Notes under the pieces: model-generated
Seen by the model: the letters and a program-made list of their open reading frames with translations, nothing else
The model's database searches: none
What the model was told of the DNA's origin: nothing
Position numbers and translations under genes: made by a program
DNA from: a virus
Direction: 5' to 3' (one strand)
Virus record (IMG/VR): IMGVR_UViG_3300045988_139374
Span: 32,001-96,000 of that record
Length of the DNA stretch: 64,000 bases
Part shown: one piece after another, positions 1-64,000 of the stretch
Layout of the letters: each line of letters opens with the position of its first letter
Position numbering within the stretch: the first letter of the stretch is position 1

Positions 1-984
1 TATTATAGAAAGGAATATCTGCATGAATTATCTGTTAACGGTAATAATGTCGATGACAATGATGACTTCAATGTAGATGATCCTAGCGATAACAATACAG
101 ATGAAAATAATACTGATGATCAAGAAAATGAAGAAGGTACGCCTTCAGATGCTACTGCAGATGATGCAGAAGCTGAAGATGATACTGATACTGCAGGTGC
201 AGAAGATCAAGGATCTGATGATAATACTGATGAAGACAATGAAGATAATTTTACTCTAGAAGATGATGACGATGGATCAATGGATGAAGGAGATAATACA
301 GAAGATGCAGATGAGCAATCTGATGATTTTACTGTAGATGACGATACTTCTGATACTGATACTCAGTCTGATGATCCTAATGAAGATACTCCAACAGATG
401 ATGGAGAAGATACTAATACTGGAGATTCTGATACAGATACCACTGATGACACTTCTGGAGATGATACAGGAGATTCAGGTGGTGATGATGGAGCAGATGA
501 TTTTACTGTAGATGGTGACTCTGGTGGAGACACTGGAGATGGAGGAGAATCTACAGATGATGGATCATCTGATTCTGGAGATACCTCTGGCAGTGATACT
601 TCCAATTCTTCTGGTGGAGGAGATCCTGCAGCAAAGATTCCAGATGATGAAGAACGTGCTGCAGAAGAAGCTATATATAATACACTTTCTGATGATGATA
701 AACTCAAGCGTATCATTAAGCTAAAAGAAAGTTTTAGAGATCTATATGATACTATCAATACCATTATCAATGCTGTCAATCATATTCCTAAAAGAGCTAA
801 TAATTTGGAGAAGATCCAGAAGACCCAAATTGCATTGAATAAGCTAAAGGAAATTATCGTAGACTACATCACTTATAATTTTGATAATAGAGCCTATATT
901 GATAATTATACTAATTATATCAAATTTATCGCTGCTCTAAGAACCGTTTCTGATGTCATTAGCTACATAAATTCTGATAAATAA
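1..984 (+). CDS. Highly acidic low-complexity protein, 5'-truncated by window edge (possible scaffold/internal protein)
   Basis: Frame 1 is open from nt 1 to the stop at 982-984. D/E/T/S/G-rich with reiterated DDF(T/N)VDD-like motifs, then a helical-looking C-terminal ~100 aa. Lies directly upstream of the candidate capsid gene. Confidence 0.6.
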   Translation, partial: YYRKEYLHELSVNGNNVDDNDDFNVDDPSDNNTDENNTDDQENEEGTPSDATADDAEAEDDTDTAGAEDQGSDDNTDEDNEDNFTLEDDDDGSMDEGDNTEDADEQSDDFTVDDDTSDTDTQSDDPNEDTPTDDGEDTNTGDSDTDTTDDTSGDDTGDSGGDDGADDFTVDGDSGGDTGDGGESTDDGSSDSGDTSGSDTSNSSGGGDPAAKIPDDEERAAEEAIYNTLSDDDKLKRIIKLKESFRDLYDTINTIINAVNHIPKRANNLEKIQKTQIALNKLKEIIVDYITYNFDNRAYIDNYTNYIKFIAALRTVSDVISYINSDK

Positions 985-1026
985 TCATTTATTATTAATT
1001 TATCGTAACTAATAAATAAAATATTT

Positions 1027-1050
1027 GCAAGAAACCTCTCTAATTCTTGC
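1027..1050 (+). terminator. Stem-loop after the acidic-protein gene (terminator or 5'-UTR hairpin)
   Basis: gcaagaa/ttcttgc 7-bp stem with a 10-nt loop, followed by ttatatcttt. Confidence 0.35.
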
Positions 1051-1157
1051 TTATATCTTTAAAACCCTTTATACAAAAAATAACTAAAATATTTTCGATT
1101 TACTATTTGTCACGTCCTTCAAATAGTAAGTCATAAATTATCAAGGAGGATAACCAA

Positions 1158-2912
1158 ATGCCTATCGGTGCTGTTAACTCTAAGACGGGCTTTGTGGGTG
1201 GTAGCTTTATGCGCGATCCCATGAGTGACTACACTCAGAGTTTTATTGATGTTGCAAAGAATATCCTTGAAGAGTCTAATCTGGATATTTTTGAGGATAC
1301 TAAAAAGATTCTTCGTCGTCCCGCAGAGAAGGAAGCTCTGAAGGAATTCTTCTGCGAGAATTTCATGGATGAAGATATTCGTGATCCCTTTGTCAAAGAT
1401 CCTGGTTACATCGAGGATCAGCATGCTATGATGGAGCAGCAGTTCGAGAACGATGCAGATGCCATTCTGGAGCATGCTTCCATGGCTGATTACAACCCCG
1501 TCATCGGTATGACTTTCCCTGTTCATAAGAACATTCTGATGAACATGGTCTTCGATAAGGGTGCAATCCAGAAGGTTGTTGCAGAGGGTCCCAAGTTCAC
1601 CATGACTATGGAGCGTCGTCTGCTGGTTGATACCAAGGGCAACGAGATTGATATGTTCCTGGATCAGAATAAGATGACTGCTGCCATCGATGAGTCTAAT
1701 CCTGTATACGAGATCGAGCTGACCCTGCCTGAGATGGGTGACACTGACGTTCTGAAGCAGTGTGGTGGCACCAAGCAGGATGATCTGTCTATTAAGACTC
1801 ATATTTCTGCTATCCAGATCGAGAAGCTGTACATTGCTGAGGGCGATATTATGCCCGATGCAGATGGTTTCATTCGTTCCAATGGTAAGATCGCTACCGC
1901 TGCTGATGTTGGTGAAGTCAGCAATGTCTGGTTCCCCACTAACATTCGCTTTGCTCCTGGCTACAACCAGTATGAGCGTACCTTTGTTGCTCCAATTGAG
2001 CTGATTGTCCGTAAGGATGCTGCTACGACTGAGAAGATCGCTGATTCTCTGACTGGTACCATGGACAAGAATGTCTTTACTATCTTCTCTGCTGCTGGCA
2101 AGATCAAGAAGGTTATGCTGGCTGCTGAGCTGGATACTGCTAATCACATGCTGGATACCTGCACTGTGAAGTGGGATACCTTCACTAAGCTGATTGAGAT
2201 CCCGAATGCTATTCCTCTGTCTGTTACCATCAGCCCTGAGGAAGTTAAGGATCTTGCTGCTCTGTACCAGGTTAACCAGCTGACCAAGATCATGTCTCTG
2301 CTGAAGACCACTCTGGCTAACTACAAGGATGACAAGATCAAGCAGTTCCTTGATGACTCCTACGAACGCCTTGACCCGAGAAGCAAGTCGTACATGGAGT
2401 TTGATTACGCTCCTCCCACGGGTTATGCTCTGGATCCGCTGACCTGGCGTCATTCGATGTTCTTCGATGCATTCGATACCGAGGTTACTCGTATGCTGCA
2501 GGTTCTGAATGATCCTAATATGGTCATTACTGTCTTCGGTGATCCTGATCTGGTTCGTAAGATTACTCCTGTTGAGTATTCCTACACTACTCCCAATACT
2601 ATTGGTGCAGTTGATCTGGATTACAAGCGTACCGTTGTTACCTCTGATAAGCGCATCTATCAGTTCATTGGTAGTGATAAGCTCCGCTGGTCCGATACAC
2701 TTGTTGTAATTTTGTGTCCGCATAACAGCAACCGCATGACTTACAGAATCTTTGATTATCAGATGTATGTCTCCAACGAGATTCGTAACGCTGCTAATCC
2801 GACTCTGCCTGCAGTCACTGCGTTTGAGCGCTTCCTAGTAGACGAGTATCAGCCCGTACAGGGTCACGTCGTCATTAAGAATAGAAGCGGATTCAAGCCG
2901 GCTCAACCGTAA
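1158..2912 (+). CDS. Very highly expressed 584-aa protein, candidate major capsid protein
   Basis: Strong RBS (aaggagg). Conspicuously GC3-rich codon usage (ctg, atc, acc, ggt) unlike neighbouring genes. Follows an acidic scaffold-like gene. No catalytic motifs seen. Confidence 0.45.
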   Translation: MPIGAVNSKTGFVGGSFMRDPMSDYTQSFIDVAKNILEESNLDIFEDTKKILRRPAEKEALKEFFCENFMDEDIRDPFVKDPGYIEDQHAMMEQQFENDADAILEHASMADYNPVIGMTFPVHKNILMNMVFDKGAIQKVVAEGPKFTMTMERRLLVDTKGNEIDMFLDQNKMTAAIDESNPVYEIELTLPEMGDTDVLKQCGGTKQDDLSIKTHISAIQIEKLYIAEGDIMPDADGFIRSNGKIATAADVGEVSNVWFPTNIRFAPGYNQYERTFVAPIELIVRKDAATTEKIADSLTGTMDKNVFTIFSAAGKIKKVMLAAELDTANHMLDTCTVKWDTFTKLIEIPNAIPLSVTISPEEVKDLAALYQVNQLTKIMSLLKTTLANYKDDKIKQFLDDSYERLDPRSKSYMEFDYAPPTGYALDPLTWRHSMFFDAFDTEVTRMLQVLNDPNMVITVFGDPDLVRKITPVEYSYTTPNTIGAVDLDYKRTVVTSDKRIYQFIGSDKLRWSDTLVVILCPHNSNRMTYRIFDYQMYVSNEIRNAANPTLPAVTAFERFLVDEYQPVQGHVVIKNRSGFKPAQP

Positions 2913-2961
2913 ATATTGCATGTTTACATCATTTGGAATTCTTAATATTTAACTAGTATAA

Positions 2962-2990
2962 TAGGGATAGGTTTTTATGGCCTATCCCTA
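2962..2990. terminator. Bidirectional terminator hairpin between convergent genes
   Basis: tagggatagg/cctatcccta 10-bp stem followed by a T-run. Confidence 0.6.
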
Positions 2991-2998
2991 TTTTTTAT

Positions 2999-4207
2999 TT
3001 ATTCTTTAATAGGTTTTCCATTATCATCTACAAAATAAATTGCATTTATAGGAATTTTTACATTTCCTTTGGAATCCATAATAGGAGTATTTAATGCATC
3101 TTCAATACTCATACCTTTATTAAGTCTATGGCAAGTTGTGTCTTGTGTAAATCCTCTAGCTCTATCCCAATCAGCACAGGTCATGGTAGTTCCATCATAT
3201 GTAATATATCTAATTCCTTGCGTTGCTGGTGTTGTTAATGCTCTATCAATATTCCATCCTTTTTTAATAATTCTATCATATAATAGATCATTACTGATAC
3301 CGGTAATAGATGACCATTCTTGAAGTGTATGAATTTCACCATAAGAGTTAGCTATTCTAATAAATTGATCATTAATTGCTGTATATAATGTTTGATATGC
3401 AGTCCATTGTTTATTTACATATCTATCATAGATAGTGGCATAAGGAATTCCTGTAATAGTTGACCATTCGGAAATCGTATGAGTTTCTCCATTATATTCA
3501 ATATAAATAGTATTTCTTTTATTATTTGCTTGCATTTTAGAATCTGCCCATCTACAATTATTAGGCTCATAATTACCATTTACATTAATTCTATCAATAG
3601 ACAATTCATCTGTATATCCATTAGCCATTGCCCAATTATAGAAATTAATAAATCCATTCTCACCTCTCCATGCATTGCATACTTTAATTCCTCTTCCGCC
3701 ATAATCCATATAATGATCATTATTTTTATTATAGCATCTATCGAGCATGTTTTTATATGTATTATAGATTCTAGTTCCATGCATTCCATGCTTTGTAGCT
3801 GCTTCTACAATAGCGCATCCACAAGATTTAGTATGGCCATTACGAAGACTATGCCCTCTTACGATACACTCATTACCACAAAGGCATTTACATTTCCAGC
3901 ATACATGCTTTTCTCCATTCTTATCAATATAATCATCAGCTCTTTCTATTACCGTAAGTTTACCAAAAGTTTGTCCGGTTAAATCTTTTAATTTATTTGC
4001 AGATTGACACCCACAATGCCAAGCATGACCATTTCTTAATAAATTACCAGGAACGCTTCTCAATCCACCACATTGGCATCGACAAATCCAGCGAGCGACG
4101 TGTTTTCCAGTCTTAGGTTGAATATAATCATTTTCATCTCTCCTTAATACTGTTAACATACCATATTGCTTCCCGGTTAAATCAGTTGTAGTGTAATTAG
4201 TTCGCAT
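2999..4207 (-). CDS. Homing-endonuclease-like protein (Cys-cluster + YGGRGI/DRIN..NCRW family), free-standing
   Basis: Two N-terminal modules of the form G.xFG.LTV..W.C.C.CG...L..G.T.SCGC. Core is MLDRCYN..YGGRGIKVC..W..F.NF..W, followed by SIDRINVNGNYEPNNCRWA. Three C-terminal GE(T/I)HT(I/L).EW..ITGI repeats. RBS aaggagg. Confidence 0.6.
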   Translation of the reverse strand: MRTNYTTTDLTGKQYGMLTVLRRDENDYIQPKTGKHVARWICRCQCGGLRSVPGNLLRNGHAWHCGCQSANKLKDLTGQTFGKLTVIERADDYIDKNGEKHVCWKCKCLCGNECIVRGHSLRNGHTKSCGCAIVEAATKHGMHGTRIYNTYKNMLDRCYNKNNDHYMDYGGRGIKVCNAWRGENGFINFYNWAMANGYTDELSIDRINVNGNYEPNNCRWADSKMQANNKRNTIYIEYNGETHTISEWSTITGIPYATIYDRYVNKQWTAYQTLYTAINDQFIRIANSYGEIHTLQEWSSITGISNDLLYDRIIKKGWNIDRALTTPATQGIRYITYDGTTMTCADWDRARGFTQDTTCHRLNKGMSIEDALNTPIMDSKGNVKIPINAIYFVDDNGKPIKE

Positions 4208-4332
4208 AATATTGCCTCCTTAAATTATAAAAGTATTATTATGTATACATTATAATAAAATATTAATGCGGATCCATGAGTATCTTACCGGTTCAATGCA
4301 ACGTAGTAGAACAGGCTGATATTCATGATCAA

Positions 4333-4345
4333 TTAATATAATAAA
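4333..4345 (+). promoter_or_regulatory. Variant of the early promoter-like motif
   Basis: tcaattaatataataaat resembles tcaattagatataataaat at 58290. Lies 20 nt upstream of the RBS of the 4366 gene. Confidence 0.3.
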
Positions 4346-4365
4346 TTATTTGGAGGATTATAACT

Positions 4366-5289
4366 ATGGCACTTACTAAAATTAAAATTGGAGATCGATT
4401 TGGAAGGCTAACTGTAATAGGTTATGCTGGACATGAAAGAAGTAAAAATGGATCTAGCAAGTTATTAATTAAATGCAAATGTGATTGTGGTAATGTTATT
4501 ATTACTAGATCAAATAATTTAACTAGAGGAGATACTAAATCTTGTGGATGCTATAGTAAAGAAGTAGCTAGAGAAATCCATTTAGGAAAAGCTTATAACT
4601 ATAAGCATGGAGGTACGATGTACAATTCTAGATTGTATAAAGTATATATAACCATGCATCAAAGATGTGAGAATCCTAATTGCGATCATTATGATAGATA
4701 TGGCGGTAGAGGAATTTATGTATGTAAAGAATGGTCTGGAGAAAATGGATTTTCTAATTTTAGAGAATGGGCTATGAATAATGGATATAATCCTGATGCT
4801 CCAAAAGGTGAATGCACAATCAATAGAATTGATAATGATGGGCCTTATTCTCCTGATAATTGTAAATGGGCTAATATGAAAACTCAAATGAATAATTATA
4901 TTACATGTAATGGAGAAACTCATACACTTCAAGAATGGGCCGATAAAAATAATATAAATTTTAGTACTATTGAAAATAGACTTCATAGCGGATGGCCTAT
5001 TGAAAAAGCATTATTCACACCAGCTGAAAAGAATATTACATATATTGATTATAATGGAAATAATTATTCTGTTGCTGAATGGTGTTATATCTTTGGCATT
5101 GCTCAAACTACTATATCTACAAGAATAAAAAAATATGGAATGGATGATCCACATAAGATTTTGCTATATAATAATGGATATAAAAACCAAACTCCTGTGA
5201 ATGCAATTTATTTTGTAGATGAGAATGAACGACCTATTAATCAGCAGGATTATGCTAATGGAGTTAGAGTTGGAAGGAAAGCTTACTAA
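4366..5289 (+). CDS. Homing-endonuclease-like protein, same paralog family, free-standing
   Basis: One Cys-cluster module ([19 protein letters not shown]). Core [46 protein letters not shown]. Two C-terminal HTH-like repeats. Confidence 0.6.
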
Positions 5290-5310
5290 TACTATTGGAG
5301 GCAAAATATT

Positions 5311-6816
5311 ATGGAAGATAATTCGCAAATTCTTAAATTAATGAGAATGATGAATAACACACCGAAATATTGGATTTTATCGCCAGATGCTGTTATGACT
5401 GGATCGTATGATGATGGGCGTCCTTTACTTCCACCAGGAGAAGCATTTGAAAATAAAATAGTTTTAACCAATCCTAAAGATAATCCATCTATTCTCTGTG
5501 AATATATATGTGAGAAATGTTCCGATGGATGCTATAAATGGGAATATATTGGTACATGGGATAATAATCTAGATCTTTTAGATTTGGATTTGGACAAAGA
5601 ATATGATAGCCATGGCCATCATAATGAAAATCTTGAATACAATAATCCAATATTAGAGTTCAGACAAAAAGTTAAAAATGATGATATGGATCGTGATGAT
5701 ATTGTAAGACTATTCATGAAAATGCAATCTCAATTGGAAAAATATATTCTCCATATTGATACTGAATATGAATCTTTGGCTGTTAAAATTCAAAGTTTTC
5801 CAAAGATTGATGAGTATGATAAATATCTTTATCGAGATGATGATGGAAATATTAGTATCATAGATTATAATGATAATTTGGGATATCATCAATTCACTTT
5901 ATTCAATCTAAAAGATTGTGATAAATTTAGAGAAAATACTATTCTTTCTGCAGATCTTGATATAAATGAATTTAGATCTAAAATTAGATCTTCTTCTGGA
6001 TATTCAAATAAGGTTGATATTTTCCAATATTTTGATTGGTATCACCATTTGAAATTTGCTGGAAAGAGTAATAATAAAGATGATAAACCTTTGATTAAGG
6101 CATCTAGAGATACTACTGATTATCTTTATATTACAGAATATAAAGATACTAAAGAGCATCTTTACCAAGTTTTTTGCACATTTAAAAATATCCATAATGA
6201 TTATTATTGGGAATTCATCTGCAATGTAAATGATTGCAAACCGTATATAGAGCATGAAATAGAGAAGCATATAGAGATAGAGAAAAAGAGAGAAATGATT
6301 CTTGAATTTCAGAGGGAGCAGCAAGAAGAAAAATCAACCTATCAAGATAGTAAATACGATTGGACGCGATATTCTGCTGGATTAAATAATAAAGAGGCTG
6401 AAATTAATAATCGTATTTTCAATAATGCATCTACTGAAAATATTGGTCATGATAAAGAAGATATCGATATGATTCTTACAAATTCTTCTACATCTACTGT
6501 AAATTGTTCTAGCTCTATTTCTAAGAGGTTGAAATATATAGAAATGAAACAAAAGAAGCATGGCACAATCACGTCTCAGAATATTACTATTACTGGAAAT
6601 TATAATTATACAGTTGGAATTTCTATGAATCAGGCAGGAGGAGATGATTGTGAGCAATCCCAAACTGTAGTAATCAAAAATCCAAAATCTGAAAAGAAGA
6701 AAGAAAAGAAGGAATCTGTATTTGGGGTCTTGCATCATGCTCTAATCAACTTAGCGAAAATTATAGAGCGCTATACTCGATATTTGCTTGATCACTGCAT
6801 GGATAATTTCTTCTAA
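5311..6816 (+). CDS. Hypothetical protein (501 aa)
   Basis: Long ORF with RBS ttggagg. No motif recognised. Confidence 0.6.
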   Translation: MEDNSQILKLMRMMNNTPKYWILSPDAVMTGSYDDGRPLLPPGEAFENKIVLTNPKDNPSILCEYICEKCSDGCYKWEYIGTWDNNLDLLDLDLDKEYDSHGHHNENLEYNNPILEFRQKVKNDDMDRDDIVRLFMKMQSQLEKYILHIDTEYESLAVKIQSFPKIDEYDKYLYRDDDGNISIIDYNDNLGYHQFTLFNLKDCDKFRENTILSADLDINEFRSKIRSSSGYSNKVDIFQYFDWYHHLKFAGKSNNKDDKPLIKASRDTTDYLYITEYKDTKEHLYQVFCTFKNIHNDYYWEFICNVNDCKPYIEHEIEKHIEIEKKREMILEFQREQQEEKSTYQDSKYDWTRYSAGLNNKEAEINNRIFNNASTENIGHDKEDIDMILTNSSTSTVNCSSSISKRLKYIEMKQKKHGTITSQNITITGNYNYTVGISMNQAGGDDCEQSQTVVIKNPKSEKKKEKKESVFGVLHHALINLAKIIERYTRYLLDHCMDNFF

Positions 6817-6835
6817 TCAAAATTTAAGATTGAAT

Positions 6836-6847
6836 AGATATTATAAT
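6836..6847 (+). promoter_or_regulatory. Early promoter-like motif AGATATTATAAT
   Basis: Exact 12-mer recurring in intergenic regions. Followed at 6851-6877 by the hairpin gagagtaagag/ctcttactctc. Confidence 0.55.
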
Positions 6848-6905
6848 AATGAGAGTAAGAGAAAAACTCTTACTCTCAATTTTAATAAAAGGAGATAAAA
6901 AGAAA

Positions 6906-7415
6906 ATGGTTTACGTAGCAAATGATGGAAGATACATTATCAAGGATAGAAGTATCACAAATTCAACGGATCTTCCTGGGAATATTGAGATTACTTATCC
7001 TATGGATAATTTTCCATGTGACGATTTAATTGCTCCTGCAGTTGCTGAGCTTCTTAAGAGAGGATATCAGACTAAGTATTGCTGCCAAGGGCATATAGCT
7101 CCTGATTTAGTAAATGATATTTCTACAGTGCACGGAACTGATATTCCTATTGTAGAAAATTTTGAAGTATTCTCTGCTTCTAATATGTGTGTTCCTTATA
7201 TCATGTTTGAGAAATCTGTTATTAGGCATGATCTTTATAATCTTCCTTCTAGTTGGGAAATTAGAAAAGGTAAGATGCATGGATGCATTACTATTGAAGC
7301 AAAGATCGATAATAATATTGGAGATCATTATGAATTCTTTACTTTTCATAGAAGAGCTATTGAATGTGCAGAAGATCTTTATAAATGGGCTTGTGGATTG
7401 GAGTGGAGAAAATGA
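6906..7415 (+). CDS. Hypothetical protein
   Basis: ATG at 6906 is preceded by aaaaggag. The upstream in-frame ATG at 6849 lies inside the 5' hairpin. Confidence 0.55.
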   Translation: MVYVANDGRYIIKDRSITNSTDLPGNIEITYPMDNFPCDDLIAPAVAELLKRGYQTKYCCQGHIAPDLVNDISTVHGTDIPIVENFEVFSASNMCVPYIMFEKSVIRHDLYNLPSSWEIRKGKMHGCITIEAKIDNNIGDHYEFFTFHRRAIECAEDLYKWACGLEWRK

Positions 7416-8029
7416 GACCTTTAGTGTATAATGATGATGGACGTATGATTACTCAAGAAGAATATGAGCAGATTCATAATAACGATGCATCAGTTCCTGT
7501 AGATGATCCTGTAATGGGATTATTTGTTCCATTCTTTGAAAAACTTGGAGTTAGATGTAAAGTTGTTGGAGATCTTAGCTTTGGCCAATATGTGGAAAAA
7601 CAAGAAATCTATAATCATGATGGATGGATTTATATTCCTTATCTGATTCTTGATACTAACTATGGAGAAAATCCTGAGTTTGTTTCCAAAATGGAAAATA
7701 TGCTTAAAAGTTCTACCAATACTGATATCTTTGATCAGATGGAACAGTATCTGAAAGGAAAGTATACCACTTCTAATAAAGTTTGGGAGTTAGAAGATAC
7801 TGCAGATGAAAATTCTAAATTCCATGTAGTAATCGATGCATATGGAAATACACATGGCCAGCATGATAGATATGTTCTTAAACTTCATATGACAGACGAT
7901 GTTAGACTCGGATTAATTAATTTTAGTAATAATACAGATCTTTATTATAAACTTGCTGCTATTATTACTGACATCAGTATTCTTATGAAGATGCTAGTAG
8001 AAACATTCGAAGACAAGAAAAAAGAATAA
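7412..8029 (+). CDS. Hypothetical protein, weak paralog of the preceding gene
   Basis: ATGA start/stop overlap with the upstream gene. Shares a DD.....(L)G......PY(I/L) pattern with the 6906 product. Confidence 0.55.
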   Translation: MRPLVYNDDGRMITQEEYEQIHNNDASVPVDDPVMGLFVPFFEKLGVRCKVVGDLSFGQYVEKQEIYNHDGWIYIPYLILDTNYGENPEFVSKMENMLKSSTNTDIFDQMEQYLKGKYTTSNKVWELEDTADENSKFHVVIDAYGNTHGQHDRYVLKLHMTDDVRLGLINFSNNTDLYYKLAAIITDISILMKMLVETFEDKKKE

Positions 8030-8042
8030 TATCTAATAATAA

Positions 8043-8066
8043 AGTCAGAGAGTAAAATCTCTGACT
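8043..8066 (+). terminator. Rho-independent terminator
   Basis: agtcagaga/tctctgact stem followed by ttatttttt. Confidence 0.6.
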
Positions 8067-8167
8067 TTATTTTTTCTCTATTTTTGATTTTGCTCTCTAG
8101 CTGAACTTAATATTAATCCGACTCTGAATGTCGAAAAGAATTTTTATTTTAGGAGGAAATATTAACA

Positions 8168-10307
8168 ATGGCTGAAATTAAAAATGTTGTAAAGAGGAAT
8201 GGTCAAATCGTCAAGTTTGATCAGACAAAGATCCTAAATGCCATTACAAAAGCAAATAACTCCGTTCCTGAATCAGAAAGACTGTCTGCTGATAAGATTT
8301 CTGAAATTACTAGCACTGTTGTAAATGAATGTGCTAAGAGCACTGAAAATATTGGCGTAGAAGATATCCAGGATATGGTTGAGACCGGTATCATGGAAGC
8401 TGGCGCATTTGCTGTAGCTAAGCATTATATTACATATAGATTTCAGCACAGCCAGATTCGTCAAAAAAATACTACTGATGATAAAATTCTTTCGTTGGTT
8501 GGTCTGAATAATAAAGAGGCCAAGAGCGAGAATTCTAATAAAAATCCTGTCATTAATTCTACTCAGAGAGATTATATGGCAGGTGAAGTTTCTAGAGATC
8601 TTACTCATAGATATTTACTTCCTCAGATTGTTCTTGATGCATGGAATGAAGGTGCTATTCACTTCCATGACAGTGACTATTATAGCCAACATATGCATAA
8701 CTGCGATTTAATAAATCTCGATGATATGTTAAAAAATGGCACTGTTATCACAGGAACTCTTATTGAACCTCCTCATAGTTTCTCCACAGCATGTAACATT
8801 GCTACTCAGATTATTGCTCAAGTAGCATCTAATCAATACGGTGGACAAAGTATTTCTTTGACTCATCTTGCTCCTTTTGTTGACATTAATAGAAAGAAAA
8901 TTCGTAAAGAAGTTATTGCTGAGCATGAAGAAATTGGAGTTTCTATTTCTGATGATGAAGTTAATAGAATTACTGAGATGCGTCTGAAAAAAGAAGTTCA
9001 ACGTGGTGTTCAGACTATTCAGTATCAGGTTGTCACTCTTCTTACAACCAATGGTCAAGCTCCTTTCATTACTGTTTTCATGTATCTGAATGAAGCTAGA
9101 AATGAGCAAGAGAAAAAAGATCTTGCAATGATCATTGAAGAGACTCTGAAGCAGCGTTATCAAGGTGTTAAGAATGAATGTGGCGTTTGGGTTACTCCTG
9201 CATTTCCTAAACTGGTTTATGTTCTAGAAGAAAATAATATTACAGAGGATTCTCCTTACTGGTATCTAACTGAGCTTGCTGCTAAGTGTACAGCTAAGAG
9301 AATGGTTCCTGATTATCTGTCCGAAAAGAAGATGCTCGAACTAAAAGGTGATGTATTTACTCCTATGGGATGCAGATCTTTCCTTACTCCTGATAGATTT
9401 AGCAATAAACTTGGCAATATTGCAAATGCTGGTAATTATGAACCTGGTAAGCATAAATACTATGGAAGATTTAATCAGGGTGTTGTAACTATCAATCTTC
9501 CTTATATTGCAATGCTATCTCATAGAGATATGAATAAATTCTGGGAAATTTTTGATAAGTATTTGGATATCTGTCATACTGGACTTCGTTGTCGCCATGA
9601 AAGACTTCTTGGGACACCTTCTGATGTAGCTCCTATCCTTTGGCAGTATGGAGCACTAGCACGTCTTAAGAAAGGTGAAACTATTGATAAACTTCTTTAT
9701 GATGGATACTCTACTCTTTCTCTTGGATATGCAGGCCTTTACGAATGTACTGTTTATATGACTGGTAAATCTCATACAGATCCTGAAGGCGAACCTTTTG
9801 CTATTCAGGTTATGCAGCATATGAATGATAAGACTGCTGAGTGGAAAGCTGCTGAGAATATTGATTACTCGCTTTACGGAACTCCTATGGAGAGTACCAC
9901 ACAAACATTTGCAAAAGCTCTTAAGAAGTTCGAAATTGTACCTAATGTGAATGATCATAATTATATAACAAATTCTTACCATTGTTGTGTACGGGAGCAT
10001 ATGGATATCTTCAAAAAGCTTCATTTCGAATCTAAGTTTCAGGAGATGTCCCCAGGCGGAGCAATCAGCTATGGAGAGGTCCCAGACATGAAAGACAATA
10101 TTGATGCTGTACTTAAAGTATTGCAATATATTTATGATACTATCATTTATGCAGAGCTTAATACTAAGAGTGATTATTGCCAGTGTTGTGGATATGATGG
10201 AGAAATTGAAATTGTAAAGGATGATAAGGGAGAACTTATTTGGAAATGCCCTAATTGTGGTAACACTGATCAGAATAAGATGAATGTCGCAAGACGTACT
10301 TGTGGGT
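8168..10307 (+). CDS. nrdD: Anaerobic ribonucleoside-triphosphate reductase, exon 1
   Basis: N-terminal ATP-cone-like VVKRNGQIVKFD. C-terminal Zn ribbon CQCCG...CPNCG. The ORF runs into ...RRTCG and then stops inside the glycyl-radical motif. Confidence 0.9.
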
Positions 10308-10634
10308 TAAGATGAATAAAATATGGCTCACGTTAAATTGCTTAAATTGCGGGGACAATCCCATAACCTTAGTCGACTACAACGTAATCAGAAATGATAA
10401 GCGTGATAGTGGCATGAGTTTTGAACTCAACAGCTTGAAATATAGTAGAGACCATAAGAACTGACTAAGCTAGGATCAACCGAGTGTGCAAGTCACTCAG
10501 ACGCAGCGAAATCTTCTATAGAAATATAGGTGAGACGTTCAACGACTATAATAGCAATAAGTTTAGTATTTTACTAAATGATAAGGTATAGTCTACTCCC
10601 GTACTTAAATATCGGGAAACCGAGGGTAGAAAGG
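10308..10634 (+). mobile_element. Group I self-splicing intron (ORF-less) in nrdD
   Basis: Canonical core elements: aaattgcgggg (P-like), gttcaacgacta at 10537-10548 (R) and aaggtatagtc at 10583-10593 (S). The 5' exon gtgggt can pair with intron ggctcac, with a U.G at the splice site. Intron ends in G. Splicing restores RRTCG-YIG. Confidence 0.85.
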
Positions 10635-10702
10635 ATATTGGAACTCAATTCTGGAATCAGGGACGTACTGAAGAGATTAAGGATAGAGTTCTTCATTTGT
10701 AA
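10635..10702 (+). CDS. nrdD: Anaerobic ribonucleotide reductase, exon 2
   Basis: With t10307 it reads Y-IGTQFWNQGRTEEIKDRVLHL-stop, the expected NrdD C-terminus after the radical glycine. Confidence 0.85.
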
Positions 10703-10722
10703 TTTTCAAAAGTTTTAATTTA

Positions 10723-10751
10723 AGAGGAGTGGAAACTTAATCCACTCCTCT
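10723..10751 (+). terminator. Hairpin/attenuator between nrdD and nrdG
   Basis: agaggagtgga/tccactcctct 11-bp stem followed by tttatttattt. Confidence 0.5.
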
Positions 10752-10774
10752 TTTATTTATTTGGAGGAAATATT

Positions 10775-11323
10775 ATGAATTATTGTAAGATTAAACAATG
10801 TGATATTGCTGATGGATTGGGAGTTAGAGTATCTTTATTTGTTTCTGGCTGCACTAATCACTGCAAAGGATGTTTTCAACCTGAGACATGGGATTTCAAT
10901 TATGGTTGGGAATTTGATAAGAGCACTGAAGATACTGTAATTAGATCTCTTAAACAGAATTATGTAAATGGACTTACTCTATTAGGAGGAGATCCATTTG
11001 AACCTAAGAATCAATATCCGTTATATCAGTTTCTTCTTAGAGTAAAGAAAGAAGTTCCTGATAAAGATATCTGGGCATATACAGGATTTAGATTTGAAGA
11101 TATTCTTGATCCTACTGCATATCCTCATACTAATTGTTCTGAAAAATATATGAATCTTATTGATGTTCTTGTAGATGGTCCTTATGAAGAAGAGTTACAT
11201 TCTCCTGCACTTAAGTTTAGAGGATCTTCTAATCAGAGAATTATTGATGTAAAGAAATCTATCGAGTCTAATCAAATCATTTTGGTACCGATTATTGATA
11301 GAGAATATAATCCTAGCCTTTAA
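10775..11323 (+). CDS. nrdG: Anaerobic RNR activating enzyme (radical SAM)
   Basis: CTNHCKGCFQ (CxxxCxxC) near the N-terminus. Size and position immediately after nrdD fit. Confidence 0.85.
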   Translation: MNYCKIKQCDIADGLGVRVSLFVSGCTNHCKGCFQPETWDFNYGWEFDKSTEDTVIRSLKQNYVNGLTLLGGDPFEPKNQYPLYQFLLRVKKEVPDKDIWAYTGFRFEDILDPTAYPHTNCSEKYMNLIDVLVDGPYEEELHSPALKFRGSSNQRIIDVKKSIESNQIILVPIIDREYNPSL

Positions 11324-11382
11324 AAATCTATTACTGAAGATACATCTATATACCATATAAAATAAATTTGGAGGTAAATATT

Positions 11383-11937
11383 ATGGATTTCACTAGTGCT
11401 TTTGTTTCTATGCAGCAGGGTCATAAAGTAACTCGTACCACTTGGAAAGGTTATTGGTGCATTCTGAATGGCGAGATCATTATGGTTACTAAAGATGGTA
11501 AAGCTGTTAATCTTCGTGAATCTCCTGACATGATGTATACCATTTCTAATATGCTCTGTGACGACTGGGGCGTATGTGATGATCGGGTGGTATCTATGAT
11601 GCCTGGAGAATCTGCTACTACAGCATCTAAGATTGATCCGAAGAATATTCGTAGTGATGCTAAAGTAAATAAGCATGAAGAGCAGAAGAAGAAACCTGAA
11701 TACACTTATAATATCAAGAAGCCTGATATTAATAACGATAAAGATACTTCTAAGGATGAGACTAAGTCTACTTCATATTCTGCATCCAAAAAGAATAAAT
11801 ACAATGCATACTGCAATGCAATTGTAGTAGATAATGAAGGCAAGGTTCACAAGATCACTCTGGACAATATTCCTGAGTTGAAACAGTTTGTCAAAGATGA
11901 TGACACTCTTAAGAGACTTATTAACTGGCTGATGTAA
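11383..11937 (+). CDS. DUF2829-like (Tad2-like) domain protein with Lys-rich C-terminal extension
   Basis: N-terminal ~65 aa MDFTSAFVSMQQGHKVTRTTWKG...LCDDWGV fits the remembered DUF2829 pattern (F..A...G.KV.R..W.G ... DW.V). ATG at 11383 follows ggagg. Confidence 0.45.
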   Translation: MDFTSAFVSMQQGHKVTRTTWKGYWCILNGEIIMVTKDGKAVNLRESPDMMYTISNMLCDDWGVCDDRVVSMMPGESATTASKIDPKNIRSDAKVNKHEEQKKKPEYTYNIKKPDINNDKDTSKDETKSTSYSASKKNKYNAYCNAIVVDNEGKVHKITLDNIPELKQFVKDDDTLKRLINWLM

Positions 11938-11959
11938 AAAATAAAGAGAGGTATTAATA

Positions 11960-13183
11960 ATGGGACTACTTGCAGATCGTTTTAGAGCTCAAATGGCAAA
12001 GACAAAAGACCCTAGAATGGAAGAAGCAAATGCAGACGTGCTATACCCCACAGGGTTTCTTCCGTTCGACTTTCTAAATGGATATCGAGTTCATGTAAAG
12101 TCCGAAACTGAGGACTTCTGGTATAATTCTGTAGGAATTGTCGATGGCTCGTCAGTAAGTTTCGCTGGGCGCTCGGGATCGGGGAAAACCACGGCGGCTA
12201 TTCAGATGGCTGCTAATATTGTTAGACCTTTTCCTGAGGCTACTATCTTCTTTGATGATATTGAAGGTGGATCTAATGCTACTCGTAGAGAGCTTCTGAC
12301 ACACTTTACTCCTGAGGAAGCTGAACAAAGAATCATTTATAGAAATACTGCAGTATCTGCAGAAAACTTCTATAAGAGAATTGCTTCTATTTATGAGATT
12401 AAAATGAATAATAGAGCAGACTTTGAATACGATACAGGTAAGCTAGATTCTAGAGGAAATAAGATTTATAAGCTTATTCCTACTGTATATATTCTTGATT
12501 CTTTGGCTATGCTTACTCCTGAGAAGTTGACTGAAGAAGAAGAACTTAGTGGACAGATGTCTACTACTGCTACAGCTAAGACTAATACTGCAGTATTTAA
12601 AAGAATCGTTCCTAAGTTGAAAGCTGCTAATATTATTCTATTTACTATCAATCATATCAATGATAAGATTGAAGTAAATGCTTTTACTCACACTAAGTCT
12701 CAGGTTAGTTTCTTGAAACCTGGTGAAACTCTTCCTGGTGGTAAAGCAGCATTGTATCTGGCAAATAACTTGATTCGTGTAGATGATGGTGCTAAGTTGA
12801 AAGAAACTGATGGTCTTGGAATTAATGGTAAGATTGTTGATTTTGAGATCATTAAGTCTCGTACCAATGCTGCTGGTAGATCTGTTCCTATGGTATTTGA
12901 TTTTACCAATGGTTTTGATGACATTCTTTCATTGTTTATGTTCCTAAAGTCCACTGGTGCTATTATTACTGGTGCTACTTGCTATCTTCGTGGACATGAA
13001 GATATGAAGTTTAGGCAGAGAGATTTTAAGAATAAACTGTTTAATGATCCTGAATTTGCTAAAGCATTTAATAAAGTTGCTAGAGCAGAATTGGAAACTC
13101 TATTGGGTAATCCTGAGGTTGAGGAACAGAAAAATATTACTCAACCTAATCAGAATATCATTAATAGTATTCTTGGATTGTAA
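11960..13183 (+). CDS. RecA/UvsX-family recombinase
   Basis: Walker A GRSGSGKTT and Walker-B-like VYILDSLAML. Size is typical of RecA-like proteins. Confidence 0.7.
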   Translation: MGLLADRFRAQMAKTKDPRMEEANADVLYPTGFLPFDFLNGYRVHVKSETEDFWYNSVGIVDGSSVSFAGRSGSGKTTAAIQMAANIVRPFPEATIFFDDIEGGSNATRRELLTHFTPEEAEQRIIYRNTAVSAENFYKRIASIYEIKMNNRADFEYDTGKLDSRGNKIYKLIPTVYILDSLAMLTPEKLTEEEELSGQMSTTATAKTNTAVFKRIVPKLKAANIILFTINHINDKIEVNAFTHTKSQVSFLKPGETLPGGKAALYLANNLIRVDDGAKLKETDGLGINGKIVDFEIIKSRTNAAGRSVPMVFDFTNGFDDILSLFMFLKSTGAIITGATCYLRGHEDMKFRQRDFKNKLFNDPEFAKAFNKVARAELETLLGNPEVEEQKNITQPNQNIINSILGL

Positions 13184-13198
13184 TAGGAGAATAGATAA

Positions 13199-13657
13199 AT
13201 GAAAGAAATTCTTAATAATAATACACTTAGTGTAATGATCTTTCTATACTGTGTATTATTTATCGGAGCAATATTGTGTATCATTAAAGATAATATTGTA
13301 AATGATAAAAAAGGTTTAAATCCTCAGATTGCAATGATTGTATCACTTGGAGTATTTTCAATTGGTGTATTGACTGTTGTCTGCAGATGTATTTATTTAT
13401 TCTCTTCTTTCATCATTACTAAGATTCTTACCAAAATGATTCGTAGTGATATGCTTTGGACAATTGTTGGAGCTATTGTAATTGGTGTAGCTACAACAAT
13501 TTACTGGCTTATTAAAATCGATGATCTTTCTGATAATAATCCTAATGAAGAAAGTGATCAGACTTATGAATCAGATAAGAATGATGAGATTGAACCACAT
13601 GAAGAAGCAGCTGTAGAAACTGTTGACGCTGTACCTGAAGAGCATACTAATATTTAA
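13199..13657 (+). CDS. Membrane protein with acidic C-terminal tail
   Basis: About four hydrophobic helices followed by a D/E-rich tail. Confidence 0.6.
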   Translation: MKEILNNNTLSVMIFLYCVLFIGAILCIIKDNIVNDKKGLNPQIAMIVSLGVFSIGVLTVVCRCIYLFSSFIITKILTKMIRSDMLWTIVGAIVIGVATTIYWLIKIDDLSDNNPNEESDQTYESDKNDEIEPHEEAAVETVDAVPEEHTNI

Positions 13658-13668
13658 AGCAAAAAACT

Positions 13669-13692
13669 GGTCTAGAGAGAAATCTCTAGACC
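13669..13692 (+). terminator. Terminator, copy 1 of an exact repeated hairpin
   Basis: ggtctagagagaaatctctagacc followed by ttttatttt. The identical 24-mer occurs at 17782 and 21081. Confidence 0.7.
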
Positions 13693-13722
13693 TTTTATTT
13701 TTATTTATGGAGGATATTTTAT

Positions 13723-14475
13723 ATGGGCAGAATGTATAATATCCAAAGTGGAGATATCTTTGGAAGACTAGTTGTTATTGGAAAAGCAGCAGATTTCATA
13801 GATCCGAAAAGTAAAAAGCATATGACACAGTATCTATGCCAATGTAGTTGCCCTGAAAGAAATACTGTAATTGTAAAAGCTAAGAATCTTGTAGGAAACA
13901 TTACTAGATCATGTGGATGCTTAAGACGAGAAACTACTGCTGCTAAATTTAATAATAAACCTATAGAAAATTATCCTCCTTGTGGATATTATGTAAATGA
14001 AGTAATCTATGCATATCATTATATGATTTATGAAGCTACAAGAGCTCCAGAAACTAAGCACTTTAATATTCCTGTATATGGAGAATGGATTAATTCTAAA
14101 ACTGGAATAAAAGCATTTTATGATGATATGTCTCCTACATATGAATTAGGATGTAAAATTGGTAGAATTAATGACTCTCTTGGGTATAGACCTGATAACT
14201 GTATTTGGGTAGAAAAGAGTATAAAACAATTCGATAGAATAAATGATATGGTAATTAGATATGAAGAATCTTCATATATGGTATCTGAATGGAATAGAGC
14301 AATGGGATATGAAAAGAATACCATAAGAGATAGAATTATAGATGGATATTCCTATGAAGATGCTATATCTGGAACTTATGATGATAGAGATTTTGATTAT
14401 GTAAATGCTATATTTTTTATGGACAAATATGGAAGACCAATAAATAATGAATATGCTAAATATATGATATTCTAA
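13723..14475 (+). CDS. Homing-endonuclease-like paralog (degenerate core)
   Basis: N-terminal FGRLVVIGK..YLCQCSCPE..SCGC module and IGRINDSLGYRPDNCIWV. The YGGRGI segment is degenerate. Confidence 0.55.
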   Translation: MGRMYNIQSGDIFGRLVVIGKAADFIDPKSKKHMTQYLCQCSCPERNTVIVKAKNLVGNITRSCGCLRRETTAAKFNNKPIENYPPCGYYVNEVIYAYHYMIYEATRAPETKHFNIPVYGEWINSKTGIKAFYDDMSPTYELGCKIGRINDSLGYRPDNCIWVEKSIKQFDRINDMVIRYEESSYMVSEWNRAMGYEKNTIRDRIIDGYSYEDAISGTYDDRDFDYVNAIFFMDKYGRPINNEYAKYMIF

Positions 14476-14489
14476 AAATAATAAGAGAT

Positions 14490-14501
14490 AGATATTATAA
14501 A
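14490..14501 (+). promoter_or_regulatory. Early promoter-like motif (AGATATTATAAA variant)
   Basis: Intergenic. Followed by the hairpin attaga/tctaat at 14506-14530. Confidence 0.45.
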
Positions 14502-14553
14502 TATGATTAGAGATTGATATTATTTCTAATTTATTATTAAAGGAGTGAAATAT

Positions 14554-15054
14554 ATGAGTAGACTAATTGATTTAACTGGACAAAGATTTGGTAGACTCTA
14601 TGTATTGGGTAGAGATGAAAATCATTTTGGCCATCCTTATAGAAGAGAGGCATTCTGGTGGTGTCAATGCAGTTGCCCAGAACATACAACAATTTCTGTT
14701 TGCGGTACTGCTCTTAGATCTGGTCATACTACATCTTGCGGATGCTACCAAAGAGAAAATAATCATAGACTAGTTACTCATAAAAGAGTATATAAGAAAG
14801 GACTTAGTAAAGAATATCCTGAGCTTCTTAAATATTGGGAAAGGTTGATGAAATTTAAGAAAGATTTACTCTGTGATAGATGGAAAGATGAAGAAAATGG
14901 TGTATATAATTTCATAGATGATATGAAAAATACTCATTTTAAGAGAGCAAGAATTCACAGAAAAGATCCACTTCTACCTTATAGTAAGGAAAATTGTTTC
15001 TGGGATTCAAGAAATTATATTGTAGATCTTCCATTAAAAAATAAGGAGTTGTAA
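14554..15054 (+). CDS. Short paralog of the homing-endonuclease-like family
   Basis: FGRLYVLGR..WWCQCSCPE..SCGC module, then LCDRW..NF.DDM..RKDPLLPYSKENCFW. ATG at 14554 follows aaaggag. Confidence 0.5.
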   Translation: MSRLIDLTGQRFGRLYVLGRDENHFGHPYRREAFWWCQCSCPEHTTISVCGTALRSGHTTSCGCYQRENNHRLVTHKRVYKKGLSKEYPELLKYWERLMKFKKDLLCDRWKDEENGVYNFIDDMKNTHFKRARIHRKDPLLPYSKENCFWDSRNYIVDLPLKNKEL

Positions 15055-15057
15055 AAT

Positions 15058-15507
15058 GTGTCTATTGGTTCTGTAATTCAACCTGGAGATAAGTATAATC
15101 ATCTAACAGTACTTGAGAGAGTAGAAGATAGGAAATTTCCTAATGGAGAAAAGAAACCAACTTTTCTCTGTGAGTGTGACTGTCCTGAAAGAAATAGAAT
15201 AGTAGTCATTGGAGAATATCTTAGAAATGGACATACCAAATCTTGTGGTTGTCTATTGAAAGAAGTTCAAAGTCATGTTGGAGATATGACTAGAACTCAT
15301 GGATTATCTAAAACTAAAGAGGCAATAGTTTATTATCATCTTACAAGTAGGCATCCAGATGAACTATGTGAAAGATGGGCAAAAGATAATCCTAATGGAA
15401 TGGTAAATTTCTATAATGATATGCACATCTCTTATAAACCCGGAAGTAGGCTCGCTAAGAAATATCCTACTGAAAATTATGGCCCCAAGAACTGTTATTG
15501 GCTATAA
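15058..15507 (+). CDS. Short paralog of the homing-endonuclease-like family (GTG start)
   Basis: LTVLERV..FLCECDCPE..SCGC module, then LCERW..NFYNDM..YPTENYGPKNCYW. GTG lies 9 nt after aaggag. Confidence 0.5.
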   Translation: MSIGSVIQPGDKYNHLTVLERVEDRKFPNGEKKPTFLCECDCPERNRIVVIGEYLRNGHTKSCGCLLKEVQSHVGDMTRTHGLSKTKEAIVYYHLTSRHPDELCERWAKDNPNGMVNFYNDMHISYKPGSRLAKKYPTENYGPKNCYWL

Positions 15508-15530
15508 ATTTTATAAAAGGAGATAAACAA

Positions 15531-17771
15531 ATGGCAAGTAACTTTGTAGATCAGGTTAGAGAGGCAGCCAGCTATTTAAGTTCGCCAGAACAGATGCTAG
15601 GAAAAGGTCTAAATATTCCTAATAATGCTACTAATAGTGGTGGACGAAAGATTATGGGTAACACCCATCAGTCTCATTCTCTAGTTCTTACTCGTGGAGA
15701 GATTCCATATGTAGCAACTGGCTATGAAAATAGATTTGGTGAAAGATCTTCTTCTATCATTCAGATGGATGATGATTATGAAGTAATCGCTAAGATTTCT
15801 AAATTTTCATATGCTCCTAACCATCACTATTATCTCATTCTCAGAAGTCTTTCTAAGAATGAATTAACTGTAGTAGAACGTATTTCCTATAAATATGTAA
15901 CAGAAGTTTATGGCTATCTTCATAATAATGCCATTATGGATAATTATAGTAACCCTGGTACTATTATTCATAAAGGCGATATTATTAGAAGATCCACTGG
16001 TTTTGATCAGTATGGCAATAAGACTAGTGGACGTAATATCAATGTTGCATATATGGCACTAGATAATAATATGGAAGACTCTGTTGTTATTTCTAGTAGA
16101 TGCAGTGATCTTCTGTCTGCTCCTTTACTTCGTACTGTAAAGATCATTATTAATGAAAATGATATTCCTCTGAATATCTATGGCAATGATGATATGTATA
16201 AGGTATATCCTGATATTGGTGAAGATGTCAAAGATGGCATCCTTATGGCATATAGAAGAGATAAAAAGGAAGAAGCAATCTATACTCAGTCTGTTAAGAG
16301 ATTGCAAGAGATTATGATGTCTGATGATAAGATTACCATTAAAGGTAAGGTCATTGATATTAATATCTATTGTAATAATCCTGAGTATATTAAGACCAAT
16401 GCATATAATCAGCAGTTCCTTGCATATTATGAAGATAGGCAAAGAATGAATCAGGAGATTGTAAATGTAGTTGGTACATTTGCAACTCAAGGATATAGTC
16501 TCAGCTATGACTTGAATAAAATGTTCTATACTGCTAAAGCTGAACTTGAAGGTAAAAAGTTTATTGATAAAAAGCAATTTAGCAATATTACTATTGAATT
16601 TGTAGTAATGGAAAATCGTAAGCTTGGTGTTGGAGATAAAGTTTCTGATAGATATGGCGGAAAGGGTGTTGTTTCTAAGATCGTTGATACTGAATTAATG
16701 CCTAAAATGTATAATGGCCAGCCTATTGATATGATCAAGAATTCTTCTACGATGTATAACCGAGAGAATGCTGGTCAGATCTTTGAGCATGAGATCAATT
16801 ATATTTCTATGAATATCTTAGACAGAATTAGAGAAGGCAATATGAATCTTCAAGATGCATTTGATGACATTTTGAAATTCTTGAGTCTTCAGTCTCCGCA
16901 ACAGTGTCAAGATATGAGCACCTATATCAATTCTTTGGATTATAGACAGCAGAATGCTTTTCTTGAGAGCATTCTGAACAAGACTTGTATCAATGTATCG
17001 AATAATCCCATTTCTGAAACTATGAATATCGATAAATTGATTACTCTCTATAAAGCTTTTCCTTGGATTGATGAAAAGAGAATCTTGGTTCCTATTGTAG
17101 ATTCTCGTGGCAATTATAGATTCATTCCTACCAGAAGACCTATGATTGCTGCTCCTCAGTATGTCATTCGTCTGAAGCAGTTTGCTGAAGAGAAATTCTC
17201 TGCTGCTAGTTTGTCTTCTACTAACCTTAAAAATGAGAATGCAAAGAGTAAAGCTTCTAAGAATTATAGAGAGCCTAACTCTAATACTCCTATTAAACTG
17301 GGTCAGATGGAATCCGGTGACCTGGATCATATGGGAACAGAATATGTTGTTATCAACCTTTTGCTGCATTCTCTGTCTCCTCATGCAAGACGTTTAGTTG
17401 AGCAGATTGCTATTAATGATCCTTACAATGTCAATGTTCAAATTGATACCACATCTAAGAATAGATCTGCAGAAATCCTTAATGCAAGATTGAAGATTAT
17501 GGGATATAAGATTACTTTCTCTAAGAAAAGAAAGATTAAGAGATATCCTATGATGCAAAATGCAGTAGAATTCCTTGGTAATCCTAATGGAATGACTCCT
17601 GCTATTGAATTCATGGATGAAGGATATGATTTTGATCATTGGTATAAGACTGTAGACGAAATTAAGAAGATCAGTAGTATGCTAGGATTTACTATTGATG
17701 CTGTATCTTTCTCTGATGATATAGAAGATGTGCAACCTGTTTATCCTAAAGATGATATTACTGAAGAATAA
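15531..17771 (+). CDS. Multisubunit RNA polymerase beta subunit, C-terminal half
   Basis: GGRKIMGNTHQSHS (compare ANRALMGANMQRQA), GDKVSDRYGGKGVVSKI (compare GDKxAGRHGNKGVVS) and GQMESGDLDHMG. ATG at 15531 follows aaaaggag. Confidence 0.8.
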   Translation: MASNFVDQVREAASYLSSPEQMLGKGLNIPNNATNSGGRKIMGNTHQSHSLVLTRGEIPYVATGYENRFGERSSSIIQMDDDYEVIAKISKFSYAPNHHYYLILRSLSKNELTVVERISYKYVTEVYGYLHNNAIMDNYSNPGTIIHKGDIIRRSTGFDQYGNKTSGRNINVAYMALDNNMEDSVVISSRCSDLLSAPLLRTVKIIINENDIPLNIYGNDDMYKVYPDIGEDVKDGILMAYRRDKKEEAIYTQSVKRLQEIMMSDDKITIKGKVIDINIYCNNPEYIKTNAYNQQFLAYYEDRQRMNQEIVNVVGTFATQGYSLSYDLNKMFYTAKAELEGKKFIDKKQFSNITIEFVVMENRKLGVGDKVSDRYGGKGVVSKIVDTELMPKMYNGQPIDMIKNSSTMYNRENAGQIFEHEINYISMNILDRIREGNMNLQDAFDDILKFLSLQSPQQCQDMSTYINSLDYRQQNAFLESILNKTCINVSNNPISETMNIDKLITLYKAFPWIDEKRILVPIVDSRGNYRFIPTRRPMIAAPQYVIRLKQFAEEKFSAASLSSTNLKNENAKSKASKNYREPNSNTPIKLGQMESGDLDHMGTEYVVINLLLHSLSPHARRLVEQIAINDPYNVNVQIDTTSKNRSAEILNARLKIMGYKITFSKKRKIKRYPMMQNAVEFLGNPNGMTPAIEFMDEGYDFDHWYKTVDEIKKISSMLGFTIDAVSFSDDIEDVQPVYPKDDITEE

Positions 17772-17781
17772 CTAAAAAACT

Positions 17782-17805
17782 GGTCTAGAGAGAAATCTCT
17801 AGACC
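17782..17805 (+). terminator. Terminator, copy 2 of the exact repeated hairpin
   Basis: ggtctagagagaaatctctagacc followed by a T-run. Confidence 0.7.
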
Positions 17806-17831
17806 TTTTATTTTTAAAAATGAAATTATTA

Positions 17832-17843
17832 AGATATTATAAT
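17832..17843 (+). promoter_or_regulatory. Early promoter-like motif AGATATTATAAT
   Basis: Exact 12-mer, 27 nt after the terminator hairpin. Confidence 0.55.
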
Positions 17844-17922
17844 AGTGATAGAAAGGAGAAAATGGTTTATAATTATTGGTTCAACTTCGAAATATAGACA
17901 AGAAGAGAAAGGAGAAACATAA

Positions 17923-20298
17923 ATGAATGCAGCAATCCAAAATGTTCTTAACGGATTAAGAAATGGAAATATGTCTATTGCATATGAGTATAAAGAGTAT
18001 TTAAATGACGTAGCTATGACTCTTTATAATAAGCCTCAACTCAGTGCAGAAGATATTGATGATCTTAAAGGTATTATTACTATTTGTAATATTACCTATA
18101 ATGATACTGATAAAGAGTTGCTTCCTATTGAAGATGGATTTTATGATTTACTTCTTGAGAAGTATAAAACATATGATCCAAACTTTCAAGTTGGCGCAGA
18201 AGTAATTAATTTTAAAGCATCTACAGGAACTAATAAAGTATTTGTAGAGCAACAAATGACTCAAGCGATATCTTTTATAGATCCAGTTGATGAAAATGAT
18301 TGCTTCTTTAAAGATGATCTTCTGATTCCATATAATCAGTATATTGATCATAGAGATTTTGAAAACGTATCCAATCCAGTAACTGCAGAAATGATATCTA
18401 AAAGATATCATGATACTCAGCATAATCATCCTGAACTTGTTGGCACTCTTGATAAATGCAAATTTGTATTAGATAAAGATGCTGCTGAAAGAGGAGTTCT
18501 TGATGATTCTAATGTAAAGACAGTGGAAAGAGATTTCTTTCAGGATCATCTGAAGAGAGGAATCATTCGGCCAAATGAGAAATTTGATATTATACTTGAA
18601 TTAAAGTATGATGGAATTTCTGTAGAAGCTGATTGTACAGATGAAGTTGTTTCTGCAAGATCTCGTGGCGATACTGGTGTTGGACGAGCATCTGATTTGA
18701 CTCCTATTCTTAAGGGATATAAATTCCCCCATAGAAAAAAAGATGCTCCTATGGTTGGAGTTAAATTTGAAGCAATCATTACTCAGTATGATCTGCCTTA
18801 TTTCAATGCCGCTAAAGGATATGAATATAAGAATTGTAGATCTGCTATTGTTGGATTGTTTGCTTCTGGAGATGCTTGGAAGTATAGAGATTTCATTACT
18901 CTAGTCCCTCTAGCAGTAGAACAAAAAGTCTATCATGATGTATGCCATTCTGATAGACTTGAGGAGATCTATTTCTTAAATCACGACTTTGTGTCTAAAG
19001 GGTGTCCACTTAGATTCTCTATGGGATCTGGTAATTATATTGAGAATCTTGTTTGGATTAATATCTTTACAAAGAATGCTGAAATGTTGAGAAATCAAAT
19101 TCCATTCATGTATGATGGTATTGTAGTCTCTTATAGAGATGAAAATATTCGTCAGAAACTTGGAAGAGAAAATTATATCAATAAATATAGCATTGCTGTT
19201 AAGTTTAATCCTCTCAAGAAGCAAACTATTTTTAGAGGATACTCTTATACTGTTGGTCAAGATGGAAGTATTACTCCTATGATCCATTACGATCCTGTGG
19301 AGTTCTATGGAACTATTCATCCTAAATCTTCTGGACAATCTCTTGCTAGGTTTAATGAGCTTAAGCTTCATAAAGGTGATATGCTTGATGTTGAATATGT
19401 CAATGATGTAATGCCTTATGTATCTAAGCCATTGAATGATTGGAATATGGATAATGAAAAAGTTTCTCCTCTTGAAGTATTCCCTTCTACTTGTCCTGTA
19501 TGTGGTTCTCCTGTACAGATTTCTGATTCCGGTAGGTCTGCAAGATGTTTAAATCCTGATTGTGGCGGAAGACAGCTTGCACGAATGGTTAATATGTGTG
19601 CTAAACTTGGTCTTATTGGATTTGGTGAAGCAACTATTAATCAAATCGGATGCTACCATCTTAAAGATATGATGGAATTAGTTACTGGTCCTAATTGGAA
19701 TGAAGAACTGCAGAAGAGAGGATTTGGCCCTATTGAATGTGCTAATATTCATGGACAATGTATGAATCTTCTCACCCAGCCTTTGTTGGATTCTGTACTT
19801 CTTGGAGCAATTGGATTTACTGGTATTTCTACTAAGACTTGGGAGTTGATACTTCCTGAGTTGAATTATTTTAAGATCAGAGATATGTTTGGTATGCTAG
19901 ATCCTTCTAAGTATTATTATAAGAGAGTCATCGAGCATATGGCAAGCATTAAAGGAATTGGCCCTACTACTGCTGATACTATTGGAAGAGAATGGGACTA
20001 TTTCAAGAACGATCTTGAATATATGTTTGCTAATGGTAATATCCAGAAATATCAGAGAAGAGAAGGAAGAAAAATTAGATTTACAGGATTTAGAGATAAA
20101 GAACTGGAAGTCTATTTGAATTCTCTTGGGTTCGATGCAGACCAAGACGGTGCAGTTAATAAAGATTGTTATGCTCTACTAGTCCCTAGTGAGAATACCA
20201 ATACTTCTAAGACTAGAAAAGCAGAACATTTTGGTGTTATGATTGTTACAAAGGATGACTTTGTAAATAATCTTAATAAGTATATGGAAAAGGAGTAA
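17923..20298 (+). CDS. ligA: NAD-dependent DNA ligase
   Basis: KxDG adenylation motif (ELKYDGISVE). Four-Cys Zn finger CPVCGS...CLNPDCGG. HhH-like region and a BRCT-like C-terminus. Confidence 0.9.
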   Translation: MNAAIQNVLNGLRNGNMSIAYEYKEYLNDVAMTLYNKPQLSAEDIDDLKGIITICNITYNDTDKELLPIEDGFYDLLLEKYKTYDPNFQVGAEVINFKASTGTNKVFVEQQMTQAISFIDPVDENDCFFKDDLLIPYNQYIDHRDFENVSNPVTAEMISKRYHDTQHNHPELVGTLDKCKFVLDKDAAERGVLDDSNVKTVERDFFQDHLKRGIIRPNEKFDIILELKYDGISVEADCTDEVVSARSRGDTGVGRASDLTPILKGYKFPHRKKDAPMVGVKFEAIITQYDLPYFNAAKGYEYKNCRSAIVGLFASGDAWKYRDFITLVPLAVEQKVYHDVCHSDRLEEIYFLNHDFVSKGCPLRFSMGSGNYIENLVWINIFTKNAEMLRNQIPFMYDGIVVSYRDENIRQKLGRENYINKYSIAVKFNPLKKQTIFRGYSYTVGQDGSITPMIHYDPVEFYGTIHPKSSGQSLARFNELKLHKGDMLDVEYVNDVMPYVSKPLNDWNMDNEKVSPLEVFPSTCPVCGSPVQISDSGRSARCLNPDCGGRQLARMVNMCAKLGLIGFGEATINQIGCYHLKDMMELVTGPNWNEELQKRGFGPIECANIHGQCMNLLTQPLLDSVLLGAIGFTGISTKTWELILPELNYFKIRDMFGMLDPSKYYYKRVIEHMASIKGIGPTTADTIGREWDYFKNDLEYMFANGNIQKYQRREGRKIRFTGFRDKELEVYLNSLGFDADQDGAVNKDCYALLVPSENTNTSKTRKAEHFGVMIVTKDDFVNNLNKYMEKE

Positions 20299-20303
20299 AT
20301 ATT

Positions 20304-21071
20304 ATGGAAGAAAAGTCTTATAAGTTTATCGAGCCTGGTTCTATTAAATTCAGTGAAATGCGTAAGTTTGCTGAACTTAGCTACAATATCAATGAGCTTA
20401 AGGAATGCCTTAAGTCTGAAGGAGTAGATCTAAGAGTAAGCGAACTGGTTAGAGTTATTGAAGCAGTACTTTGTGATTCTGGCCTTGCATTTAGTGAAGA
20501 TGGTCAGCCCAAATATCTGAATTGCACTCTTGGATATATCAGCATTGTAAGTCCTTTTGAGATGATTGAGGAAGACAATACTGAAGAGCAGACTAATCTT
20601 CTTCATCGGCTCACTGAGTATTATATTGATCTGGCTCAGCATTGTGGCGATGAGCCTTTCAATGTAGAAACTATCATATCTAATATCGGAATTATCTATA
20701 AAGAGGTATGCATTTTCATTAATGACCTCTTTGAGTATATTCATAATGAATATGCTAGAGATATTATTGAGCATAGATATAATAGTCTTACCCATCACTA
20801 TTTTATGTTTGCTGATGACAATAACAGCAAGACTAGTGATTACTTCATCGAGCTCGATATGTTTGTAGATAGTATTATTGAAAAGCCCGTACTGCATATT
20901 ACTGGCACTTGCTTTAGTGGTGAGGTTCCTAAGTCTTCTCCTGTAATGATCATTGATTCTTTCAATGATGAAGACAAGAATAAGCTAATGGCAAGATACT
21001 ACAATACTGTAGAACTTGGTGCTGATGCTGCTGAGCCTGAACATGCAGAGGCAGAAATCGTTTCTGAATGA
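20304..21071 (+). CDS. Hypothetical protein, acidic C-terminus
   Basis: ORF with RBS aaaaggag. Confidence 0.6.
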   Translation: MEEKSYKFIEPGSIKFSEMRKFAELSYNINELKECLKSEGVDLRVSELVRVIEAVLCDSGLAFSEDGQPKYLNCTLGYISIVSPFEMIEEDNTEEQTNLLHRLTEYYIDLAQHCGDEPFNVETIISNIGIIYKEVCIFINDLFEYIHNEYARDIIEHRYNSLTHHYFMFADDNNSKTSDYFIELDMFVDSIIEKPVLHITGTCFSGEVPKSSPVMIIDSFNDEDKNKLMARYYNTVELGADAAEPEHAEAEIVSE

Positions 21072-21080
21072 TTAAAAATC

Positions 21081-21104
21081 GGTCTAGAGAGAAATCTCTA
21101 GACC
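21081..21104 (+). terminator. Terminator, copy 3 of the exact repeated hairpin
   Basis: ggtctagagagaaatctctagacc followed by a T-run. Confidence 0.7.
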
Positions 21105-21136
21105 TTTTTATTTAAAACCTAAAATCAGAAACAGCA

Positions 21137-21148
21137 AGATATTATAAT
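21137..21148 (+). promoter_or_regulatory. Early promoter-like motif AGATATTATAAT
   Basis: Exact 12-mer. Followed by the perfect palindrome atccactagtggat at 21153-21166. Confidence 0.55.
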
Positions 21149-21312
21149 AATGATCCACTAGTGGATATATTATATTCTGGAGGTATAAAATGAAAAAATA
21201 TGATGTTTATGGTCCATAGATTATGTAAATTTTTATGCATATCGGAACTATAAATTACAGCATGGAAACATACTGGAGTACAATTTTCAATCAAAAAAGG
21301 AGATAAACTACT

Positions 21313-21930
21313 ATGGAAAAGAAATTTAAGGAAACCCGTATCAGCGAAGAATATTCTAAGGCTCTGGCAAACCAGCATCTTCTGATTGGACCTACTCATA
21401 TCTATAAGATTGCAACTGTCTTGTTCCATGGTGCAAGTATGTGCCTGTCTGCAATGAAGAATACTTCCGTTGGCAAGGCTCTTATCTTCCGTGCTGTTGA
21501 TGGTAGATTCCTGGCAGGTGCTAAGGTACAGTATATTGCAAATGTCGATGATCCTAACAATCCCGCCGCAGGTCGTTGGGATTATACCTGGACTGCATAT
21601 GAAGAAGATTTGAAGGATTGCGATACTGTCGATGTTGCAAACAATGCAATGATCGCTCCTTACTTCACAGCTGCTGGTATTTCTCTGTACAACATGAAGT
21701 TTGCAGATAGTGATACCTGCATCACTATGATGAATACTCTGGTTGAGTTCATCATCAACTGGCTGAAGGAGAATGTTACTGATACTGAGCCTGCTACTCT
21801 GGTTCTTGAAGGTGTCTTTAAGGGCGTAGCAGAAGTTGATCCTGATGGTTCTATCGATATTGGTATTATTCCTGATGGTGCTATGAAGGTTCTGATTAAG
21901 GACGATTCTGCAATTCAGGACGCAGCATAA
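21313..21930 (+). CDS. Hypothetical protein with high-expression codon usage
   Basis: GC3-rich codons like the structural genes, but downstream of an early-type promoter motif. RBS aaaaggag. Confidence 0.65.
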   Translation: MEKKFKETRISEEYSKALANQHLLIGPTHIYKIATVLFHGASMCLSAMKNTSVGKALIFRAVDGRFLAGAKVQYIANVDDPNNPAAGRWDYTWTAYEEDLKDCDTVDVANNAMIAPYFTAAGISLYNMKFADSDTCITMMNTLVEFIINWLKENVTDTEPATLVLEGVFKGVAEVDPDGSIDIGIIPDGAMKVLIKDDSAIQDAA

Positions 21931-21966
21931 TCCATTATTCCTAAGCATTGGTAGTATAATTTAAAA

Positions 21967-22010
21967 TAAGACAGTGGGCTGGGGAAGAGATTCCCCAGCC
22001 TACTGTCTTA
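21967..22010 (+). terminator. Long interrupted terminator hairpin
   Basis: taagacagt..ggctgggg / ccccagcc..actgtctta followed by tattatttt. Confidence 0.6.
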
Positions 22011-22037
22011 TATTATTTTGATCGGAGATACCAAAAT

Positions 22038-22697
22038 ATGGAACTGAAGACGGCTACAATTGATGGAAAAATCATGGATGTTATACAAGAAGATAGATTT
22101 AGAAGCGAATATTTGACTTATACTAATCCCAGTTTAGCCGCTTCAACAGCTGTTGAAGTAAAAGATGAAAACGGTGTAGGATATATTCTTCCATTTAGAG
22201 GAAAGACTGACGAGCAGCCTGGAATTTATCAAGATGGGTGTATATATTTTACTAAGTTTCCTACTCATGAAGAAGAATCTAAATATAGATCTGATAGTGT
22301 CAATTCTGTAGATTTTAGTGATGTTAATAATATCACTGACTTTCTAGATAGAAATAAACAGATCAGAGATATGGAAACAACTATTCTTACGGATAGTGAT
22401 TCTGTCTTTACTCCTCCTATGAATCAAGATGATAGTCCTGAGATGAGAGCTTTTAAACAGGCTATTGCATCTAAGCATATGGATATAAACAAATATGCTC
22501 CTAGATTTGGAGACAATTATCTGAACGATAAGCGTATTCTCAAAACTAGTTCTATTACAATGAATAAACTAGTAGCTATGAGTGAAAGACTTGATATTGA
22601 AGTTGAGCTTACACTTCGTAATGCTAGTGACAATGTTCCTAATCCTATGGATAAGCCTATCACTGTAATTCTTACTGGAAACACTGATTCTGATTAA
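22038..22697 (+). CDS. Hypothetical protein
   Basis: ORF with RBS ggaga, immediately upstream of an RNAP subunit gene. Confidence 0.55.
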   Translation: MELKTATIDGKIMDVIQEDRFRSEYLTYTNPSLAASTAVEVKDENGVGYILPFRGKTDEQPGIYQDGCIYFTKFPTHEEESKYRSDSVNSVDFSDVNNITDFLDRNKQIRDMETTILTDSDSVFTPPMNQDDSPEMRAFKQAIASKHMDINKYAPRFGDNYLNDKRILKTSSITMNKLVAMSERLDIEVELTLRNASDNVPNPMDKPITVILTGNTDSD

Positions 22698-22713
22698 GGA
22701 GGAGTATAGTTAA

Positions 22714-24666
22714 ATGGATTTTTCACAATATTCAACCCAATATGGAAGTCTTCAAACTCCGCAAAACATTAATCCATATACAGCAAATGGTATGGATTCA
22801 ATGATGCATGCTCCTACAGAAAATCCAAATGTCGATAAATTTCTTCATGATTTTAATGATAGTCATAGAGAGAGATTTAATGATTTTTGGTTTACCAGAA
22901 ATGATGATGATATTATCGAAGGCATGAAACAGGTTATTCTGTCATGTGAGCGAGATAAATATTTCATCATTAAAGTTATTGGCTTTGAAGTGATTAAAGA
23001 TTATGAAGAAATTCAGAAGATCCTTTATCACTACTATTCTATGAAGACTAAGAATGGTAAGAAAGTCAGTAATGAATATGATTATATCAATCTTAGAGAT
23101 TCTGATGTAATGCTACTCAAGGTAAGATACTATATCAAGTTGAATATTCCTGAAAGTAAAATTAGATTGGATCCTAAGACTGGTGAACTGGAAAAGTCTG
23201 AAGGAGAACTGGAGGTACTTATTGCATTACCGATCTATGTCAATAAGTATTATTTCAGAATCCTTGGCAACTATTATAATCCTATTTTCCAAATTGTTGA
23301 TGGTAGTACTTACAATAACTCCACATCTAATAGTCGTGTACAGAGTATCACTCTGAAAACTCAATTCATGCCTATTAAAGTATATAAGGAATTATATGAT
23401 ATTCCTGATATTGTGGATTGTAGCTATCATCGTTGTGTCTTGTTCACCTCTTATGTCTTCAATAAGAAAACAGATACAATTAAATTCATTTTAGGAAGAT
23501 ATGGATTGCTGGGTGCTATGGAAATGTTGGAGCTTGAAGGGATCTATGTGTCTCCTGCATCTTGTCCTCCTATGGATCCTGAGATCTTCTATAATTTCGA
23601 AGATCCTCATAAGAAGATTGTAGTATCTGTAGTAAAAGGATTGTTTGATAAAGATAATGTCACTCAATCTTTTGTGTATACAGTACTCAAGTCTGTGAAG
23701 AAACTCGAAAAGTATGATGATTTGTATGATCCGAGATATTGGAATAAAATCTTAGGTGCAGATTTCCAATCTGCTACTTTGGATAAAGGTATTCCTGTTC
23801 TTGATTCTTTGGAATCTATTTATGATCTACGTACTAAACAATCTATCAGACTTCCTAAAGAAGATAAAGAAGATTCTTATTGTATTCTTAGATGGATGAT
23901 GAGAGAATTCTCTTTTCTAAAAGCTAGAGACAATATGGATATTTCCACAAAACATCCTAGAATGGCAGATGAGTATCTTCCTGCTATTTATGCAATGAAG
24001 ATTTCTCGTGGCCTTTATAGAATTTCTGATAAAGGCAAAAATGTTACTTTTAAAGATGTAGTAAGAGTGCTTGATACACCTCCTAACTATATCTTGAAGA
24101 ATATCAATGCTGCTAACCTTGTTGATTATGTAGATCTGGTTAATGATAACGATGCTGAACTTGCAATCTCTTATACCTATAAGGGTGTATCTGGTCTTGG
24201 TGATCAAGGTTCTGGTACTGCAGTTCCTATTGTTTATCGTTTCGTGCATCCTAGCCAGCTCGGTAGAGTTGATCTCGATGCTTCCTCTTCTTCTGATCCT
24301 GGCCTGTCTGGATTGATTTGTCCTATGGCTAAGATCAATAATGGATCGTTTACTGATTATAACGAACCTAATGGATGGAAGAAATTCTATATCGAAACAT
24401 TGTCGGAACTCAAGACTATGCATAATATGCAACAGGCTATCGATCTTAAGAAAAGATGTGGTCTGGAATATGATTATGTAAAAGAAGATATGGTTAGAGA
24501 AACTATTGAATCTTATCAGAGACTTATTCCTGCAATTATTGATATTGAAGGCAAGAAAGATTATACTCTTGGAGTTATTATGCCTGATACTACTGTTGTA
24601 TCTGGTGATGACGATGGAGTCGGTGAAGTTTCAACTGGTGTAGAAACTCCTCCTTCTGATGACTAA
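22714..24666 (+). CDS. Multisubunit RNA polymerase beta subunit, N-terminal half
   Basis: YFRILGNYYNPIFQIV (compare the G.FIINGxERV region). VHPSQLGRVDLDASSSSDPGLSGLICPMA (compare HPSHYGRxCPIETPEGxNIGL). Confidence 0.7.
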   Translation: MDFSQYSTQYGSLQTPQNINPYTANGMDSMMHAPTENPNVDKFLHDFNDSHRERFNDFWFTRNDDDIIEGMKQVILSCERDKYFIIKVIGFEVIKDYEEIQKILYHYYSMKTKNGKKVSNEYDYINLRDSDVMLLKVRYYIKLNIPESKIRLDPKTGELEKSEGELEVLIALPIYVNKYYFRILGNYYNPIFQIVDGSTYNNSTSNSRVQSITLKTQFMPIKVYKELYDIPDIVDCSYHRCVLFTSYVFNKKTDTIKFILGRYGLLGAMEMLELEGIYVSPASCPPMDPEIFYNFEDPHKKIVVSVVKGLFDKDNVTQSFVYTVLKSVKKLEKYDDLYDPRYWNKILGADFQSATLDKGIPVLDSLESIYDLRTKQSIRLPKEDKEDSYCILRWMMREFSFLKARDNMDISTKHPRMADEYLPAIYAMKISRGLYRISDKGKNVTFKDVVRVLDTPPNYILKNINAANLVDYVDLVNDNDAELAISYTYKGVSGLGDQGSGTAVPIVYRFVHPSQLGRVDLDASSSSDPGLSGLICPMAKINNGSFTDYNEPNGWKKFYIETLSELKTMHNMQQAIDLKKRCGLEYDYVKEDMVRETIESYQRLIPAIIDIEGKKDYTLGVIMPDTTVVSGDDDGVGEVSTGVETPPSDD

Positions 24667-24703
24667 TAATTAATTTATAGACTTTAGAAGGAGGTCTTTT
24701 ATT

Positions 24704-24955
24704 ATGGGTGCTAATATCGAAAAAACCAAAGATACTTTTGTTTATTTCCTGTATTCTGAACAGCAGATTTCTGAAAGATCTGCTATTGAGAAAACAATGT
24801 CAAGAGTATTTTCTCCTGGTACTGTAATTATCAATGGTAGAAAGAAAATCTTTTCAGAGATTTCTAAGAAGTCATCTAATAGGTATCCTGATTGTAAAGT
24901 AGTTGCATCTGGATATAAGTCTCAGCTTGTTTATACTATGCCTAGTGCAAGATAA
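24704..24955 (+). CDS. Hypothetical small protein
   Basis: ORF with RBS gaaggagg. Confidence 0.55.
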   Translation: MGANIEKTKDTFVYFLYSEQQISERSAIEKTMSRVFSPGTVIINGRKKIFSEISKKSSNRYPDCKVVASGYKSQLVYTMPSAR

Positions 24956-24975
24956 TTCTAAAAGGAGGTTCATTC

Positions 24976-25716
24976 ATGGCTCATACTTTTGAAGTTATAT
25001 CATCTGTCTGCGTTCAGCTTAATAGCCTATCCAAAGAGTATATGGGAAATAGTAAAGCCAGAACCATGTCTAAGATCATGGATTCTCTATGCATCTCTGT
25101 AGGAAGATCTATTTCTACTATCGATGATATTATCATTGATAAAGAAAAAGATGCTTATGTAGATAAAGGTATCTTTGCTAATAATGGAGATAAGTTTCAT
25201 CCTGTATACGTTCTTTCCATTAAGAATATTAAGAAACCTTTTATCGACACAATCACAACCACTGCAAGAACTAATGATAATAACTTAGTAGTTGGCACTG
25301 TTATTGGTGTTCCATATATGATCTTTGATGAAAATACGAGCTTTAATGATGTTTGCAAGATTATTAAAGATATGTATTTCCAGATTGTCGATATGGATCG
25401 TAACATGTCCTTTAATGCAAATTTTGCATTAATTAATTTTAGCAGTGGAACTAGCAAAGTAAGAATTCCGACTTACGATCTTTCTATGATGCTAGCAACT
25501 GTCTGTTGTATGTATATCAATATCAAATCTTGGTTTGGTAACTCTGATGAACCTGATTTTAGAGTTCCTCCTAAAGATATGATTGATGCATTAGACACTA
25601 AGTTGTCTGATGATAAGATCAAAGGTTTGATTAATACTATCAACAGACATGCTTCTGGCGTTAACGATATCAGAGACTCTCTAGTTTCTGGTAGTATTGT
25701 CCGTGACTTCTTATAA
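24976..25716 (+). CDS. Hypothetical protein
   Basis: ORF with RBS aaaaggagg. Confidence 0.6.
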   Translation: MAHTFEVISSVCVQLNSLSKEYMGNSKARTMSKIMDSLCISVGRSISTIDDIIIDKEKDAYVDKGIFANNGDKFHPVYVLSIKNIKKPFIDTITTTARTNDNNLVVGTVIGVPYMIFDENTSFNDVCKIIKDMYFQIVDMDRNMSFNANFALINFSSGTSKVRIPTYDLSMMLATVCCMYINIKSWFGNSDEPDFRVPPKDMIDALDTKLSDDKIKGLINTINRHASGVNDIRDSLVSGSIVRDFL

Positions 25717-25724
25717 TTAATATA

Positions 25725-25757
25725 AACGTATAGTAGATTTCATGTCTACTATACGTT
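25725..25757 (+). terminator. Rho-independent terminator
   Basis: aacgtatagtaga/tctactatacgtt 13-bp stem followed by ttatttttttatt. Confidence 0.65.
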
Positions 25758-25770
25758 TTATTTTTTTATT

Positions 25771-26088
25771 ATGGAAAATAATTTAAAATCTACCTCTGGC
25801 ATATCTGCATTCTTTAATGGATATAAGATGTGTGTTTCATATAATGATAACACATGTCCATATTGTGGACAAAGAATTTTAAGATATGAAGATCAACCAT
25901 TCTATGGAAACCATATTAAGATTAGATATATCTGTAGAAACTGTGGATTCATTTGCCCTGTAGGATATCCTAATCTTAAAGATGCAAAACCAGTATACGA
26001 TTCTACTGTAAATAATTTTATTGATAATTTTGGATCTACGATCCAGGATAGAATTAAAGATATTATAGTAGGAGGAATTGAAATTTAA
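25771..26088 (+). CDS. Zinc-ribbon protein (CxxC...CxxC)
   Basis: CPYCGQ...CRNCGFIC. No obvious RBS, since the ATG directly follows the terminator T-run, so the start is uncertain. Confidence 0.4.
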   Translation: MENNLKSTSGISAFFNGYKMCVSYNDNTCPYCGQRILRYEDQPFYGNHIKIRYICRNCGFICPVGYPNLKDAKPVYDSTVNNFIDNFGSTIQDRIKDIIVGGIEI

Positions 26089-26140
26089 CAATATCACTTT
26101 ATTATAAATGCATTGGGAGAATTTCAATAAAAATCTAAAA

Positions 26141-26164
26141 AGCAAAACATAGGGTTTCTTTGCT
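26141..26164 (-). terminator. Minus-strand terminator inside an ORF-free region
   Basis: agcaaa/tttgct stem. The T-run (ttttagattttt) is present only when read on the minus strand. Confidence 0.45.
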
Positions 26165-26410
26165 TGTTCTGCATTTTCATTGAGTTTGTGATTACGGTTT
26201 CATACTTCTCATAATATAAACCTCCTTTTATGAATAAAAATAATCAGTTCAGCTTATTTCTTATTCCTAAGGATTTGGACCTTTCTTTTTTCGTTTTCGA
26301 CCTCTCTTAAATCTTATCCACTATGTGGTCTTTTGATCTTTTTCTCGCAGTTTTCTTATTCATGATTTTTATACACGATAAGGATAAGTAATTCTTCTAA
26401 TGCATTAAAA

Positions 26411-26439
26411 GATGGGTAGAGGCGGTATCTCTACCCATC
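26411..26439 (+). terminator. Rho-independent terminator
   Basis: gatgggtagag/ctctacccatc 11-bp stem followed by tattttattttt. Confidence 0.65.
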
Positions 26440-26456
26440 TATTTTATTTTTCAATT

Positions 26457-26468
26457 AGATATTATAAT
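26457..26468 (+). promoter_or_regulatory. Early promoter-like motif AGATATTATAAT
   Basis: tcaattAGATATTATAAT. Followed by the hairpin atagatag/ctatctat at 26474-26494. Confidence 0.6.
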
Positions 26469-26526
26469 ATTGAATAGATAGAGATACTATCTATAAATAT
26501 TTGTCTAAAAAGAAAGGAAATTTATT

Positions 26527-26973
26527 ATGTTGAAAGTTAATGGAATCGAAATTACCATTTATACCAATGGACGTGATGTGAACACTTATGTGGCAACCTA
26601 TATCCATCAGCAGTTGAGAGGTAATCCCAATTATATTGATAGCAATATTGTCCTTAATATGGATCAGGATGATAAGACTATTATCTATCTTGATCTTGAT
26701 CATATGGATAAAAAGCATATTCCTAATATTGCCATTGATTGGAATGGCATTGAAAGGATCAAGATCGATAATCTTGATGGCGCTACTAAAAACAGAATTG
26801 CAAAAAGCATCGAAGAATATTGTTATCAATATCCTAATATTGGCAACTTTGATATGTTGATCAATGATCTTCATCCTAATCAACTCATCGTTGTTGGTAA
26901 TGAACCTCATATCGTGTTTAATCTTCACGATTGGATTATTGATAACGATAAGAAAAATAAAAAGGAGAACTAA
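26527..26973 (+). CDS. Hypothetical protein
   Basis: ORF with RBS aaaggaaa. Confidence 0.55.
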   Translation: MLKVNGIEITIYTNGRDVNTYVATYIHQQLRGNPNYIDSNIVLNMDQDDKTIIYLDLDHMDKKHIPNIAIDWNGIERIKIDNLDGATKNRIAKSIEEYCYQYPNIGNFDMLINDLHPNQLIVVGNEPHIVFNLHDWIIDNDKKNKKEN

Positions 26974-26975
26974 AA

Positions 26976-27200
26976 ATGGGTAAGAAGCATTTTACTATTG
27001 TTGTGCACTCTATTGAGCACAAGATTCCTAAGACTACTTATGAAGTAGACGCTTTCAGTGCCGATAGAGCTATTGAAACTGTAGGTAAGAAGGTTAAAGC
27101 AAAATTTAAGACTTTTATCGGAGATACTAACTATACTGTTGATCAGATCTCTGATGAGGGTGAATCTACAAGAAGAGTATTTGAAGTTAATCACTTCTAA
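26976..27200 (+). CDS. Hypothetical small protein
   Basis: ORF with RBS aaaaggag. Confidence 0.55.
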   Translation: MGKKHFTIVVHSIEHKIPKTTYEVDAFSADRAIETVGKKVKAKFKTFIGDTNYTVDQISDEGESTRRVFEVNHF

Positions 27201-27208
27201 TAAATAAG

Positions 27209-27236
27209 GTGGGAGGGTTAAATAACACCCTCCCAC
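27209..27236 (+). terminator. Rho-independent terminator
   Basis: gtgggaggg/ccctcccac stem followed by tttttattttt. Confidence 0.65.
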
Positions 27237-27286
27237 TTTTTATTTTTAATAATTTTGAAACCCATTTATAAAAGGAGTGTAGATCT

Positions 27287-27475
27287 ATGAGTATTGATGT
27301 TTATAATATATCTCCAGAAGAATTGAATGAAATGCTTCAAGATATAAGGGAAACAAATAGAAAGGTATGTAAAAATCCTCAGATCTTTAGTCAGTATGAT
27401 GATTATAGCTCAGAAACTGTAGAATTTGAAGATCTTGATCTCTCAAATATAGAAAAGGAGAATAAGAAAGAATGA
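27287..27475 (+). CDS. Hypothetical small acidic protein
   Basis: RBS aaaaggag. ATGA overlap with the next gene. Confidence 0.55.
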   Translation: MSIDVYNISPEELNEMLQDIRETNRKVCKNPQIFSQYDDYSSETVEFEDLDLSNIEKENKKE

Positions 27476-30237
27476 GAATAGTTTATTTTAGATTAAAAGG
27501 ATATATCAAAGTCTTAAATGGCATGGGGCTCGATGAGATTTCAATTAATATGTCAGATTTTAAGAATCGTATTGTTCTTATTCAAGGTGAGAATGGATGT
27601 GCTAAATCTACTATTATTGATGCTATGAGTCCTAATGTAGATACTAGCGATTCTTATAGAACAGATGTTTTCATTGATGAAAACGGTAATAGACAGATTA
27701 TAGAGTATCCTGCAGAAAAAGAGATTCATTATATATACAATGGTCAAAATGGATCTCAGGATTATTATAAGATTCTTATAGTGTCCGGAGTTGATGGTTC
27801 TAGAACTAAGAGATTAGTTACTAAAGCATATATTTCTAAGAATGGTCAAGAACTCAACCCAAATGGAAATATATCTTCTTTTAAAGAGATCAGAGATTCT
27901 ATGATGGGTATAGATCCTATATATTTGGATTTATCTTCTATTTCTTCTGAGCATCGAGGAATAGTAGATATGATGCCTTCTGATAGAAGAAAATATATGG
28001 CTGCATATATTGGATCTCTTGACACATATAATGAAATCTTTAAACAGATTTCTAAAAAAGCAAATTCTCTTAAGTCTTATATGAATACTATCAATGCTAA
28101 ACTTAGTGAATTTGGTAATGAGAATGAATTAAGACTTAAACTTGCTCAATTAAATGATCAGAAAAAGAAGCTTAATTCTGATAGAGATAAATTGATCAAA
28201 GATCTTTCTGAAGCGGAGACTACAGTAAGATTAATTGATCCTGATAATAAAATGCAGGATCTATATCAATCTATTTCGGATAGATTAGGAACCATTGTTT
28301 CTAGTTTAAAGCAAATTGATGATAATCTAATGCAAGAATACACGAAACTTAAAATATCTCCTGAAAATCAGAATATTGGATATATTACTAGTTTCAAAGC
28401 AGATACAGAAAGACAACTTGATTTTCATAAGAAGTCTCTTGATGAAAAGAAAACTAGAATTTCTGTATTAATGGCCCTTAATGAATCTACTGCAAATACT
28501 ATTAATCAAGATAAGAATACCTATGCAGGTATTGAATCTAATATGATTCAGAATAATCTTGCATCATCTATTGAAGATATCACTAATCGTATTGAATCAT
28601 ATAGTGGATATATTTCAGATGATGATATGGGAATCTTGGATAGTGTATCTATGATAGATTTGGATGAGCTTAAGAAGGCATTAGATAATTTCCTTAATAT
28701 CTTAGGAGTGATTCAAGATGCTGGAGGAGAAAGTGAGATTTGTACTAGTATTGATCTCTATAGCCAATATGATCATAGGTCTATTAATAGAGTACAAAAA
28801 TGGATTCAAGAAAAACGAGATGAAATTACTGTGCGCTCTATGGATGTCAACAATCTTTCTGATCAATGTAGGAAAATGAGAGATGATCTTAAAGAGATTA
28901 ATGAGATGGCTCAAACTAGACCTTCTGAATGCACTATTGATACTTGTCCTTATATTGCAAAATATATTGCTAATAAGGATAAAGTATCTCAAGAGCAAAT
29001 TGATGATCTAATTGGTAAGATATCAGTTCTAGAATCTCAGAATAATCTTGATAAGGTTCAGATAATCTCTTTGGAGAAACAAGGAAATATTCTTCAGCTA
29101 TTAGATGAAGCGATGATTCAGATTAAGAGTTGCATGGGTACTATTAGAAAGATTAGATCTCTTGATGATATTTTCTCTGATAATAAAATTTATAATTTGA
29201 TTAAAAATCATTATGCTTTCACAGAGTTTAATATTGTTGGAGATCTAATTGAAAAAGCCAATATCTATGTGGTCCTTAAAAGCTTGCTTGATCAGAGAAA
29301 ATCAATAGAAGCAGATTATAAGATCTATCAGAATAACAAATCTATGATGGATAAGCTTAATGCTTCTATTGAAGAAAATGAAAAACTATATAAAGAAAGA
29401 GAAAGTGAATTAAAAGAATTAAATAAAAATTGTACTTTTATATCTGGTCTTATTGATACTCTAGAGTCACAGATTGCTATTGCCAATTCTATGATAGAAT
29501 TATTGCAATCTAAAAATCAAATGGATCAAGATAAAAACTCTCTTAAGCAAGAATTTGATTCTGTAAAAGATAGAATTAAAACAGTAAAAGAGAAAGTAGA
29601 TTCTTTAAATACTATTAAAAATAGTATTACAATAATCGAAGATAATCTTGGTCCTATTAATGATACTATTAATGGATTGAATTATTCTTTAAGTAGTATC
29701 GTTGATTATCAACGAGAATATGCAGATAGTGCAGACAGATATGATAAGATATCATTTATTAGAAATGCATGTAATCCTGGAAATGGTTTAGGCATTCAAT
29801 CTGAATATATCAAGAGATATATGAATGATGTGATTATTGACTGCAACCAGATGCTAGGATATATGTTTAATGGATCTATAAGACTTGAAGTTCCAGTAAT
29901 TAATGAGAAACAATTCTCTATTCCTTTTATTGGTCCTAATGGAATTGTAGTACCTGATATTTCTAATGGATCTACTGCACAGAAATGTATGATTGGTCTA
30001 GTATTCTCTTGTGTTGCTATGATGAAGAGTAGTACAACTTATAATATTCCTAGATTTGATGAAATAGATGGCGGTCTAGATCAACAGAATAGAGTAATGT
30101 TTATCAATGTACTAAATTCTATATTAAACTTCATGGGAAGTGAGCAGTGTATTATTTGCTCTCATAATATGGAATTTGATACTCAGTCTACTACAAGAAT
30201 TATATGTTCTCATACAGGTATTAGAATCGAGCAATAA
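27472..30237 (+). CDS. SbcC/Rad50/T4 gp46-like SMC-type ATPase
   Basis: N-terminal Walker A (LIQGENGCAKST), long heptad-rich middle, C-terminal signature-like SNGSTAQKCM and Walker B/D-loop (RFDEIDGGLD). Confidence 0.7.
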   Translation: MRIVYFRLKGYIKVLNGMGLDEISINMSDFKNRIVLIQGENGCAKSTIIDAMSPNVDTSDSYRTDVFIDENGNRQIIEYPAEKEIHYIYNGQNGSQDYYKILIVSGVDGSRTKRLVTKAYISKNGQELNPNGNISSFKEIRDSMMGIDPIYLDLSSISSEHRGIVDMMPSDRRKYMAAYIGSLDTYNEIFKQISKKANSLKSYMNTINAKLSEFGNENELRLKLAQLNDQKKKLNSDRDKLIKDLSEAETTVRLIDPDNKMQDLYQSISDRLGTIVSSLKQIDDNLMQEYTKLKISPENQNIGYITSFKADTERQLDFHKKSLDEKKTRISVLMALNESTANTINQDKNTYAGIESNMIQNNLASSIEDITNRIESYSGYISDDDMGILDSVSMIDLDELKKALDNFLNILGVIQDAGGESEICTSIDLYSQYDHRSINRVQKWIQEKRDEITVRSMDVNNLSDQCRKMRDDLKEINEMAQTRPSECTIDTCPYIAKYIANKDKVSQEQIDDLIGKISVLESQNNLDKVQIISLEKQGNILQLLDEAMIQIKSCMGTIRKIRSLDDIFSDNKIYNLIKNHYAFTEFNIVGDLIEKANIYVVLKSLLDQRKSIEADYKIYQNNKSMMDKLNASIEENEKLYKERESELKELNKNCTFISGLIDTLESQIAIANSMIELLQSKNQMDQDKNSLKQEFDSVKDRIKTVKEKVDSLNTIKNSITIIEDNLGPINDTINGLNYSLSSIVDYQREYADSADRYDKISFIRNACNPGNGLGIQSEYIKRYMNDVIIDCNQMLGYMFNGSIRLEVPVINEKQFSIPFIGPNGIVVPDISNGSTAQKCMIGLVFSCVAMMKSSTTYNIPRFDEIDGGLDQQNRVMFINVLNSILNFMGSEQCIICSHNMEFDTQSTTRIICSHTGIRIEQ

Positions 30238-30241
30238 AAAT

Positions 30242-30268
30242 AGGGTAGAGGAATAAATCCTCTACCCT
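30242..30268 (+). terminator. Terminator, copy 1 of a second exact repeated hairpin
   Basis: agggtagaggaataaatcctctaccct followed by a T-run. Identical to 35953-35979. Confidence 0.7.
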
Positions 30269-30299
30269 ATTATTTTTTAATAAAAATGCAGATTCAATT

Positions 30300-30311
30300 A
30301 GATATTATAAA
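30300..30311 (+). promoter_or_regulatory. Early promoter-like motif (AGATATTATAAA variant)
   Basis: ttcaattAGATATTATAAA. Weak hairpin tgaaac/gtttca at 30314-30346. Confidence 0.5.
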
Positions 30312-30468
30312 TATGAAACAAAGGTAACGGGAATACTAAAGTTTCAATAATTTATAGAAGGAAAGTGATAAAAGAAATATAAAATATTTTGGAAAAATTC
30401 TTTTAAAGATAAAAAATGAAAATTAAAAACAATAAAAGGAATGCGTAGCATTCAGAAAGGTATCAATT

Positions 30469-30729
30469 ATGTTTACAACTAATCAATTTAATATCTCTGA
30501 TCTTTATAAAATCACTGCCGTCAAGAGTCATAATAAAGATCATACTACTATTATCACCTGTGAGCAGATCGCTGATGGAGTACCTGAGATTATCAGGAAG
30601 ATGGCTCCTACACGAGTTCATACTATTCCAGATATCAAACCTAAAACAATCATTGATAAAATCAATAATATATGCAAAGGTTATGATAAACAGCTCAAGG
30701 CAATCAATCTACAATGCTGTGGATCTTAA
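30469..30729 (+). CDS. Hypothetical small protein
   Basis: ORF with a weak RBS (agaaagg) after a leader of ~150 nt. Confidence 0.5.
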   Translation: MFTTNQFNISDLYKITAVKSHNKDHTTIITCEQIADGVPEIIRKMAPTRVHTIPDIKPKTIIDKINNICKGYDKQLKAINLQCCGS

Positions 30730-30750
30730 TTGAATCTGCATTATAAGTAA

Positions 30751-30787
30751 GTAATAGGAGTAGAGATTTATTCTCTACTCCTATTAC
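30751..30787 (+). terminator. Rho-independent terminator
   Basis: 15-bp stem gtaataggagtagag/ctctactcctattac followed by tttttatt. Confidence 0.7.
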
Positions 30788-30807
30788 TTTTTATTAAAAT
30801 TTCAATT

Positions 30808-30819
30808 AGATATTATAAT
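30808..30819 (+). promoter_or_regulatory. Early promoter-like motif AGATATTATAAT
   Basis: ttcaattAGATATTATAAT. Followed by the 9-bp hairpin gagagtaat/attattctc at 30823-30845. Confidence 0.6.
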
Positions 30820-30874
30820 ACCGAGAGTAATGGATAATTATTCTCAATATCTAAAATTTTGGAGGATATAGAAA

Positions 30875-31162
30875 ATGAAAATTCGCGTGAAGTTCAATCG
30901 TTACGGTAGTGAGGTATTTGGAGATTTTTCCATCAACTACTGTGTCAATTTTTCTGTCTACAGAAATAGTGTCTTGAATAGCTATTTCTGCTATCCTAAT
31001 GATGTTCATCCAGGTGATGTCTTTGATATTGAACATGTCGGAGAGAAAGGAGAAAATGACTACAAGATCAATTTTGTGCGCCATGATCCTGCATATCCTA
31101 ACAGATTCTTTAAGAAGCCTATCGAGCTTATTACTAATGAAGGAAGTGAAAATAATAAATGA
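30875..31162 (+). CDS. Hypothetical small protein
   Basis: RBS ttggagg. Confidence 0.55.
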   Translation: MKIRVKFNRYGSEVFGDFSINYCVNFSVYRNSVLNSYFCYPNDVHPGDVFDIEHVGEKGENDYKINFVRHDPAYPNRFFKKPIELITNEGSENNK

Positions 31163-31719
31163 AAAAGTATTTTGCATATGTGGATGGAAGCCCACATTTG
31201 TTTAAATATGCTCCAGAAGATGGTAGAGGAGCAGTAGACTTTCCAATCAACAGTTTGATCAATCAGACTAGCCATGAATATGATGAAGATATCATGGTCG
31301 TGGCTATCATGTGGAAAGGCACTCCCGAGGATAAAATTATTGATTTTAAACAGGAGCTATTTTCTATCCATGATCCTGATCATACTGATCTTAAGATTCT
31401 CAGGATCAAAGAGTTGTTTCCTAAATACTTGATGTCTTTGACTGATTACATGATCATGCATGATTATGTACAGGATGGAGATATTATGTACTGGGATGCA
31501 ACTCAGACAGTCATTGCTCAGTGTATTCATACACTGTTTGTATGGGCATGTGAATCTTATGAAGACATTGGTTGTGAGAAAGTTATTATGACCATTGGTG
31601 ATACAATCTTTGATATAACCACTCAGATCAATGTCGAAGAAATGATTAGAATGTTGAGAAGGAACAATGTTCCAGAAGATAAAGTAAAGGATATTGTTCA
31701 TCAGACATTGACACTCTAA
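31159..31719 (+). CDS. Hypothetical protein
   Basis: ATGA overlap with the upstream gene. Confidence 0.55.
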   Translation: MKKYFAYVDGSPHLFKYAPEDGRGAVDFPINSLINQTSHEYDEDIMVVAIMWKGTPEDKIIDFKQELFSIHDPDHTDLKILRIKELFPKYLMSLTDYMIMHDYVQDGDIMYWDATQTVIAQCIHTLFVWACESYEDIGCEKVIMTIGDTIFDITTQINVEEMIRMLRRNNVPEDKVKDIVHQTLTL

Positions 31720-31728
31720 TACAAAAAG

Positions 31729-31755
31729 TGGGGAGAGGTATTTAGCCTCTCCCCA
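31729..31755. terminator. Bidirectional terminator between convergent genes
   Basis: tggggagagg/cctctcccca stem flanked by an A-run and a T-run. Confidence 0.65.
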
Positions 31756-31765
31756 TTTATTTTTT

Positions 31766-32791
31766 TTAGAAATTATTAAATTCTCCGTTATTAATAACAA
31801 CGACTTTCTTAATAGAATTCAAGTTAGTATTTTTAGCAAGATGAGTACGAGGATCAATAGTATAATCCTCAATAACTAGATTAGAAGTAATAGGCATATT
31901 GGGAATTACTTCTCCAGTTCTAGTATTCATCCACTGGAAATACTTAGCTCCAGTTGCTTGGTCGTAAACGATGACTTCTTCAATATCAGGATTATTATCA
32001 TTAAGCATTAGATTTTGCTCAGGAGTTAGATGACTCATAAAGTTATTCATTCCTGCATCAACTCCAGCTTGAATCTGAGGAGGATAATCCTGTCTAATAA
32101 CACCAGTACCACCAGTTAGATTAATAGTATTAGGTAACGTATAAGAAGGAGCACCAACAGGAGCAGAAATAAATGCAGAATATGCATCCATAATTGCCTT
32201 ATTATCATCAGTTTGATCAAGTGCTTTCATATCCTTATAACGACGATACTCGTTATCAATGATAGCCTTAGTAGTAGCATTACGTTCTTTAATAGCTGCA
32301 AGTTTTGTGGAAAGCGCAGAGTTCATAGCAGCACGAGTTTCATTAATATAGTGATACTTGCCCTTCATAGATCTCTGAGATTTCATATAAGCAATATCTT
32401 GAGCACAGTCCATAATAATACCATCTGCTTGAGCAATAATAGTATTGGTCATAGCATTTGTATCGCTATATTCATCAGCATATACTGTATTTTCTACTGT
32501 CTCTCTAGGAGATACTTTATTATCTTCTTGAGCAGAATCATCTGTATTCTTTTTCTTTCTAGCTTTCTTAGGTTTTGTAGAGATAATATCAGCAGTCATG
32601 GTATTTCCATCTACAGAAATAGGTACAGAAACATTGGTTCCAATTAGACTAGAAAAATTGGGCATTGTCTGATTGCTAGTTTGTGTAACAGTTCCTAGAC
32701 TAATGGCTTGGACATCATTGGGCTTTCCATCGGTAGTATAGCTTTGATGCTCATCTACCATGGTAGGTACTTTAGGGAATTCGATTGCCAT
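31766..32791 (-). CDS. Hypothetical protein (341 aa)
   Basis: ORF with RBS aaaggag. Lys-rich patch KPKKARKKK. Confidence 0.55.
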   Translation of the reverse strand: MAIEFPKVPTMVDEHQSYTTDGKPNDVQAISLGTVTQTSNQTMPNFSSLIGTNVSVPISVDGNTMTADIISTKPKKARKKKNTDDSAQEDNKVSPRETVENTVYADEYSDTNAMTNTIIAQADGIIMDCAQDIAYMKSQRSMKGKYHYINETRAAMNSALSTKLAAIKERNATTKAIIDNEYRRYKDMKALDQTDDNKAIMDAYSAFISAPVGAPSYTLPNTINLTGGTGVIRQDYPPQIQAGVDAGMNNFMSHLTPEQNLMLNDNNPDIEEVIVYDQATGAKYFQWMNTRTGEVIPNMPITSNLVIEDYTIDPRTHLAKNTNLNSIKKVVVINNGEFNNF

Positions 32792-32810
32792 AGTAAACTC
32801 TCCTTTGGTT

Positions 32811-32823
32811 ATATATTATAAAA
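32811..32823 (+). promoter_or_regulatory. Degenerate early-type motif upstream of polB
   Basis: atatattataaaa followed by the hairpin aataga/tctatt. Near-palindromic, so it could also serve the divergent minus-strand gene. Confidence 0.3.
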
Positions 32824-32913
32824 ATGATCAATAGAGAAATCTATTAATAGAAAGTGTAAAATTTCAAAAAGTATATACGATTTGACTTAATATTAATTGG
32901 AGGTATCTAAATT

Positions 32914-34470
32914 ATGCAAGACAATGAAAAAAGTAAAAAGAAATCTTTTATAGTAAATAATGAACAATTTGAATTATTAATCCCAGGATATCCAAAAGGT
33001 TCTGATATTACAGTTATTAATACTTCTTATATTCCTAGAAAAAAGAATGATGATGGAACGTATCAAAAGGATTATATTGTAATTCTATTTAGAGACAATA
33101 TAACTGGTGGTAAAAAAGTTCATGTGATTCAAGAACCTTTGTATACTTTCTATAGAATCAAAGATGAAAGTCAAATTCCTAATTATACAATGTTCTTCAT
33201 TGAGAAAGAAAAGGTAGTTCCTTATACTTGTAAATATGCAAATATTCTGAAAGCAATTGCTGAGGTTACTGGAAGAATTGATGAGTTTCTTGAAAATGTA
33301 AACAATGGTCAGTATAGTGAGAATAAAAAACTTCATACAGATCCTAGTATATTCATGTCTGATATTCAGATTGAGAATTATTATAGATTTCTGTTTAATC
33401 TATCTTACAAGAATGAAGTTTTTAAACTTACTAAGGGATTTCTAGATATTGAAACTGATATTGCATATTGTCTAAATCAGTTTCCTGAACCTGGTGAAGT
33501 TCCTATTAATGCAATAGCTTATTGCGATGAAGCTCACAATACAGTGTATCAGTTTATATTAAATGATAGAAATAATCCTTTGGTTGAAGAGTATATGCAT
33601 TATACTGATAGACCTGGGTTCCAGAAAGAATTGTATGATTTCGTTGTAAATGCTGTAGGTGGATATAAGAAAGCTGTTAAATTCGGAGTAGATAAGATGG
33701 AATATAAACTTATCTTCTTTGATGACGAATATGAGCTTATTAAAACAGCATTTAAAATCATCAAAGCTACAGTTCCAGATTTTATTGAAGTCTGGAATAT
33801 GGCATTCGACTTGAATTATATTATAGAGAGAATTAAAGTTCTTGGCCATGATGAAACTGAAACTATATGTGATGGAAGATATCCATATTCATTTTTGAAA
33901 TTCTATGTAGATGAGAGAAACAAGAATAACTATGAAGAACGTGGTGATTACGTTGCCGCTTCTATGTATACTGTTTGGCTCGATCAGATGATCGAATTTG
34001 CATCTAGAAGAAAAGGTAGAGGCAGATATCAGAGTTTTAAACTGGATGCAATTGGTGAAGTTGTAGCTGGTGTTAGAAAACTAGATTATTCTCATATTAC
34101 TACTGACTTAGGTAAGCTTCCATATATTGATTTTAAAACATTCTCGTTCTATAACGTAATGGATGTTATTGTTCAGAAATGTATTGAAGCTAGTACTAAT
34201 GACCTTGAATATGTGTTTACTAAATGTCTAGTCAATAATACTAACTATGCGAAATGCCATAGACAGTCTGTATATCTTGCAAATCGATTCTGTAAAGACT
34301 TTTATGAATATGGATATGTAATCGGTAATAATAAAAATCTTTGGAATGAAAAGCCTACTACAAAATTTCCTGGAGCTATGGTTGGTGATCCAACTCATAA
34401 TGCAGATAGTGTAATGCTTCACATTAATGGTAGGCCAACTCAGTTGTCAAATAATGCTGTTGATTTCGAT
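32914..34470 (+). CDS. Family-B DNA polymerase, exon 1 (N-terminal and 3'-5' exonuclease domains)
   Basis: Exo I FLDIETD, Exo II VWNMAFDLNYI, Exo III YNVMDVIV. The frame ends at ..AVDFD immediately before the expected SLYPS. Confidence 0.85.
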
Positions 34471-34859
34471 TAACTAAGTAGTCGCATCTTTATAGGAATA
34501 TAGAGATGAAAACTTTATTGCAAAAGCTGGAAAAGGCTAAAGCTCTTCTGCCATTAGAAATAATGGAATCGAAAGATAGAAATAAGTGAAGAGATGGACC
34601 AAGGTGAAATAAAAGCTATATATTGAATAAGAGATAAATATATAGTCCTAAAGTCTATTAACAATGTCTAATCAGCACCTAGATAATTCTAGAGTTCAAC
34701 GACTATTCCGAAAGGAATTAGGGCCAAGTGGTACCGAAGTATAAAGGGTCCCAATGCTTATATAAGTAATGGATTGTGATATAGTCTAGCCTCTAGGTAA
34801 CACCTAGAGAAGTTCATAAGAGAACTGCAAAGATTAACGACCTTTGTGAATAAACTGCG
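34471..34859 (+). mobile_element. Group I self-splicing intron (ORF-less) in polB
   Basis: gttcaacgacta at 34694-34705 (R) and gatatagtc at 34778-34786 (S). Exon cgat can pair with intron gtcg. Intron ends in G. Splicing gives VDFD-YSSLYPSII (motif A). Confidence 0.85.
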
Positions 34860-35345
34860 TACTCTTCTCTTTATCCATCTATTATTCTTGAGAATAATCT
34901 TGCTCCTAATACACAGGTTGGTAGAATTATTATTGAAGATCCTGATGATCCTATGAAACCTTTCTCTCTTAATGAGCATCCTGATATGTATTCTTCTGGA
35001 GATGAAGTTGCAAAATATTCTCGAGGTGGTGAATTCCTTGAGAATATGATCTCTGGCAATATAATGGAATTCTGTAGAAGATGGATGCGACTTGGAGATA
35101 TCAATCAATGTATGGATGATATTAGAGAATACTTCAAATATAATCCCTCTTATGGTAGAGGAATTGATGATGAAGGATCTAATCAGCAAGCTATATTCTT
35201 TACAAGAGATAATATGATAGATGCAGTTAATTTTGTAGAGAAAGATTATAATCTTGATACTGCAGGATTAATTTTCTATAGCAATCTTGACAACGATATA
35301 AAGAAAGATCTTTCTGAAGAAATTAAAAAAGGAGCGTTTCTGTGA
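34860..35345 (+). CDS. Family-B DNA polymerase, exon 2 (motif A region), ends before motifs B/C
   Basis: In frame with the ORF 34953-35345. Reads YSSLYPSIILENNLAPNTQVG... No KxxxNSxYG or DTDS before the stop. Confidence 0.8.
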   Translation, partial: YSSLYPSIILENNLAPNTQVGRIIIEDPDDPMKPFSLNEHPDMYSSGDEVAKYSRGGEFLENMISGNIMEFCRRWMRLGDINQCMDDIREYFKYNPSYGRGIDDEGSNQQAIFFTRDNMIDAVNFVEKDYNLDTAGLIFYSNLDNDIKKDLSEEIKKGAFL

Positions 35346-35944
35346 GTAGTGATTTTAAAGAATTCTGTTCATATATTCAACCAATATTGAATAGCTGTTC
35401 AGGGTTTATTAAAACTGATGGTTATATGACTCATTTTCCTGGAGTTATTGTAACTATGGATGCAGATCAGACATTCTATGGAATCATTCATATACCAGTA
35501 ATTTATAATCTATATTTTACTTGTATTATTAGTGATATCATGGCAATGAAGAAACCAGAAAATCAGATATTTGAAAATCTCTATTTTAGTGGAAGTAATA
35601 TTAAAGGAAATACGCTATTAAGAGCTTTTGAATTATTTGATAATATTGATAGTAAAGTTAAATGTATCTATTATGAACCTGATTGCTATAATATTAATGG
35701 TTTCACAACTGTATCTGCAGTGTCAAATATTGGAAGTGTAAATGTATTTACAGCTTCTGATAGATATAGAATACCTGCTAGTAAAGCAATTACTCCATTA
35801 TCTAAAGGAGATACTGCATCTCTTAAAATATATGATTATGTAGTAAATCCTATAGATCCAGGTGTAAAGACTATCAGATATTCTATGTTTAAAAAGAAAT
35901 TCAAACTAGTAGTAGATGTATATTCTAACATTCTTACAATTTGA
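35342..35944 (+). CDS. Hypothetical protein (GTG start, GTGA overlap with polB exon 2)
   Basis: RBS aaaggag lies 8 nt upstream of the GTG. 200 aa. Confidence 0.5.
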   Translation: MSSDFKEFCSYIQPILNSCSGFIKTDGYMTHFPGVIVTMDADQTFYGIIHIPVIYNLYFTCIISDIMAMKKPENQIFENLYFSGSNIKGNTLLRAFELFDNIDSKVKCIYYEPDCYNINGFTTVSAVSNIGSVNVFTASDRYRIPASKAITPLSKGDTASLKIYDYVVNPIDPGVKTIRYSMFKKKFKLVVDVYSNILTI

Positions 35945-35952
35945 ATAAAAAC

Positions 35953-35979
35953 AGGGTAGAGGAATAAATCCTCTACCCT
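35953..35979 (+). terminator. Terminator, copy 2 of the second exact repeated hairpin
   Basis: agggtagaggaataaatcctctaccct followed by a long T-run. Confidence 0.7.
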
Positions 35980-36011
35980 ATTATTTTTTTTTGAAAATTA
36001 CTTACTTCCAA

Positions 36012-36025
36012 AACATCCATATAAT
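36012..36025 (+). promoter_or_regulatory. Late promoter-like motif AACA-N6-TAAT
   Basis: AACATCCATATAAT, 27 nt upstream of the ATG of the 36052 gene. Confidence 0.5.
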
Positions 36026-36051
36026 TTATCACGCTAAGGAGGTCAATATAA

Positions 36052-38391
36052 ATGGCAAATGATAAAAATGCCAATCAGAGAAAGATCAATAATTCTCTAG
36101 ATTTGCTAGATCGTCAGGTCAATGACCTATACAGAACTACATATTCAACAACTAATACATCTGAAGAACTTAAATCTCAGCTATCTGATAAACTAGATGA
36201 TGCTATCAAGAAGTCTACACAAGAGGATGGAGATATCCAGAATCTTTCTAATACTTCTAAGATTATTATGAAGCTTATGAAGCCTGAAAATAATGGAGCT
36301 TCTAATAAGCTTAATAAATCTTTCGGTAAAGGTGTAGGAGATGATATCTCTGTTCTGTTTAACAATGCTGGTGTCCAGGCGTCTTTAATGGATACTTATG
36401 CAAAGACTAAATGGATCACTGAGCTTGATAATGAATTTGATCTAATCTGCAAATATATGCCTAAGTTACAAGCAGCTCTAGATATTAAGAGAGATGCAGT
36501 TCTTTGTTCTGATTTTTATACTAAAGAATTTCTTAATATAAGACCTAGATATGAAAATCCTACATCCTCTGCAAATGCTGCTATTTCTAGCAATATCGAA
36601 GAAATGGTTAAGAAGTATGATCTTTCCAATAGAGCAGAAAAATGGTATGACAATACTTCTAAGTATGGCGAACAATTTGTTTACTGTGTGCCTTATTCTT
36701 CAGCATTCCAAGAGCTTCTAAGGAGAAAGAATAATACTGGATACACTGCAACAATCCAGCATGAATCTACTATTTCTTCTAATAAAAATAGTAAGCCTAA
36801 TGTAACTGCAAATGCTGTAGTAAATGAAGCCGGTGAGATTTCTATTAAGGTTAACTTTGATACTTCTAAGGTTATTATAGAAGCTGTAGAGAAAGAACAA
36901 TATGTACGAAAAAATAGAGCTGCTGTAAATCCTAAATTTAGAGGATTGTCTGAATCTTTTATCATTACAGAATCTAATGATAAATTTGAAGATCATCTGA
37001 AAAAGAATGGTAAATCTACAGAAGTCAATTTTGATAATACAATTGGAGATACCATTGATTGGGAAGATGATAAGACAGCTGCAAATGGTCTAGTGGATCC
37101 TAATGGAACCGATTCTACTGCTAAGATTAGTCTGAATGGTGCAGTTCTTACTGATATTAAGCATGATAGAATTATTCCTATTTATATTGAGGATACAATA
37201 TTTGGCGGCTATTATATTAGATATAGTGAAGATCAGGATATCGATATCAATTCTATTGATAATATCACTGGATATAATTCTGTAACTGGAATGTTTGATA
37301 ACGGTCCTATTGGTGCTCAATCTTCTAATTATGATGAAGACGAAGTAAATAATAAGGATATGCTTCTAAGATCTCTAGCAGCAAATATTTCTGATAAAAT
37401 TGACTCTGCATTCATTAATGCAAATGCAGATCTCAAGAAAGAGTTGTATTTGCTTCTAAAGTTTAATGATAAATATAATCAGCTTGCTCATACTCCTGAT
37501 TTGGATATTGTATTTATTCCTGCAGATGATATTCATCATTTGAAGTTCAATGACGATCCTATTACTCATAGAGGAATTAGTGATCTTTGGAATTCGCTAG
37601 TATCTGCTAAGCAGTGGATTATGCTTAATACAACTTCTGTATTGGGATGGACTACTAGAGGCTTTGATCGTAGAATTTACTATGTGAAGCAGTCTCTAGA
37701 CACTAATGTCGCACAATCTCTTCTGAATGTTATTAGTACTATTAAGAAGGGCAATTTTGGTATTCGTCAGATGGAATCTGTTAATAATATTCTTAATATG
37801 GTTGGCAGATTTAATGACTTTGTTATTCCTGTTGGACCTAATGAAGATCCTCCGATTCGGTTTGATACTCAATCTGGTCAGCAATTTGATTTTCCTCAAG
37901 ACTTAATGGCAAATCTAGAAGAATCTGCTGTTAATGCAACTGATGTTCCTCTAGAAATTGTTAATAGTTCTACTGGTATGGACTTTGCAGTTAGATATAC
38001 AATGACTAATGCAAAGCTTCTCCGTAATGTCTTGAAGAGGCAAGCAAAGATGGAAGCATTCCTAGCTGATATCTTTACTAAGATTTATAAGTTCGAATAC
38101 AATGAAGATGTAGAGCTTACAGTCAATCTTCCTATTCCTGCTTTCTTGAGTATGACTCAAGGATCTCAGCTACTTCAGAGTGCTACTCAGTATGCTGAAT
38201 CTATTACTGATATTGAAATGAATGGCGAGCAAGATGAAGCTAAGAATGCATTCAAGAAACTTGTCATTCGTAAGCTAATTCCTTCTTATCTGTCTGATAA
38301 GGACATTGAAGAAATTAAGAATATTATCAAGATTGATAATAATATTACTAGCAGTGAAAATGGATTGAGTGCAGAAGATCTAGCAGACTAA
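36052..38391 (+). CDS. Large late protein (779 aa), possible portal or other virion protein
   Basis: Preceded by a late-type motif and a strong RBS. The function guess rests only on size and context. Confidence 0.3.
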   Translation: MANDKNANQRKINNSLDLLDRQVNDLYRTTYSTTNTSEELKSQLSDKLDDAIKKSTQEDGDIQNLSNTSKIIMKLMKPENNGASNKLNKSFGKGVGDDISVLFNNAGVQASLMDTYAKTKWITELDNEFDLICKYMPKLQAALDIKRDAVLCSDFYTKEFLNIRPRYENPTSSANAAISSNIEEMVKKYDLSNRAEKWYDNTSKYGEQFVYCVPYSSAFQELLRRKNNTGYTATIQHESTISSNKNSKPNVTANAVVNEAGEISIKVNFDTSKVIIEAVEKEQYVRKNRAAVNPKFRGLSESFIITESNDKFEDHLKKNGKSTEVNFDNTIGDTIDWEDDKTAANGLVDPNGTDSTAKISLNGAVLTDIKHDRIIPIYIEDTIFGGYYIRYSEDQDIDINSIDNITGYNSVTGMFDNGPIGAQSSNYDEDEVNNKDMLLRSLAANISDKIDSAFINANADLKKELYLLLKFNDKYNQLAHTPDLDIVFIPADDIHHLKFNDDPITHRGISDLWNSLVSAKQWIMLNTTSVLGWTTRGFDRRIYYVKQSLDTNVAQSLLNVISTIKKGNFGIRQMESVNNILNMVGRFNDFVIPVGPNEDPPIRFDTQSGQQFDFPQDLMANLEESAVNATDVPLEIVNSSTGMDFAVRYTMTNAKLLRNVLKRQAKMEAFLADIFTKIYKFEYNEDVELTVNLPIPAFLSMTQGSQLLQSATQYAESITDIEMNGEQDEAKNAFKKLVIRKLIPSYLSDKDIEEIKNIIKIDNNITSSENGLSAEDLAD

Positions 38392-38405
38392 TAATCAACA
38401 AAATT

Positions 38406-38432
38406 CCCAGAGGATCGTTAAGACCCTCTGGG
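38406..38432. terminator. Hairpin between convergent genes
   Basis: cccagagg/cctctggg stem. Confidence 0.5.
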
Positions 38433-38493
38433 ATTATTATATTAATTTACAGTGCCAAGGAGGATTTTTATTAGCACAATAATTTAATACTTA

Positions 38494-39375
38494 TTAGCCA
38501 AGCTGAGTGCCTCTAGAAGTCTTAGAAGCAACAGTGTTGCCCAGAGACTTGCTAGACAGAATGTCACCAACCAGACCGAATCCAGTATTCTCAACCTTAG
38601 ACTTATAAACATCGTACTGATAGTTGTTAGAGTCAAGGATAAGCATACGATTCTTATTCTTAGTGGTAAGATCATTCTGAAGCATCATGTTAGCATACTT
38701 ATTAACCTGATCGCCCATAATGGGATAGCAGTTAAAGCTCATGCTAACTTCCTGGAACTGAATATCGCCATGTGTAGAGTTATACATCTGACTAGTGGGA
38801 GCAGCAGTAGGCTGAGCATTGCACAACAGATATGCCTTCTCAATAGAACGCATAGTATTATCAGTGACATAGTACAGGAAAGTAAAGACCTCATAATCAG
38901 GACCAGGATCAGTAATAGAGCTACCAATCAGACCATGATAAGTCTTAGCCTTAGAATAAGGATCCTTAATACCAGTCAGATAATAAGACAGGTAGTTAGT
39001 CAGCAGAGAGCCAGAACGCTCGAAGAAGGACATGCTAACTTGGATAGAAGTATCCATGCTGACATTGTTGATAACCTGAAGTTCATTGACACCATTGGTA
39101 ACAGTACCAGCATCAGCAGTGATATCAGGAATACCATCAAGGCCACGGAACTCACCTTCCAGAATATGAACAAATCCATCCTGCAGGTTCTTAACCTTTG
39201 CATCTTGTGCAGCCAGCAGCTGCATATATCTAGGAACAGAAACAACAGTCAGGAAAGAATAGCCAGTCTCATAAAGATCAAACTGCTTCAGGTTGGAGTA
39301 GTCAGTAACACCCTTCATCAGAGTATACTCAGACACATTACGAGGCATCTTAATATAGTTCAAACCGACAGACAT
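38494..39375 (-). CDS. Candidate tail tube protein
   Basis: 293 aa, high-expression codon usage, 18 nt downstream of the candidate sheath gene. Confidence 0.45.
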   Translation of the reverse strand: MSVGLNYIKMPRNVSEYTLMKGVTDYSNLKQFDLYETGYSFLTVVSVPRYMQLLAAQDAKVKNLQDGFVHILEGEFRGLDGIPDITADAGTVTNGVNELQVINNVSMDTSIQVSMSFFERSGSLLTNYLSYYLTGIKDPYSKAKTYHGLIGSSITDPGPDYEVFTFLYYVTDNTMRSIEKAYLLCNAQPTAAPTSQMYNSTHGDIQFQEVSMSFNCYPIMGDQVNKYANMMLQNDLTTKNKNRMLILDSNNYQYDVYKSKVENTGFGLVGDILSSKSLGNTVASKTSRGTQLG

Positions 39376-39393
39376 ATTTTAGTTCCTCCTTTC

Positions 39394-41298
39394 TTAAGAA
39401 TTGTCACTGGTAGTATCAGTAACACCAGGGATCGGATTAGAGGACGGAGATCCCTCAACAGCAAAGACGTCAAAGACCTCAGCCTGCGGGAAATCTCTAT
39501 AATAGCAATACAGAGATGCATTGAAAATCTTATTAGCAGTCTGCACATCATCCTTAGTATAAACCAGAGTGATAGACTTAAAGAACTGCTCATACTTAGA
39601 AACGACGTTGTCCTGAATCAGATCCTTATACTTGCCGAAGTCAGTTGCATCGGGCTCCATCAGCATAAAGCGAATGGTAGGAACATAACGACGAATTGCC
39701 TTAACAACACGCTGTGTAACCAGAACATTGTTGATGTAAGACAGAGGACCATTATGATCCTGAGAAGTATAAGTGGACTGAATTGCTAGCTGACGATCAG
39801 CAGTCAGATTAACAAAGTTAACCTTCAGATCATCCAGAACCTGCTTCTGATCATAGTCAGGAGTAACACGAGGAATGATATTCAGAGTGCCCTCAATTGC
39901 ACTAGTGATGATGAAGTTGTTGAACTCACCAGCAATAGGTGCAGCAATATTGGTGCTATAGTGATTGACCAGCAGAGGAGCCAGATCATATCCCATAGTA
40001 ACACGAATTTCCTTATGAGAATACTCATCCAGGACATCATAGACAGACATATAGTCACCCACAAAGCAGCTCTGATTCCAACCAGAGCCAGCATCAAAGA
40101 GCAGCTGCACATCTTCTAGAGTCTCAATATTCAGACCTAGATCACGGAAATAGAAGAAGTCTTCCCGGAAATCCGCAAGAGATACGATTTGCCCCTTAAC
40201 ACTGAGAGGATAGTTGGCGTCAACACAAAAGTCAATCTTATGCTGATCCAGATCGAAGATCTCATCAGAGAACTCACCAGAGAAGAACTTAACTGCCTCA
40301 GCAGCCCACTCATCAGTAGCTGCTTCACCAGGGAACGGAGCATCACCAAACTTGCCGTTGCTACCAGACATCAGAGACATACCATAAACACTGGTAAGAT
40401 CCATGCCAGTATCATCAACACGAATGGTAGATAGAGCCTTACCCTTCAGAGAGCAACCGAACATGGGATCGATCTTATAAAGCTCATCAACAGTATAGCC
40501 AGTAACCTCAGCAACCTTTGCCAGGAATGCTTCCATACCGATATCATCTTGACCAACAATCAGCTGATCCATGGTACGGTTAGTCAGAAGCATGTTACGA
40601 CGCTCACCATTGACAGTATTAACTGCCTCAGGGTAAATAGAGAAACGCTGAGTCTCAACGATATCCTCATCCTCGACACTCATGATCTTATACAGCATAT
40701 AAGTCAGACGTCTAGAAGAAGTATAATCGGGAACAATACGTAGTTTCTTAACAGACTTGCCACGACCATTATCACAGACAACAAACAGAGGGAAGACTGT
40801 ATCAGTCTTCATAGCATCTGCCTTCTTCTTAACTTCTGCATAGGTCTTAGCATTCTCAACAGTCATAGTGGAATACTTAATCTTTGCAAAATTAGTCGTA
40901 GCAGGAGTGCCAGTGACCTCAGTAGTCTCCTTACCATGCTCATCAAGATACAGAGGCTTACCATCAGCAGAAGTCTTATTCTCCTTACCAGCAGTAATTT
41001 CAGCAGTGATGACTAGGTTAGCCAGAGTAGCATCTTCTGCAACAATACGCTTGCCCAGAACACGACCACCGGCCTTCAGGATTCTATGTGCTTCGAGCAG
41101 GGGCTGGCCATACTTAAAGAAGTTAGGAGTCTCGCCATACTCTTTCACAAAGTCATCATATACGTAATCAGTAATTTTCTCTGTGCCTTTGTCGGAGGAA
41201 AAGGCACACAGAAACAACGGCAGAGAGTCATCAGTCGAAGAAGCAGTACCCTTCGGCATTAGCACTTCATGCCAGTTAACTGTCATTCCAGCATACAT
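39394..41298 (-). CDS. Candidate contractile tail sheath protein
   Basis: 634 aa, high-expression codon usage. ...LKAGGRVLGKRIV segment resembles the sheath N-terminal GG..(V)..R(V) pattern. Followed by a tube-sized gene. Confidence 0.55.
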   Translation of the reverse strand: MYAGMTVNWHEVLMPKGTASSTDDSLPLFLCAFSSDKGTEKITDYVYDDFVKEYGETPNFFKYGQPLLEAHRILKAGGRVLGKRIVAEDATLANLVITAEITAGKENKTSADGKPLYLDEHGKETTEVTGTPATTNFAKIKYSTMTVENAKTYAEVKKKADAMKTDTVFPLFVVCDNGRGKSVKKLRIVPDYTSSRRLTYMLYKIMSVEDEDIVETQRFSIYPEAVNTVNGERRNMLLTNRTMDQLIVGQDDIGMEAFLAKVAEVTGYTVDELYKIDPMFGCSLKGKALSTIRVDDTGMDLTSVYGMSLMSGSNGKFGDAPFPGEAATDEWAAEAVKFFSGEFSDEIFDLDQHKIDFCVDANYPLSVKGQIVSLADFREDFFYFRDLGLNIETLEDVQLLFDAGSGWNQSCFVGDYMSVYDVLDEYSHKEIRVTMGYDLAPLLVNHYSTNIAAPIAGEFNNFIITSAIEGTLNIIPRVTPDYDQKQVLDDLKVNFVNLTADRQLAIQSTYTSQDHNGPLSYINNVLVTQRVVKAIRRYVPTIRFMLMEPDATDFGKYKDLIQDNVVSKYEQFFKSITLVYTKDDVQTANKIFNASLYCYYRDFPQAEVFDVFAVEGSPSSNPIPGVTDTTSDNS

Positions 41299-41381
41299 AA
41301 GCTGTCTTCCTCCTTGTTAGGTAAATTAATTTGAATCAAAAAGATTAAAGATTATAACTGATTCTTTAAATCAAGTATATA

Positions 41382-41395
41382 ATTATTGTAATGTT
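41382..41395 (-). promoter_or_regulatory. Late promoter-like motif AACA-N6-TAAT
   Basis: Minus strand reads AACATTACAATAAT, 84 nt upstream of the sheath ATG. Confidence 0.55.
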
Positions 41396-41437
41396 GCTTT
41401 TAAGTACTCGATCTGGGGCACTATATAATGTGGCATC

Positions 41438-42220
41438 TTACATAGTGATGACTCTTTCTAGAGGACTCTCTTTATGAGTTCTCTTACCAGATTTTTCTTC
41501 ATCTGACAACAAGACAGCACTCATAATAGCTTCATCAAGATTCTCAGATGTCAAAGAAACAAACGGAGAAATATATTTAGAAGCTTCTTTGATTGAAATA
41601 GAAGTATATCCAGTCATTTTAGAATTAGCAGTTTTAGACAATCTAAAAGGAGTAGATATATCTTCAGGATCTCTACAGATCTTAGAATACAATAGTCCCA
41701 TTGCTTGAGCATGAATTTTGTATGTACCAGAATTCAATGCCATGCATTCAAATGGATATTGATATAATTCATTATAAGGAATAGTATTAGGAATTCTACC
41801 AGTCTGGATATGAAGTCTAAACAATTCTGCTAGATTATCCATATCTTGTTCAACATGGCAACGAGTAATTAGTTGATCGTCTTTATAGAAAATTAATACC
41901 CTATAATCAGAAGGATCTAGACCAGTATCAAGTTGAACATCCTTACGCTTTTCAATCTTTCCAGGACGGCAAAGGAAAATAGTAGGAAAATTAAATGCTC
42001 GTAGTTTACTAGGAGATCCATTAGCTGCGATAACTCGATAGTTAAAAGATCCCATTAGTCTTACATATGCTCCTTCAACTGTTGCTGAAGTAGATTTACC
42101 AGAACCAAAATAATCCTCAGGAATATAATATTCCAAAGAACCATCTTGATTAAATAGTAATGCATCTTCTTCCCTTCGTGCGAAAGGAGGAATTTCAGTA
42201 AATTTAAATGTTAGTGCCAT
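41438..42220 (-). CDS. Hypothetical late protein
   Basis: ORF with RBS aggagg, in the structural block. Confidence 0.55.
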   Translation of the reverse strand: MALTFKFTEIPPFARREEDALLFNQDGSLEYYIPEDYFGSGKSTSATVEGAYVRLMGSFNYRVIAANGSPSKLRAFNFPTIFLCRPGKIEKRKDVQLDTGLDPSDYRVLIFYKDDQLITRCHVEQDMDNLAELFRLHIQTGRIPNTIPYNELYQYPFECMALNSGTYKIHAQAMGLLYSKICRDPEDISTPFRLSKTANSKMTGYTSISIKEASKYISPFVSLTSENLDEAIMSAVLLSDEEKSGKRTHKESPLERVITM

Positions 42221-42241
42221 TGATTTATCCTCCTAAAAGGT

Positions 42242-42255
42242 ATTATAAACAAGTT
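42242..42255 (-). promoter_or_regulatory. Weaker late-type motif (AACT-N6-TAAT)
   Basis: Minus strand reads AACTTGTTTATAAT. Confidence 0.3.
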
Positions 42256-42260
42256 AAAAG

Positions 42261-42287
42261 CCAGAGATGAGGATTTCCCATCTCTGG
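42261..42287 (-). terminator. Terminator after the glycosyltransferase gene
   Basis: ccagagatg/catctctgg 9-bp stem, with ctttt following on the minus strand. Confidence 0.5.
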
Positions 42288-42301
42288 ATTATTACTATTA
42301 T

Positions 42302-43432
42302 TTAGTATACAGTATTCGTACATACTCCTGTTTCTTTAGCAAATAGAATAGTCTTATAATTATTGACAATTCTTTCATCATCAGGGTTATGTTCATAAGC
42401 AATAGCAATATGATAATATGCTTCATCAATGTTGCCAAGATAATAATTGCAAATAGACAGTAGATCGCTATCTTTTGCAATCCAATTATCATATCTTTCA
42501 AGCCAATCATATTTTCTAGTGCCAAATTTACGGCCCATATCAATATATCCTACAGCAATAGAATATAATCCTTGAGCCATATATACATCGGCAATACAGA
42601 AATATGGTTCTCTATATGTATAATTCAATTTAATCCATTCTATATACCATTTAATAGCATTATCATAATCACCCTTAACGAAATAATTATCTCCTAGATG
42701 GCCAATACAATCAAGCTTGATTCCGACTTTATCCTCATTATTGATCTCATCATACTCAAGAGTCTTTAGATACTGCTTAATAGAATTATCATAATCTCCA
42801 GCAATATAATATTCTCTAGCAAGAAGAGAACTTACGTGACTATCTTTAGGATTCTCTTCAACTGCAATTTTCAATAGAGGAAGATACGAAGATCTAGCTT
42901 TAGTAGTATCCATAAAATGATGAAGATAGATATTATCTCCAGCATCTAGGATATTCTCTTCCATATTAGGATCATTTTTCTCTAGAATCTCGTGAACAGG
43001 ATATTTCCAATGATAATTTTTTGTATGAATCTTATCATAAGTAAATACATTTGTAGGTTCACCATTGCTATTATGCGACCATGCATACATATAATGGCAT
43101 CTAGTATCTCCATCTTCCCAATTTTCTCTAAGTACATTACACCATCCCTTTTCAAAGATTTCATCGAAATCTGTGCATACACAAATTTCAACATCATCAG
43201 GGATTAATTTCATAGATTCATTACGTGCAACATCAAATCTCCAAGGATTAATAACTTTCTGTTCCACTCTAGTTACTCTAGGATCTTCTTTGAGTAATTC
43301 AAAAGAACCATCAGTAGAGCCTGTATCCAATACTACAATATAATCAGCCTCTGACATATTATCTAGCCATCTATTAATCCATTTAGATTCATTCTTACAG
43401 ATAGCATAAACACAAATTTTCTTATCAGTCAT
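42302..43432 (-). CDS. Family-2 glycosyltransferase fused to TPR-like repeats
   Basis: N-terminus ICVYAICKNE...VVLDTGSTDGS and TDFDE (DxD-like). The C-terminal half has four GDYDNAI/YY-type TPR-like repeats. Confidence 0.7.
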   Translation of the reverse strand: MTDKKICVYAICKNESKWINRWLDNMSEADYIVVLDTGSTDGSFELLKEDPRVTRVEQKVINPWRFDVARNESMKLIPDDVEICVCTDFDEIFEKGWCNVLRENWEDGDTRCHYMYAWSHNSNGEPTNVFTYDKIHTKNYHWKYPVHEILEKNDPNMEENILDAGDNIYLHHFMDTTKARSSYLPLLKIAVEENPKDSHVSSLLAREYYIAGDYDNSIKQYLKTLEYDEINNEDKVGIKLDCIGHLGDNYFVKGDYDNAIKWYIEWIKLNYTYREPYFCIADVYMAQGLYSIAVGYIDMGRKFGTRKYDWLERYDNWIAKDSDLLSICNYYLGNIDEAYYHIAIAYEHNPDDERIVNNYKTILFAKETGVCTNTVY

Positions 43433-43601
43433 CCTTAATCTCTCCTTCTTCTGTAACTAGATTACTAGTCAATTCTTTTCCACAGCAAATACAAAGGCAT
43501 TGAACATATCCTCTAGTATCCAGAATTAATTTAATAGCTTTATTAACAGGAATTTCTGTGACTACACCACAATCATCACATTTAAAAGCTACTACCTTCA
43601 T
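43425..43601 (-). CDS. Zinc-ribbon mini-protein (58 aa)
   Basis: FKCDDCG...CLCICCG. ATG at 43601 follows aaggag. Overlaps the glycosyltransferase start. Confidence 0.5.
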   Translation of the reverse strand: MKVVAFKCDDCGVVTEIPVNKAIKLILDTRGYVQCLCICCGKELTSNLVTEEGEIKDD

Positions 43602-43606
43602 AAAGA

Positions 43607-43780
43607 TCACTCCTTATTAGATACTTCAATGATTCTATCGCTTTCTACATTATTTCCACAATGAGGGCAAACACATCTGCATTTTCCAAAAATCTTAATA
43701 TAGTCTTCTCCAAATTGAGTTACAGGAACTTCAAAGTTTTCATTACAATCAGGGCAATAAAAAGATACTACATTTCTCAT
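43607..43780 (-). CDS. Zinc-ribbon mini-protein (57 aa), paralog of the next gene; not in the supplied ORF track
   Basis: Hand translation: MRNVVSFYCPDCNENFEVPV...CRCVCPHCGNN...SNKE-stop. RBS aggagg lies 8 nt upstream. Confidence 0.5.
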   Translation of the reverse strand: MRNVVSFYCPDCNENFEVPVTQFGEDYIKIFGKCRCVCPHCGNNVESDRIIEVSNKE

Positions 43781-43808
43781 AATATTTAATCCTCCTAAAT
43801 AAAATAAA

Positions 43809-43833
43809 GGGAAGGAGCAGAGAGCTCCTTCCC
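43809..43833 (-). terminator. Terminator after the HxH fibre gene
   Basis: gggaaggagc/gctccttccc stem, with tttattttattt on the minus strand. Confidence 0.6.
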
Positions 43834-43869
43834 CACTTTTTACTTAGAAGTCGAATTGATAAAAGATTA

Positions 43870-45231
43870 TCAATAGTTATTGCCCTTAATAGAAACACTA
43901 TGGGTATGCTGTGCGATGCTATGAGTATGAGCAGTCGGCTTAGTGTAGCTGTGGCTATGAGCAGCAACCTTAAGAGCATAGGTGAAGGTGTTAGTGGTCG
44001 GAGTAATAGTATGGCTATGAGCTCCAATAGTAACACTGTGGCTATGAGCAGCGATAGTAACACTATGAGAGTGGCCACCTGCAGAGGTAGTAGCAACAGT
44101 ACCAGCACCTGCAGCACTCAGAGTTGCACCGGTGACATAAGTAATAGTATCACCAACAGTTGCAGAGACACTATGAGTATGTGCACCTGCAGCACCAGTT
44201 ACAGAGACACCAGTAACAACAGACTTGGAGCCAGTAGCAACATTGACAGTATGGCTATGAGCAGCAATAGTAACACTATGAGTATGTGCACCTGCAGCAC
44301 CAGTTGCAGAGACACCAGTAACAACAGTCATAGAACCAAGACTCAGAATGCCATCAGCATAGCTTGCAGGAGATGCTGCAGTACCAGTACTAGGAGTGAT
44401 GCTATGAGAGTGACTACCAGCAGAGCTGGAATTAACAGTAGCACCGCCACCAGCACTTAGAGTTGCACCAGTGACATAAGTCAGAGTTGCAGTACTAGGA
44501 GTGATACTATGAGTATGATTGCCAGCGGAACCAGTTGCAGTACCAACAGCAGTAACAGGAGAAAGTGTTGCAGTTGCAACATTGACAGTATGGCTATGAG
44601 CAGCAATAGTAACACTATGAGTATGTGCACCAGCAGAAGTAGAAGTAATAGTAGCCGCACCAGCTGCTGCAGAAGTAACAGTAGCACCACCACCAGAACC
44701 AGTAACAGTAGGAGCACCTGCAGTATCAGTAATACTAACAGTAGTATCGATAGCACCACCAGCACCAGTGTTAGAAGCTGCACCTGCACCTGCAGAACCA
44801 GTTGCCGTAGCACCAGCAGTAGCTGCAGTACCACTTAGAGTAATCTGGCCCTTCTTAGCGTAATCAGTCAGGTCAGTTGCAGTGGTGCCAATCTTTTCCC
44901 AGACATACTGAACATAACCAGCAGCGCCAGTACTATCGGGGCCCTTATCAATAGTAACAAATTCAACATAGGTACCAGAAATACCACCATCATTAGCGAC
45001 GAGGTAAATCTTACCCATAGTACTAGCTGCAGCAGTGGTAGCAGGAGCACCAATAGCACCATCTCCAGCAGCTTCTTTACGAGCATTATCAGTTACAAGC
45101 TGAACGCCTGCATTAATCATATCAGCAATGTTTTGCCAAGTCTTCGGATTACCAGATCCGTCCTGGATGTACTTAGCATTAAGGTCATAAGATACGCCTT
45201 CGACCTTAATCTGTTTGATGTTATCAGCCAT
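43870..45231 (-). CDS. Tail-fibre-like protein with 13 HxH motifs
   Basis: A/T/G/S-rich repeats of the form AGAHTHSVTIAAHSHTVNVAT. High-expression codon usage. Its N-terminal domain is related to that of the 45421 gene product. Confidence 0.6.
   Translation of the reverse strand: MADNIKQIKVEGVSYDLNAKYIQDGSGNPKTWQNIADMINAGVQLVTDNARKEAAGDGAIGAPATTAAASTMGKIYLVANDGGISGTYVEFVTIDKGPDSTGAAGYVQYVWEKIGTTATDLTDYAKKGQITLSGTAATAGATATGSAGAGAASNTGAGGAIDTTVSITDTAGAPTVTGSGGGATVTSAAAGAATITSTSAGAHTHSVTIAAHSHTVNVATATLSPVTAVGTATGSAGNHTHSITPSTATLTYVTGATLSAGGGATVNSSSAGSHSHSITPSTGTAASPASYADGILSLGSMTVVTGVSATGAAGAHTHSVTIAAHSHTVNVATGSKSVVTGVSVTGAAGAHTHSVSATVGDTITYVTGATLSAAGAGTVATTSAGGHSHSVTIAAHSHSVTIGAHSHTITPTTNTFTYALKVAAHSHSYTKPTAHTHSIAQHTHSVSIKGNNY
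44237..44292. repeat. 56-nt exact direct repeat, copy 1 (inside the fibre gene)
   Basis: gcaacattgacagtatggctatgagcagcaatagtaacactatgagtatgtgcacc, identical to 44576-44631. Confidence 0.85.
44576..44631. repeat. 56-nt exact direct repeat, copy 2
   Basis: Identical to 44237-44292. Encodes the repeated AHTHSVTIAAHSHTVNVA unit. Confidence 0.85.
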
Positions 45232-45298
45232 ATTGTTTTAACCTCGCTTAACTGAAATTATTAACGGCAAATATCCATCGATCTGTAATGGATAATGG

Positions 45299-45312
45299 AT
45301 TATTAGAATGTT
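45299..45312 (-). promoter_or_regulatory. Late promoter-like motif AACA-N6-TAAT
   Basis: Minus strand reads AACATTCTAATAAT, directly after the upstream terminator and 68 nt before the ATG. Confidence 0.55.
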
Positions 45313-45328
45313 TTTCTTAAAAATAAAT

Positions 45329-45358
45329 GATCCAGTAGAGAATGTTCTCTACTGGATC
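45329..45358 (-). terminator. Rho-independent terminator
   Basis: 13-bp stem gatccagtagaga/tctctactggatc, with a T-run on the minus strand. Confidence 0.65.
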
Positions 45359-45420
45359 TTAATTCACTTAGAATTTACGCAACAGGCAAAGCTTCATATA
45401 CACCAAAACTACAACTAAAA

Positions 45421-46803
45421 TTACTTGACAGTAACAGTAGAGGTCTTCTTGGTGACAACGGGAGTGATGGTCTCCGTAGCAACAGTAATAGTACCATTGG
45501 GAGCCTGTGCATCCTCGGTAGTAGCAACAGTAGGAGTGACAGACTTCTTGGTGCCAGTAAAGGCAGCAGTGAAGGTAGGCTGAGTAACAATAGCTGCAGT
45601 AGTCTCGGTAGCAATAGTAGTACCCAGAACAGCACCAGTACCAGTGAAGGTAGCCTCACCATTGTACTCTGCCTTAGCAGTAGCACCAGTTGCAACTGCA
45701 ACAGTAGAGGTACCAAAGGTGGGCAGTGCACCAGACAGCTTCGGAGCAGTGTAGGTAACTGCACCAGCAGCGGTGACAGCAGCAGCATAGAATGCAGCAT
45801 CATCAGTAGCAGTGGTATAGCTCAGACTCAGAGACTCCTCAGTCTTATCAACACTGAACTTAACACCCTTCTGAACGAAAGATGCAGTAGCATCAGCAGC
45901 CTTCTCAACCTTGCCATCAGTCATAGTATAACCAGTACCAGCATCGGTAACAGTTGCAACATCAGCAGTGTTCAGGGTAACAGATGCATTCAGAGCAGGC
46001 AGAGCAACCTTACCAGCAGGTGTATAGTTTGCAGTGTGAGTCTCATCAGCAGCAGTAGCAGCGATAGTAACACTAGCAGTCTTTTCGTAAGTTGCAGCTG
46101 CATTTGTGTCCTGAGTCACAGTAACAGCGCCAGCAGGAGTAACATCCAGAGCAGAGTAAGTCTTAGGAACTGCAACAGTAGTACCATCCAGAGTATACTC
46201 GCCAGGCTTAGCAGTGGTCAGATCAGCGATCTTGTCGAAGACCTCAACAGTGCCAGCTGCAGTATCCTTATGAGACAGAGCCTTCAGGTTCAGAGCCGTG
46301 GGGCCTTCCAGCTCCTCAGCAGTGATATTATCCTGCAGATCAATACCAGCAATGGTAGTGGTCTTTGCAACATAAGTCTTAGCAGCAGTAGCAACAGTCA
46401 GGTGAGTAGACTGGTCACCCAGCTCTTCCCAAGCAGTGCCATTGTAAATATACTCCTTAGAGTTATCCTTCATGACAACAACGTCACCGGAAACAGGCTC
46501 AGCAACAGCAGCAGCAATTGCCTCCAGATCAGTCTGGCCCTCAGTACGATTAATAACGCCACGGAAGTGCATTGCACCTTCCAGAGATGCAACCTTCTTC
46601 TTAACGTATGCTGCAACTGCACCTTCAGTAGGCAGGTTAACGCCTTCCTCGGTCAGCTCAACAGACACGTCCTTATAAACGGCGTCATGGAAACCTTCAA
46701 CAACCTTACGAAGGTCGGCATCCTTAACGAAATAGACTTCAGAACCGACTGTAATCTTCTTAAGGGTATTGGCATTATCATAAGTAGGATTAATAGCAGC
46801 CAT
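45421..46803 (-). CDS. Ala/Thr-rich fibre or decoration protein
   Basis: High-expression codon usage. N-terminal domain ends ...EYIYNGTAWEELG, which parallels ...YVWEKIG in the 43870 product. Confidence 0.5.
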   Translation of the reverse strand: MAAINPTYDNANTLKKITVGSEVYFVKDADLRKVVEGFHDAVYKDVSVELTEEGVNLPTEGAVAAYVKKKVASLEGAMHFRGVINRTEGQTDLEAIAAAVAEPVSGDVVVMKDNSKEYIYNGTAWEELGDQSTHLTVATAAKTYVAKTTTIAGIDLQDNITAEELEGPTALNLKALSHKDTAAGTVEVFDKIADLTTAKPGEYTLDGTTVAVPKTYSALDVTPAGAVTVTQDTNAAATYEKTASVTIAATAADETHTANYTPAGKVALPALNASVTLNTADVATVTDAGTGYTMTDGKVEKAADATASFVQKGVKFSVDKTEESLSLSYTTATDDAAFYAAAVTAAGAVTYTAPKLSGALPTFGTSTVAVATGATAKAEYNGEATFTGTGAVLGTTIATETTAAIVTQPTFTAAFTGTKKSVTPTVATTEDAQAPNGTITVATETITPVVTKKTSTVTVK

Positions 46804-46877
46804 TGAAATTATTCTCCTTTAATTAATATTTTTGTGATAAATAATTTAAACGAGATATCAAAAAAAAATACTATTAC

Positions 46878-47645
46878 TTATCCGACAGAGAATCCATCTT
46901 TGAAAATCAAAGATTCATCAGGACCTTTAGTAACAGTAAATTTTTTATTAATTTCATCAGTGATAGACTTTTGATTCATTGTACCATCAGTCTGATCACC
47001 GAGAGCACCATATAGTTTCATTACGCCAGGTACAATAGAAGTTGCTAGAGGCGCTTTATTAATTTGTTCGAATTTCTTCGTATCAGGTTTATATTCGTAT
47101 ACAAATGTACTAGGAATATCAATGTATAGTTTATAGTCATAACCAACAAGAGATTCCTTATAAGTATTATCTGTATAGAATTTACCCTCATGAAGATATC
47201 CATGACAAATTAATCCACCATTAGAGAATTTTACTTTACTCAGAGGAATAGATTCGTCAGCAAAAGATTCAAAGTTAATAGTTACAGTTCCATCTTCCTG
47301 AGTTTCCATTCCAGTACCGAGCTTAATAGCTCCGTACTTATCAGCAGCAGCTGCAGGAATATCAACGATTGCATCATTGATAGGAAGCATTTCACCATTA
47401 ATAGTGATAGCATCAATCTTAGCAGAATTGACTATAGTAAATTTACCTGTATCTGTAGCTCCAATTTGTTCTTGAGTTCTAGACTTATCATAAATATACA
47501 AAAGTCCATTCTCTTTACAAATTGTAAAATACTTCTCAGGCATTAGATTATCATTTACAGATCTCATTTCTTGCTTCGTCATTAATAGACGAGCATCAAC
47601 AGGATCACGTGTAGATAGTCTAAATCCTTGGATGACATCAATCAT
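46878..47645 (-). CDS. Tail-fibre-associated protein
   Basis: GAIKLGTG and ATSIVPGVMKL motifs typical of fibre shaft repeats. Confidence 0.45.
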   Translation of the reverse strand: MIDVIQGFRLSTRDPVDARLLMTKQEMRSVNDNLMPEKYFTICKENGLLYIYDKSRTQEQIGATDTGKFTIVNSAKIDAITINGEMLPINDAIVDIPAAAADKYGAIKLGTGMETQEDGTVTINFESFADESIPLSKVKFSNGGLICHGYLHEGKFYTDNTYKESLVGYDYKLYIDIPSTFVYEYKPDTKKFEQINKAPLATSIVPGVMKLYGALGDQTDGTMNQKSITDEINKKFTVTKGPDESLIFKDGFSVG

Positions 47646-47668
47646 CCTATCTCCTCCTTTCTACTAAA

Positions 47669-49747
47669 TTAATCAGTAAAAGCAAAAGAAAGTTTAAATT
47701 TATTGATAGTAAGAGATTCACTAGTATACCAGACATTGAAATCAGTTTCAGTACCCGGATCCCAATAAACCTTCTTCTCCCAACCATTGATTTGTTCAAA
47801 TCCATTCGGATCTTTGATAGATTGAATATCTCCTAGATCTTTTCTATAAGCAAATACCAGATGCTGATCATTTGCGGTATATTTATGAGAAGTACCTTCA
47901 GTGATCAGAGTCTTATCTTCAATTTCTTCCTTCTCCAAGTTATCGATATTGGTAGGAATAGAATCAGAGACACCGAAATAAACGCACTTAACAGGATCCG
48001 GAGTATCAGGAGCAATGATCATGTTCATAAACTCATCAAATGTAGTTCCCTTAGGAATTACTTGACCTTGCTTCAAAGCACCAATAGGAACGATAACAGT
48101 AATATCTTCATTGATAGATGCTTCAGCAATAGAGCTAATGACATTATTCTCATCAATAGTAATATTCTTACCAGGAGTCAGCTTATCTTGCTTAGTCTTC
48201 AGCTGATCATTTAGATACTTATTAACCAGCGGAGAAACAACATCTTCCAGATGTTCATTCAAGTAATCAGTAACCTGATCTCCAGCCATGATATTAATGT
48301 AAGTAGCTAGATCAATAGGATAACTTACAGACAACCAAGCATACTTATCATCTAGAGTAATATCAGTTTCTCTATCATAAGCATGAAGTTTCTTATACTG
48401 ACTCTGAACTTTAGAATCAAAAGGTTCAAACTTACCTAGAGTGGTAAATTGAACTTTAGCGCCCATGTCAAGTTCACCAGTAGAAGAAATCCAGTCGCCC
48501 AGAATAGTTTCTCCATCATAAGAGTCAATATATTCAACTCTACGGAAAACACCAACTTCTCCATCCTTGACCATAATACAGTCAGCAACTAGCTTATCTC
48601 CCTTAACAGTGAGATTAGGCTTAGCAGCTTCAGTCTTAGTAGGAACAGCTCTCAAAACAACTGGTTCTTTAAAGATCAGAGTCTGATCTTCAGGTTCAGA
48701 AGGAGAAGTAATATCAATCCTCTTTAGATTAACACTCTTAAATCTCTTAATATCGGTATATCCAAAAATACGAAGGTCAATAGGGCCGATGACAGTATTC
48801 AGCAGTTCAGGATTCTGACCCATAAAGAAATTGGTAACCGCTACAGAGTTACCTCTTGCAAGCATTGCACCAAACTCTTCTTCATCACCAGTAAATCCAT
48901 TTTCTACTGCATATTCATAAGCAGACTTACCATCGTCACCAGGATTACCCTGCTTTCCAGGATCGCCCTTGTCTCCCTTAGTGCCAGCAGCAATTTTTCC
49001 TAGATACTGATAACCAGTAATGGTCTCCTCAATATTAGAATTATTCTGGCAGCACTTGCAAGTACACTTACTTACAGTAGAATCGCCAGTTCTAATATAT
49101 AGATCAGAAACAGGATCATTCAAAACAGCCACAAACTTGCCACGAGGAATAGTATTCTTCTTAGCTTCTGCTTCTTCAATAGATTCAAAGACGCAATAGA
49201 CTTCGAAATTAGCAGCTTCTCCCTTTTCGCCCTTAAGAGATGCTAGCCATTCATCTTCTGTTCCTTCATATCCCATAGCTACTGCACATTCATATGCAGA
49301 AGGACCTTGGGATCCAGTAGCAGCTTTCCAAGTAATACCATCAAGGCTATACTGAAATACACCAGCTTCATTTTCTCTAACAAGAGTAATCTTCTGACCA
49401 TCGTTTTCAACACTACATACAGGATTACTAATAGTGTCAGATGTAGCAAGAATAGTGATATCCAGAACATCACTGGGTTGAACATAGATAACCTTACCAG
49501 AATATTCCTCAGATCCGTCAATCTGAAGATAGGCACTAGTTCCCATTGCTCCAAGAGAGGAATTATAATTAACACCAATCTTAGATACAATGCCAGTAAT
49601 GACATTCTTTTCACCATTTAGCTTATAGAAACATTCAACTTTGTCACCAGTTTTTACAGTGACAATTTTAGAAACTCCACTATCAAAGGTTAGTGAAAAC
49701 CTCAGATTAGGGAGAATGGTATATTTATTGTCAAGCAACATGGCCAT
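47669..49747 (-). CDS. Tail fibre protein with short collagen-like tract
   Basis: GDKGDPGKQGNPGDDGKSAYEYAVENGFTGDEEEF and GSQGPSAYECAVAMGYEGTEDEWLASLKGEKGE. Start taken at ATG 49747; a TTG at 49750 is also possible. Confidence 0.6.
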   Translation of the reverse strand: MAMLLDNKYTILPNLRFSLTFDSGVSKIVTVKTGDKVECFYKLNGEKNVITGIVSKIGVNYNSSLGAMGTSAYLQIDGSEEYSGKVIYVQPSDVLDITILATSDTISNPVCSVENDGQKITLVRENEAGVFQYSLDGITWKAATGSQGPSAYECAVAMGYEGTEDEWLASLKGEKGEAANFEVYCVFESIEEAEAKKNTIPRGKFVAVLNDPVSDLYIRTGDSTVSKCTCKCCQNNSNIEETITGYQYLGKIAAGTKGDKGDPGKQGNPGDDGKSAYEYAVENGFTGDEEEFGAMLARGNSVAVTNFFMGQNPELLNTVIGPIDLRIFGYTDIKRFKSVNLKRIDITSPSEPEDQTLIFKEPVVLRAVPTKTEAAKPNLTVKGDKLVADCIMVKDGEVGVFRRVEYIDSYDGETILGDWISSTGELDMGAKVQFTTLGKFEPFDSKVQSQYKKLHAYDRETDITLDDKYAWLSVSYPIDLATYINIMAGDQVTDYLNEHLEDVVSPLVNKYLNDQLKTKQDKLTPGKNITIDENNVISSIAEASINEDITVIVPIGALKQGQVIPKGTTFDEFMNMIIAPDTPDPVKCVYFGVSDSIPTNIDNLEKEEIEDKTLITEGTSHKYTANDQHLVFAYRKDLGDIQSIKDPNGFEQINGWEKKVYWDPGTETDFNVWYTSESLTINKFKLSFAFTD

Positions 49748-49769
49748 CAACCAATCCTTTCTTTATGAT

Positions 49770-49783
49770 AATTATTATAAAGT
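49770..49783 (-). promoter_or_regulatory. Weaker late-type motif (AACT-N6-TAAT)
   Basis: Minus strand reads AACTTTATAATAAT, 23 nt upstream of the fibre gene ATG. Confidence 0.35.
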
Positions 49784-49794
49784 TTACGAGCAAA

Positions 49795-49822
49795 TGCCGG
49801 TAGGATCTACTCATCCTACCGG
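49795..49822. terminator. Strong hairpin in the 230-nt intergenic region
   Basis: 11-bp stem gccggtaggat/atcctaccggc. The flanking T-runs are weak on both strands. Confidence 0.4.
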
Positions 49823-49981
49823 CAATGCATAAAGTTTTTGAAAGGAGTAAACAAACGAAGGAAAACAAAAATCAACGCAATCGAAAACCACCGTGACCAG
49901 CACATTAACAGCTAGGGAAAACAATAATTTGGAGGCACAAATCTCATGGCAGAAGAAATTTGCTTTATTTTCGTCCAGCTA

Positions 49982-51181
49982 TTACTTAAATGTTACATTT
50001 CTTTCTAGCAGATTGTTCATACATTCACGAAGATTTGCAACAAAAGTATCATAGAAAATCTTATCCTTAGCATTGATAGAATGATAAGCTCTACCTCTAG
50101 GATTAATACGATCAATTGCAATAATATTACGAATAAAATAATACATAAAAGTATGTTCTGCCATATTATCAGGATTCATATTGCAACAATACTTACAATA
50201 TGCAAGGCAAATCATCATAGCCTGATCTTTAGTAAACTCAGTTAGATGGCGAATAATGACATCGGGGCAAGTACGAATATCATTAATGATAGCATCATTA
50301 GTTTCATACTTATGGATGAAAGAATCATAAACTCTATTAGGCTTCTTCATCTCAATGGACTTAATCTTGCAATGCTTGCAGAATTCTTTAAATTCATCAA
50401 GATTAAAAGCTTTATCGATATTATCTCTAATAGCTTCTAGATTCTTTACCATTACATCATTGCCATTATTCTTAGCAACTACGATAGCATTGTTAATCTG
50501 ATCCTTACGTTCGTCATCAAAGCTAAGCATCAAATCACCAATCTGAGTTGCCATATCATCTGCAATATTAGCAGTATCTTTAGTAAATCCAGAAAATAGA
50601 GTATCAAGATCAACAGTCTTCTGAGAAGACTTTTTATATTCTTCTACATATTCATCAATTAGCATCTTAGCAACTTGATTCTTATGGAGAATTCTATTGC
50701 TAGGAACACCAACAGTATTTGCATTAGCCATAATCTGGCTTACAGTGTTCTGCATAAACTTAGGCATGTTGGAATAATAGTCAATATTATTACCAGCAAT
50801 TCTATTAGCCATTAGATATGCAATCTTAGAAACTGCATCTGCTTCAGGAATTTTATCTTTACAAGAATCAAGGAAATTATTCAAATCAGCATTTAGATCA
50901 GGAGTTTCATCATTGATCATAGCATCAAAATTTTCAAGATTCTTCTGCTGAATTTCTTCAATAGAAGTTTCAGTATCAATTACATTATAACTTCCAGTAG
51001 CAGGGTTATAAGAACCAAGAACCTTTTGAGGTTTAGATTCTTCTTTCTTTTCATCTTCAGAAATAGTATTCATTGCATTTACTGATTCTTCGATATTATT
51101 TACATTCTCAAGAATCTTAGGTGCAGATTCAGGTGTAGCATTTAGAAGATTTTCATATTCCTTATCAATATTAGTAGACAT
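49982..51181 (-). CDS. Hypothetical late protein
   Basis: ATG at 51181 follows aaaaggag. The longer ORF-track start at 51247 overlaps the upstream gene. Confidence 0.55.
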   Translation of the reverse strand: MSTNIDKEYENLLNATPESAPKILENVNNIEESVNAMNTISEDEKKEESKPQKVLGSYNPATGSYNVIDTETSIEEIQQKNLENFDAMINDETPDLNADLNNFLDSCKDKIPEADAVSKIAYLMANRIAGNNIDYYSNMPKFMQNTVSQIMANANTVGVPSNRILHKNQVAKMLIDEYVEEYKKSSQKTVDLDTLFSGFTKDTANIADDMATQIGDLMLSFDDERKDQINNAIVVAKNNGNDVMVKNLEAIRDNIDKAFNLDEFKEFCKHCKIKSIEMKKPNRVYDSFIHKYETNDAIINDIRTCPDVIIRHLTEFTKDQAMMICLAYCKYCCNMNPDNMAEHTFMYYFIRNIIAIDRINPRGRAYHSINAKDKIFYDTFVANLRECMNNLLERNVTFK

Positions 51182-51203
51182 TAATATTCTCCTTTTATAT
51201 AAA

Positions 51204-51995
51204 TTACTTAATAGGCTCAATATCTCCACCAATCTGCTGAAGTGCAAGCTTAATATAAGTCATAATATCAGCAGAATCAGGAGAATTCAATACAAAAGTC
51301 TGATAGAAATTTCTGAAAAATCCACCAGTAGGATCAGAAACAATACTAGCAATATATGGTGCTAGTGTAGGTGCTTGATTACTATAAACAATGCTTAGAA
51401 TATTATCTAGAGAAATATTAAAAGAATCAATCTGATTAATTACATAATCGATATTACAGTGAATAGCTGCAAGTACAGGATCTTTAAATAGCTTCTTAGA
51501 ATAGCTATAGGTAGCATCGTTCTCTTTTCTAAGTTGAGAGAAATTAAATGCTGAATTAAGAGCATCTTTCTCTTGAATTAGATACATAGCATAAAACATT
51601 TTTAGATGCTCAGAAAAAGAAGATACAAAGAAATCATATAGCCAAAATGCCGCAGAATACAATTCAGTATCTTCATGAGGATTAAAACTCAATCCATAGA
51701 AATTACAGATCTTATTGATGATATTCAGATAAGTCTTATTTCTAGTATTGATAATATCAGGATTATTTGCACCAAATCCATCAGACAGATTTTTAAACGT
51801 CAATTCATAAGCATATACTAGATTAGGATTAGAAGCTTGATATGGATTAAATCTATTATTCAATGCATTATCAAGAGCATCGAGAATATAATCGTCTCCA
51901 AATTGACCAAGAATACCTGCTAGTTGATTATCAATATTGACATTTGTTACTGCAGGATTATACTGGAAAGGTGTACCATTAAATTCAACGGCCAT
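51204..51995 (-). CDS. Hypothetical late protein
   Basis: ORF with RBS ggaggag. Confidence 0.55.
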   Translation of the reverse strand: MAVEFNGTPFQYNPAVTNVNIDNQLAGILGQFGDDYILDALDNALNNRFNPYQASNPNLVYAYELTFKNLSDGFGANNPDIINTRNKTYLNIINKICNFYGLSFNPHEDTELYSAAFWLYDFFVSSFSEHLKMFYAMYLIQEKDALNSAFNFSQLRKENDATYSYSKKLFKDPVLAAIHCNIDYVINQIDSFNISLDNILSIVYSNQAPTLAPYIASIVSDPTGGFFRNFYQTFVLNSPDSADIMTYIKLALQQIGGDIEPIK

Positions 51996-52043
51996 ATACT
52001 TTACTCCTCCATTTTAAAATAATAAAGCACGTAGAGCGATTTT

Positions 52044-52057
52044 GATTACTATCTGGT
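52044..52057 (-). promoter_or_regulatory. Weaker late-type motif (AACC-N6-TAAT)
   Basis: Minus strand reads AACCAGATAGTAAT. Confidence 0.25.
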
Positions 52058-52102
52058 TAATAAATTATTTATATTTTAATTTAAATAAATCAAAAATTAA
52101 AA

Positions 52103-52114
52103 AGATAATATAAA
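52103..52114 (+). promoter_or_regulatory. Degenerate early-type motif
   Basis: agataatataaa, 67 nt upstream of the ATG at 52181. Confidence 0.25.
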
Positions 52115-52180
52115 TATGACATTAGAATATGAATTCTTTTGCCAAAGATATATCTAAAAAAAGAGAAAGGATTGATAATA

Positions 52181-52522
52181 ATGAAAAAGAAGACTGCTAA
52201 AAAGCATTACTCACAACTGTATAAGGCTTCTACAATTCAGCAAACAATCTATGATGATGATGCAGATTGGAATAGTCTTACATACTTTTATAGTGGTCAT
52301 ATTATCACTGTCAAGAAATGTAAGAAGTATTTTTCAAAGAAACAATTGTCTAGATTGCTATCTGATAGAAAGACCATTTATAAATTCTGCGATGATATGA
52401 ATGTCAGTTATCCTGATATCAATACCATTATCAGTTGTCTTAAATGGGACACATATAAAGATGCCAAGAGATTCAGCATTGTTTTATTGAATGATATATT
52501 TGCTATTAATCATGAAGGTTAA
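52181..52522 (+). CDS. Hypothetical basic protein
   Basis: ATG at 52181 preceded by agagaaagg. Confidence 0.5.
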   Translation: MKKKTAKKHYSQLYKASTIQQTIYDDDADWNSLTYFYSGHIITVKKCKKYFSKKQLSRLLSDRKTIYKFCDDMNVSYPDINTIISCLKWDTYKDAKRFSIVLLNDIFAINHEG

Positions 52523-52576
52523 AGCATTTATATATTTTTGAGTAATAAGAGAAAGAAGGAATGCGTATAAGACAAC

Positions 52577-53482
52577 GTGTCCGCAGTAGGAAACTCGTTG
52601 AAAGAAATGGAGATTAATATGTACTATTATAAAGACCGTCACAGTAAGCAATCTAAGTATACCACTAAAAGAAGAAAGAAAGTCAATTCCATTGCTATTA
52701 CTATTAGCAATTTCAGTGTTACAGTAATGGCAATCTGGCTTATGATGGTTGCTTCTATCATTGGGCTTACGAATACCACATTAGTCCCTAACTATAATGA
52801 AGATATTATCGATCCTTTAAAGATCGGCTCTAAATATCGTCATACAGCTGTAGTTGCCACTCATATTGCAACTACTTCTTTTATAGCAACTCCAATTAAT
52901 GCTATTACAACTACTAATCCTATTGAAGAGGAAAAAATGATTCTGCCAATGTCTGAAGAAGCAGAATTAGAATATGAAGCAGAACTTGCAGCGGAATTGA
53001 TTGCTAGTTCTGAAGAAGCTCAGCAGATTGAGGAAGTTCAACGGCAACCAGTTGTTGAAGAAATTACTACTCAGCCTATTAAAGAGGCAACTCCTGTTAC
53101 TGAAAATATCGAAGAAGAAAACCATACACAATGGTGGACTGAAGAAGATTATCAGTATCTGTTGATGATTATTGTTGGAGAAGCTCAAAACTGTTCTCGA
53201 CAGGAGCAAATGTATGTTGGTTCTGTCGTTCTAAATAGATTACATTCTTCTTGGTTCCCCAAGCAGAATACTATTAAGCAGGTAGCTACTGCTAAAGGTC
53301 AATATGCATGCATGTGGGATGGCAATGCATATAAGACTCCTACTGAAACTAATAAAGAAGTAGCTCTTGAATTACTTAAAAATGGTAGTGTATTACCTGG
53401 AAATGTTGTGTTCCAGGCATTGTTTAAGCAAGGCAATGGTGTTTATTGTAAGATCAATAAAACATATTTCTGCTATAAATAA
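52577..53482 (+). CDS. SleB/CwlJ-type cell-wall hydrolase with N-terminal membrane anchor
   Basis: C-terminal IVGEAQN..EQMYVGSVVLNRL...FP..NTIKQV...GQY pattern of the SleB family. One TM helix near the N-terminus and an E-rich linker. Start ambiguous: GTG 52577, ATG 52607 or ATG 52619. Confidence 0.65.
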   Translation: MSAVGNSLKEMEINMYYYKDRHSKQSKYTTKRRKKVNSIAITISNFSVTVMAIWLMMVASIIGLTNTTLVPNYNEDIIDPLKIGSKYRHTAVVATHIATTSFIATPINAITTTNPIEEEKMILPMSEEAELEYEAELAAELIASSEEAQQIEEVQRQPVVEEITTQPIKEATPVTENIEEENHTQWWTEEDYQYLLMIIVGEAQNCSRQEQMYVGSVVLNRLHSSWFPKQNTIKQVATAKGQYACMWDGNAYKTPTETNKEVALELLKNGSVLPGNVVFQALFKQGNGVYCKINKTYFCYK

Positions 53483-53505
53483 TACATTGCTTTTGATATA
53501 AAGAG

Positions 53506-53531
53506 GTCGGTAGGGAGAAATCTCTACCGAC
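53506..53531 (+). terminator. Rho-independent terminator
   Basis: gtcggtag/ctaccgac stem followed by tttatttttt. Confidence 0.65.
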
Positions 53532-53561
53532 TTTATTTTTTATTTTTAATAGTAAATACTT

Positions 53562-53573
53562 AGATATTATAAT
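53562..53573 (+). promoter_or_regulatory. Early promoter-like motif AGATATTATAAT
   Basis: Exact 12-mer. Followed by the hairpin gaaatagag/ctctatttc at 53577-53605. Confidence 0.55.
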
Positions 53574-53652
53574 AATGAAATAGAGATACGAAGATACTCT
53601 ATTTCAGTCGTCTAATTCACCATAATGCAAAATGTACTGGAGGTACAAAATC

Positions 53653-54039
53653 ATGGCTAATTACAATGTTGGTATTAACCCGTTCATCAATGACAATACC
53701 GGTCATACATCAGTTTCCGCTGGTGTTGATCTGAGTCATCAGATGCCGAATCCGCAGAACAAAGCTTGCTTCAAGCTGATCAAAAAGATGAAGGGCTCAC
53801 AGCAGGTTGATGTGATCTGCAAAAGCTTTGCAGAAATGCCTCCGAAGCTTGAGCTTCTTCAGCTCAAGCAGGAGCTCATCAACCTTGGTGAGCTGGGTGC
53901 ATTGAATGCATCCATCGAGGACCTTTCTGAGTCCGACTTCAAGGTGAGTTTTGTCCACAATGGATCTCTGGTTGAGATCTGTTATGGGCTGATCATGGAA
54001 ACTGAACATAATACGGTTCAGTACGATCCTATGATCTAA
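53653..54039 (+). CDS. Hypothetical protein with high-expression codon usage
   Basis: ATG at 53653 follows ctggagg. GC3-rich codons. Confidence 0.6.
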   Translation: MANYNVGINPFINDNTGHTSVSAGVDLSHQMPNPQNKACFKLIKKMKGSQQVDVICKSFAEMPPKLELLQLKQELINLGELGALNASIEDLSESDFKVSFVHNGSLVEICYGLIMETEHNTVQYDPMI

Positions 54040-54046
54040 ACAAAAG

Positions 54047-54073
54047 ACCGAGTGGACTAAACATCCACTCGGT
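54047..54073. terminator. Bidirectional terminator between convergent genes
   Basis: accgagtgga/tccactcggt stem, with T-runs on both strands. Confidence 0.65.
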
Positions 54074-54086
54074 TTTATTTTTTTAT

Positions 54087-54680
54087 TTATTCATCTTCCA
54101 TTACAATATTATCGTAGTTTTCTTCATCATCATAAGATTCCTCTTTTTTAATCTCTGCAGGATGAAGATCGTCTCCTTCCGCATCTGCTCCATGCTTCTT
54201 ATAATATTCAATAGCTTCTTGCTCTGCTTGTATTCCATAATGAAATCCATCATAAATGATAGTAATGTATTTATTATATAGCAAATCAAAGATTTCATCT
54301 GAATTAAAAGCTGTCATAATAGCAATGTCAATAGGACAAGAAGAATCATAAATGCCACTATGATTAGAATTTAGATTAAGCCATCCATACCCATCTTTTT
54401 CAATCTTAGATTTTACTTCTTTTATAATATATTCTTCTACATTGTCTTTAAATACTTGAAAATCAGACATAGATATTAGAATGCAATTTCTAATAGTTTC
54501 GTCATTATTACATTCACTTAGAATAAATTTATATAGCTCACCATTTTTATCAAATACTATTTTCTTATAATTATTACTAATCTTCTTTCTATATTTATAT
54601 ACAATAAAAGCTATAATCAATATAATTGATATAATAATTAATAATACAATCTTACCTTGTTTATTCGGGCTAATAAGCAT
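54087..54680 (-). CDS. Membrane-anchored protein with acidic C-terminus
   Basis: N-terminal TM helix (IVLLIIISIILIIAFIV). RBS aaaaggag. Confidence 0.55.
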   Translation of the reverse strand: MLISPNKQGKIVLLIIISIILIIAFIVYKYRKKISNNYKKIVFDKNGELYKFILSECNNDETIRNCILISMSDFQVFKDNVEEYIIKEVKSKIEKDGYGWLNLNSNHSGIYDSSCPIDIAIMTAFNSDEIFDLLYNKYITIIYDGFHYGIQAEQEAIEYYKKHGADAEGDDLHPAEIKKEESYDDEENYDNIVMEDE

Positions 54681-54715
54681 AATTAACGACTCTCCTTTTC
54701 TTTTTTATTATAAAA

Positions 54716-54729
54716 ATTAAATAAATGTT
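54716..54729 (-). promoter_or_regulatory. Late promoter-like motif AACA-N6-TAAT
   Basis: Minus strand reads AACATTTATTTAAT, 36 nt upstream of the ATG at 54680. Confidence 0.5.
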
Positions 54730-54782
54730 TTTGTATTTTTGAAACCTTAATATTAATAACTAAAGAAAGGAGAAAGATATAA

Positions 54783-55007
54783 ATGGTTATTCAAAATCCA
54801 TCAACTCCAATTACTGTTTATTATCAAGATAGTACCACTAATCAGAGTTTTATGAATATGTATTATTTTCTTAAAGCTCGTGGTATTAAGAATAATAAAT
54901 TCTTTTTGTTGTTGTATGATGGTGGATTAATGGGCGTAGACCCAAGGGACCCAAATCTACCTAAACCAATGAAGATGCGCGTTCTTCGAGAATGCATGGT
55001 TAACTAT
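54783..55007 (+). CDS. terL: Terminase large subunit, exon 1 (3' boundary uncertain by a few nt)
   Basis: A 75-76 codon ORF ending ...RECMVNY(W), followed by intron-like sequence. Continues logically into ...FIRELCRIP (compare T4 gp17 VYFAETYCAI). Confidence 0.7.
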
Positions 55008-56230
55008 TGGTAAACTAAGAAATGCCCCTCATTATGGTGACATAGTGTTGAATGCTATTGAACTGCTGGGAAAGGCTAAAGCTCTCTTACCTACAATCAG
55101 GTGTCGAAAGACAGAAACAAGTAGAGAGATGGGTCATGGTGAAATAAAAGCTTATTATATTTCTATCCCTATTATAATAAGTCCTAAAACCTAAAATCAA
55201 TGTCTAATCAGCAACCAACAAACTTATATTAATCTATTTCAATTTTACTAGGAGGGTTAATATGAGTACCAACGGCAAACCTTTAAACGATATTACTGGA
55301 AAGATTTATCACAGTAACAATTGTGGAGATTTTGAAATCTTAGGTGAGATCGAGTATGTAGGAAAAGAGATTCATACAAGTCCATCAAATACAAGATATG
55401 CTTTGAGATTCCTGAATACAGGATATGTAACTGATGCATCACTAGATGCAATTAGACATGGAAGAGTATATGATAGATATACTCCAAATGTTGCTGGGGT
55501 TGGATATATTGGAACAAATATGATTATCAGTGATCCATATCCTTGCCAGTTTTATAAAGCTTGGAACGATATGATGAATAGATGCTATAATAAAGCTGAT
55601 AAAGATTATCCTTTATATGGAGGCATCGGAATCACAGTAGATCCTAGATGGCATAACTTCTCTACATTTATGCTTGATGTTCCATTTCTTCCGCTTTACG
55701 AAAAGAAGTTAATGTATCCTTCTATTTATCAACTTGATAAAGATTTTCTACAAATTCATGTTCCTAAAAATAAAAGAATTTATTCTAGAAATACATGTAT
55801 GTGGTTATCAAAACTTGATAATGTTTTAATGATGTCAAAAGATCGTGATATTAAAGATGGTAATCCATATGTAGGTGTAGTCTATTCTCACAATTGCTGG
55901 AAAACTGTAATAAATGGAGCAGTCTATGGAAAATTTAATGATCCTAAAGCTGCTGCAAATCTTTTCAATTATTTATATCCAAAGCTTAAAGGACCTTTTA
56001 ATGATATCACTATTCTAAATAATGTAGAATATATTCCATTAGAAGAATTGTCGAAATATATTGTTGGTTCAACGACTATCCAAACTGGAGTAGAGCCGCC
56101 TAAAACGGTTCGAAGTAATAGCACACCTCCAATTAATTTTACAGCTACAATTGGAGATGAAGATATAGTCTGAGCTTATGTAACACATAAGATTAACAAG
56201 CGTTAATATATAAAAAATAACGCAGGTACG
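55008..56230 (+). mobile_element. Group I intron in terL carrying a homing-endonuclease-like ORF
   Basis: The 5' part (55065-55213) is clearly homologous to the polB intron (34526-34677). gttcaacgacta at 56067-56078 (R) and agatatagtc at 56161-56170 (S). The ORF sits in a loop closed by aaccaacaa (55213-55221) and ttgttggtt (56061-69). Exact splice sites not resolved. Confidence 0.8.
55262..56173 (+). CDS. Intron-encoded homing-endonuclease-like protein of the YGGRGI family
   Basis: WNDMMNRCYNKADKDYPLYGGIGITVDPRW.NFSTF and YQLDKD...YSRNTCMW match the free-standing paralogs. RBS aggagg. The last codons overlap the ribozyme R and S elements. Confidence 0.7.
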   Translation: MSTNGKPLNDITGKIYHSNNCGDFEILGEIEYVGKEIHTSPSNTRYALRFLNTGYVTDASLDAIRHGRVYDRYTPNVAGVGYIGTNMIISDPYPCQFYKAWNDMMNRCYNKADKDYPLYGGIGITVDPRWHNFSTFMLDVPFLPLYEKKLMYPSIYQLDKDFLQIHVPKNKRIYSRNTCMWLSKLDNVLMMSKDRDIKDGNPYVGVVYSHNCWKTVINGAVYGKFNDPKAAANLFNYLYPKLKGPFNDITILNNVEYIPLEELSKYIVGSTTIQTGVEPPKTVRSNSTPPINFTATIGDEDIV

Positions 56231-58246
56231 ACTAATTTCATAAGGGAACTATGTAGGATCCCAACCGAAGGCGGTGCAGTTGGAGCTGGTAAAAGATTCG
56301 AACTAAATCGTGGTAACTTAGCCATGGCATATATGTTCGTTTATAATATTAACCAATTTGTAGAATTTCCTCGACAGCATGGTAAAACTGTTAGCGCCCT
56401 TTGTTGGTATCTTTGGGTTTTTAATTTCGGTGCAACAAATACTAGAATAATGTTTGCTAATAAGAAGCATGAAGACTCTAAAGCAAACTTGAGAACCATG
56501 AAGAATCTAAGAGCTGCCTTACCAGAATATTTGCGTATGGAAGCTCAGTTAGATAGAGATGGTAAACAAATACGTGCTCCAAATACAGCAGAAACATTAC
56601 AGAATCCTATAAATAGAAACTTGATTACCACTCTACCTGGTGCTAGAACTCCGGCTCTAGCAGAAGGTGCAGGACGTGGTGCTACAGTTGCAATTCAATA
56701 TTATGATGAGTTTGCTTTCTTGCCTTATAATGATATTGTATATACTGCTGCTATGCCTGCATTCTCTAAAGCATCTGAGAACGCTAAGTCTAATGGATCT
56801 CCTTATGGAGTATTGATTACTACTACTCCTGGAGACTTGACTACTAGAGAAGGTCAATTTGCTAATCATGTTAGATTGAATGGTACTGAATGGAATGAAA
56901 GTTTTTATGACCTAAGTTATGATGATCTTAAGAAAGTCATTGATGCTAATACAGATTCTAACTTCATGCATATTAGATATACTTATCAAATGCTTGGTAA
57001 TGGTACTGAGTATTTTGATCGCATGGTTAAGGATCTGCAGAAAGACTGGGTTAAGATTCGTCGTGAGGTTCTACTAGAATGGGCTAAGACTGCTGATAAC
57101 AGTCCTTTTAATAGAGAAGATTTGGATATTATCGGAGCTCAAGTAAAGCAGGAACCTAGAAGTATTTTGAGATTTGGTAAAGCTGGACAATTCGTAATGA
57201 AGATTTGGGATACTATACCTATGAATAGTATGTATCCATTCATTATCGGCGTTGACGTTTCTTCTGGTATACATAAAGACTCGTCTGCTATTACAGTTAT
57301 TGATTCTCAAACTACTAAAGTCATTGCTACATTTAAATGTAACTTTATTACGATGCCAGAATTGGCTGATATGATATATCAGTTTACAACTACTTATGCA
57401 AAGAATGCTATTATAAATATCGAAAACAATGGAGGTTTTGGAAGTTCTGTTCTACAGATGCTTATTAAAACTTCTATTAAAAAGAATCTCTATTATGAAA
57501 TTAAAGATCGTATAGATGAAGAGCAATTTGATGGAATGACAGTCAAGCGTAGACCTAAGAAATGTAAAGTCTATGGCTCTACTTCTGGAAAGAATAAACG
57601 TAATCAGCTTATTGAATTGCTGCATCAAAGAGTTCAGCATCATAGAGATAAATTTAATAGTAAAGATATTTATGATGAACTTTGCACAATGGTTGTTAAG
57701 CCTAATGGTAAAGTAGAGCATGCAGACGATGCACATGATGACTTGGTATTCTCTTATCTTTGGGCTTTGTATGTTTTCTATTATGGAGAAGATCTTGCTA
57801 CAAGATTTCATATTATGAAGACAGAGATCTATACTGATGATCATTATGATGAAACTTCTTATAGTCTAGAAGAAGAATATGGTGAAGAAGGAGAAAAACT
57901 AGATCCTAGTGTATTTGCTGATGATGCAGATGCTACTACTCATATGATAAATGATCAGCTCGATTATTTGAGCAAATCTAAGCGTATGAGTATGGAAGAT
58001 TTCCATCTTGCTCAATTAAATGAAGATGAGAAATCTCTGGAAAGAATCAGAAAAACTACAATAGGAAGAAAAGCTATCTCTGATGCTTATCATATTCCTG
58101 AAGATTATTTGGAGAAGCAAGAAAATAATGGATATACAGATATTAGTGCAGATCTGAATAAAATTTGGTATGGAGATAATTCTAAGAATCCTACTAACCC
58201 AACTTTAGCAGGAAACTTAAGTGATCTATTTAATAGAATAAATTAA
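56231..58246 (+). CDS. terL: Terminase large subunit, exon 2
   Basis: The frame is open from 56207. Walker A-like FPRQHGKT, Walker B YYDEFAF, nuclease motifs IGVDVSSG and AHDDLVFSYLWALYV (compare T4 gp17 YHDDLVMSLVIFGW). Confidence 0.85.
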   Translation, partial: TNFIRELCRIPTEGGAVGAGKRFELNRGNLAMAYMFVYNINQFVEFPRQHGKTVSALCWYLWVFNFGATNTRIMFANKKHEDSKANLRTMKNLRAALPEYLRMEAQLDRDGKQIRAPNTAETLQNPINRNLITTLPGARTPALAEGAGRGATVAIQYYDEFAFLPYNDIVYTAAMPAFSKASENAKSNGSPYGVLITTTPGDLTTREGQFANHVRLNGTEWNESFYDLSYDDLKKVIDANTDSNFMHIRYTYQMLGNGTEYFDRMVKDLQKDWVKIRREVLLEWAKTADNSPFNREDLDIIGAQVKQEPRSILRFGKAGQFVMKIWDTIPMNSMYPFIIGVDVSSGIHKDSSAITVIDSQTTKVIATFKCNFITMPELADMIYQFTTTYAKNAIINIENNGGFGSSVLQMLIKTSIKKNLYYEIKDRIDEEQFDGMTVKRRPKKCKVYGSTSGKNKRNQLIELLHQRVQHHRDKFNSKDIYDELCTMVVKPNGKVEHADDAHDDLVFSYLWALYVFYYGEDLATRFHIMKTEIYTDDHYDETSYSLEEEYGEEGEKLDPSVFADDADATTHMINDQLDYLSKSKRMSMEDFHLAQLNEDEKSLERIRKTTIGRKAISDAYHIPEDYLEKQENNGYTDISADLNKIWYGDNSKNPTNPTLAGNLSDLFNRIN

Positions 58247-58250
58247 ATTT

Positions 58251-58279
58251 TAGAGGTAGAGATTTAATCTCTACCTCTA
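58251..58279 (+). terminator. Rho-independent terminator
   Basis: tagaggtagag/ctctacctcta stem followed by ttttattttt. Confidence 0.7.
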
Positions 58280-58294
58280 TTTTATTTTTCAATT

Positions 58295-58306
58295 AGATAT
58301 AATAAA
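58295..58306 (+). promoter_or_regulatory. Early promoter-like motif (AGATATAATAAA variant)
   Basis: tcaattAGATATAATAAA. Followed by the hairpin atagatag/ctatctat at 58312-58334, nearly identical to the one at 26474. Confidence 0.5.
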
Positions 58307-58361
58307 TATGAATAGATAGGTATACACTATCTATAATCGTCATAATAGAAAGGAATAAAAT

Positions 58362-59504
58362 ATGAAAGAATTATTAATCGAAGGAAAATATGCTACTGCA
58401 AAGGTATTTACAGTAGACAATGAGAAGGATGCAATTGATCAGCATGCTAAAGCACAGATTAAAATGATCTGCGATGATGAAGTATCTAAGGATGCTATCA
58501 TTCGAGTTATGCCTGATGTCCATGCTGGAAAAGTTGGTCCTATTGGTCTTACAATGAAATTAAATCATTGTAGAATCATTCCTAATCTTCTTGGTAATGA
58601 TCTTGGATGTGGAGTTAGCATTTTCAAGATCCATCCTGGGAAGAAACTTACTACATCTGATTTTAATAAATTGGATAAAGTAATTAGAGAGAATATTCCT
58701 GTAAATCTTGCAAGAGGGCCTAGGGATTTATATGGATTTGGTGTGATCAATGCTTTAGGATTTAATACTCCTATACATTCTGATAAGCTGACTCTCTGTT
58801 ATGGAACTCTTGGAAATGGTAATCATTTCATTGAGATCGATATGGATGAGCATGGAGAATATTATCTTACTATTCATACCGGTAGTAGATCTATTGGCCC
58901 TGTTATTAATGATTATTTTAATAGAAAGGGTCAAGAAGAACTCAAATTAAAAGGAATCAATGTTCCTTATGAAATGACATATGTAGAAGATATGTTATAT
59001 GTCCAATATGTAGATGATGTTCGAAAAGCAACTGAATTTGCAAGATTGAATAGAAATAGAATTAGATCTATCATTTGCAGAAAGATGAAATGGGATTCAG
59101 AAATTGAATTTAATGCTCCTCATAATACAATTTCTGAAAAGCATTGCCTCTGTAAAGGAGCAGCATGCGAATTTGAAATGGAGAATAATATCTATATTCC
59201 TATCAATATGAAAGATGGCATTCTCTATGGAGAATTAAATGCAAAGAATAGTGATGAATGGAATTATTCTCTTCCTCATGGTTCCGGCAGATTAATCAAA
59301 AGAAGCGAAGTTAAAAACTCTGTTACTCTTAATATGTTTAAGAAGGAAATGGATGGAGTATTCTCTACATCTGTTTCTAAGGATACACTTGATGAGTCTC
59401 CTTTTGCATATAGAAGAATTGATGAAATCAGAGAAGCTGTATCTGATATTGTCAATGTAAAAGGTGTACTTACTCCTGTGTATAATTTCAAAGGAGGAAA
59501 TTAA
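58362..59504 (+). CDS. rtcB: RtcB-family RNA 3'-phosphate ligase
   Basis: MPDVHAGKVGPIG, GNGNHFIEID, HTGSRSIG, APHNT and LPHGSGR, the ordered RtcB metal- and GMP-binding motifs. Confidence 0.85.
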   Translation: MKELLIEGKYATAKVFTVDNEKDAIDQHAKAQIKMICDDEVSKDAIIRVMPDVHAGKVGPIGLTMKLNHCRIIPNLLGNDLGCGVSIFKIHPGKKLTTSDFNKLDKVIRENIPVNLARGPRDLYGFGVINALGFNTPIHSDKLTLCYGTLGNGNHFIEIDMDEHGEYYLTIHTGSRSIGPVINDYFNRKGQEELKLKGINVPYEMTYVEDMLYVQYVDDVRKATEFARLNRNRIRSIICRKMKWDSEIEFNAPHNTISEKHCLCKGAACEFEMENNIYIPINMKDGILYGELNAKNSDEWNYSLPHGSGRLIKRSEVKNSVTLNMFKKEMDGVFSTSVSKDTLDESPFAYRRIDEIREAVSDIVNVKGVLTPVYNFKGGN

Positions 59505-60112
59505 TGCTAATTCAAATTAGTTCTGGTATCGGAGCTCCTGCAGAATGTGAGCGAGCAGTTTATCTCTTTTCACAGAAGCTCATCTCTGAACTTGATGCTA
59601 CTATTGTCAAGAAGAAAGAATCTGGATTTCATAAAGGATGCTATAAATCTTGCATTCTGAAAACTGATAAGCAAATTAATTCCATTGAATACAATGGCAC
59701 TATTCAGTGGATCTGTAAAAGTCCTTTTAGAATTGGATGGCCTAGAAAGAATTGGTTCATTGATGTGAGCACCATTGATGAAGCTCAATTTATCGATCCT
59801 AATGTTGAAGGGCAAATCTCTTATGAAACTTTTCGTAGTGGAGGAAATGGAGGACAGAATGTAAATAAAGTAGAAACTGCAGTAAGAGGAGTTCATAAGC
59901 CTACTGGGATTTCTGTAGTTTCTATGAAGGAAAGATCTCAGCTTCAGAATAAGAAGGATGTAGAAAATCGCATTTCTGAAAGAATTGTAGATATTAATAA
60001 AAATAGTGAAGCAATTCAAAAGAATTCTGAATGGAAAGAGATCAATAAAATTGTACGTGGCAATCCTATTAGAGTATATAAGGGACCAAATTTTAAAAGA
60101 ATCGATAAATAA
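59504..60112 (+). CDS. prfH: Peptide chain release factor H-like protein
   Basis: GGQ motif (SGGNGGQNVNKVETAVR). GTIQWICKSPFR..RKNWF closely parallels E. coli PrfH as I remember it. TAATG overlap with rtcB, with the SD inside the rtcB 3' end. Confidence 0.8.
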   Translation: MLIQISSGIGAPAECERAVYLFSQKLISELDATIVKKKESGFHKGCYKSCILKTDKQINSIEYNGTIQWICKSPFRIGWPRKNWFIDVSTIDEAQFIDPNVEGQISYETFRSGGNGGQNVNKVETAVRGVHKPTGISVVSMKERSQLQNKKDVENRISERIVDINKNSEAIQKNSEWKEINKIVRGNPIRVYKGPNFKRIDK

Positions 60113-60143
60113 AAATTCATATAAAAAGAAAGGAAGTTTTATT

Positions 60144-60524
60144 ATGGATTACCGTTTTAATTATGATGATGCTATCGTCAATTATCAAGTTGTAGAAATT
60201 AATGGCATCAAGTGTTTATTTACAGAGAGCCGTCTTCATAGATTCCCACTCCCTGGATTCATCAAAATGTATGATCTTAGACATGGAGATAATCCCAGTC
60301 GTCCTAAAACTCTTGAACCTGCTGTTGTAGTAAATTTCTTTGGCACTATTATCACTGATCACACTTTCAATCTTAATGAAAGTAAAGCAACTGGTAATCC
60401 TGTTGATAAATTTATGCGCCTCAACAGAAACAACTTTAAATATGCATATGAAGACGATGTATGCGGCACTGATGCATGCAAATGGATCAGTGATCATAGT
60501 GTTGAAAAAGACTATGATGAATAA
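60144..60524 (+). CDS. Small protein with LPD28-like domain
   Basis: FTESRLHRFPLPGFIKMYDLRHGDNPSRPKTLEPAVVVNFFGTII resembles, from memory, a domain of polyvalent proteins on Firmicute conjugative elements. ATG at 60144 follows aaaggaag. Confidence 0.35.
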   Translation: MDYRFNYDDAIVNYQVVEINGIKCLFTESRLHRFPLPGFIKMYDLRHGDNPSRPKTLEPAVVVNFFGTIITDHTFNLNESKATGNPVDKFMRLNRNNFKYAYEDDVCGTDACKWISDHSVEKDYDE

Positions 60525-60532
60525 ATAAAAAG

Positions 60533-60558
60533 TCCGGGTAGGATCACTCCTACCCGGA
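60533..60558. terminator. Bidirectional terminator between convergent genes
   Basis: tccgggtagg/cctacccgga stem followed by tttattttttttt. Confidence 0.65.
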
Positions 60559-60581
60559 TTTATTTTTTTTTGTATTACTAG

Positions 60582-60974
60582 CTAAGATTTTATATAAACC
60601 ATATTAGTGTATCTACAATTCTTAGGATCACCATCTATATTAGAAGCATGATAACCCCTCTCTAAATAACTACTTGCATTAGCAATATAGCTACAAGCTA
60701 CCAAGTCTTTAATATAAAATGGTTCTAATCTCCATTTTCCATCTTTCACGCATGAAAGATTTACATATGGAATATTATTCTTAAAAGCCCAAGAAATATA
60801 AGAATCATTAATTACAGAATATACTTGTCCAGTCTTAGTAATACAATATAAATTAGGAAGAAGACCAGGATATGAGAGAATCTTAGCTTCTTCCATGCTA
60901 TCATGACTACTGAATCCTCTAACAGTAATCATGTTTTGCATCAGATCATAGTATCCATCTTTAGAAGAGTCCAT
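60582..60974 (-). CDS. Small NUMOD4/HNH_3-like protein with degenerate HNH motif
   Basis: YCITKTGQVYSV (NUMOD4-like) and YHASNIDGDPKNCRYTNMVY (HNH_3-like, but the canonical His residues are not all evident). Confidence 0.35.
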   Translation of the reverse strand: MDSSKDGYYDLMQNMITVRGFSSHDSMEEAKILSYPGLLPNLYCITKTGQVYSVINDSYISWAFKNNIPYVNLSCVKDGKWRLEPFYIKDLVACSYIANASSYLERGYHASNIDGDPKNCRYTNMVYIKS

Positions 60975-61000
60975 AACAGGTTCTCCTATTCTTATGGGTA

Positions 61001-62236
61001 TTACTTATATCCAAAAGCTTTCATTGTATCAATTTCTGTAAGCTGAACGGTAGAATCATGGAATGCTTTCATAGACTTATTCTTATAAATAGAGAAAACT
61101 TGCATAAGAGTAAGTCCAACATTTTTAATTCCAAGTTTCTTATAGAAATTACCAGCACATGCATTACAGGGTTTTTCATGGGGGCAAAGATAAGCCATTC
61201 TCATCTTAACTTTCTTACCAATAAATTGATCTCGGTTTTGAGAATTAAGCTCAATTAGCTTACCATTGCTTCCTATAATATTGTTATACATATACTGGTT
61301 TACATTTTTAGGGGTTAGCTCTATTGTAATATGTCTATCAGTATGGCAATCAGTACCATCTTCATCCAAAATCAAGTCTTGATATGCCATAGTAGTAAGG
61401 TTCTCTAGATAGCCGCCACCTTCAGTTTTCTTACCACGAGAATATGCACCTTCTATGCCAGAATTAGAATATAGAGAATATTCTTCTCTCTTAATTCCTT
61501 CCATATAGTTAGAAGTAGCAATACGAAATTCTTGTTTAGAATCAGGGTTGGGATCTCTAGTAGCGCCTTTCCAGATAAACATATTTTTGAAATTATTATT
61601 AATATTAGATCTTGCTCCAGAAATAAAAGAATCCATTGCTGGATCATCTTTCAAAAGCTCCTTAGCATAAGCAATGAGTTCATCCTCGATTTGCTTAGCT
61701 ACAACAGTATCTCCAGCTTCAAGCTCCTTTTGATGCTCCTTAATTAGTTTATCCTTCAGTTTATCAATTTGAACACTACATGTCAAAAGATCTTCAGAAT
61801 AATTTGGAGCTAACACAGTAACAAATTGCATTGCAAACTGAGTCTTCATCAAATAATTCTTAAGGGTTTGAACAGAGATTCGATCTTCCATTAAAGCATA
61901 TGAAAGATCTTGGTTCATATCTTCCAACTGGCCACCATTGATAGTTTTATTTACATATCCAAACAATTCAAAAAGATCTTGCTCAATGAACCATTTGTTG
62001 AAAATCCAAATACCTACAGTGGTAGTAAAAGTATTTTTATTTTTGTGGTTTTCTGGACCATAATATCCAGGAGGAACCTTTAGAATATCATATGGATGGC
62101 ATTTACATTTACCATCATATTCACCAAATAGTCCAAAAATAAAAGAAGATGTGATTTTATCCTCTGTAATATTAAGGAGCTCTGCTTTAAGAGTAGGATC
62201 TGTAACTTCTGTAGATACTCTCTTCTTAACGGCCAT
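61001..62236 (-). CDS. Multisubunit RNA polymerase beta-prime subunit, C-terminal part
   Basis: FISGARSNINNNFKNMFIWKGATRDP (compare SGARGSxxQxxQLxGMRGL). GIKREEYSLYSNSGIEGAYSRGKKTEGGGYLENL (compare [30 protein letters not shown]). Confidence 0.75.
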   Translation of the reverse strand: MAVKKRVSTEVTDPTLKAELLNITEDKITSSFIFGLFGEYDGKCKCHPYDILKVPPGYYGPENHKNKNTFTTTVGIWIFNKWFIEQDLFELFGYVNKTINGGQLEDMNQDLSYALMEDRISVQTLKNYLMKTQFAMQFVTVLAPNYSEDLLTCSVQIDKLKDKLIKEHQKELEAGDTVVAKQIEDELIAYAKELLKDDPAMDSFISGARSNINNNFKNMFIWKGATRDPNPDSKQEFRIATSNYMEGIKREEYSLYSNSGIEGAYSRGKKTEGGGYLENLTTMAYQDLILDEDGTDCHTDRHITIELTPKNVNQYMYNNIIGSNGKLIELNSQNRDQFIGKKVKMRMAYLCPHEKPCNACAGNFYKKLGIKNVGLTLMQVFSIYKNKSMKAFHDSTVQLTEIDTMKAFGYK

Positions 62237-62248
62237 AATTTACCTCCA

Positions 62249-63064
62249 TTAGAAGTAAATATGATAAGTAATATCAATACCCTTAGTAAGATCAATCAGA
62301 GGCTCATTAGGAATATTGAGCTGAGTCATAGGAGTAATATCCTGATACCAACGATAACCAGAAGACTCGTTATACCATGCGGTTAGCAGAGAAATAGAAT
62401 TGATCTTTGCATCATTGATAGAAGTAGTAGCTCTGAAATAATCACGGAAATCATCCTTAGTGATTCTCAGGTTCATCTCAACGAAAGTCTCAGCATCAGT
62501 TTCATTCTGAGAATCATACAGATTCTTATCAATGATCGTGCCATCTGTAAAGCGCATATACATCTTAGGATCAGACTCAAAAGCTTTGAAGTAATATGCA
62601 TAACGATCAGTTAGAGTCTTACGACCATAATACTTCTGACGAAGTTCATCAGTCAGATCATTCTGCTTCAGCTGATAACGGAAAGGAACTAGATCTCCAT
62701 TAGGAGCAATTCTCTTAGTATATCTTACAGGATAAACTGCAGAGTTTTCGGTACCGCAGCCTTGAGTTCCGCAGCAGAACAGGCAAATCTTAGGCAGATT
62801 TGCCGGAGAAGTACCATGTGCAACAGAATTTTCTAGAGATAGAGATTCATTATAAGTGGGCAAATGAACAAGTTCAGGAAGATTGAAACACTTCTCAGCA
62901 ACAAACTGAGAACCAGCAATAACAACTCTGTTATGAGTAGTTAGCAGAACTTCTCCAGTATCGATATCCTTAAAGATAACTTCACCACGCAGGAAAGGCT
63001 TATGAATATTTACATCTTCACGACTCTTTTGAGAGTCAAAGAATGTCAAATGTTTATCAGACAT
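62249..63064 (-). CDS. Hypothetical abundant late protein
   Basis: High-expression codon usage. ATG at 63064 lies 8 nt after ggagg. A late-type motif lies upstream. Confidence 0.55.
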   Translation of the reverse strand: MSDKHLTFFDSQKSREDVNIHKPFLRGEVIFKDIDTGEVLLTTHNRVVIAGSQFVAEKCFNLPELVHLPTYNESLSLENSVAHGTSPANLPKICLFCCGTQGCGTENSAVYPVRYTKRIAPNGDLVPFRYQLKQNDLTDELRQKYYGRKTLTDRYAYYFKAFESDPKMYMRFTDGTIIDKNLYDSQNETDAETFVEMNLRITKDDFRDYFRATTSINDAKINSISLLTAWYNESSGYRWYQDITPMTQLNIPNEPLIDLTKGIDITYHIYF

Positions 63065-63087
63065 ATCTAAAACCTCCATTTTAGTTA

Positions 63088-63101
63088 ATTATTTGAATGT
63101 T
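63088..63101 (-). promoter_or_regulatory. Late promoter-like motif AACA-N6-TAAT
   Basis: Minus strand reads AACATTCAAATAAT, in the 35-50 nt gap between two minus-strand genes. Confidence 0.55.
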
Positions 63102-63114
63102 CCGGTATATAAGA

Positions 63115-64000
63115 TTACTGGTCGAATTGATGTGCAGGAAATTCTTGAGTATTAATAGAATAATAATCATCTATGAGATTATATCTTTCAGATTTAGACT
63201 GACTATGATTCATAGACTGTCTAGCATCATTCATAAGTAATACAGAATAGAAATCATAGAAATCAGATCTTGTAATATCATCTTGATATCTCATTCTATC
63301 CTCTAAGTATCTACTAATAAGAAGGATGCCAATATCTACGAGCCAATCATCTCTATAATAATCATCATAAGTATTATTATATTCTGTATGAATAGATTCC
63401 AAAATATTCACATGCTCTTCATATACTAGATCAATAAGCATATGAACAATAGCATCTACGGCATAATCATCAATTTCTTTAATGTAATGATTCTCCGCAT
63501 TAAACTCTTCAGAATTCATTGTAAGAGTTGTATAATGCTCTTTATAATCTCGAATGATTTTTTCTACTTGCTTATAATTATCAGAGTTATAATACTCAGA
63601 ATAATTTTTAGTAAGCCAAGTAGTAATATCAAACCAGACTTTATCAATCATTCTACATTTCTCTTTAGCAGTAAGACCTGTAGTCATACCTTGGATAGCA
63701 TCTTCTATTTTAATAATTTCACTCTTATCAAATAGATATTTAAGAAGAATATGATCAATTAATTGAACATAATTCTCAAATTTATCATCTATTGAATATA
63801 TAATAGAAGAATCATGAGTAAAGATCTTAAAAGACTTAAAGAAATCAATAACTTCTGTTACATATTGCTTAATGAAATCAATAGAAATAGAAGGCAATCC
63901 TGCAAATACAGTATCAAGATTAATTCTATCTTGATCTATATAATCCTTCATATAAGATACTATTGCTTGAATAGCATTTACACAAGCTTCCTGTCTTGTA
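63115..64000 (-). CDS. Hypothetical protein, probably 5'-truncated by the window edge
   Basis: The frame stays open from 63951 to the window end. No RBS precedes the ATG at 63951. Confidence 0.5.
   Translation of the reverse strand, partial: TRQEACVNAIQAIVSYMKDYIDQDRINLDTVFAGLPSISIDFIKQYVTEVIDFFKSFKIFTHDSSIIYSIDDKFENYVQLIDHILLKYLFDKSEIIKIEDAIQGMTTGLTAKEKCRMIDKVWFDITTWLTKNYSEYYNSDNYKQVEKIIRDYKEHYTTLTMNSEEFNAENHYIKEIDDYAVDAIVHMLIDLVYEEHVNILESIHTEYNNTYDDYYRDDWLVDIGILLISRYLEDRMRYQDDITRSDFYDFYSVLLMNDARQSMNHSQSKSERYNLIDDYYSINTQEFPAHQFDQ

Follow-up and report, generated by a model that had tools for sequence, protein, structure and literature searches.

Nearly all group I introns end in a guanosine (omega-G), and this nucleotide is generally considered universal and indispensable in the second splicing step. 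In the Tetrahymena intron, a change of omega from G to A (G414A) reportedly blocks exon ligation unless P7 is changed too. The ND5-717 intron of hexacoral mitochondria ends in A, yet perfectly ligated exons were found in vivo (PMC6545197). Group I introns in terL and polB were described in Bastillevirinae and SPO1-like Bacillus phages (PMC11878797), and gut 'Jug' jumbo phages also carry such introns (PMC12880540); in these phages splicing was confirmed by experiment or metatranscriptome. In the T4 td intron the ORF lies in the P6 loop, its 3' end runs into P6a/P7 and a hairpin sequesters the ribosome-binding site (PMC3073962). Further ORFs that overlap the ribozyme, by 56 nt in the Bacillus thuringiensis nrdF intron and by 81 nt in the Synechococcus lividus LSU intron, were discussed as examples of 'core creep' (PMC3073962, Table 1).

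In this work we looked at terL, the gene of the large terminase subunit, in a window (the whole stretch of DNA that was analysed) of 64,000 nucleotides from a gut jumbo phage. Positions are those of the window, and the terL exons and the intron parts described lie on its plus strand. A group I intron that interrupts terL, as originally predicted, is supported by a covariation model, by profile matches of both exons and by a local Rfam match. We assign 55012-56234, based on its sequence, as a mobile, IA2-like group I intron. A group I intron in terL is itself ordinary; the unusual part is its ending in A (omega-A).

The terL exons and the encoded protein

Exon 1 (54783-55011) contains 76 codons and the first base of a Tyr codon, with the 3' end ..aac tat tgg t. 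In the ORF list of the window it appears, as was first noticed, as a 76-codon ORF at 54783-55013 with the C-terminal ..ECMVNYW followed by a stop. In a profile search this 76-aa ORF matches positions 8-72 of phrog_32359 (terminase large subunit; E 3e-19). Exon 2 (56235-58246), which starts with ttc ata agg, giving (Y)FIRE, and carries the Walker A motif FPRQHGKT, picks up the same profile at position 74, leaving a single unmatched position between the two exons. In tblastn, the intron-less TerL of Bacillus phage BpSp, like that of Staphylococcus phage DC4, aligns across the junction in one piece. The terminase reading frame is already open from 56207 (YIKNNAGTTNFIRELCRIPTEGG), as had been reported, and the called ORF, with FPRQHGKT inside, is 56324-58246.

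TerL is matched by PF03237 (Terminase_6N; 24.7 bits, cut-off 22), by PF17289 (Terminase_6C; 21.1 bits, slightly under the cut-off of 22.6) and by phrog_2. A tblastn search matched it in 314 phage records, the closest isolates being Bacillus phage BpSp and Staphylococcus phage S6/DC4 (37-42% identity). With its Terminase_6N ATPase and RNaseH-like nuclease domain, the product can be classified as a T4-type large terminase. The spliced protein is predicted to have 746 aa, with ..NYW-Y-FIRE.. at the junction. Gene callers present it as a 76-aa ORF and a 640-aa ORF missing 106 N-terminal residues.

Before the Met at 56324, exon 2 contains neither an in-frame start codon nor a Shine-Dalgarno sequence. 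Among omega-A alleles, differences in the 29 codons before this first Met are mostly synonymous (36-codon window compared; synonymous to non-synonymous counts are, for instance, 11 to 5 in one comparison and 5 to 0 in another), and these codons are under purifying selection. Since the change is mostly synonymous and an in-frame start codon is missing, translation of this stretch must carry on from exon 1. This bears on one alternative, in which omega-A copies fail to finish splicing and either two separate polypeptides, a 76-77-aa N-terminal and a C-terminal chain, make up TerL or the gene is defective. An omega-A should indeed cripple the second step, and in T4-like phages genes that were split by homing-endonuclease insertions and function as two chains are known. 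Yet besides the selected codons, core pairing is kept, with compensatory changes, inside the omega-A clade, and most alleles of close relatives are omega-A, found on near-complete genomes from many samples (at least 11 samples, contigs up to 277 kb). We consider this explanation very unlikely.

Architecture of the intron

The intron is 1,223 nt long and splits terL inside the Tyr codon (tgg t/at ttc; a slash marks the splice point). Positions 54783-56400 are identical across three independent assemblies. A manual P1-P10 model of 100 pairs was compared with slid controls in 11 alleles. In the model 95.4% of the cells are paired and 44 of the 100 pairs show compensatory change, versus 35-42% paired and 4-12 compensatory pairs in the controls; helices P1-P9 and the P3/P7 pseudoknot are supported by covariation.

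P1 with the internal guide sequence (55009-55026) pairs exon GGU (55009-11) with GCC (55024-26). The 5' exon ends in U, paired with a guide G as in group I introns: at the 5' splice site, U55011.G55024 and the two G-C pairs after it are unchanged in 11/11 alleles, and the pairing is retained in allele L427 despite different surrounding sequence. The P10 guide GAAAU (55019-23) pairs with AUUUC (56235-39); pairing in this helix reaches 98%, and one pair covaries from G-C to A-U. The P2 hairpin CAUUAUG-GUGA-CAUAGUG (55030-55047) has seven pairs, three of them compensatory, and is 100% paired. P3 is formed by 55053-55060 with 56116-56123, makes the pseudoknot with P7 and has compensatory change in 6/8 pairs; P4 (55065-69/55208-12), P5 and two extension arms (together 55065-55212) are 94-100% paired, with many compensatory pairs. 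The P6 5' strand aaccaacaa (55213-55221) pairs with ttgttggtt (56061-56069), nine perfect pairs in the window with four compensatory pairs across alleles, and closes the peripheral ORF loop as originally proposed; in ORF-less alleles a short hairpin occupies this position. The 5' strand of P7, the G-binding helix (GACUAU, 56074-56079), pairs with AUAGUC (56165-56170), and its six pairs are unchanged in all 11 alleles, omega-A and omega-G alike. P7.1 (56080-88; 3/3 pairs compensatory) and P7.2 (56093-56111; 88% paired), the subgroup-IA insertions at 56080-56111, are extra helices between P7 and P3', which points to subgroup IA2. The P8 hairpin (56124-56159) has six pairs, four compensatory. The model is completed by P9 (56175-91) and P9.1 (GCGUUA 56200-05/UAACGC 56218-23), together 56175-56223, where G56200-C56223 covaries to A-U in L009, an ORF-less allele, and by the 3' tail AGGUACGACUA (56224-56234), which places A56234 at the omega position.

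The Rfam Intron_gpI model (RF00028) gives a partial local match in the window (E 6e-4, 25.5 bits) and a full-model match to L009 (E 1e-4, 26.4 bits), neither reaching the gathering threshold of 50 bits. The low score of the window intron can be explained by the ORF, which breaks the model, and both scores by the poor handling of IA2 insertions. A covariance model of the family itself scores 109 bits on the terL intron and 72.7 bits on its sister in polB. Apart from terL, the window has introns in nrdD and polB, both with a canonical omega-G.

The splice junction and the probable omega-A end

In every intron-less allele found (~20), W and F are separated by a single codon, which is TAT, TAC or TTT; among them is L018, with 100% identity in the exon 1 protein. 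The W-x-F spacing is constant in roughly 30 homologues. Based on this homology, on frame logic and on P1 (GGU/GCC) and P10 (GAAAU/AUUUC), we place the splice sites at 55011/55012 and 56234/56235. A scan of metagenome contigs for the junction pattern gave chance matches only.

The original prediction preferred 55007/55008 and 56230/56231, giving NY/TNFIRE, and set aside a W-Y-F junction with a non-G intron end, the option that the comparative data now favor. The NY/TNFIRE junction obeys the U...G rule, is in frame and keeps the motif length. It conflicts with the single codon of the intron-less alleles and deletes a Trp that is invariant from this clade to Bacillus and Staphylococcus jumbo phages. 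No P1 provides U55007 with a G partner, its sole complement pairing it with an A inside P2, and with this 5' site an in-frame G 3' site is missing in L019, L020 and L418. We regard such a junction as extremely improbable.

The 3' end defined by homology and P10 is A56234 in place of the terminal guanosine of group I introns, and the same holds in three further tail variants. In the alignment of the first 11 alleles the omega column has G in seven and A in four. The omega-A tails are ...ACGACUA (window, L012-14, L017), ...ACGUUA (L019, L020, L418, L419, L421), ...ACGUA (L417, L423-425) and ...AAGUA (L422); near-identical sister alleles (L009, L416, L426) have omega-G instead. Omega-A alleles share the same or almost the same intron 5' end, with no change in P1 or in the GAAAU guide. 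We therefore read this intron, from its sequence, as ending in A and not in the canonical omega-G.

Another option is a canonical intron that uses a cryptic omega-G upstream, so that a few inserted residues would take the place of the conserved Tyr and TerL would tolerate them. The window itself offers two such sites that are in frame and stop-free with the P1-defined 5' site, G56225 (product NYW-CTTN-FIRE) and G56222 (NYW-SGTTN-FIRE); the G-binding helix of P7 is unchanged, and the CA before G56225 could, by eye, pair with UG of J7/9 as P9.0. However, these sites lack a P10 complement and the W-x-F spacing is fixed. Depending on the tail, the distance between exon 2 and the closest G before it is 4, 3 or 2 nt, so that this G falls in different frames, and the 1-2 nt upstream indels between alleles would be frameshifts. 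In L019, L020 and L418 the homologous G is out of frame and another would be needed (position -6, W-FN-F). In L417 and L423, enumeration of frames with the P1-defined 5' site finds zero in-frame, stop-free G 3' sites, and it yields no single U/G rule that fits all alleles. A cryptic omega-G is thus unlikely. A cDNA junction TGGTATTTC would be incompatible with it; TGGT/ATTTC is the junction expected under the omega-A reading, and TGGT/GTACGACTAATTTC is an example of a contrary one. An annotation pipeline that demands a terminal G would misplace the terL junction.

If the 3' end is A, exon ligation must tolerate omega-A. It is probable that the omega-A clade ligates its exons with an unchanged G-binding P7, in the same phage population as near-isogenic omega-G alleles. 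The unchanged P7 helix itself counts against omega-A ligation. If the reading is correct, the second step would be positioned mainly by P10/P9.0, or by some further factor, and not by docking of omega-G. We know of no omega-A case outside hexacoral mitochondria, and of none with natural omega-G controls. The natural omega-A and omega-G versions of this small, probably self-splicing intron differ by a few tail nucleotides, which makes ligation without omega-G directly testable on in-vitro transcripts.

One can also suggest that the omega-A ribozyme only cleaves at the 5' site, with or without 3' hydrolysis, and that the exons are then joined by a protein, or with its help, such as a maturase-like factor or an RNA ligase. 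The gene directly downstream of terL, here and in relatives, encodes an RtcB ligase, and the authors of the coral omega-A study want the splicing mode of that intron studied more closely (PMC6545197). Against such assistance, the conserved P10 argues for alignment of the exons by the ribozyme itself. RtcB joins a 3'-phosphate or 2',3'-cyclic phosphate to a 5'-OH, ends that group I cleavage does not yield, and its partner in this phage is a PrfH-like GGQ protein, a combination usually linked to RNA repair. Protein-assisted joining therefore seems quite unlikely.

The intron ORF and its overlap with the ribozyme

The ORF in the P6 loop (55262-56173, 303 aa) is preceded by AGGAGG at 55250-55255, in agreement with the predicted Shine-Dalgarno sequence. 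It matches phrog_2081 ('HNH endonuclease', E 4e-40) and has 80 homologues. An N-terminal beta domain is followed by a conserved middle domain (R107 C108 .. D159 K160 D161 .. N187) and by an AP2-like DNA-binding domain (~203-245). The tail (275-303), whose coding sequence belongs to the ribozyme core, is disordered. The AF2 model has a pLDDT of 86.5, below 50 in the tail. Its strands at 206-225 and helix at 228-242 form the three-stranded sheet and helix of an AP2/ERF-like fold, and the family profile matches the AP2 domains of WRI1 and TEM1 with E-values that are marginal (0.0011 and 0.016).

The original prediction called this ORF an endonuclease. The label is backed by PHROG family names, the AP2-like domain and the population evidence of mobility; the searches did not recognise a canonical nuclease motif, HNH included, nor a solved fold. 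The ORF has no Pfam or NCBIfam match even at E 10 or E 1 and no PDB sequence match, and Foldseek against the PDB finds no solved homologue. LDKD..TCxW..N, invariant among homologues in a beta-beta-alpha segment of the model, could by eye be a degenerate HNH. BFVD structural neighbours carry the labels HNH endonuclease or AP2, which are names and not tested functions. The family is widespread in phages and has no solved structure and no recognised catalytic motif.

ORF-containing, ORF-less and intron-less alleles occur at one site in close relatives. Compared with intron-less L018, the window has 15/30 differences in the first 30 nt of exon 2 and then 0-2 per 30 nt. This presence/absence polymorphism, with apparent co-conversion of the flanking exon, is what a mobile intron would leave, and the ORF protein most likely promotes homing by cleaving terL alleles that lack the intron.

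A hairpin (ACUUAUAUUAAUCU : GGGUUAAUAUGAGU, 55222-55268) in the MFE fold would bury part of the Shine-Dalgarno and the AUG at 55262-64. On its own it is not statistically unusual (z = -1.6). An equivalent start-codon-occluding hairpin is predicted in L416 and L417, and in L427 from unrelated sequence, so that it appears to be conserved even where the sequence differs.

The ORF overlaps the ribozyme by 113 nt (56061-56173), through the 3' strand of P6, J6/7, P7, P7.1, P7.2, the 3' strand of P3, P8, J8/7 and the 3' strand of P7, and its stop UGA (56171-73) falls in J7/9. This bears out the claim that the ORF runs through the catalytic core: the R element named there corresponds to the 5' strand of P7, and the S element in the last codons (gaa gat ata gtc tga) to J8/7 with the P7 3' strand (56165-70). 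In the 3' part, gttcaacgacta translates as G-S-T-T-I; homologues end in GSTTI, VQRLS or NDY(P/S), which are translations of one RNA in its three frames. The overlap is a case of the known 'core creep' and the rule in this family, although an unextended 190-aa ORF is still present in relative L039, and the members of the family form a large natural data set on this idea.

Proposed mechanism

The explanation that fits our data as a whole, and which we consider likely, is a mobile IA2-like intron with an omega-A end, spliced at TGGT/ATTTC, with a homing ORF in the P6 loop. The terL pre-mRNA would fold into the ribozyme, and exogenous G bound at P7 (GACUAU/AUAGUC) would attack after U55011, held by P1. 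The released exon 1 would remain on the guide sequence while P10 aligns exon 2, and ligation at A56234/A56235 would produce the 746-aa TerL, presumably enabled by P10/P9.0 positioning or a cofactor. Due to the hidden start codon, few transcripts may be translated for the ORF. A ribosome on the ORF must unwind P6-P7-P3-P8, which would make translation and splicing mutually exclusive on each transcript. Such competition is a reasonable idea by analogy with T4 td/I-TevI and 'core creep' (PMC3073962), and the start-codon hairpin fits it. The AP2-domain protein, from a phage homing-endonuclease family, would then cut intron-less terL and lead to homing.

Comparison with known systems

The self-splicing introns of Bastillevirinae, SPO1-like and 'Jug' phages resemble those of the window in splitting terminase, polymerase and ribonucleotide reductase genes and in often carrying HNH-type ORFs, including PHROG 2081. 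The window phage belongs to a different lineage, and the passages searched in these descriptions mention no non-G 3' end (PMC11878797, PMC12880540).

The window and T4 td (group IA2, I-TevI) share a P2 with a GUGA loop, P7.1/P7.2 and the core words AACGACUAU and GAUAUAGUC, a similarity read by eye. Both have a P6-loop ORF running into the core and a hairpin at the translation start. The td ORF is a GIY-YIG enzyme, whereas that of the window is a PHROG 2081 AP2-domain protein without a recognisable nuclease motif. In td the overlap with the core is 20 nt, but in the window it reaches the far strand of P7. Moreover, td ends in omega-G and interrupts thymidylate synthase, unlike the terL intron with its terminal A.

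As in the 'core creep' examples, the window ORF seems to have grown into the core helices after loss of a stop codon, and the length and frame of the extension vary between copies of the family, as that hypothesis predicts (PMC3073962). The overlap is longer than any in Table 1 of that work and, unlike those examples, recurs across the whole family in all three frames.

The ND5-717 intron shares with the window intron an A in place of the conserved omega-G. It is mitochondrial, vertically inherited and giant, with genes in P8 and some copies back-spliced, whereas the window intron is small, mobile and phage-borne. For ND5-717 no omega-G sister alleles are available, while in the phage intron near-identical omega-G and omega-A alleles coexist.

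The split terminase gene and its intron

The large-terminase gene terL is divided into two parts in the window, and the original prediction that it is split by a group I intron with an ORF is borne out in outline by alleles of the same site, covariation and exon homology. A 76-codon ORF ending ECMVNYW* can be read at 54783-55013, the terminase frame is open from 56207 and the Walker A motif FPRQHGKT lies inside the called TerL ORF (56324-58246). The product of the first ORF (76 aa) aligns with terminase phrog_32359 over profile positions 8-72 (E 3e-19), and the frame downstream picks up at position 74; the intron-less TerL of Bacillus phage BpSp and that of Staphylococcus phage DC4 each bridge the gap in a one-piece alignment. 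By this homology, the 76-aa ORF is where TerL truly begins. TerL as called from Met 56324 has 640 aa and is 106 residues short at its N-terminus, lacking exon 1, the Tyr at the junction and 29 residues from exon 2, a truncation shared by four proteins in public protein sets (P0014, P0017, P0062, and P0114). The stretch 54783-56400 is identical in three independent assemblies, including one 269-kb contig, so the insert is not an assembly artefact. Megablast of the locus against 50,697 phage records gave no matches; relatives were found at the protein level only.

The Rfam group I model gave a weak match on the local stretch (25.5 bits, E 6e-4) and, at the gathering threshold, nothing on the window or on the related contigs L009 and L003. 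Alleles of the site (L-handles) were collected by searches with TerL and with the exon-1 peptide, and 11 "mini-introns" were aligned after cutting out the ORF loops. A hand-drawn structure covering helices P1, P2, P3, P4, P5 with two arms, P6, P7, P7.1, P7.2, P8, P9, P9.1 and P10 was paired in 95.4% of cells across the 11 alleles, with compensatory change in 44 of 100 pairs; slid controls reached 35–42% pairing and 4–12 compensatory pairs, and shuffles were never as high as the real alignment. The covariation identifies the insert as a group I intron that carries the subgroup IA insertions P7.1 and P7.2. With a covariance model of the 3' core, the terL site scored 109 bits and a sister intron in the window's gene for family-B DNA polymerase 72.7 bits (34696-34810). 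A weak match at 43964-44070 was dismissed as chance, as it has no P7 and lies within a minus-strand ORF.

About 20 alleles are intron-less, among them L018, whose exon-1 protein is 100% identical to that of the window. ORF-less introns of 350–394 nt are found in L003-8, L009-11, L016, L019, L020, L024, L037, L418-422 and L426, and ORF-containing introns in the window (identical in L012-14), the near-identical L017, L039, L416, L417, L423-5 and L427. All three states occur among close relatives. Exon 2 of the window compared with that of L018 has 15 differences in the first 30 nt and then 0–2 per 30 nt. These population data support mobility of the intron.

Splice sites and the 3' end of the intron

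In every intron-less allele found (~20), exactly one codon (TAT, TAC or TTT) lies between an invariant Trp and the next aromatic residue, and the ligated sequence is therefore expected to be tgg t/at ttc (slashes mark junctions). In P1 the exon bases GGU (55009-11) pair with GCC (55024-26), with U55011.G55024 at the cleavage site, and this is invariant in all alleles. For P10, GAAAU (55019-23), directly 5' of G55024, can pair with the five bases that open exon 2, AUUUC (56235-39); this helix is 98% paired, with a single covariation (G-C to A-U in L037). Together, P1, P10 and the intron-less alleles give an intron at 55012-56234 (plus strand, 1,223 nt) and a spliced TerL of 746 residues. The predicted junction is the 40-mer GAATGCATGGTTAACTATTGGT/ATTTCATAAGGGAACTATG, and such a ligation would read across as TGGTATTTC.

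So placed, this intron ends in A. Its last nucleotide, omega, is normally G, and at the homology-defined junction it is G in L003, L009/11, L016, L024, L037, L039, L416/420, L426 and L427. Four other tails end in A: ...GGUACGACUA/ in the window, L012-14 and L017; ...GAUACGUUA/ in L019, L020, L418, L419 and L421; ...GAUACGUA/ in L417 and L423-425; and ...GGUAAGUA/ in L422. Across the omega-A alleles the 5' ends are identical or nearly so, with P1 and the GAAAU guide unaltered, and the G-binding helix P7 is the same in omega-A and omega-G alleles. Omega-A is found in eight of the ten places listed for the exon-1 protein P0201, is the majority form among close relatives of the window, and occurs in 11 or more samples, on contigs as long as 277 kb. 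The phage is carried by, among others, ERR414328/9, SAMEA2338710 and ERZ15610135.

The other two introns of the window end in G (nrdD, 10308-10634; polB, 34465-34859). A less probable option is that the omega-A introns use a conventional G slightly upstream. The junction would then read ..TGGT/GTACGACTAATTTC or, at the 5' site of the original prediction, ..TAT/ACTAATTTC. Yet the distance from exon 2 to the closest upstream G is 4, 3 or 2 nt, depending on the omega-A allele, which leads to differing reading frames. All pairings of a U-ending 5' site with a G-ending 3' site were enumerated for each allele; when P1 sets the 5' site, L417 and L423 are left with zero in-frame, stop-free G options, and UGGU/AUUU is the sole junction that fits every allele. 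The junction first proposed (55007/55008 with 56230/56231, giving NY/TNFIRE) drops the invariant Trp and lacks the U.G pairing of P1, and from its 5' site L019, L020 and L418 have no in-frame solution.

Translation of the stretch directly downstream of the junction is clearly indicated by codon comparison. Over a 36-codon window compared among omega-A alleles, differences in the 29 codons upstream of the first Met are mostly synonymous (synonymous to non-synonymous, e.g., 11:5 and 5:0), and in no allele does a start codon lie in frame after the last stop and before the junction. From frame logic, P10 and protein conservation, ligation after omega-A appears fairly probable in this intron, and the explanation as a whole, a split terL with an intron at 55012-56234 ending in A, quite probable.

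Three other routes were rejected. If splicing at G56230 were followed by a +1 frameshift (tgg tac taa), the tRNA would be unable to re-pair; a recoded stop codon gives the wrong frame; and RtcB-mediated exon joining was judged chemically incompatible. A search for alleles of intron-less or cDNA type that share the exon flanks of the window gave 0 matches. In a scan of metagenome contigs with a spliced-junction pattern, all 120 loci among the matches listed were chance, the pattern being too degenerate; scans of viral contigs with the P7' word and the internal guide (IGS) word gave, among the matches listed, one real but unrelated intron, the rest being unrelated or chance.

The intron ORF

The predicted 303-aa ORF is present at 55262-56173 with AGGAGG upstream, and the 9-bp stem aaccaacaa/ttgttggtt closes around it, which places it in the P6 loop, comparable to the position of I-TevI in T4 td. 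By profile, its product falls in phrog_2081 ("HNH endonuclease", E 4e-40), a label given to I-HmuI-like intron ORFs in Bastillevirinae (PMC11878797). Searches of Pfam, NCBIfam and PDB sequences gave no match and no nuclease assignment. An AlphaFold model built with 53 homologues is confident (pLDDT 86.5); Foldseek against PDB gave no solved homologue (best E 0.16), and the model matches numerous phage proteins annotated as HNH endonuclease or AP2. A family profile places an AP2/ERF-like domain at about residues 203–245 (E 0.0011). The invariant residues R107, C108, D159-K160-D161, Y174, S175, T178, C179 and N187 may, on a reading by eye, form a degenerate beta-beta-alpha-metal site. The family (the window ORF and homologues P0121-P0200) is a large phage family of ~260–315 aa with an invariant block LDKD..YS..TC.W..N and an AP2-like C-terminal domain.

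As had been noticed, the 3' end of the ORF runs through the ribozyme core, with gttcaacgacta read as GSTTI and gaa gat ata gtc tga as the last codons. The overlap is 113 nt, from 56061 to the stop codon (56171-73), and passes the P6 3' strand, J6/7, P7, P7.1, P7.2, the P3 3' strand, P8, J8/7 and the P7 3' strand; disorder is predicted for the core-encoded tail (residues 275–303). Among 80 homologues many C-termini have GSTTI and others VQRLS or NDY(P/S), that is, GGUUCAACGACUAU in all three frames, and some continue to ..NDIVS.. (GAUAUAGUC); the L039 ORF has 190 aa and stops before the P6 stem. At the other end, 55222-35 pairs with 55255-68 in a hairpin that hides the AUG together with part of the Shine-Dalgarno; equivalent hairpins occur in L416 and L417, and in L427 with unrelated sequence. 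From the core overlap and the start-codon hairpin, it may reasonably be supposed that translation of the ORF and folding of the ribozyme would be mutually exclusive; the idea has precedent and is not a new principle.

Other introns and neighbouring features

The gene for anaerobic ribonucleotide reductase, nrdD, is likewise interrupted by a group I intron, the second of the window (10308-10634, plus strand; Rfam Intron_gpI 29.3 bits, E 0.0017). Exon 1 ends ..RRTCG (ggg t/), exon 2 starts att gga ((Y)IGTQFWNQGR), the intron ends in the canonical G10634 and the exon context is GGU/AU, as at the terL intron. The polymerase intron, presumably the "polB intron" of the original prediction, is ORF-less, 395 nt long (34465-34859, plus strand) and of the same family as the terL intron; its splice sites, gat/...G34859/tac tct tct, come from the DxxSLYPS motif, P1 and P10 and are canonical (U and omega-G).

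In relatives, terL has a second intervening sequence (L009 ~1850-2236, and most of the TerL homologues P0001-P0017), which is absent from the window at ~57590 (..IENNG/GFGSS..). Gene calls run on into it and take in some 40 conserved "junk" residues (..RVICxFHRVNCYEEGQE..QRDLxRCA). It has the P7-like words CAACGAUCAU / AUGAUC, gave no detection in Rfam, and by homology ends in G/...G/ or U/...U/, so that a canonical U/G pair is not found there either.

Directly downstream of terL (58362-60112 region, plus strand) is a gene for the RNA ligase RtcB (Pfam E 1e-40), whose end is overlapped by a gene for a 202-aa RF-1-domain protein with a GGQ motif (SGGNGGQNV). This RtcB-PrfH-like pair is syntenic in relatives. 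The tail word AAAAATAACGTAGATACG followed by TTAAATTTTAA (compare window 56213-56240) is also intergenic in unrelated gut phage contigs of IMG/VR (L167 at 13424, L173, and L168 at 1263), one copy lying just upstream of a Shine-Dalgarno and ATG. The 18-nt tail motif, sought as a candidate promoter word, occurs once in the window, with a few intergenic copies in unrelated phage contigs. The recurrence may reflect chance or a regulatory word in common; the counts are consistent with chance.

Comparison with known introns

The original prediction is right in outline but ordinary: introns that carry endonuclease ORFs have been described in phage terL genes, those of gut jumbo phages among them, and in the latter splicing was confirmed by metatranscriptomics (PMC12880540). 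The start-codon hairpin resembles the hairpin at the ribosome-binding site of I-TevI. Variable extension of the ORF into the core is predicted by the "core creep" hypothesis (PMC3073962), though the overlaps tabulated there reach at most 81 nt and the 113 nt of the window exceed all entries. The feature that deserves attention is the non-G 3' terminus, shared by four tail variants, and its naturally existing omega-G sister alleles may be used as controls. In the standard mechanism omega-G docks in P7 for the second step (PMC3679873, PMC3984707), and the literature holds one natural omega-A precedent, the hexacoral mitochondrial intron ND5-717 (PMC6545197).

Follow-up and report, generated by a model that had tools for sequence, protein, structure and literature searches.

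The window analysed here is a 64-kb stretch of DNA, 64,000 nucleotides long, and all coordinates refer to it. It belongs to a large virus that infects anaerobic bacteria of the gut, a myovirus of ~160 kb that encodes a multisubunit RNA polymerase of its own. On the plus strand is a gene that we call rtcB (58362..59504), encoding a 380-aa RNA ligase for 3'-phosphate and 5'-OH ends that belongs to a short Bacillota/phage clade, and then prfH (59504..60112), encoding a 202-aa release-factor homologue H of the small type that has no C-terminal tail. Both open reading frames lie where the preliminary description had placed them. The third gene of the unit, also on the plus strand (60144..60524), encodes a protein of 126 aa with an LPD28 domain (PF18843, 66 bits). 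The stop codon of rtcB (TAA, 59502-59504) and the start codon of prfH (ATG, 59504-59506) have one base in common, forming TAATG. A Shine-Dalgarno GGAGG for prfH (59493..59497, plus strand) is located within the rtcB coding sequence, in the codons of a conserved C-terminal K-G-G, and by reading of the sequence lies 6 nt from the prfH ATG. Translational coupling had been claimed from this 1-nt overlap and from the GGAGG inside the 3' end of rtcB, and the claim holds. RtcB and PrfH are intact, conserved, co-transcribed, and coupled in translation.

Just 5' of the cassette there is an intrinsic terminator on the plus strand (58251..58289) that closes the terL (terminase) unit, its perfect inverted repeat of 14+14 nt (58251-58279) leading into a T-run. 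The plus-strand 12-mer TAGATATAATAA at 58294..58305 is a promoter-like motif that has TATAAT inside and no -35 element. It is one of seven exact copies of TAGATATWATAA in the window, every one of which is intergenic and on the plus strand, where 0.24 copies are expected. Copies with one mismatch lie just upstream of the NAD-DNA ligase and DNA polymerase genes. A promoter had been proposed at 58295, and what stands of this is a recurring phage motif; a consensus scan gave no match to a sigma-70 -35/-10 promoter, and the phage-specific motif takes its place. RNA folding predicts a 5' leader hairpin in the cassette transcript (58307..58344, plus strand), with a dG of -10.1 kcal/mol and a z of -2.8 for the leader at 58306-58361, similar to hairpins that follow other copies of the motif. 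The cassette is closed by an intrinsic terminator with a bidirectional hairpin (60530..60571, plus strand) formed by a 14-pair stem with seven G-C pairs and then T9. Seven terminator-like sites were seen in the region and 1.2 were expected. A repeat search of the cassette found nothing beyond the two terminators and an Rfam scan of the window gave no matches. The rtcB, prfH, and LPD28 genes are an accessory transcription unit of three genes that is bounded by terminators and has a promoter-like motif in front.

The 202-aa protein contains a GGQ motif (G116-G117-Q118) that is invariant in our alignments A1 and A2. It had been described as PrfH rather than RF1 or RF2 on the basis of peptide blocks, and these blocks (QISSGIGAPAEC, GTIQWICKSPFRIGWPRKNWF, and SGGNGGQNVNKVETAVR) were all found in the protein. 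Alignment with the NCBIfam model of PrfH (TIGR03072, IPR017509) placed residues 1-197 on model positions 1-200 of 200 with 171.1 bits (E=2.1e-50), above the cut-off of 166.65, although this margin of 4.5 bits is small and is a point against the assignment. In the profile comparison that the preliminary description had proposed as a check, the protein grouped with PrfH and not with ArfB (30 bits) or RF2 (prfB, 79.3 bits); on prfA models it scored 67-71 bits and its match to the Pfam RF-1 domain had an E of 1.6e-21. Identity as RF1 or RF2, factors of ~350 aa that include domain 1, was rejected, with only the GGQ half aligning (residues 70-195) and scores of 79 against a cut-off of 370 and 67-71 against 400-423. 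Likewise, the ArfB score is to be compared with a cut-off of 100 and covers residues 103-128 only, and ArfB is a protein of ~140 aa comprised of a GGQ domain and a basic C-terminal tail. We also rejected a release factor for stop-codon recoding: the protein has no RF domain 1, no suppressor tRNAs or any other tRNA genes were found in the 64-kb window, and the long open reading frames of the window are intact under code 11. Thus, the 202-aa GGQ protein is a true PrfH.

The architecture of the protein, an N-terminal rRNA-recognition domain followed by a GGQ domain, agrees with this. Its best sequence matches in the PDB, both end to end, are 9mor_A (E 4.7e-33) and 7sa4_8 (E 1.2e-26), and both are PrfH structures solved on damaged 70S ribosomes. 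A structure predicted with AF2 from alignment A2 had a pLDDT of 85.7 and gave TM values of 0.71-0.72 to PrfH on damaged 70S ribosomes versus a target-normalised TM of ~0.35 to full-length RF1 and RF2. The top match is the PrfH-CT protein of Capnocytophaga gingivalis, CgPrfH (PMC12829566; 9mor/9mq4; 117.7 bits over residues 2-199), with which the AF2 model has a common two-domain fold (TM 0.71). However, PrfH-CT proteins are 225-250 aa in total, and the window protein stops where the basic C-terminal tail of CgPrfH starts, the alignment ending at residue 207 of the 231 aa of CgPrfH. Since the phage PrfH does not have a tail of this type, activity on intact non-stop ribosomes is not expected.

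The ligase had been described as an RtcB with all of its motifs, and we found the catalytic residue set to be complete. The protein matched Pfam PF01139 with 140.3 bits (gathering score 27, E=1.4e-40) and phrog_1075 with 299 bits. Equivalents of D75, C78, N167, H168, H185, R189, H281, H337, R341, and R345 were present in the alignment at 10 of 10 positions, as D80, C83, N154, H155, H172, R176, H254, H306, R310, and R314. These have the metal, GTP, and histidine-nucleophile roles described for E. coli RtcB. The essential histidine of RtcB has been described, as has the RtcB2 type that is coupled to PrfH, which forms SSN cluster 2 of PF01139 and is defined by sealing 16S rRNA cut at A1493/G1494 in 30S subunits and not tRNA (PMC9304027). 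On the RtcB2 models TIGR03073 and NF007153 the window RtcB scored 84.1 and 110.9 bits, below the cut-offs of 271.8 and 407 and also below E. coli RtcB1 (144 and 173); the scores of Salmonella RtcB2 were 643 and 641. In an NJ tree the window RtcB was outside RtcB2 in a separate clade. Orthology with RtcB2 was rejected on this evidence. The ligase falls in a short clade of RtcBs from Bacillota and phages, which in Bacillota bacteria is linked to PrfH as well. Orthology to the characterised RtcB2 of E. coli is lacking, and what suggests rRNA repair is therefore the linkage with PrfH. In bacteria, the RtcBs that partner with PrfH fall in three different clades. Since PrfH pairs with at least three clades, the NCBIfam 'RtcB2' covers only part of the PrfH-coupled ligases. 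The clade of the window RtcB, which has ~35% identity to RtcBs of SPO1-like Bacillus phages, also holds RtcBs with no PrfH, in Bacillus phage Goe3 and in the contig L014, which is a point against rRNA repair.

The function of RtcB-PrfH in bacteria, the release of ribosomes stalled by cut rRNA and the sealing of that cut, has been established by experiment (PMC9304027, PMC9223846, PMC13166195), and PrfH has been stated to occur in bacteria only (PMC9304027). The operons of E. coli ATCC25922 and Salmonella described in these studies have the same gene order as the phage, rtcB followed by prfH, with an overlapping stop and start that we also observed in the Salmonella locus examined (L016). The encoded proteins are alike in that PrfH is ~200 aa long and tailless with an rRNA-recognition and a GGQ domain, and in that the catalytic set of RtcB2 is also complete in the phage RtcB. 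By contrast, the phage RtcB is only 25% identical to Salmonella RtcB2, is in another clade, and fails both RtcB2 models. The phage PrfH is 33% identical to that of Salmonella, from which it differs by H85G, H86W, G87P, H184I, and a one-residue loop insertion. The phage cassette also differs in being on a lytic-type phage and in adding the co-transcribed LPD28 gene.

Several of these differences are in the pocket that recognises the lesion. In E. coli PrfH the pocket for the 3'-phosphate end of cleaved A1493 is formed by the 9-12 loop, R83, H86, R88, and R189, with H86 binding the 3'-phosphate; K89 and N90 contact h18, and R52, S53, R181, and H184 contact C1914 of H69, on which H184 stacks (PMC9304027). 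Alignment showed that the phage protein keeps R83, R88, K89, N90, S53, and R189 (R76, R81, K82, N83, S49, and R185 in window numbering) as well as GGQ. The two histidines H86 and H184 are replaced by W79 and I180 and the base-recognition loop of the phage-clade PrfH is longer by one residue. The variants in the phage clade are H86W, H85G/N, G87P, H184I/T/S, and the longer loop, and the pocket changes are common to all members of the clade (P0001-P0017) and present in 0 of ~100 bacterial PrfHs. Position 181 is W across the aligned sequences, with the R of Salmonella as the sole exception. With two histidines that contact rRNA lost, the exact lesion that the phage PrfH recognises is uncertain.

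The preliminary description had the pair as phage-encoded, and the phage origin of the cassette was confirmed. The cassette is in a variable island with terL on one side and the RNAP/virion block on the other. Among relatives its identity is 62-66% versus 76-87% for core genes, indicating faster evolution. The dN/dS values of 0.05-0.09 show that the cassette is under purifying selection, and its GC3 is equal to that of core phage genes. Across the phage clade the identity of the pair is 60-97%, and the start/stop overlap is found likewise in the relative L174. A gene of the LPD28(+YunG-like) type is located 3' of RtcB or PrfH in all four related phages examined (L174, L176, L177, L179). As a general accessory of RtcB or PrfH, LPD28 was rejected, since neither the bacterial loci nor the other phage loci that we checked have it. 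Two of the close relatives, L177 and L179, retain RtcB-LPD28 with PrfH absent, which is a point against rRNA repair and implies that the ligase works without PrfH. An unbootstrapped NJ tree suggests that RtcB and PrfH were acquired jointly and that PrfH was later lost.

A scan of IMG/VR with RtcB alone reached only the same phage; further lineages were reached with a PrfH alignment. Adjacent rtcB-prfH genes occur in at least three further lineages of AT-rich large phages (L006, L025, L029), all of which also encode fragments of a phage multisubunit RNA polymerase. The genes are adjacent in L021 as well, which has a neighbouring gene of 566 aa in common with L006. It had been remarked that such a pair was not known to be characterised in phages. 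In agreement with this, no description of a phage PrfH was found in papers, GenBank phages, PHROGs, or BFVD, and no phage PrfH is among the searchable cultured-phage records. Candidates that we rejected include OR850930.1, a GenBank 'phage' with a full-length PrfH that is Salmonella chromosome (rtcB2-prfH-gpt-pepD); OQ572403.1, in which 64-72 kb are Pseudomonas prfB-lysS and hence bacterial DNA; and MT838156.1, a Bacteroidales-like contig with mnmE that is also bacterial DNA. In addition, 205 mycobacteriophage matches were rejected that are 110-aa GGQ-only proteins with no adjacent RtcB. The ArfB-like GGQ-only 'RF-1 domain' proteins such as gp203 of mycobacteriophage Cali (phrog_3122) have the GGQ peptidyl-tRNA hydrolase domain in common with PrfH, but they are ~110 aa long with no rRNA-recognition domain, cover 26% of the query, and do not adjoin RtcB. 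A gene pair so far described only in bacteria is conserved and under selection in large lytic-type phages, among which it recurs.

The phage genes likely came from operons of Bacillota. In an Izemoplasmatales locus (L013) rtcB is followed by prfH with overlapping start and stop, and the RtcB is of the same clade as in the phage; a Lachnospiraceae locus (L010) has this clade too, with two small genes separating rtcB from prfH. In these and in further operons from Lachnospiraceae (L096) and Clostridia (L097), identity to the phage is 43-51% for RtcB and 41-51% for PrfH. Unlike the phage, the Bacillota PrfHs keep the canonical R-P-H-H-K-R-K-N-W pocket, and none of the operons has LPD28. Because the closest bacterial RtcB is linked to PrfH, the pair was probably acquired from Bacillota.

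We consider it roughly 60% probable that the cassette is an accessory unit of a ~160-kb myovirus on an anaerobic Bacillota host and serves as a ribosome-repair kit against a host RNase that attacks ribosomes. By analogy with the bacterial system, a nuclease would cleave rRNA in or near the 30S decoding centre. One side of the cut would carry a 2',3'-cyclic or 3'-phosphate and the other a 5'-OH, and the ribosome with cut rRNA would stall with its A site empty. PrfH would then occupy the A site, where its N-terminal domain would sense the broken end and its GGQ loop would hydrolyse the peptidyl-tRNA, leaving the subunits free to separate. RtcB with GTP would seal the exposed break and return the 30S subunit to service. 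Phage translation could in this way survive an abortive-infection or toxin-antitoxin RNase of the host aimed at ribosomes. We know of no defence system that cuts between A1493 and G1494, which is a point against this proposal. Anti-phage effectors that cleave rRNA do exist (bioRxiv 10.64898/2026.07.14.738597).

RtcB-PrfH has been published as a bacterial defence against ribotoxins (PMC9304027), and the counter-defence role that we infer for the phage pair would reverse this use, making it a viral counter-measure that mends host ribosomes. The repair of anticodon-nuclease damage by T4 Pnk/Rnl1, of which the cassette would be the ribosomal counterpart, and the stand-alone phage RtcBs (PMC7824862) are likewise phage systems that heal and seal RNA ends after RNase attack by the host on translation, with PrrC as the source of damage for Pnk/Rnl1. 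However, these mend tRNA and have no ribosome-release factor, whereas the cassette adds a factor for damaged ribosomes. If the phage repairs ribosomes, Bacillota and Bacteroidota should in fact defend themselves against phages by cleaving rRNA at or close to the decoding centre, and the cassette offers a practical route to the nuclease that does so. We raise more tentatively that the phage clade has re-tooled PrfH for a ribosomal lesion or end chemistry other than the colicin-E3 cut. Together with the non-RtcB2 ligase and LPD28, this would be a phage-specific ribosome-repair system that betrays an abortive-infection nuclease, yet to be discovered, with which gut Clostridia cleave ribosomes. 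For work on PrfH, the natural variation of the pocket (H86W, H184I) amounts to an experiment on specificity that is already in place.

It is also conceivable, if rather improbable, that the cassette repairs tRNA, with RtcB resealing tRNAs cut by anticodon nucleases of the host, PrfH clearing ribosomes jammed by cleaved tRNA or another lesion, and rRNA not being a substrate. The ligase would fit this, as it is below the RtcB2 cut-offs, groups with lone phage RtcBs annotated as tRNA ligases (phrog_1075), and persists in relatives that have no PrfH, and no tRNA genes are present in the window to make up for cleaved tRNAs. Two other viral contigs have PrfH beside genes that are consistent with tRNA repair, Tpt1/KptA in L005 and, in L028, a PNK-like kinase and a CCA-adding enzyme, both recognised by eye, the kinase from its N-terminal sequence. 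It is PrfH that argues for ribosome repair instead, since it retains the contacts to h18 and to the broken end of 16S (R83, R88, K89, N90, R189) and has no tail of the kind by which the CgPrfH type acts on non-stop ribosomes. Moreover, E. coli PrfH shows no activity on ribosomes that are intact (PMC9304027), and Bacillota bacteria have RtcBs of this clade in operons with PrfH.

We think it unlikely that the pair guards against interbacterial ribotoxins from neighbours (colicin-E3-like, CDI, or secretion-system rRNases), of which there are many in dense gut communities, and not against anti-phage defence. Such protection is what the pair has been shown to provide in bacteria (PMC9304027, PMC9223846) and would be in keeping with a probable origin in Bacillota, where the nearest bacterial RtcB is linked to PrfH. 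However, lytic infection is brief, making an encounter with a toxin during infection improbable, the pair is in a fast-evolving variable island as is typical for genes in host-phage arms races, and it recurs in several unrelated large lytic-type phages. Very unlikely is damage inflicted by the phage or a co-infecting element, which would shut off the host or exclude superinfection by means of an RNase, with the cassette restoring ribosomes later. The promoter type in common with replication genes would make timed expression possible and many open reading frames of the window have no assigned function, but this scenario is without precedent, and the window proteins that we scanned (64 of ~160 kb) yielded neither an RNase nor an E3-like toxin. 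Least probable is that recently captured host genes are carried as passengers that contribute nothing to the phage life cycle, since the absence of PrfH from some close relatives, which would fit this, is countered by the low dN/dS, the phage-like base composition, the conservation of the pair in the phage clade with signature residues specific to it, and the promoter and terminators that are the cassette's own.

The preliminary description placed rtcB at 58362..59504 and a gene for a GGQ protein at 59504..60112, and both open reading frames were found there on the + strand, encoding 380 aa and 202 aa. The overlap it reported between the two genes, with a Shine-Dalgarno sequence in the 3' end of rtcB, proved to be one shared base. 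The last base of the rtcB TAA stop codon (59502-59504) is the first base of the ATG of the second gene (59504-59506), and a GGAGG (59493-59497) lies 6 nt 5' of this ATG within codons for the conserved K-G-G of the RtcB C-terminus. The peptide blocks quoted for the GGQ protein are present in the predicted protein, in which Pfam detects only an RF-1/GGQ domain (residues 103-194 of 202). A profile search comparing PrfH with other class-I release factor-like proteins found the PrfH model alone above its cut-off; residues 1-197 matched positions 1-200 of TIGR03072, the NCBI PrfH equivalog model, at 171.1 bits (cut-off 166.65). The prfB (79 bits), prfA (67-71 bits) and ArfB (30 bits) models scored far under their cut-offs and matched the C-terminal half only. 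We thus rejected RF1, RF2 and ArfB as identities for this protein, in agreement with the original assignment to PrfH rather than RF1 or RF2.

Among all PDB sequences, the two best matches were PrfH chains solved on damaged ribosomes, 9mor_A from Capnocytophaga (117.7 bits, residues 2-199) and 7sa4_8 from E. coli (96.8 bits, residues 2-197), with RF1 and RF2 behind them at 43-51 bits. An AlphaFold2 model made with 24 homologues (pLDDT 85.7) gave TM scores of 0.71-0.72 to these two chains in both normalisations. Against RF1 and RF2 the query-normalised score was ~0.5 and the target-normalised score, calculated on full-length chains, ~0.35. By profile and predicted structure, the GGQ protein is classified as a PrfH. 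It stops where the basic C-terminal tail that distinguishes the PrfH-CT subfamily starts and is therefore a small, E. coli-type PrfH. Proteins of this type are active only on damaged ribosomes (PMC12829566, PMC9304027).

The roles of pocket residues were read from the cryo-EM structure of E. coli PrfH. Alignment showed that R83, R88, K89, N90, S53, R189 and the GGQ of E. coli PrfH are kept in the window PrfH as R76, R81, K82, N83, S49, R185 and G116-Q118. By contrast, H85, H86, G87 and H184 of E. coli PrfH are replaced by G78, W79, P80 and I180; of these, H86 is a ligand of the 3'-phosphate and H184 stacks on 23S C1914. The loop that clamps the base of A1493 is one residue longer than in E. 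coli PrfH. All phage-clade PrfHs (P0001-P0017, 60-97% identical) carry a W-P-R-K-N-W signature that occurs in 0 of about 100 bacterial PrfHs compared, where H-K or H-G is found instead. The recognition pocket of the phage PrfH thus appears partly conserved and partly remodelled, and the alignments indicate a fixed, lineage-specific change in the predicted lesion-reading part of the protein.

The window RtcB scored 140 bits with Pfam RtcB and 299 bits with phrog_1075 ('tRNA splicing ligase'). The full motif set claimed for it was borne out by alignment to E. coli RtcB: D80, C83, N154, H155, H172, R176, H254, H306, R310 and R314 correspond to the catalytic D75, C78, N167, H168, H185, R189, H281, H337, R341 and R345. 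On TIGR03073 and NF007153, models made for PrfH-coupled RtcB, it reached only 84 bits (cut-off 272) and 111 bits (cut-off 407). Control scores were 643 and 641 bits for Salmonella RtcB2 and 144 and 173 bits for E. coli RtcB1. Membership in RtcB2 was rejected, as the window RtcB is under both cut-offs and even below RtcB1. The PrfH-linked RtcBs of Bacillota likewise fail these models (110-139 bits). The phage ligase looks active but is not an RtcB2.

BLAST scores and a neighbor-joining (NJ) tree computed without support values place the partners of PrfH in at least three RtcB clades. One is RtcB2 proper, represented in Proteobacteria, Enterocloster and two prophage-like contigs; the second, a long type from Bacteroidota, lies close to RtcB1; and the third is a short Bacillota/phage type that includes the window RtcB. 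The short clade contains an Izemoplasmatales RtcB that is 51% identical to the window RtcB and whose gene overlaps prfH, PrfH-linked RtcBs of Lachnospiraceae and of a Clostridia MAG, and two members without PrfH, from Bacillus phage Goe3 and a solitary clostridial gene. Since the window RtcB is not an orthologue of the assayed RtcB2, its rRNA specificity would rest on linkage to PrfH. Bacterial PrfH is operonic with three RtcB clades at L095 (Enterocloster hominis), L098-L115 (Bacteroidota) and L104-L121 (Proteobacteria), and the NCBIfam 'release_rtcB' models cover the proteobacterial-type RtcB2 only. In Enterocloster, a PrfH of the Bacillota type accompanies an RtcB2-type ligase; therefore, partners have been swapped.

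A third open reading frame (60144..60524) encodes a 126-aa LPD28-domain protein and completes a cassette bounded by two terminators, a perfect 14+14 hairpin with a T-run 3' of terL (58251-58289) and a strong hairpin with T9 3' of the LPD28 gene (60530-60571). The promoter-like motif TAGATATAATAA (58294-58305) lies between the first terminator and rtcB. The 12-mer TAGATATWATAA occurs seven times in the window (0.24 expected), at 6835, 14489, 26456, 30299, 30807, 53561 and 58294, always intergenic and on the + strand, and TTCAAT precedes several copies. One-mismatch copies at 17831, 21136 and 32810 lie ahead of NAD-dependent DNA ligase and DNA polymerase genes. A short hairpin begins no more than a few bases after most copies, at the predicted transcript 5' end (inverted repeats at 6850-6878, 26474-26494, 53576-53606 and 58307-58344; for 6847-6900, dG -17.8 and z -6.2), and may stabilise the mRNA or have a regulatory role. 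These data support the promoter proposed near 58295 as a motif that recurs in the phage and is shared with replication genes, but not as a sigma-70 promoter; it has no -35 element and a sigma-70 scan makes no call there. TAGATATWATAA probably marks a class of phage promoters that lack this element.

In related phages, flanking genes are 76-87% identical to those of the window, compared with ~62% for RtcB and 63-66% for PrfH. The region from terL to the minus-strand HNH/RNA polymerase block is a variable locus, and in the relatives terminase and rtcB are separated by several genes that have no annotation (between four and six as called). Two related loci, L174 and L176, have the order rtcB-prfH-LPD28(+YunG-like). 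The prfH gene is absent from the L177, L178 and L179 loci, and in L179 the final base of rtcB is also the first base of an LPD28-YunG gene. In this family the LPD28 (+YunG-like) protein is always 3' of RtcB or PrfH (L174 6621-8006; L176 6621-7346; L179 6149-6877; L177 7725-9164); it is doubled in L174 and reduced to the LPD28 half in the window. The protein may act together with the ligase. In an NJ tree without bootstrap, the family RtcBs are monophyletic and sister to PrfH-linked bacterial RtcB, with PrfH-bearing lineages branching first and PrfH-less ones forming the crown. This suggests that the pair was captured jointly and prfH then lost, a reading that is tentative because the tree lacks bootstrap support. 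Compared with their closest relatives, rtcB and prfH have dN/dS of 0.05-0.09; both are under purifying selection. The two genes also have the same GC3 as core phage genes.

Scanning IMG/VR with a PrfH alignment showed adjacent rtcB-prfH in further large AT-rich contigs, L006 (239 kb), L021 (166 kb), L025 (292 kb) and L029 (178 kb). Of these, L006, L025 and L029 encode beta-subunit fragments of a phage RNA polymerase, and L029 additionally has UvsX and a protein that weakly matches PhuZ-like tubulin. L021 and L006 have a 566-aa neighbour gene in common. Four higher-GC contigs may represent prophage cargo or host flank: L022 and L026, flagged by base composition alone, L027, with the pair near the contig end, and L031, with the pair 3' of P2-type tail genes (judged by eye). 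Bacteroidota-type PrfHs in viral contigs had no RtcB in the flank. One lies beside an RNA 2'-phosphotransferase (Tpt1/KptA; L005, 780-2720) and another beside a PNK-like P-loop kinase, a metallophosphatase and a CCA-adding enzyme, called by eye from N-terminal sequences only (L028, 5426-11255). PrfH may thus also pair with other RNA-repair chemistries.

Among 50,697 GenBank phage records there were five full-length PrfH matches, and none of the three inspected was a genuine phage. OR850930.1 (L016) is Salmonella chromosome (rtcB2-prfH-gpt-pepD), OQ572403.1 (L017, 64105-72602) carries Pseudomonas prfB-lysS and chemotaxis genes, and MT838156.1 (L001) is a Bacteroidales-like contig with mnmE; all three are plain bacterial chromosome filed as phage and are marked UNVERIFIED. 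Two faecal 'Bacteriophage sp.' contigs, MT838602.1 and MT837562.1, matched over 95% of PrfH length at 27% identity and may be either phage or bacterial. We discarded 205 mycobacteriophage matches, which are 110-aa, GGQ-only proteins. PHROGs held no family, and BFVD no structural match, over the full length of the window PrfH. As the preliminary description supposed, full-text literature searches on PrfH, 'release factor H' or RtcB in combination with phage gave no description of a phage PrfH, and none appeared in the two PrfH structure papers, a release-factor evolution paper or a jumbo-phage review. PrfH has been stated to be bacteria-only (Tian et al., PMC9304027).

Protein identity, intactness, coupling, selection and recurrence are established. 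The evidence best supports a cassette that acts as its bacterial counterpart does. By analogy, from which we infer its substrate, cut site and biological opponent, PrfH would free the nascent chain from ribosomes stalled by an rRNA break in the decoding centre, and RtcB would then reseal this break once the 30S subunit is released. Translation in the infected cell would thereby be kept going against a host RNase as a counter-defence by the phage. RNA repair is a classical phage counter-defence and the pair is known in bacteria, so the cassette is not categorically new; what is new is a virus-encoded pair with a non-RtcB2 ligase, a remodelled PrfH pocket and a clade-specific third gene. Anti-phage effectors that cleave rRNA are known, among them the HEPN effector of retron type IX and a HEPN-MNT system from Legionella (bioRxiv 10.64898/2026.07.14.738597). 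To our knowledge, no effector of this kind cuts at A1493/G1494. The cassette may point to an undiscovered ribosome-cutting defence.

The main rival is that an ordinary phage RtcB repairs tRNA and acquired PrfH as a later add-on, which would fit the clade position of the ligase, the relatives without PrfH and the tRNA-repair-type neighbours of PrfH in other viral contigs, but not the rRNA-binding residues kept in the window PrfH or its lack of a C-terminal tail. Over-expressed RtcB2 alone relieves E3 toxicity and PrfH speeds repair (PMC13166195), consistent with PrfH as an optional enhancer.

The window also encodes a large terminase, tail sheath, virion proteins, DNA polymerase, NAD ligase, an SbcC-like protein and a SleB-type cell-wall hydrolase; a RecA-like match is weak (23.6 bits, Pfam cut-off 27). 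As in phiKZ/AR9-type phages, there are multisubunit RNA polymerase beta fragments, here in separate open reading frames (15498-17771, +; 61001-62236, -; Rpb2 domain 6, phrog_2962). An anaerobic ribonucleoside-triphosphate reductase, NrdD, with an ATP-cone (8168-10315, +; 585 bits) indicates a strictly anaerobic host. This phage probably infects an anaerobic member of the Bacillota, consistent with the nearest bacterial PrfH and RtcB homologues among the matches listed (Lachnospiraceae, Clostridia and Izemoplasmatales, 41-51% identity). A 160,781-bp IMG/VR contig bears the same cassette at 97-98% protein identity, and one relative was recovered from the metagenome of a pig gut. The 64 kb of the genome analysed contain at least four genes for HNH endonucleases (3002-4207, -; 14545-15054, +; 55262-56173, +; 60582-60974, -), the last of which adjoins an RNA polymerase beta fragment and is kept in all relatives (56-62% identity). 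The terL gene is a single intact 640-aa open reading frame in the window (56324-58246) and is in two pieces in related phages (L176 530-3515; L177/L178 307-2632; L179 808-3149), with an HNH_3 open reading frame between the pieces in L176, which suggests an intron or homing-endonuclease insertion.
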